Virus record (IMG/VR): IMGVR_UViG_2713896782_000017
Source: a virus
Lineage: Duplodnaviria; Heunggongvirae; Uroviricota; Caudoviricetes
Strand: one strand, 5' to 3'
Length of the DNA: 5,821 nt
Both the position numbers and the translations under genes were made by a program. Shown in pieces: positions 1 through 5,821 of this stretch. How positions within the stretch are numbered: position 1 is the first letter of the stretch; the number at the start of each line of letters is the position of its first letter. The notes under the pieces were generated by a model. It saw only the letters and a list, made by a program, of their open reading frames with translations. It had not been told where the DNA came from and made no database searches.

Positions 1-270
1 GGCCACCAGCAGAGGCGGCATTGCCTTTTCGATCGCCGGTAACAGAGCCTGCATTTTTTCAACTGCATCAGGGGTGTCTTTCTCTATCCAGCGGAAAATT
101 TTCTGGGTATTGCGAGCCAGGGCTTCCGGATGGCTGTCGTCGTACAGTTCAGGAAACGTCATACCCAACTCAAAATAAGCCTGGGTTATTCCAGCTGCCG
201 GAACTTTTTCGCCATCAGGACGCGCCCAGGCATTCATCGCCATGCGGATGTGTTCATGCTTGATTTTCAT
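1..270 (-). CDS. YdaT-family (CII-position) prophage protein, partial; C-terminus lies beyond the left edge of the window
   Basis: Minus-strand frame open from ATG at 270..268 through position 1 (checked codon by codon), giving MKIKHEHIRMAMNAWARPDGEKVPAAGITQAYFELGMTFPELYDDSHPEALARNTQKIFRWIEKDTPDAVEKMQALLPAIEKAMPPLLVA. Purine-rich SD (AAGGGGGG) 4 nt upstream on the minus strand. Lies directly downstream of the Cro-like gene, the position YdaT occupies in Rac-type immunity regions. The N-terminal MKIKHEHI and the W..K..T....EK.Q.L.P.I pattern resemble YdaT as I remember it; not verified by search. Not in the ORF track because there is no in-window stop. Confidence 0.6.
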   Translation of the reverse strand, partial: MKIKHEHIRMAMNAWARPDGEKVPAAGITQAYFELGMTFPELYDDSHPEALARNTQKIFRWIEKDTPDAVEKMQALLPAIEKAMPPLLVA

Positions 271-496
271 GAATCCCCCCTTGGTTAGAAGGCGGATTAT
301 GATCAGAATCGGGAATGACAACCGTCGGTATGTGTAACTCATATTTGAGCGCCCCGGCAGTGACTGCCTGAATTAGCAACGCCCATTTCCACGGAACGTC
401 TTCCCCCCACATGCTGACTGTGGTTTTTGACGTTCCTAGAGCGGCGGCTGTTTTAACAACTCCGCCAAAATAGCCTAATACTTCTGATTTTTTCAT
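254..496 (-). CDS. Cro-like HTH regulator (DicC/YdaS-like), about 80 aa
   Basis: ORF track gives 254..544 (-). I place the start at the ATG at 496..494 (MKKSEVLGYFGGVVKTAAALGTSKTTVSMW...), which has GGAG 6 nt upstream; the ATGs further upstream lack an SD. The G..T.AA.LG.S...VS.W..G..P pattern is a Cro/XRE-type helix-turn-helix. It is divergent from the repressor gene, and its 3' end overlaps the YdaT-like start by 17 nt. Confidence 0.65.
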   Translation of the reverse strand: MKKSEVLGYFGGVVKTAAALGTSKTTVSMWGEDVPWKWALLIQAVTAGALKYELHIPTVVIPDSDHNPPSNQGGIHENQA

Positions 497-587
497 GAGT
501 CGCTCCATAAAACTGAACGCCAAAAGTTTAATAATCAAAACCAAAGAAAGTCAAGAAACAAAACCATCTGTGTTTTAAAATCAAAAC
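497..587. promoter_or_regulatory. Divergent promoter/operator region between the Cro-like and CI-like genes (PR/PRM analogue)
   Basis: 91 bp AT-rich intergenic region. Minus-strand -35 TTGACT (554..549) with a weak -10 candidate about 17 bp downstream (526..531 region), reading toward the Cro-like gene. Plus-strand -10-like TAAAAT (576..581) ends 6 nt before the CI ATG at 588 and there is no SD, implying a leaderless cI mRNA as in lambda PRM. The 8-mer ATCAAAAC occurs at 534..541 and 580..587, and an inverted-repeat element TGTTTT-N6-AAAACA sits at 571..588. Confidence 0.5.
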
Positions 588-1226
588 ATGAACAAGCAAA
601 CAATATCTGAACGCATAACCCAACGTATGCATGCGCTAAACTTGAAAGGCAAAGACCTTGTCAATGCCACTGGCGCATCAAAAGGCTCCGTAAGTCAATG
701 GATGAACGGTGGAGGAGCGCCGTCCTCGCGTTACATAAGTTCACTGGCAAAGATATTGAAAGTAAACGAAAATTGGCTTCTTAATGGAGGAGAGTTAAAT
801 ACAGGTGATTCGCTTGATCTATCTTTACCGCCGATAAAAACGGTTCCGCTACTATCACTTCAGCAGGCAGCAAGCTGGAGTGATTATATGAAAAATTCCT
901 CAATAACCTCTTGTGTGCAGCTTGTCGGAGAAATCCCGGCCAATACCTTTGCTGTTGTTCTAGAGAGTGACAGTATGTCGACATCTGGTGGTGGAGTTTC
1001 CATCCCAAATGGTTCAACAGTTTTTGTTGATCCCGATCGAATCGTACAACCAGGAAATATTGTCCTTGCCTTACCCAAAGGGACCACAACGCCTGTCATT
1101 CGCAAACTGGAGATAGAAGGGCCGGATATTCTTTTAGTCCCCACGAATCCTCGCTACCCTTCAATTATGCTGGATGATCTATCTTGCATATTGGGAGTAT
1201 GCTTTAAAATTCAACAAGATATTTAA
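588..1226 (+). CDS. CI-like prophage repressor: N-terminal XRE-type HTH plus C-terminal LexA/S24 autopeptidase domain, 212 aa
   Basis: Complete ORF. N-terminal HTH (QRMHALNLKGKDLVNATGASKGSVSQWMNGG). The C-terminal part aligns by eye with lambda CI: SDSM against GNSM (catalytic Ser), PVIRKLEIEG against FTFKKLIRDSG (catalytic Lys), LLVPTNPRYPSIM against FLQPLNPQYPMIP. Divergent from the Cro-like gene. The linker has QQAASW where lambda CI has VQAGMF, so a canonical Ala-Gly cleavage site is not evident. Confidence 0.85.
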   Translation: MNKQTISERITQRMHALNLKGKDLVNATGASKGSVSQWMNGGGAPSSRYISSLAKILKVNENWLLNGGELNTGDSLDLSLPPIKTVPLLSLQQAASWSDYMKNSSITSCVQLVGEIPANTFAVVLESDSMSTSGGGVSIPNGSTVFVDPDRIVQPGNIVLALPKGTTTPVIRKLEIEGPDILLVPTNPRYPSIMLDDLSCILGVCFKIQQDI

Positions 1227-1254
1227 CCAACCTCATCTATTTGATTAACTGTAT

Positions 1255-1271
1255 GCCATCGTAGTGATGGC
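1255..1271 (+). other. Hairpin just downstream of the repressor stop (GCCATC-gtagt-GATGGC), without a U-tract
   Basis: Perfect 6 bp inverted repeat with a 5 nt loop, 29 nt after the CI stop codon. No following T-run, so it is not a canonical intrinsic terminator; it may be a stability or processing element or a binding site. Confidence 0.3.
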
Positions 1272-1286
1272 GTAACAGCTGCCTGC

Positions 1287-1339
1287 TTAAAATGTTTTGA
1301 TAAAAAAACATTGACCTTAAATGTTCGTTTTTCTAAACT
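1287..1339 (+). promoter_or_regulatory. Candidate sigma70 promoter (dicBp-like) with an upstream operator-like motif, driving the ydfA-to-dicB gene string
   Basis: -35 TTGACC (1311..1316), 17 bp spacer, -10 TAAACT (1334..1339), preceded by an A/T-rich UP-like stretch. Immediately upstream, TTAAAAT-GTTTTGAT (1287..1301) contains the reverse complement of the ATCAAAAC 8-mer found twice in the cro-cI intergenic region, and shares the TTAAAAT heptamer with the site at 575..581. Confidence 0.4.
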
Positions 1340-1518
1340 TCATTCATTCCCTCACCCCGCCCCACAGAATGCAGGGCAATACTTCGAGTTACCAGGCAGT
1401 GGTCAGGGGTTAAGTAGCCAGCCCGAGGCGTAAGAACATGACGGCAGGGTTCAACTTTAATAACTATGCAGCAGGTTTTTGTTCCGCTACCCCGGCGTTA
1501 AGGGGAAATGAGGTCAAC

Positions 1519-1671
1519 ATGGATACGCTCAATCTTGGCAACAACGAATCTCTGGTATGTGGCGTGTTCCCCAACCAGGACGGTACGTTCACCGCGATGA
1601 CGTATACCAAAAGCAAAACGTTTAAAACTGAAGCTGGCGCGCGTCGCTGGTTAGCCAGAAACACTGACTGA
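1519..1671 (+). CDS. ydfA: Small prophage protein, YdfA-like (DUF1391 family), 50 aa
   Basis: ORF track frame 1438..1671. I prefer the internal ATG at 1519, which has GAGG 5 nt upstream and gives MDTLNLGNNESLVCGVFPNQDGTFTAMTYTKSKTFKTEAGARRWLARNTD. This matches my recollection of the 51 aa Qin YdfA (same position, first gene after the repressor). The ATG at 1438 (GAGG with a 9 nt spacer) would give 77 aa and is an alternative. The stop overlaps the next start (TGATG). Confidence 0.6.
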   Translation: MDTLNLGNNESLVCGVFPNQDGTFTAMTYTKSKTFKTEAGARRWLARNTD

Positions 1672-2321
1672 TGAGGTTGACGATGGAATTTAAAGATTTA
1701 CCTCCTTCAATCCAGGAGATTGCAGCACACACACTTCGTCATCGTCTGAACGAACTTGAATTGGAATCGGTAACGAAAAAAGACACTGATAATATGGCTC
1801 GTAATGTGCGCGATGCGTTTACCGGATTGTATTTCTGTGCGTCTATAAATAAACACGACTCAGAGAGTGTGGCAAATAAAATTGCAGAAACGACAGCGCA
1901 AAACATCAATACGAAACCAACGGAAGAAGAAATTGATCAGTTTGCTCATGATGCTGGTTTAAAAAACAAGAAAGAAAAATCGCCATATGCGGGGAACATG
2001 TTTGTTTATGACAATCTCATCAGAATTCGTGGCGAAATTCCGGCGGAATACCTGGCAAGAGTCCATCAGGCATTGCTTAAAAATTTGGAAACAGAATTAT
2101 TTGATGGCAACACTAACGGTTTCTTCATGGTATCAGGCCTTGAGAAAGACTGGGATGCAGAAAAACGCTGGAATGTTGCTACATGGTTATTCAGTAACAG
2201 AGCCGCTGCACTGGAAGCTTCGGCATGTATTTGCGGCCTGTTCTTAACAGACCACAAATATAATCTGGATGTGTACAGTTATATTTACGCTGAACACGGT
2301 CCACTCTGGATTGACTGGTAA
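1671..2321 (+). CDS. Hypothetical protein, 212-216 aa, translationally coupled to the ydfA-like gene; function unknown
   Basis: Complete ORF. Start either ATG 1671 (overlaps the upstream stop by 1 nt) or ATG 1683 (MEFKDLPPS..., GAGG 6 nt upstream). No transmembrane segment or recognisable catalytic motif by eye. It occupies the slot where K-12 Qin carries the short ydfB/ydfC ORFs, so those may be fragments of an ancestral gene like this one; unverified. Confidence 0.6.
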   Translation: MRLTMEFKDLPPSIQEIAAHTLRHRLNELELESVTKKDTDNMARNVRDAFTGLYFCASINKHDSESVANKIAETTAQNINTKPTEEEIDQFAHDAGLKNKKEKSPYAGNMFVYDNLIRIRGEIPAEYLARVHQALLKNLETELFDGNTNGFFMVSGLEKDWDAEKRWNVATWLFSNRAAALEASACICGLFLTDHKYNLDVYSYIYAEHGPLWIDW

Positions 2322-2531
2322 TTATAAGGAAACACCAGCAGGGCCGCGGCGACCAACAGAACGATTAAAATCAATAATGCCATTATAAAGGACATTATTT
2401 AATTTATCGTCGAATGCTGATTCTGTGAGCCTCAACTCTGAATGAGTTTTTAATAACCCTGATTGCCTGAGTTGATTTACCAGGCATTCAATCTGTTTTT
2501 CAATAAGCGGATTTCTTTTTTTGTTTGGCAT
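2322..2531 (-). CDS. Hypothetical small protein, about 69 aa, convergent with and abutting the 216 aa ORF
   Basis: ORF track 2322..2543 (-). The second ATG, at 2531, is preceded by GGAGG with a 5 nt spacer (the sequence reads ATGGAGGATAAAATG), giving MPNKKRNPLIEKQIECLVNQ... Its stop codon lies immediately adjacent to the stop of the plus-strand 216 aa ORF (2319..2321 against 2322..2324). No family recognised. No competing plus-strand ORF of 60 aa or more in this interval. Confidence 0.35.
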   Translation of the reverse strand: MPNKKRNPLIEKQIECLVNQLRQSGLLKTHSELRLTESAFDDKLNNVLYNGIIDFNRSVGRRGPAGVSL

Positions 2532-2858
2532 TTTATCCTCCATTGAGGTTCTGGGTTAAAAATGGAGACCAACACGCTGTCACGTGTGGTCGTGCGCCGG
2601 ACACGGATAAGAATCCGGTACTGACAGTTTACTGAAAGGATATTTCCCTGAAAAGTCAGTGCATAACGCGAAAGCGTACGGCGAAGCTCTTTCCCTTAGA
2701 AGGCTTGTCGTTAGATTTCTTCGAACGTGCGCTTCCGGTTGTGGCACTCCGCGAAATGGCGCGGCGGTAAGTATGGCGGGGTTATTCCTTCCCCATTGAG
2801 GACACCGGGTTGTCAGGTTGACCATACGCTTAAGTGACAACCCCGCTGCAACGCCCTC

Positions 2859-2908
2859 NNNNNNNNNNNNNNNNNNNNNNNNNNNNNNNNNNNNNNNNNN
2901 NNNNNNNN
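2859..2908. other. Run of 50 N (assembly gap or masked sequence) flanked by an identical 15 bp direct repeat
   Basis: N from 2859 to 2908. CGCTGCAACGCCCTC occurs at 2844..2858 and again at 2909..2923, consistent with two contig ends that overlap by at least 15 bp being joined with an arbitrary gap, or with a collapsed tandem repeat. Confidence 0.9.
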
Positions 2909-2933
2909 CGCTGCAACGCCCTCTGTTATCAAT

Positions 2934-2991
2934 TTTCTGGTGACGTTTGGCGGTATCAGTTTTACTCCGTGGCTGCTCTGCCGCCCTTTTT
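2934..2991 (+). ncRNA. dicF: DicF small regulatory RNA (Hfq-dependent, prophage-encoded; represses ftsZ and other targets)
   Basis: TTTCTGGTGACGTTTGGCGGTATCAGTTTTACTCCGTGGCTGCTCTGCCGCCC followed by TTTTT matches the DicF sequence as I recall it, with one apparent A-to-G difference. It ends in a GC-rich stem plus U-tract and lies about 170 bp upstream of dicB, as in Qin. Confidence 0.8.
2949..2991 (+). terminator. Intrinsic terminator forming the 3' end of DicF
   Basis: GGCGG (2949..2953) pairs with CCGCC within GCCGCC (2980..2985), with an internal CAG/CUG pairing, followed by a T5 run (2987..2991). Confidence 0.6.
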
Positions 2992-3084
2992 AAAGTGAAT
3001 TTTGTGATGCGGTGAATGCGGCTAAGCGCACGCGGAACAGTTAAAACCAAAAACAGTGTTATGGGTGGATTCTCTGTATCCGGC

Positions 3085-3116
3085 GTTAATTGTTAACTGG
3101 TTAACGTCACCTGGAG
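3085..3116 (+). promoter_or_regulatory. Palindrome cluster and DicF-complementary segment in the dicB leader
   Basis: GTTAA-TTG-TTAAC (3085..3097) and GTTAAC (3100..3105), followed by AACGTCACC (3103..3111), the exact reverse complement of DicF positions 2939..2947. With G-U pairs and one U-U mismatch the complementarity extends to about 13 bp (2934..2947 against 3103..3116). Confidence 0.4.
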
Positions 3117-3160
3117 GCACCAGGCACTGCATCACAAAATTCATTGTTGAGGACGCGATA

Positions 3161-3349
3161 ATGGAAACGTTATTACCAAACGTTAATACGTCTGAAGGTT
3201 GTTTTGATATTGGTGTTCTGCTCAGTAACCGGGAGTTTACTGAAGATGCCATTAACATGAGGAAATATGAGCCTTATCTGCTCAATGATAATTCCATACT
3301 TTCCCGAATTGCTCTTCTTGAACTTGGTATTTTCGGAGAACGTCAATGA
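3161..3349 (+). CDS. dicB: Cell-division inhibitor DicB (MinC-activating small protein), 62 aa
   Basis: ATG at 3161 with GAGGA 7 nt upstream. The N-terminus METLLPNVNTSEGCFDIGV...FTEDAIN matches Qin DicB as I recall it (METLLPNVNTSEGCFEIGV...); the C-terminal half diverges. The ORF track entry 3056..3349 carries a 5' extension from an upstream GTG/TTG-type start that I do not accept. Directly downstream of dicF. Confidence 0.8.
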   Translation: METLLPNVNTSEGCFDIGVLLSNREFTEDAINMRKYEPYLLNDNSILSRIALLELGIFGERQ

Positions 3350-3534
3350 CTTCAGCATTTGCACTGATGATGACGGTTTTTCTTATAACGGGTGAATCAC
3401 AGAATGTGATTACCGGAATTTATGCCAGTAAAGAATCCTGCCTCCAGGCAAGAGACGAGCAAAAAATTTCTGGTGAATGCCTCCCGGTAAAAAAAGTATC
3501 GCTGTACCTGAATAACGAAACACCGGCTGGATAA
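3346..3534 (+). CDS. ydfD: YdfD-like small membrane protein (Qin prophage lysis/toxic protein family), 62 aa
   Basis: Start overlaps the dicB stop (ATGA, 4 nt overlap) and has GGAGAA 5 nt upstream. N-terminal hydrophobic segment SAFALMMTVFLITG, with the remainder hydrophilic and two Cys. Size and position match ydfD of Qin; the sequence itself is not verified. Confidence 0.65.
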   Translation: MTSAFALMMTVFLITGESQNVITGIYASKESCLQARDEQKISGECLPVKKVSLYLNNETPAG

Positions 3535-3626
3535 CCCTCCAGCCATATTAACACCATACCAACGGATTAAAAATGCCAGCAATGGCAGGGATTTGTTCAC
3601 CCTTAAATCTGTAATGAGGTTTATCA

Positions 3627-4871
3627 ATGAGCACTGATAAAGAAGAATTTGCGCTATATTGCGAAGCAAAAAATGACAAAGTCAGAAAACGTCTGGGAAT
3701 TAAAGGTGGTTTTTACTGGACTACAGCAAAAAAATTATCTGTTGCCATCTCCCGCTGCATTACCGCAATGGATGACAACGATTATGATGAAGACGACTTT
3801 AAAAAACCCGTTCGCGTCCATTTACCCGTTGTGAATGACCTTCCACCTGAAGGCGTGTTTGATACCGAATTCTGCAACCGATACGAAAAAGGCGGGGAAG
3901 ATGGCATTACAATGGTATTTATCGCGCCCTCTCCCTCCGTGCAGGAGAAACCAGCCAGTACTGACAATACCAACGTCAACGGCGAAGACATGACGGAGAT
4001 TGAGGAGAATATGCTCCTGCCGGTTTCTGGTCAGGAGCTGCCCATTCGCTGGCTTGCGCAACACGGCAGCGAAAAACCAGTAACGCACGTTGCACGGGAA
4101 GAACTTCAGGCATTACATATAGCACGGGCGGAAGAACTGCCGGCTGTTACTGCCTTGGCCATTTCTCACAAAACAAAGCTGCTCGACCCGCTGGAGATTC
4201 GCGACCTTCACAAACTGGTACGCGACACTGACAAAGTTTTCCCTAATCCCGGTAATTCAGACCTGGGACTGATAACTGCTTTTTTCGAGGCATACCTGGA
4301 CGCTGACTACACTGATCGGGGTCTGCTGACAAAAGAGTGGATGAAAGGAAATCGTGTTTCGCGTATCACCCGTACGGCTTCCGGTGCAAATGCCGGTGGC
4401 GGGAACAAAACCGATCGCAATCCGAATTTAGTACACACCTTCGATACGCTGGATGTGGAGATTGCAGCAGCCACACTTCCGATGGATTTTAATATTTATG
4501 AAATTCCGGGCAGCGTTTATCGTCGCGCAAAAGAAATCGTCCTGAAAAGAGAAAGTCCGTTCAAAGAATGGTCCGCAGCACTTCGCGCAACCCCGGGTAT
4601 TCTGGACTATTCCCGCGCCGCTATTTTTGCACTTATCCGGAGCGCTCACCCTGAGTTTTATCACTACCCGGGACGCCTTCAGGGGTATATCAACGCCTAC
4701 TTAACGGAGACTGATCACGAGAACCCCAGCAAGGAAACTCTCACTGCTGCACGACATACACCGGAAAAAGATATCCTGGAAGAAGTTAACCGCGAACTGT
4801 CTGCTAAGCAGGAAACAGAAGAAGAAAATGATGAAGAAAAACCGCAACCATCTTGCGCAATGGCAGAATGA
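3627..4871 (+). CDS. Hypothetical protein, 414 aa, with a strongly acidic C-terminal tail; positional equivalent of Qin ydfE, here uninterrupted
   Basis: Long complete ORF with GAGG 7 nt upstream of the ATG. No transmembrane segment, no Walker A motif (GGGNKT is not GxxxxGK[ST]), and no integrase-like motifs. C-terminus EEENDEEKPQ. All overlapping ORFs in the track are shorter internal or antisense frames. Confidence 0.7.
   Translation: MSTDKEEFALYCEAKNDKVRKRLGIKGGFYWTTAKKLSVAISRCITAMDDNDYDEDDFKKPVRVHLPVVNDLPPEGVFDTEFCNRYEKGGEDGITMVFIAPSPSVQEKPASTDNTNVNGEDMTEIEENMLLPVSGQELPIRWLAQHGSEKPVTHVAREELQALHIARAEELPAVTALAISHKTKLLDPLEIRDLHKLVRDTDKVFPNPGNSDLGLITAFFEAYLDADYTDRGLLTKEWMKGNRVSRITRTASGANAGGGNKTDRNPNLVHTFDTLDVEIAAATLPMDFNIYEIPGSVYRRAKEIVLKRESPFKEWSAALRATPGILDYSRAAIFALIRSAHPEFYHYPGRLQGYINAYLTETDHENPSKETLTAARHTPEKDILEEVNRELSAKQETEEENDEEKPQPSCAMAE

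Positions 4872-5821: not shown

What the first reader, a model, noticed from the sequence alone, without database searches (positions are those of the whole stretch)
523..1301. Shared operator-like motif at both promoters flanking the repressor gene
ATCAAAAC occurs at 534..541 and 580..587 in the cro-cI intergenic region, and its reverse complement GTTTTGAT at 1294..1301 just upstream of the dicBp-like -35. TTAAAAT precedes the motif at both 575..581 and 1287..1293. I found no other copies when scanning the window by eye. This suggests the same repressor (and/or the Cro-like protein) binds both regions, linking the immunity switch to the dicB-operon promoter.
Basis: seen in the sequence. Interest (0 to 1): 0.45.

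Follow-up and report, generated by a model that had tools for sequence, protein, structure and literature searches.

The report
Prophage repressor operators at two promoters
The repeated 8-base motif is part of a 20-base palindromic binding site for the prophage's own lambda-type repressor, found at both early promoters; this is the textbook phage immunity layout, here with an operator sequence I found no description of.

Summary
The 8-mer is locally enriched (4 in the window against 0.5 expected; about 45 times the chromosome density). A fourth copy, inside dicB at 3201-3208, was missed. The flanking TTAAAAT is not conserved at the second promoter.

The 8-mers are fragments of 20-bp dyad sites with consensus WWGTTT-N8-AAACWW:
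- OR1, 524-543
- OR3, 570-589
- OL2, 1292-1311, a perfect palindrome
- OL1, 1321-1340
- a weak candidate OR2, 547-567

They overlap a cro-side promoter (TTGACT/TAAACT), the start codon of the cI-like gene, and the dicB-operon promoter (TTGACC/TAAACT).

The repressor (588-1226) has an HTH domain plus a Peptidase_S24 domain. Relatives only 43-53% identical, from Symbiopectobacterium, Regiella, Phlomobacter, Arsenophonus and a metagenome, keep the same recognition helix. They carry the same operator at the same positions, and all 14 strong matches fall in the two regulatory regions.

Prophages with other repressors (K-12 Qin, Rac, phage Tritos) have a different palindrome of their own in the same two places.

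This is the standard lambdoid OR/OL arrangement with a new specificity. Protein binding was not tested.

The parts
254..496 (-). cro-like gene (80 aa, P22_Cro family), transcribed away from cI and followed by a ydaT-like gene (1-270)
   Evidence: Pfam P22_Cro E 1e-15. PDB match to P22 Cro 1rzs, E 3e-8. RefSeq annotation 'Cro/CI family'.
524..543 (.). Operator OR1, AAGTTTAATAATCAAAACCA (9 of 12 to ATGTTT-N8-AAACAT). Its left half holds the -10 of the cro promoter.
   Evidence: Invariant in the 83-98% identical variants. The positional equivalent is present in all five distant loci.
525..554 (-). PR-like promoter for cro: -35 TTGACT (554-549), 18-bp spacer, -10 TAAACT (530-525)
   Evidence: Consensus scan, 9 of 12. 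Both hexamers are invariant in variants. TTGACT or TTGATC and TAAACT are kept in the distant loci (intergenic sequences printed). Promoter activity was not tested.
547..567 (.). Candidate weak operator OR2. The right half CAAAAC (559-564) lies exactly 23 bp from the same hexamer in OR1 and in OR3. The left half is poor and overlaps the PR -35.
   Evidence: Direct repeat D4, 530-543 / 553-566. Scores only 6-9 of 12-14 depending on register, which is noise level by count. The block GTCAAGAAACAAAAC is conserved in L091 and L094. Tentative.
570..589 (.). Operator OR3, GTGTTTTAAAATCAAAACAT (11 of 12). Its right half ends in the cI ATG (588). Its spacer holds a -10-like TAAAAT (576-581), at -12..-7 from the A of the ATG.
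   Evidence: Every relative has this site ending in ...AAACATG, with a -10-like hexamer at -12..-7.
588..1226 (+). cI-like repressor, 212 aa: N-terminal HTH (recognition helix SKGSVSQW) plus a C-terminal Peptidase_S24 domain
   Evidence: Pfam Peptidase_S24 E 8e-13, HTH_3 E 2e-4. Full-length match to lambda CI 3bdn; the N-terminal domain matches P22 C2 and 434 repressor from residue 1. Residues 1-13 are conserved in distant relatives.
1292..1311 (.). Operator OL2, ATGTTTTGATAAAAAAACAT (12 of 12; perfect 8-bp arms over 1291-1312). It abuts the -35 of the dicB-operon promoter.
   Evidence: (I25). Conserved in variants apart from T/A at position 7. Equivalent sites 58-78 bp after the cI stop in 4 of the 5 distant loci; the L094 equivalent is weak.
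1311..1339 (+). PL-like (dicBp-like) promoter: -35 TTGACC (1311-1316), 17-bp spacer, -10 TAAACT (1334-1339)
   Evidence: Consensus scan. Aligns with the Rac TTGACA/TATAGT promoter. TTGACA-17-TAAACT in L010. Activity not tested.
1321..1340 (.). Operator OL1, ATGTTCGTTTTTCTAAACTT (10 of 12), between the -35 and -10. Its right half contains the -10.
   Evidence: (I4). Present at the same register to the -10 in all five distant loci, and recovered there as the top long-range inverted repeat with OR1. By match count alone in the window it is at noise level.
3201..3208 (-). Fourth copy of the 8-mer, inside dicB. No dyad partner (GTTTTGATATTGGTGT). Probably chance, not an operator.
   Evidence: sequence. 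Not among the dyad matches.

Best explanation
The 8-mers are fragments of 20-bp two-fold symmetric operators, consensus WWGTTT-N8-AAACWW, for the immunity repressor encoded between them (CI-like, HTH + S24, 588-1226). The layout is that of a lambdoid immunity region. On the cro side, OR1 covers the -10 and spacer of the rightward-type promoter that drives cro, ydaT and the replication genes. A weak OR2 would cover its -35. OR3 covers the cI start codon and a -10-like hexamer placed to give a leaderless cI mRNA. After cI, OL2 and OL1 bracket the -35 of the promoter that drives ydfA-dicF-dicB-ydfD-recE, and OL1 covers its -10. [quoted passage not shown] OR3 would allow autoregulation. The Cro-like protein, whose helix-turn-helix shares G-x-S-K-x-[ST]-V-S-x-W with CI, probably uses the same sites in a different order of preference. 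What is shown: the sites, their symmetry, their positions relative to promoter-like hexamers, their conservation with the recognition helix, and their replacement in other immunity cassettes. What is inferred: binding, repression, which protein prefers which site, the leaderless transcript, and OR2.
For: 1. The dyad GTTTT-N6-AAAAC (at most 1 mismatch) occurs 3 times in 5.8 kb, always in the two regulatory regions. A perfect 8-bp-arm palindrome lies at 1291-1312.
2. At 11 of 12 or better, the 20-bp pattern occurs twice in the 0.8-kb region and twice in 150 kb of host chromosome. At 12 of 12 it occurs zero times in that 150 kb.
3. The sites overlap promoter-like hexamers on both sides.
4. In 83-98% identical variants the operator blocks are invariant, while the bases between them (566-569, 1317-1321, 1286-1290) vary.
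5. Five relatives at 43-53% identity keep ASKG[SAT]VSQW. All 14 of their matches at 10 of 12 or better lie in the cro-cI intergenic region or 58-112 bp after the cI stop. In three of the five loci at most 4 of 300 shuffles reached the observed count; in the other two 12-19 of 300 did. An unbiased repeat search recovers OR1/OL1 as the top long-range inverted repeat in four of the five loci.
6. Other cassettes carry their own palindrome at the same two places: K-12 Qin TGTTAG-N6-CTAACA, Rac ATTAGGC..GCCTAAT and Tritos AATGTACT..AGTACATT.
7. Homology to those cassettes resumes at about 1351, just after the PL -10.
8. The proteins match lambda CI, P22 C2, 434 repressor and P22 Cro.
9. The literature reports the same two-promoter operator logic for DicA in K-12 Qin (PMC10448788).
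Against: No binding or expression data exist for this repressor. OR1, OL1 and OR2 are at noise level by match count within the window alone, and rest on position and conservation. The consensus was derived from these sites, so the information-content figures are partly circular. The half-sites overlap -10 hexamers, so some conservation could be due to the promoter. OL1-OL2 spacing varies from 29 to 34 bp, which is not an integral number of helical turns, so cooperative binding is uncertain. The best palindrome on the cro side is OR3, over the cI start, not OR1. That is not what a lambda-like affinity order for CI would predict. If OR2 is real it is centred at -31.5 from the proposed cI start site, unlike lambda OR2 at about -42 (the lambda position is from my own knowledge).
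Confidence: 0.85

Rival explanations
1. The similarity reflects duplicated promoter architecture rather than a repressor site. PR and PL would be inverted copies of one promoter module (-35, A/T-rich spacer, -10 TAAACT, upstream A-tracts acting as UP elements), and the conservation would come from RNA polymerase contacts.
For: TAAACT is the -10 of both promoters and lies inside OR1 and OL1. In L093 the inverted repeat between the two regions extends to 32 nt and includes the -35. The sites are A/T-rich.
Against: OR3 and OL2, the two best palindromes, do not lie on the PR or PL hexamers. Dyad symmetry, with GTTT and AAAC each kept in 51-54 of 54 half-sites, is not a promoter property. OL2 spacers vary freely while the half-sites are kept. 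Cassettes with other repressors have different palindromes around similar promoters.
Confidence: 0.06
2. The ATCAA part of the motif marks sites for the CII-like YdaT protein encoded downstream of cro. Its published box is TTGATT-N6-AATCAA, and in Rac it also binds the racR-ydaS intergenic region.
For: AATCAA occurs inside OR1 (533-538) and OR3 (579-584), and TTGATA inside OL2. YdaT binds the Rac intergenic region and a box over the ydaT start codon (PMC11879457; PMC9986795). A good YdaT box, TTGATTTTCATGAATCCC, lies at 260-277 over the ydaT start here.
Against: With up to 3 mismatches the YdaT-box pattern matches 3 times in the window against 5.6 expected. In variants and distant relatives the ATC bases change (ATCG, ATAC, ATAT) while GTTT/AAAC stay.
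Confidence: 0.04
3. Chance recurrence of an A/T-rich 8-mer in A/T-rich intergenic DNA.
For: The 8-mer is common genome-wide: 13 copies in 150 kb, which extrapolates to several hundred per genome. A fourth copy sits in dicB with no partner. Dyad matches at 9-10 of 14 occur at chance frequency.
Against: None of 200 shuffles reach 4 copies. There are three copies in 0.78 kb, against at most 2 per 800 bp in 150 kb of chromosome. They have a palindromic context. Position and sequence are conserved in five distant lineages.
Confidence: 0.03

Closest known systems
Phage lambda / P22 / 434 immunity regions (CI or C2 repressor, Cro, tripartite OR, and OL at PL)
   Same: Divergent cI and cro genes. CI has an HTH plus a LexA-like S24 domain. 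Several dyad operators lie in the intergenic region, spaced about 23 bp apart. The same operator is repeated at the early-left promoter downstream of cI. The operators overlap the -10 and -35. The cI start codon has no Shine-Dalgarno sequence and is placed for a leaderless mRNA, as at lambda PRM (the lambda comparison is from my own knowledge). In the endosymbiont relatives the downstream promoter leads to an N-peptide gene with boxA/boxB-like sequences.
   Different: The operator sequence and geometry are different: WWGTTT-N8-AAACWW, 20 bp. Only two OL sites are evident, and they bracket the -35 at 29-34 bp spacing. The best OR site is the one over the cI start. The scissile position reads Ala-Ala rather than Ala-Gly. 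The E. coli version has no N gene. The left operon carries dicF/dicB.
DicA/DicC-dicBp switch of the Qin cryptic prophage, E. coli K-12 (Bejar 1988; Yun 2012; PMC10448788)
   Same: Same gene order: cro-like gene, repressor gene, then promoter with ydfA..dicF-dicB-ydfD. The repressor's operator is present both in the divergent intergenic region and at dicBp (PMC10448788). The consequence is the same: the immunity repressor silences DicF and DicB.
   Different: The repressor here is a 212-aa CI with an S24 domain, not the 135-aa DicA. The operator is ATGTTT-N8-AAACAT, not TGTTAG-N6-CTAACA. The window also has a conserved leader of about 98 nt that K-12 Qin lacks. DicA is not SOS-cleavable and is controlled by the antirepressor Rem (PMC10448788).
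RacR / YdaS / YdaT module of the Rac prophage
   Same: A cro-like gene followed by ydaT on one side. Repressor palindromes occur four times in the intergenic region and twice around the -35 of the downstream promoter. The same conserved leader follows that promoter. A YdaT box lies over the ydaT start (PMC11879457).
   Different: RacR is an unrelated short repressor with the operator ATTAGGC..GCCTAAT. The Rac left operon carries kilR rather than dicB.

Membership tests
Lambdoid CI/Cro immunity region with OR and OL operators | Divergently transcribed repressor and cro genes separated by a short regulatory region | tested here: met
   cro at 254-496 (-) and cI at 588-1226 (+), with a 91-bp gap. 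The arrangement is the same in all relatives.
Lambdoid CI/Cro immunity region with OR and OL operators | Repressor with an N-terminal HTH and a C-terminal LexA/S24 autoprotease domain with catalytic Ser and Lys | tested here: met
   Pfam HTH_3 and Peptidase_S24. In the alignment to lambda CI 3bdn, S149 and K192 correspond to S129 and K173.
Lambdoid CI/Cro immunity region with OR and OL operators | Ala-Gly (or Cys-Gly) scissile bond for RecA-stimulated self-cleavage | tested here: not met
   Lambda A111-G112 aligns with A94-A95. Relatives have A-V, A-E or A-A, and only the Regiella protein has A-G. Whether the protein is cleaved is therefore open.
Lambdoid CI/Cro immunity region with OR and OL operators | Several dyad-symmetric operators of one sequence family in the intergenic region, overlapping the divergent promoters | tested here: met
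   OR1 and OR3 are clear and OR2 is weak, with 23-bp phasing of CAAAAC. They overlap TTGACT/TAAACT and the cI start.
Lambdoid CI/Cro immunity region with OR and OL operators | The same operator family at a second early promoter downstream of the repressor gene | tested here: met
   OL2 at 1292-1311 and OL1 at 1321-1340 around TTGACC/TAAACT. Conserved in relatives.
Lambdoid CI/Cro immunity region with OR and OL operators | Operator specificity travels with the repressor as an exchangeable immunity cassette | tested here: met
   Qin, Rac and Tritos have different repressors and different palindromes at the same places. Homology resumes at about 1351.
Lambdoid CI/Cro immunity region with OR and OL operators | Repressor and Cro physically bind the operators and repress PR and PL | not testable with these tools
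   Needs EMSA, footprinting, reporter fusions or ChIP.
DicA regulon of Qin (K-12) | DicA-type repressor (135 aa, no S24 domain) and the TGTTAG-N6-CTAACA operator | tested here: not met
   The repressor is 212 aa with an S24 domain. The K-12 operator is absent from the window's regulatory regions.
YdaT (CII-like) box | Inverted repeat TTGATT-N6-AATCAA (PMC9986795; PMC11879457) | tested here: not met
The one good box is at 260-277, over the ydaT start.

The most novel reading that the evidence does not exclude
This CI and its WWGTTT-N8-AAACWW operator define an experimentally uncharacterised immunity group that runs from E. coli O157 and other E. coli prophages and phages to prophages of insect-associated Enterobacterales. 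Because the repressor has an intact S24 catalytic dyad, this copy of the dicF-dicB operon in O157:H7 may be derepressed by DNA damage, unlike the DicA-controlled copy studied in K-12. If so, it would link SOS to DicF/DicB-mediated division arrest and virulence regulation.
Probability: 0.3. Interest if true: 0.45.

Novelty: new member of a known kind. Interest (0 to 1): 0.25.

Why it matters
O157:H7 carries several dicF/dicB copies on different prophages, and DicF has been tied to virulence and division control. Published work on dicB regulation in O157 used the K-12-type DicA and DicC. Its dicB primers match the dicB copy in this window, whose operon instead sits behind a different, CI-type repressor with a different operator (PMC6915034). 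Knowing the operator and promoter layout tells experimenters which repressor controls which copy. It gives exact sites to mutate. It also raises a testable question: is this copy SOS-inducible? On annotation, RefSeq calls only the C-terminal 112 aa of the repressor in this genome, so the DNA-binding domain is missed. Beyond that, the finding is a standard example of lambdoid immunity architecture.

Tried and rejected
1. Scoring the window with a 14-position consensus. Matches at 9-10 of 14 are as common in shuffles as in the real sequence, so match count alone cannot support OR1, OR2 or OL1.
2. The YdaT-box reading of the motif. It was rejected because the pattern does not fit the sites.
3. 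BLASTP of the CI N-terminal domain against Cro gave no alignment. The shared G-x-S-K-x-[ST]-V-S-x-W was seen only by eye.
4. The genome-contig scan returned a single relative. A viral-contig scan with the Symbiopectobacterium CI returned none. The 80 viral loci are 99-100% identical and were not informative.
5. The conserved leader at 1351-1450. It has no Rfam match at E up to 1, its single-sequence fold is no better than shuffles, and blastn found no similarity to HK022. I could neither support nor exclude a put-like antiterminator RNA.
6. Literature searches found no paper describing this operator or repressor. The held library is incomplete, so this is not proof of absence.

Full report
**What the window is**

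The window is 100% identical to a stretch of E. coli O157:H7 strain TR01. More than 1000 complete E. coli genomes carry the same segment at 97.7% identity or better. It is the early region of a Qin/Rac-like lambdoid prophage. The features, in order, are:
- a ydaT-like gene (1-270, - strand)
- a P22_Cro-family cro gene (254-496, - strand)
- a 212-aa CI-like repressor with HTH_3 and Peptidase_S24 domains (588-1226, + strand)
- a DUF1391/ydfA gene, and ydfB- and ydfC-like ORFs
- a masked run of N (2860-2908)
- DicF RNA (2935-2986; Rfam 75 bits)
- dicB (3161-3349) and ydfD
- a recE fragment and an integrase fragment

Three phage records in GenBank carry the same immunity module at about 98% identity.

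**Checking the observation**

The three 8-mers and both TTAAAAT heptamers are at the stated coordinates. The window holds 4 copies of the 8-mer against 0.51 expected, and none of 200 shuffles reached 4. It has no dyad partner.

In 150 kb sampled from the same chromosome the 8-mer occurs 13 times and never more than twice within 800 bp. The 8-mer is therefore ordinary genome-wide. Three copies in 0.78 kb is roughly a 45-fold local excess.

**What the motif really is**

Each copy sits inside a longer dyad.
- GTTTT-N6-AAAAC, allowing one mismatch, matches exactly three times in the window: 526-541, 572-587 and 1294-1309.
- The repeat finder shows perfect 8-bp arms, AATGTTTT/AAAACATT, at 1291-1312. 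It also aligns 571-589 with 1293-1311.

Across variants and relatives, the near-invariant core is GTTT...AAAC with A/T flanks. This gives a 20-bp site, WWGTTT-N8-AAACWW.

The sites in the window are:
- OR1, 524-543 (9 of 12)
- OR3, 570-589 (11 of 12)
- OL2, 1292-1311 (12 of 12)
- OL1, 1321-1340 (10 of 12)

A possible weak OR2 lies at 547-567. Its right half, CAAAAC, is exactly 23 bp from the same hexamer in OR1 and in OR3 (family D4).

By match count alone, only OR3 and OL2 exceed chance within the window. The other sites rest on position and conservation.

**Relation to promoters**

The consensus scan finds two relevant promoter-like sites:
- TTGACT-18-TAAACT on the - strand (554-525), pointing into cro
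- TTGACC-17-TAAACT on the + strand (1311-1339), pointing into the ydfA-dicF-dicB operon

In both, the -10 TAAACT is embedded in the outer half of an operator (OR1 and OL1). The second operator lies over the -35 (OR2) or next to it (OL2).

OR3 ends in the cI start codon. There is no Shine-Dalgarno sequence. A -10-like hexamer, TAAAAT at 576-581, lies at -12 to -7 from the A of the ATG. This is the geometry of a leaderless transcript. It is an inference; no transcript mapping is available.

**Evidence from close variants**

CI variants at 83-89% identity have an unchanged recognition helix. In their contigs the operator blocks are invariant, while the bases between them change at 566-569, 1317-1321 and 1286-1290.

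Two changes are informative:
- TTAAAAT at 1287-1293 is not conserved.

**Evidence from distant relatives**

Five relatives at 43-53% identity were recovered with their flanks. They come from Symbiopectobacterium purcellii, a Regiella endosymbiont, Phlomobacter, Arsenophonus and a metagenome. All keep ASKG[SAT]VSQW and have a P22_Cro-family gene lying divergently upstream.

Scanning each 3.6-kb locus with ATGTTT-N8-AAACAT gave 14 matches at 10 of 12 or better. Every one lies either in the cro-cI gap or 58-112 bp after the cI stop. Per locus, the observed counts are 2-3 against 0.3-0.9 in shuffles.

In all five loci:
- one site ends ...AAACATG, with the ATG being the cI start
- the hexamer at -12 to -7 is AATAAT or AAAAAT
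- one site holds the -10 TAAACT (TAAATT in the Regiella locus) of a TTGAC-type promoter on each side

Four of the five also have a second site just upstream of the downstream -35. In L094 that second site is weak.

An unbiased repeat search on the five loci returns the OR1/OL1 pair as the leading long-range inverted repeat in four of them. In the metagenome locus it is 95% complementary over 19 nt.

In the endosymbiont prophages the downstream promoter leads to an N-peptide gene. The Regiella locus has boxA/boxB-like sequences. This identifies the promoter as a PL equivalent.

**Specificity travels with the repressor**

Other immunity cassettes show the same two-place arrangement with a different palindrome:
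- K-12 Qin (DicA) has TGTTAG-N6-CTAACA in the dicC-dicA gap and twice at dicBp.
- Rac (RacR) has ATTAGGC..GCCTAAT four times in the gap and twice around its downstream TTGACA.
- Phage Tritos has AATGTACT..AGTACATT in both places.

Sequence homology between the window and Rac or Tritos begins at about 1351, a few bases after the PL -10. The second promoter and its operators therefore belong to the exchangeable immunity cassette.

The literature states the same logic for DicA in K-12: operators at dicCp and dicBp analogous to lambda PR and PL (PMC10448788).

**Mechanism proposed**

CI dimers on OR1 (and possibly OR2) and on OL1/OL2 exclude RNA polymerase from both early promoters. This silences cro-ydaT-replication on one side and ydfA-dicF-dicB-recE on the other. 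OR3 gives autoregulation of cI.

Cro probably shares the sites. Its helix-turn-helix, G-T-S-K-T-T-V-S-M-W, resembles G-A-S-K-G-S-V-S-Q-W in CI. I saw this by eye; BLASTP found no alignment.

Uncertain points:
- OR3, not OR1, is the best palindrome.
- OL1-OL2 spacing is 29-34 bp.
- The proposed OR2 would be centred at -31.5 from the proposed cI start.

**Rivals**

- Promoter duplication without repressor binding is disfavoured. The two best sites are off the PR and PL hexamers, and dyad symmetry is kept while the spacers vary.
- The YdaT (CII-like) box TTGATT-N6-AATCAA does not fit the sites. A good box does lie over the ydaT start at 260-277, as in Rac (PMC11879457).
- Chance is excluded by the local enrichment and the cross-lineage conservation.

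**Comparison with known systems, and novelty**

The proteins match full-length lambda CI, the N-terminal domains of P22 C2 and 434 repressor from residue 1, and P22 Cro. Every defining feature of a lambdoid immunity region that I could test is met except one. The canonical Ala-Gly cleavage bond reads Ala-Ala here, although the catalytic Ser and Lys are present.

It is not a member of the DicA system. The repressor and the operator both differ.

I found no paper describing this operator. I file it as a new member of a known kind: a new immunity specificity in a textbook architecture.

**Verdict**

The mechanism is ordinary. Interest is modest (0.25). It comes mainly from which repressor controls this O157 copy of dicF/dicB, and from whether that copy responds to DNA damage.

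Noticed in passing
window 1351-1450 (also L008 2501-2596, L009 2501-2598, L010 about 2330-2410, L094 about 2300-2365): A leader of about 98 nt immediately downstream of the PL-like promoter is 95-99% conserved among prophages and phages with unrelated immunity cassettes (Rac, Tritos, Evi and many vB_Eco phages). It is still recognisable in Symbiopectobacterium and in a metagenome contig. On six sequences RNAalifold gives a hairpin whose stem covaries (8 of 25 pairs with double changes) around an invariant CGAGUUAC, followed by an invariant UAAGUAGCCAGCCCGAGGCG..GAACAUGACGGC. There is no Rfam match, and the single-sequence fold is no better than shuffles. It may be a cis-acting leader RNA (antitermination or processing). 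K-12 Qin lacks it.
   Followed up: partly
window 588-887 (L001 8339-8638): RefSeq/PGAP annotates the repressor in NZ_CP033605 as a 112-aa 'LexA family protein' starting at 888, and a phage record starts it at Met14. The full 212-aa ORF from ATG 588 is needed for helix 1 of the HTH. Residues 1-13 are conserved in relatives at 43-53% identity, and the protein aligns with P22 C2 from residue 1. The DNA-binding domain is therefore missing from the public annotation, probably because the start has no ribosome-binding site.
   Followed up: yes
window 260-277: TTGATTTTCATGAATCCC matches the published YdaT box (TTGATT-N6-AATCAA) with 2 mismatches and overlaps the ydaT start codon (268-270, - strand), as in Rac. 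A promoter-like site on the + strand inside cro (TTAACA-18-AATACT, 453-482) could be the counterpart of the reverse promoter PracR4 in ydaS, that is, a PRE-like route to cI.
   Followed up: partly
window 867-872 (codons 94-95 of cI): The position that aligns with the lambda CI Ala111-Gly112 cleavage bond is Ala-Ala. Relatives have Ala-Val, Ala-Glu or Ala-Ala, and only the Regiella protein has Ala-Gly. Catalytic Ser129 and Lys173 are conserved. RecA-dependent cleavage of this repressor family is therefore uncertain.
   Followed up: partly
window 1249-1285: After the cI stop there is a hairpin, GCCATC-GTAGT-GATGGC (1249-1265), with no T tail. The octamer CTGCCTGC (1278-1285) just upstream of OL2 recurs in the same place in the distant loci L091 and L094. 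Its function is unknown; it could be a cI terminator remnant or another binding site.
   Followed up: no
window 3161-3182 and 3327-3349: The dicB qPCR primers used in a published O157:H7 study of DicA/DicC (PMC6915034) match this window's dicB exactly. The DicA and DicC cloned there are the K-12-type proteins from another prophage. dicB signals measured in O157 may therefore mix copies that are under different repressors.
   Followed up: partly
window 2860-2908: A run of 49 N (masked sequence) lies between near-identical flanks (...CCCCGCTGCAACGCCCTC N49 CGCTGCAACGCCCTCTG...), just upstream of DicF. The flanks suggest a short duplicated or repeated segment hidden by the mask.
   Followed up: no

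Follow-up and report, generated by a model that had tools for sequence, protein, structure and literature searches.

A probable DicF leader with a long duplex and a portable four-way-junction domain in a Qin/Rac-like prophage of Escherichia coli

The locus and its genomic setting

We analysed a 5,821-nt stretch of Caudoviricetes DNA (IMG/VR record IMGVR_UViG_2713896782_000017), hereafter called the window, which represents the immunity and early-left region of an E. coli prophage of Qin/Rac-like type. The features found in it are the following, with positions counted from the first nucleotide of the window.

254-544, minus strand: cro-like gene
588-1226: cI/LexA-like repressor gene
1311-1339: promoter-like site from a consensus scan
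Between this site and the phrog_2151 gene: DUF1391 (ydfA-like) gene
Ending at 2321: phrog_2151 gene, 212 aa
2322-2531, minus strand: phrog_4274 gene, 70 aa, antisense (E = 1e-51)
2544-2858, plus strand: structured region under study, probably a leader
2859-2923: assembly artefact, made of 50 N (2859-2908) and a duplicated 15-mer, CGCTGCAACGCCCTC (2909-2923)
From 2924, plus strand: 11-nt linker TGTTATCAATT, joining the leader to dicF
2935-2986, plus strand: dicF with its intrinsic terminator (Rfam RF00039)
3161-3349: dicB
Beyond dicB: DUF1482/ydfD gene, then a RecE-like gene and an integrase fragment

The segment 2322-2858 is 100% identical to the chromosomes of O157:H7, O26 and O121 strains and is found, at least partly, in 4317-4421 of 5426 complete E. 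coli genomes, at a median of 2 places and a maximum of 8 places per genome. The Qin prophage of K-12 has ydfB and ydfC where the window has the DUF1391 gene, the 212-aa phrog_2151 gene and the antisense 70-aa phrog_4274 gene. The last of these lies antisense within the plus-strand early-left operon, so that the operon transcript must cross it in antisense.

Composition and coding capacity of the region

The region 2544-2858 is real and non-coding. It had been described as GC-rich and poor in open reading frames, and both descriptions hold: its GC content is 0.53 against 0.452 in the window (0.587 in 2738-2858), and no plus-strand ORF of at least 60 aa overlaps it, the longest being of 46, 36 and 36 aa. 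In the 59 versions compared, the length of the longest ORF scatters from 28 to 65 aa on the plus strand and from 7 to 88 aa on the minus strand, and a PHROG search of the ORFs of the region gave no match. Indels of 1 nt in helix P3 (see below) among relatives also count toward a non-coding region.

The Arg-rich ATG frame without Shine-Dalgarno sequence, which had been offered as a possible short peptide, does exist, but it starts at 2562 and not at 2558 and has 20 aa and not 19 aa. As a gene it is not supported, since the 20-aa form and the 15-aa form of other copies are unrelated (the difference arising through an inverted 14-mer or an indel), the Qin-type copies are without it, and no Shine-Dalgarno sequence precedes it. 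The 14-mer is the near-palindromic CACGCTGTCACGTG (2572-2585), which is inverted as CACGTGACAGCGTG in other copies (for example L017), the inversion shortening the frame of ATG 2562 from 20 to 15 codons.

Consensus scans found no plus-strand promoter-like site within 2544-2858, which tells against the additional, independently transcribed small RNA that had also been considered. On the minus strand, a promoter-like site at 2559-2530 was within chance expectation and overlaps the start of the antisense gene. For a lambda-type nut site we took as criterion a conserved boxA (CGCTCTTTA-like) beside a boxB hairpin, plus an N gene. The boxA-like GCTCTTT at 2687-2693, which follows a GNRA hairpin, sits in a variable loop and is replaced in K-12, and this candidate was rejected. 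The Arg-rich peptide as an N-like factor was also rejected, its frame not being conserved.

Identity of the region as DicF precursor

The dicF gene was recognized by Rfam RF00039 on the plus strand at 2935-2986 with 75 bits (gathering score 48, E = 9e-16), and a terminator-like site lies at 2969-2984. Inside 2544-2858 the same family gave no match at E <= 1 or at E <= 10, hence the region is a leader and not DicF itself. The Rfam scan that the original prediction had proposed returned nothing for 2544-2858, even at E <= 10.

In K-12, the homologous sequence is a 340-nt spacer without annotation that separates ydfC from dicF, with about 90% identity from 2591 (blastn, query 48-315; a pairwise alignment agrees). 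This Qin spacer has the same order of elements (long duplex, domain, DicF, dicB) on the same strand and is near-identical to the window from 2719 as far as the dicB leader, dicF included. It differs in the apical loop of the duplex, which is diverged, and in the pair that closes helix P3 (C2777/A2795), mismatched in the window copy, unlike in K-12.

In K-12, DicF is made from the polycistronic RNA of dicBp and is not separately transcribed; a 190-nt RNase III-dependent species and a 53-nt RNase E-dependent species are formed, and primer extension revealed no internal promoter (PMC10448788; PMC5069750). A large share of the transcripts stops at the dicF terminator (PMC10448788). [quoted passage not shown] We consider it very likely that 2591-2858 is the untranslated leader of DicF, transcribed from the plus strand in an early-left operon of dicBF type and organized in the two modules described below.

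The RNase III-dependent 5′-end in the window copy was placed by length arithmetic. Precisely, 190 nt back from the K-12 dicF terminator correspond to position 2746 of locus L002 and to about 2732 of the window, inside the 3′ arm of the long duplex.

The distance between the region and dicF that the original prediction implied was wrong. The 15-mer CGCTGCAACGCCCTC at 2909-2923 is an exact copy of 2844-2858, and the complete genome TR01, otherwise 100% identical, reads unbroken ...CCCCGCTGCAACGCCCTCTGTTATCAATTTTCTGG... across the position of the gap. Since complete genomes are continuous across the N-run, we attribute it to a scaffold gap, located at the border of a repeat present in several copies, and not to biology; the N-run and the repeated 15-mer being artefactual, the region ends 11 nt before dicF, which is the true gap from 2858.

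Predicted stems and folding energy

All the stems listed by the original prediction are present, but the coordinates given for them were 1-9 nt off. Their corrected positions are as follows.

2583-2587 / 2601-2605: CGTGT / ACACG
2597-2601 / 2614-2618: CCGGA / TCCGG
2620-2625 / 2655-2660: ACTGAC / GTCAGT, with CTGAAA at 2632 and 2648
2666-2677: ACGC-GAAA-GCGT, the GAAA hairpin
2749-2753 / 2760-2764: CCGCG / CGCGG, corresponding to helix P2

The CGTGT/ACACG stem lies partly in sequence without homology in K-12, and the GAAA hairpin is not a separate unit, being contained in the 5′ arm of a much longer duplex. As for hairpin density, the stems exist but the whole region folds only modestly better than its shuffles, which in itself is not beyond chance (z = -1.86 for the plus strand and -2.18 for the minus strand). 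The values for sub-regions were z = -2.27 for 2591-2661, -2.67 for 2662-2745 and -0.3 for the 3′ domain. Since these z-scores are weak alone, the real evidence is comparative. Judged in this way, only some of the listed stems matter, but the strongest conserved helices (P3, P4 and the long duplex) and a pseudoknot had escaped notice. Structure conservation across homologous prophages, which had been suggested as a check, is found in part: compensatory changes support the 3′ domain, but none were seen in the hairpins of 2591-2661.

The elements of the leader, all on the plus strand, are the following.

2591-2661: optional upstream leader segment, with hairpins CCGGA/TCCGG (2597-2618) and ACTGAC/GTCAGT (2620-2660)
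2662-2686: 5′ arm of the long duplex, CATAACGCGAAAGCGTACGGCGAAG, including ACGC-GAAA-GCGT
2687-2718: variable apical loop of the long duplex, strongly diverged from K-12
2719-2744: 3′ arm of the long duplex, CTTCGAACGTGCGCTTCCGGTTGTGG, with the putative RNase III end at about 2732
2738-2852: module B, a predicted four-way-junction domain of about 115 nt with a probable pseudoknot
2738-2744 / 2846-2852: helix P1, GUUGUGG / CUGCAAC
2749-2753 / 2760-2764: helix P2, CCGCG / CGCGG
2766-2768 / 2804-2806: helix P2a, 3 bp, GGT / ACC
2777-2781 / 2791-2795: helix P3, a variable hairpin with a pyrimidine-rich loop
2807-2815 / 2835-2843: helix P4, 9 bp, closing a loop of 19 nt that hardly varies
2771-2776 / 2822-2827: pseudoknot of GTATGG (P2-P3 linker) with CCATAC (P4 loop)

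The upstream segment and the long duplex

The modules of this mosaic region are separable: blastn matches start at the discrete query positions 36, 48, 119, 195 and 206, and the modules are also carried separately by individual phages. The hairpins of 2591-2661 are conserved in sequence in the Qin-type copies. Many relatives carry other sequence (CCACCTCGCCTGACGTGG...GGCACACAAC) in place of this segment, which is thus dispensable for the downstream elements.

The two arms that follow form an imperfect duplex of about 22 bp, for which RNAduplex gave -29.8 kcal/mol in the window copy against -21.1 +/- 2.2 kcal/mol in shuffled sequences. The duplex is predicted in every relative other than those of P1 type, the energies of the Qin-type copies being -24 to -46 kcal/mol and those of shuffles about -22; the margin is smaller in distant relatives, in which pairing is kept with altered sequence (AACGATGAGAGCATT / AGTGCTCTCTTCGTT; AACAGGTAAGAGCATTCC / GGAATGCTCTTTCCGTT). 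It is conserved in Escherichia, Citrobacter, Serratia, Trabulsiella, Erwinia and Izhakiella, with an apical loop that ranges from about 11 to 128 nt. The predicted duplex fits an RNase III substrate that would give rise to the species of about 190 nt.

Two observations concern this part of the leader in relatives. In those from Erwinia, Izhakiella and Salmonella phage F1055 (L140 4425-4520; L141; L147 1390-1490), the apical loop contains two hairpins with loops similar to a tRNA T-arm (GGTTCAATTCC, GTCCGTTCAATTCGGAC), in which ARAGORN recognized no tRNA. In the deletion variants L013, L057 and L132, the module A sequence ...AACGCGAAA is joined straight to the module B sequence TGGCGCGG, apparently by recombination between CGCGAAA repeats (2668-2674 and 2750-2756 in the window), with loss of the 3′ arm of the duplex and of the 5′ strand of helix P1.

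Covariation in the 3′ domain

About 140 loci were gathered by pattern scans of viral contigs and of GTDB genomes (among them Serratia symbiotica, Citrobacter, Trabulsiella, Erwinia tracheiphila and Izhakiella), and phages P1 and P7, Salmonella phage F1055 and others were added from GenBank. A covariance model, R1, was built on 34 representatives. It scored 155 bits in the window copy and 88-163 bits in all the relatives.

Pairs were counted in two alignments, both fitted to model R1, in which we considered as two-sided any pair changed on both sides. Among 62 distinct sequences, 95.7% of the cells were paired and 12 pairs had changed on both sides, against 3.1 +/- 1.3 in shuffles and 1-4 in slid controls. 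Among 42 distinct sequences, the corresponding values were 94.1% and 14 pairs, against 5.1 +/- 1.6 in shuffles and 2-4 in slid controls. The observed two-sided count was attained by 0 of 500 shuffles in each alignment.

Most of the signal comes from helix P4, in which two-sided changes affect 6 of the 9 pairs (UUGU/ACAA, for instance, becomes UAAC/GUUA in Izhakiella), and the stem of P3 differs in sequence in at least 8 lineages. A P2a pair changes from U-A to C-G in P7, with U.G intermediates elsewhere. Helices P2, P2a, P3 and P4 were also returned independently by RNAalifold on a plain MAFFT alignment, and the minimum-energy fold of the single sequence yields P1-P4, the folding energy of the module itself being unremarkable (z = -0.3). 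That it is the plus strand which folds is shown by the many G.U pairs.

The pseudoknot and helix P1 have to be considered separately. A pseudoknot pair is U-A in P7 and C-G in phage P1, with U.G intermediates elsewhere, and this is the sole compensated case; 5 of the 6 pseudoknot pairs were fixed by the search patterns with which the loci were gathered. Two further viral scans gave three rare variants of it (one G.U and two mismatches) and no compensation. For P1 the support consists of transitions on its 3′ strand and of co-occurrence, and this helix is absent in phages P1 and P7 and in the deletion variants L013, L057 and L132. Overall, comparison of about 60 distinct relative sequences from Escherichia, Citrobacter, Serratia, Erwinia, Trabulsiella, Izhakiella and phages P1/P7 supports the predicted structure of module B by compensatory changes.

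Rfam 15, run on 289 nt with the laxest filters, gave no match at E <= 10, nor did it for the domain in the phage P1, Stx2c and K-12 copies. A tRNA-like reading was discarded, ARAGORN having reported no tRNA or tmRNA in L130, L138, L140, L141, L050 and L034 and RF00005 having given no match on the domain. We found no published description of the module B fold or of any function for it.

Distribution of the domain in other phages

The stretch of phages P1 and P7 named 'dicF-like region', which is the leader of the C1-controlled ban operon, contains the same domain with P2, P2a, P3, P4 and the pseudoknot; R1 scored 88-96 bits on it, and about 95 nt align with 78-82% identity. The name, given in the P1 GenBank record, indicates that the similarity was noticed long ago; a preprint on P1 and hfq is silent on this region. 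In this case the RNA is the primary transcript from Pban: the domain begins about 40 nt past the C1-controlled Pban start, an intrinsic terminator lies about 28 nt past the domain, and tRNAs and ban are found downstream, where operons of DicF type have dicB. The long RNase III duplex, helix P1 and the canonical DicF seed or hairpin are missing from these copies.

In general, module B is always followed by a variable spacer of 14-46 nt and then by an intrinsic terminator hairpin. At least 9 spacer variants ('seeds') were found, of which canonical DicF is one. The distance from the promoter differs among contexts. In Stx2c-type and Erwinia-type prophages, the domain is located about 280 nt past a promoter (11/12 matches) beside a cI-like gene and before all the early-left genes, and no N-like gene was found in these loci; in operons of Qin type it is about 1 kb from the promoter. 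Phage phiSTEC1589-Stx1c, the only relative with an N gene, retains the long duplex together with a DicF-like terminator, and the domain is missing from it. A search of the loci gathered up to that stage for homologues of its N protein found none besides phiSTEC1589 itself. On the minus strand of Stx2c-converting phages (L004 38-226), about 2 kb upstream of the domain, a C4 antisense RNA (80 bits) adjoins isrK (60 bits).

Proposed mechanism

According to the K-12 literature, the operon transcript runs through the region and is converted by RNase III into long DicF and by RNase E into short DicF. We propose that the duplex of about 22 bp (2662-2686/2719-2744) is the RNase III substrate and that a cut at about 2732 makes the 5′-end of the 190-nt DicF. 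Directly 3′ of this cut there would be the four-way junction of about 115 nt (P1-P4 and the 3-bp P2a) with its loop-to-linker pseudoknot, then the 11-nt linker and finally the 53-nt DicF, freed by RNase E. GUUGUGG (2738-2744) is common to the long duplex and to P1, so the domain would close only after the RNase III cut or after unzipping of the duplex.

The folded domain may act as a protective and positioning 5′ scaffold for the 5′-monophosphorylated long isoform. Such a scaffold would set the conversion into active DicF by RNase E and possibly also the passage of the dicF terminator. That the loops hardly vary across genera points to a specific partner rather than to simple 5′ protection. 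A DicF leader made of a duplex module and a junction module is the explanation that we hold with good confidence; its co-transcription and its dependence on RNase III and RNase E are taken from the K-12 literature, and the homology, the duplex, the covariation of the domain and the modular spread come from the comparisons above.

Processing of a longer precursor by RNase III or RNase E also yields other small RNAs, such as ManS of Salmonella and MicX of Vibrio, on the same principle. Precisely, an RNase III cut of a long duplex or an RNase E site releases a 3′ sRNA that binds Hfq and ends at a terminator. Between the cut site and the sRNA, these precursors are not known to carry a multi-helix domain that is both conserved and mobile.

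Alternative readings of the domain

It is possible, and we advance it tentatively, that the 2738-2852 domain is an undescribed mobile phage RNA class with its own biochemical activity, which would have gone unnoticed by passing for inert DicF precursor. The most attractive version may be a put-like or protein-binding module that steers terminator read-through or RNase access in early operons without N, and the class may span lambdoid phages, phages P1/P7 and prophages of Enterobacterales.

One specific form of activity is that of a cis-acting antiterminator like the put RNA of HK022, which would suppress the following intrinsic terminator via RNA polymerase modification or otherwise; put itself overcomes the terminators that lie downstream of it by way of the zinc-binding domain of the beta′ subunit of RNA polymerase. 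Early operons lacking N would then be read through into dicB or into the tRNAs and ban of phage P1, with the DicF-type sRNA as a terminated or processed by-product. The positions of the domain agree with this: in every context a terminator follows it by 14-46 nt, before the operon genes; in phages P1/P7 it comes about 40 nt past the Pban start and before terminator, tRNAs and ban; in Stx2c-type and Erwinia-type prophages it comes about 280 nt past the promoter near the cI-like gene, and no N-like gene follows; N-encoding phiSTEC1589-Stx1c is without it, though duplex and DicF-like terminator are kept. Moreover, the near-invariant loops suggest a protein partner. Nevertheless, the number of independent lineages that link the domain to the lack of N is very small, the Qin-type domain is about 1 kb from its promoter, and a large share of the K-12 transcripts does stop at the dicF terminator (PMC10448788). 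The likeness to putL/putR of HK022, which are also structured nascent RNAs upstream of terminators in early operons of a temperate phage without N, may be one of function only: there is no sequence or model similarity (R1 gave no match at E <= 1 in the whole HK022 genome), and put has about 70 nt, with two stem-loops and a 5′ triplex, against the 115-nt pseudoknotted junction considered here (PMC9378689). We regard an antiterminator as unlikely.

We consider it rather improbable that the domain is a functional RNA by itself, that is, a stable fragment of about 135 nt produced by an RNase III cut at the 5′ side and an RNase E cut at the 3′ side, which would bind a host or phage factor or act as a sponge through the pyrimidine-rich loop of P3. 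In favour of this reading, the domain behaves as a cassette that moves independently, combined with at least 9 seed/terminator modules and accompanied or not by the upstream duplex; its loops are conserved from phage P1 to Erwinia prophages; and the P3 loop nearly always has a UCCU/CUCC tract that resembles an anti-Shine-Dalgarno sequence. However, this tract is missing in Serratia, the domain never occurs without a downstream terminator hairpin, and a fragment of about 135 nt has not been reported, although the DicF probes of the published Northern blots would miss it (PMC10448788).

We consider it very unlikely that the region controls the dicF terminator as a ligand-sensing riboswitch or attenuator. 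A compact junction with a pseudoknot, placed just before a terminator, would suit this role, and in the minimum-energy fold of the 190-nt RNA GGCGGUAAG is paired with the CCGCC arm of the terminator. The latter pairing, however, is not conserved and is impossible in phages P1/P7, whose terminator is GCCCAUCUUCGGGUGGGC; the linker varies freely in length and sequence, no Rfam aptamer was matched at E <= 10, and there is no metabolic gene context.

Finally, we give almost no credence to an extra gene in the region, whether for an sRNA with its own promoter or for a short peptide like METNTLSRVVVRRTRIRIRY, since the 20-codon Arg-rich frame opened by ATG 2562 and the several ORFs of 36-46 aa are countered by the unconserved frames and ORF lengths and the lack of a Shine-Dalgarno sequence, PHROG match and plus-strand promoter-like site described above, as well as by primer extension in K-12, in which no internal promoter appeared (PMC10448788).

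Returning to the DicF leader, the region as such is the known DicF precursor and requires no new biology. What is added is a structure, supported by covariation, that takes up the 5′ two-thirds of the long DicF isoform, and module B as a widespread, unannotated, portable cassette, present with many seeds in phages P1/P7, in Stx2c-type phages and in prophages of at least 6 genera. Should the domain prove to control terminator read-through or maturation by RNase E, this would account both for the dosage of the toxic dicF and dicB functions and for the expression, by phages without N, of early operons headed by a terminator; a new Rfam family would also be gained.

Seeds and terminators downstream of the domain

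Between the domain or duplex and a GGCGG...CCGCC terminator, the DicF-like sRNA family has at least 9 single-stranded seeds (L005 2655-2725; L004 2625-2690; L006, L023, L028, L034, L057, L088). The seed AUUGCUGUGUGUAG recurs in E. coli, Trabulsiella and Izhakiella, and the near-variant AUUGCUGUGUGAAG is found in Salmonella phage F1055.

In distant relatives (L140 4690-4790; L141, L138, L130, L147) the terminator hairpin is enlarged and its loop bears a Shine-Dalgarno sequence and an ATG (GTG in F1055). The mini-ORF that starts there has 11-25 codons, begins with MFYR... in 4 of 5 cases, has no conserved C-terminus and crosses the 3′ arm of the terminator; the arrangement looks like a translation-coupled attenuator.

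The spacer between dicF and dicB, that is the dicB leader, is covered by a sub-threshold match to Rfam STnc100 (2984-3193, 34.7 bits, gathering score 47), and comparable sub-threshold matches occur in K-12, in phiSTEC1589 and in phage P1 upstream of tciA (L003 3842-3961).

A tandem duplicate of the seed-plus-terminator cassette follows a single copy of the domain in L146 (1600-1760), which was deposited as Actinobacillus phage vB_Apl-pPE4 and which, despite the stated host, has an E. coli-like set of ydaT, dicA, kil and exoVIII.

Follow-up and report, generated by a model that had tools for sequence, protein, structure and literature searches.

Among the closest described systems is the dicBF locus of the Qin prophage of Escherichia coli K-12 (b1574-b1575-b1576), an operon under Rem/DicA control (PMC10448788). 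The processing of the K-12 DicF small RNA has been described (PMC10448788; PMC5069750), and its RNase III form is 72 nt long (PMC5069750). K-12 DicB depends on MinC: it inhibits Z-ring formation by way of ZipA and also blocks ManYZ, and with it the phage entry that requires ManYZ (PMC6832061). Judging by the title of Cam et al. 1988, as cited in PMC8835842, K-12 dicB is made from an internal in-phase start. Induction of K-12 YdfD leads to lysis; the protein binds IspG, and rescue is provided by DicB or SulA (PMC8835842). The end residues of K-12 YdfD are needed for full killing, and cells survived the N1A and L63A variants and one-residue deletions at either end (PMC8835842).

Multiple dicBF loci are carried by O157:H7 Sakai and EDL933 (PMC5069750). 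Four expressed DicF orthologues in O157:H7 are cited by Ragunathan and Vanderpool 2019 (PMC6832061), and according to work cited in that paper the O157:H7 copies are expressed and regulate virulence. In an O157:H7 strain, deletion of dicB changed VBNC formation (PMC6915034).

The window and its counterpart in Sp11

The stretch of DNA analyzed here, referred to as the window, is 5,821 nt long and, apart from a run of 50 N, was 100% identical to O157:H7 Sakai, EDL933, Xuzhou21, TR01 and many others. In Sakai it corresponds to the early, left-hand arm of Sp11, a lambda-like prophage, together with the first gene of the adjoining prophage, Sp12. Sakai Sp11 and the EDL933 and TR01 equivalents are the same locus, with no biological difference from the window; Sakai has an extra IS629 within the neighboring dinI-like gene of Sp12.

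The leftmost gene, at 254-496 on the minus strand, is P22-Cro-like and is followed on the plus strand by an ORF of 212 aa (588..1226) encoding a CI-like repressor with a helix-turn-helix (HTH) and an S24 peptidase domain (PF00717, PF01381). Next come ydfA/DUF1391 (1519-1671), a phage ORF of 216 aa (1671-2321) and, on the minus strand, an ORF of 73 aa (2322-2543). To the right of the 73-aa ORF lie the dicF precursor region and the cassette itself (dicF, dicB and a ydfD-like gene), and these are followed by recE, an integrase fragment and, at the right end of the window, the start only of the dinI-like gene. Sp11 is defective: its recE is cut short at 414 aa, and no more than a fragment of the integrase is left. 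Expression of the early operon of this prophage is therefore not guaranteed.

The gene order and spacing of the K-12 Qin locus, namely dicF, a 174-nt leader, dicB, an ATGA overlap and ydfD, were also found in the window, and both ydfA and the dicF precursor region that lie upstream in Qin are conserved. The 216-aa ORF and the opposite-strand 73-aa ORF stand in the place of Qin ydfB and ydfC, and the gene after the ydfD-like gene is the truncated recE, whereas ydfE/IS2 is found at this position in K-12 Qin. The region is read, with a probability of roughly 0.85, as a standard dicBF cassette of a lambdoid prophage, situated in the early-left (pL-type) operon, this copy being the one in the defective O157:H7 Sp11. 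The first-pass annotation of the sequence had reported dicF, dicB and ydfD as all present and apparently intact; matches to RF00039, PF05358 and PF07358 established the identity and intactness of the three genes, and the coordinates that it gave were accurate.

DicF, the N run upstream and the dicB leader

The DicF small RNA was placed at 2934..2986 on the plus strand, using RF00039 and transfer of the K-12 b1574 annotation, and comprises 53 nt including an intrinsic terminator hairpin (stem at about 2949-2985). A cmscan search, which had been proposed as a check of the DicF assignment, found RF00039 at 2935-2986 on the plus strand with 75.0 bits against a gathering score of 48 (E 9e-16, model positions 1-52 of 52). 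A terminator-like site at 2969-2984 leads into a run of T (CCTTTTT). The RefSeq records fetched for the Sp11 locus contain no DicF feature.

The sole difference from K-12 DicF is A39G at 2972, so that the terminator stem has U.G instead of U-A at its top. The predicted fold is the same as that of K-12 DicF, and the hairpin energies are -15.4 kcal/mol for the window and -15.9 kcal/mol for K-12. When both versions were paired by RNAduplex with the ftsZ leader (positions -60 to +40), the predicted duplex was equally stable (-38.5 kcal/mol), with the A39G base unpaired; the ftsZ target in this prediction was that of K-12. Over the dicF precursor region, 2700-2933, identity to K-12 is about 97%.

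The 50-N run (2859..2908) ends 26 nt upstream of dicF and is flanked by a duplicated 15-mer, CGCTGCAACGCCCTC (2844-2858 and 2909-2923). Compared with complete genomes, the window has 65 extra positions, which are the 50 N and the second copy of the 15-mer. The possibility was considered that these extra positions mark a real insertion or rearrangement in the source strain, which would leave dicF-dicB-ydfD cut off from its promoter and from the RNase III site upstream. However, exactly 50 N between identical 15-mers is the signature left by a scaffolder for overlapping contig ends, and the dicF region is present 7-9 times per O157 genome, a setting in which assemblers break. Moreover, every complete genome examined is contiguous at the gap site; TR01 and K-12, for example, continue across it with one copy of CGCTGCAACGCCCTC. 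A rearrangement is highly improbable, and comparison with the complete genomes indicates that the N run is a place where two overlapping contigs were joined in scaffolding and that nothing was inserted there. The adjacency of the two halves of the window is likewise taken from the complete genomes. An IS629 insertion at the gap was rejected, the extra 1.3 kb of Sakai being located in the dinI-like gene of Sp12.

The spacer between dicF and dicB (2987..3160, plus strand) constitutes the dicB leader, which folding prediction and comparison with K-12 showed to be 174 nt long and highly structured. Its minimum free energy was -70.1 kcal/mol (z -5.98), and none of 200 shuffled sequences was as stable. 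A stem of 28 bp was predicted in which 2987-3014 pairs with 3125-3153, burying the dicB Shine-Dalgarno sequence GAGGA (3149-3153). When the 72-nt RNase III form of DicF is placed on the window, it would end near 3005, within this stem. Two leader positions vary among related loci, 3010 (C/T) and 3128 (T/C), and the pairing is kept in both cases, as the first variant changes a C-G to a U.G pair and the second a G.U to a G-C pair. The leader is 98.5% identical to that of K-12, and since the K-12 leader is almost unchanged, the structure is not specific to the window.

The leader also gave a full-length match to STnc100 (RF02076) with 34.7 bits and an E value of 7e-5. The STnc100/PasD small RNAs have a closing stem and a CACC-GGAGGCACC-GG hairpin in common with the dicB leader. 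However, the match falls short of the gathering score (47) and the genomic context is different, the published STnc100 copies being located either downstream of stx2 or close to Fels-1-type genes and not in a dicF-dicB spacer. Identification of the leader as STnc100 was therefore rejected.

The junction inside dicB and the ydfD-like gene

The dicB gene (3161..3349, plus strand; WP_000449175.1, ECs_2214) encodes 62 aa and belongs to the O157 or 'type B' C-terminal class. The ORF matched PF05358 with 125.5 bits (cut-off 27) over positions 1-62 of 62. The NCBIfam DicB model NF049927 scored the window protein at 114.2 bits and K-12 DicB at 132.8 bits, with a cut-off of 100. The ATG at 3161 has its own Shine-Dalgarno sequence, GAGGA at 3149-3153, and lies in frame within an upstream ORF that begins at a GTG (3056), as in K-12.

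Alignment of the protein with K-12 DicB extended over the full length, with 39/62 residues identical (E 4e-24). The identities are unevenly distributed, 27/34 in residues 1-34 and 12/28 in residues 35-62, which agrees with the earlier description of a conserved N-terminal and a divergent C-terminal half. The source of this pattern was established by comparing the window with K-12 DNA in blocks of 30 nt. Identity is 98-100% (29-30/30 nt per block) from a point upstream of dicF as far as about 3208, so that the first 16 dicB codons are within the K-12-like segment. A short variable patch follows at 3209-3238, and from about 3265 through the end of ydfD identity is about 50% (10-20/30 nt per block), which places the junction zone inside dicB, at 3209..3268. 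These comparisons indicate that the divergent DicB C-terminus is a phage recombination mosaic junction inside dicB that covers all of ydfD, and not a change specific to the tail. Up to about codon 17-35 of dicB, the DNA is the segment common to K-12 Qin, while the remainder of dicB, with the whole of ydfD, belongs to another, old allelic lineage that is frequent in prophages of Shiga-toxin-producing E. coli (STEC). A frameshift was considered as the origin of the different tail and rejected, since the reading frame is unchanged and the DNA has diverged by about 50%, in ydfD as well as in the tail.

A BLASTP comparison of the two 28-aa tails alone gave no alignment, which was not taken as non-homology. 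When the tails were compared in register and ungapped, the 12/28 identities gave a BLOSUM62 score of 31, whereas the mean of shuffled sequences was -25. Because a score of 31 was reached by only 2/100000 shuffles, the two tail classes are held to be homologous in register on the strength of this comparison, despite the BLASTP result. Nei-Gojobori dN/dS values in three segments were 0.11/0.26, 0.79/1.94 and 0.53/1.36, dN being lower than dS throughout; dS is saturated in the diverged part, where the values are rough. An AlphaFold2 model of DicB built on a 34-sequence alignment had a mean pLDDT of 74 and four short helices, and Foldseek found no match to this model in the PDB.

When 34 full-length family members were aligned, residues 1-37 were nearly invariant and residues 38-62 fell into two discrete classes, EPYLLNDNSILSRIALLELGIFGERQ and ERELLNKICIVSMLARLRLMPKGCAQ. 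It is conceivable, though unlikely, that the alternative C-terminal class is functionally diverged, the N-terminal half keeping MinC binding and the tail serving another partner or setting another strength. The divergence could take the form of septal targeting other than by ZipA, an altered effect on ManYZ, or antagonism matched to its own YdfD class. The tail is 12/28 identical to K-12 while the N-terminal residues hardly vary across the family, the two classes are discrete with no continuum between them, the tail and ydfD usually travel together, and K-12 DicB counteracts YdfD lysis (PMC8835842), all of which would fit such a divergence. However, both classes keep E37, L40, L41, I46, S48 and A51 and have the same hydrophobic/polar pattern, as expected of one fold drifting under structural constraint. 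Chimeras were found in both directions (P0005; P0066-P0071), suggesting that the halves are interchangeable, and linkage of the tail to ydfD is expected from adjacency alone. Furthermore, strains with either class share MinC, ZipA and ManYZ as host core proteins, so that selection for a new specificity is not obvious. It is accordingly unlikely that the tail classes are functional variants in which residues 1-37 hold MinC and the tail sets the ZipA/ManYZ partner or the pairing with a cognate YdfD. That the tail might alter MinC or ManYZ specificity, as had been suggested in the first-pass annotation, is speculation. The literature was searched for MinC binding, filamentation or phage exclusion by the window allele and for residue mapping of DicB, and none was found. 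If the divergence were real, O157-type prophages would deliver a differently tuned division block or superinfection exclusion than K-12 Qin.

Beyond the mosaic junction lies the ydfD-like DUF1482 gene (3346..3534, plus strand; WP_000199475.1, ECs_2215), which encodes 62 aa. The ORF matched PF07358 with 56.3 bits (cut-off 25) over residues 4-61 and phrog_1092 with 116.5 bits. Alignment with K-12 YdfD, another check that had been proposed, gave 28/62 identical residues (45%, E 3e-20), the window protein being one residue shorter. The hydrophobic N-terminus, the two cysteines and the EQKI-G-C-P motif of K-12 YdfD are kept. The 4-nt ATGA coupling to dicB that had been noted was read directly in the sequence, where the ydfD ATG (3346-3348) overlaps the dicB TGA (3347-3349); the same overlap is found in K-12. 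A Shine-Dalgarno-like GGAGAA (3334-3339) lies upstream of the start.

At its ends the window protein (MTSAF...PAG) differs from the K-12 protein (MNSAF) in having T2 for N2, and it lacks the final L63. By analogy with the K-12 end residues, the absence of N2 and L63 lowers confidence that the window protein is lytic, without excluding lysis, and transfer of function is weaker for YdfD than for DicB. The description of YdfD as a small lytic membrane protein holds for the K-12 protein but does not carry over securely to a homologue that is 45% identical and has neither residue. PGAP calls the window type only 'DUF1482 family protein', whereas the K-12 type is called 'lysis protein YdfD'.

Control, distribution and role of the cassette

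A promoter scan and a palindrome search were employed to locate the start of the operon. A candidate operator, TGTTTT-N6-AAAACA (1293-1310), abuts a promoter-like TTGACC-17-TAAACT (1311-1339), the whole element occupying 1293..1339 on the plus strand. A second exact copy of the palindrome is located at 571-588, in the spacer between cro and the repressor gene. There is no other in the window and there was none in 200 shuffles, the pattern having been picked after the sequence was viewed. From the consensus matches and the palindrome, on which the promoter and operator call rests, 1293-1339 is likely the equivalent of pL/dicBp, driving ydfA through dicF-dicB-ydfD.

The K-12 dicA/dicC immunity region could not be aligned with the window until about 30 nt before ydfA, and the CI-like repressor has weak similarity to the N-terminal part of DicA. 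K-12 Qin uses DicA, whereas the repressor of the window combines a CI-like HTH and an S24 domain and has candidate operators of its own. The 212-aa ORF is probably the repressor of the operon, with an immunity type different from that of K-12 DicA. Its S24 autocleavage domain suggests that the operon may be SOS-inducible, unlike that of Qin.

Transcription would most likely start at about 1311-1339, from a promoter that is under repressor control and lies downstream of the gene for the CI-like repressor. The transcript is expected to run through ydfA (1519-1671), the 216-aa ORF, the dicF precursor, dicF, the structured leader, dicB and ydfD. DicB, translated from the ATG at 3161, would bind MinC and bring it to the septal ring, so that division is blocked, and the ydfD-like gene would be translationally coupled to dicB by the ATGA overlap. 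In this scheme the transcription start, the processing, the action on MinC, ZipA and ManYZ, and lysis are carried over from K-12 work and are expected by analogy.

The frequency of the two allele classes was established in 5426 complete E. coli genomes. Some part of 2909-3540 was matched in 4645 of them, and at least 80% of the query in 997; most of the remaining matching genomes stop at window position 3265. The window-type 3' half of dicB with ydfD was found in 844/5426 genomes (about 16%), at 1373 places and up to 4 per genome, mostly in STEC serotypes such as O157, O145, O45 and O103. The equivalent K-12-type segment was found in 3965/5426 (about 73%). In a large protein collection, DicB relatives were almost all from Escherichia, with few from Salmonella and Citrobacter. 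A scan of one genome per species yielded 7 DicB loci, all in Escherichia/Shigella except for one misbinned MAG.

An identical DicB is encoded on 76/80 sampled IMG/VR contigs, a sample so uniform in DicB that it is of little use for typing the linkage of tail and ydfD or for covariation. Phage relatives were found as well. The PPompW prophages, from records of STEC Stx2a-converting phages, encode a DicB of the same C-terminal class with 95% identity, and a small hypothetical gene comes after it. In mEp460, Tritos and related induced coliphages, DicB is 65-72% identical and matched over residues 1-53 or 1-55 only, which indicates that functional phages too carry divergent forms of the protein.

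The gene at 3161-3349 is named dicB in RefSeq, as 'cell division inhibition protein', and the 'dicB' primers used in O157:H7 strain work (EDL933; PMC6915034) match the window exactly at 3161-3182 and 3327-3349. The locus is already annotated, published and very common, and the DicB tail of the window is the second of two standard allele classes. The unusualness implied by the first-pass annotation was not supported, the exact sequence being the annotated dicB locus of Sp11 in Sakai and of the equivalent prophage in EDL933 and TR01, and the allele class recurring at the frequencies given above.

The state of Sp11 raises the question of whether the cassette is a silent relic of a decaying prophage, its ORFs intact only by recency, with no DicB/YdfD-like role in O157:H7. 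The truncated recE and the integrase fragment would be compatible with decay. So would the IMG/VR loci, among which four with an identical DicB have a ydfD start changed from ATG to ATA, a few have a truncated ydfD, and 19/80 are without DicF within 400 nt. However, DicB is unchanged on nearly all of the sampled viral contigs, the allele is widespread and often multicopy, dN is lower than dS, and the leader, Shine-Dalgarno and coupling signals are conserved. Moreover, the O157:H7 DicF copies are reported, in the work cited in PMC6832061, to be expressed and to regulate virulence, and the dicB deletion in an O157:H7 strain altered VBNC formation (PMC6915034). A silent relic is quite improbable, and the reading as a standard dicBF cassette is preferred.

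Apart from getting the annotation right, the finding is of limited importance. O157:H7 has several dicBF copies, of which this locus is one, and the DicF RNAs of these copies have been linked to the regulation of virulence. K-12 DicB and YdfD, the basis of all mechanistic work, represent one of two common classes, found in about 73% of complete genomes as against 16% for the other.

Independent reshuffling of dicF, dicB and ydfD

The three members of the module, dicF (2934-2986), dicB (3161-3349) and the ydfD-like gene (3346-3534), are each reshuffled independently. In L015, one of the sampled dicB loci, and in three other IMG/VR loci, an identical DicB is followed by a ydfD that has lost its start codon through the change of the ATGA overlap to ATAA. 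Truncated forms of ydfD accompany an identical DicB on other IMG/VR contigs (loci L014, L059 and L079). At least five DicF sequences were found together with the identical DicB in the IMG/VR loci, and in 19 of the 80 loci sampled there was no DicF within 400 nt. The match to a second PHROG family, phrog_24763 (a profile of 72 positions), was limited to residues 1-35 of DicB (window 3161-3265), which aligned with profile positions 36-70. This partial match may be a further sign of a recurrent recombination or truncation point in the middle of dicB. A dicB locus was also found in a metagenome-assembled genome labelled Veillonella parvula (L087, JAGZPX010000007.1), where the leader is 98.5% identical to that of the window; almost certainly this contig comes from an Escherichia prophage and was misbinned.

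The dicF-dicB leader and the scaffold gap upstream of dicF

The leader between dicF and dicB (2987-3160) has 98.5% identity to K-12, a conservation above that of the coding sequence. Its predicted fold has a free energy of -70.1 kcal/mol (z -5.98), and in this fold the SD sequence of dicB is sequestered by a 28-bp stem. The leader gave a full-length, sub-threshold match to STnc100 (RF02076), with 34.7 bits compared to a gathering score of 47 and an E value of 7e-5, and the similarity may hint at a distant relationship to the STnc100/PasD prophage RNAs.

A run of 50 Ns at 2859-2908, located 26 nt upstream of dicF, is flanked by identical 15-mers (2844-2858 and 2909-2923). Complete genomes have a single copy of the 15-mer and uninterrupted sequence at the equivalent of 2859-2908. 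The run marks a scaffold gap in a multi-copy repeat, through which the window is lengthened by 65 artificial positions.

Repressor gene, candidate operators and the right end

The repressor is encoded by an open frame of 212 residues (588-1226), with an HTH at residues 17-64 and an S24 peptidase domain. The corresponding RefSeq/Sakai CDS (ECs_2209, "LexA family protein") covers the final 113 residues only (888-1226). The start looks annotated too far downstream because about 300 nt of the ORF, with the part that encodes the HTH, are left without annotation. The palindrome TGTTTT-N6-AAAACA is present in two exact copies, one in the cro/repressor spacer adjoining the repressor start codon (571-588), and the other (1293-1310) adjoining the -35-like TTGACC of a promoter-like site at 1311-1339. 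The pattern, which was picked after inspection of the sequence, occurred in none of 200 shuffles. The two copies are candidates for the OR/OL operators of Sp11 immunity.

Within 3627-5404, a RecE-like ORF ends at 414 residues, where the matching PHROG exonuclease profile has 883 positions, and is overlapped by a 183-residue integrase fragment without its N-terminus. It looks as though recE was joined to int by a deletion at the left end of Sp11, and the join is consistent with a prophage that is unable to excise. A DinI-like ORF (5582-5821) continues past the right edge of the window; in the Sakai annotation it is part of Sp12, the neighbouring prophage, and is broken there by IS629/IS1203.

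ORFs between ydfA and dicF

Whereas K-12 carries ydfB and ydfC, the window has in their place a 216-residue ORF on the plus strand (1671-2321, phrog_2151) and a convergent 73-residue ORF on the minus strand (2322-2543, phrog_4274), both of unknown function. A promoter-like site on the minus strand (2559-2530) lies directly upstream of the 73-residue ORF, and a transcript initiated there would run antisense to the dicB operon.
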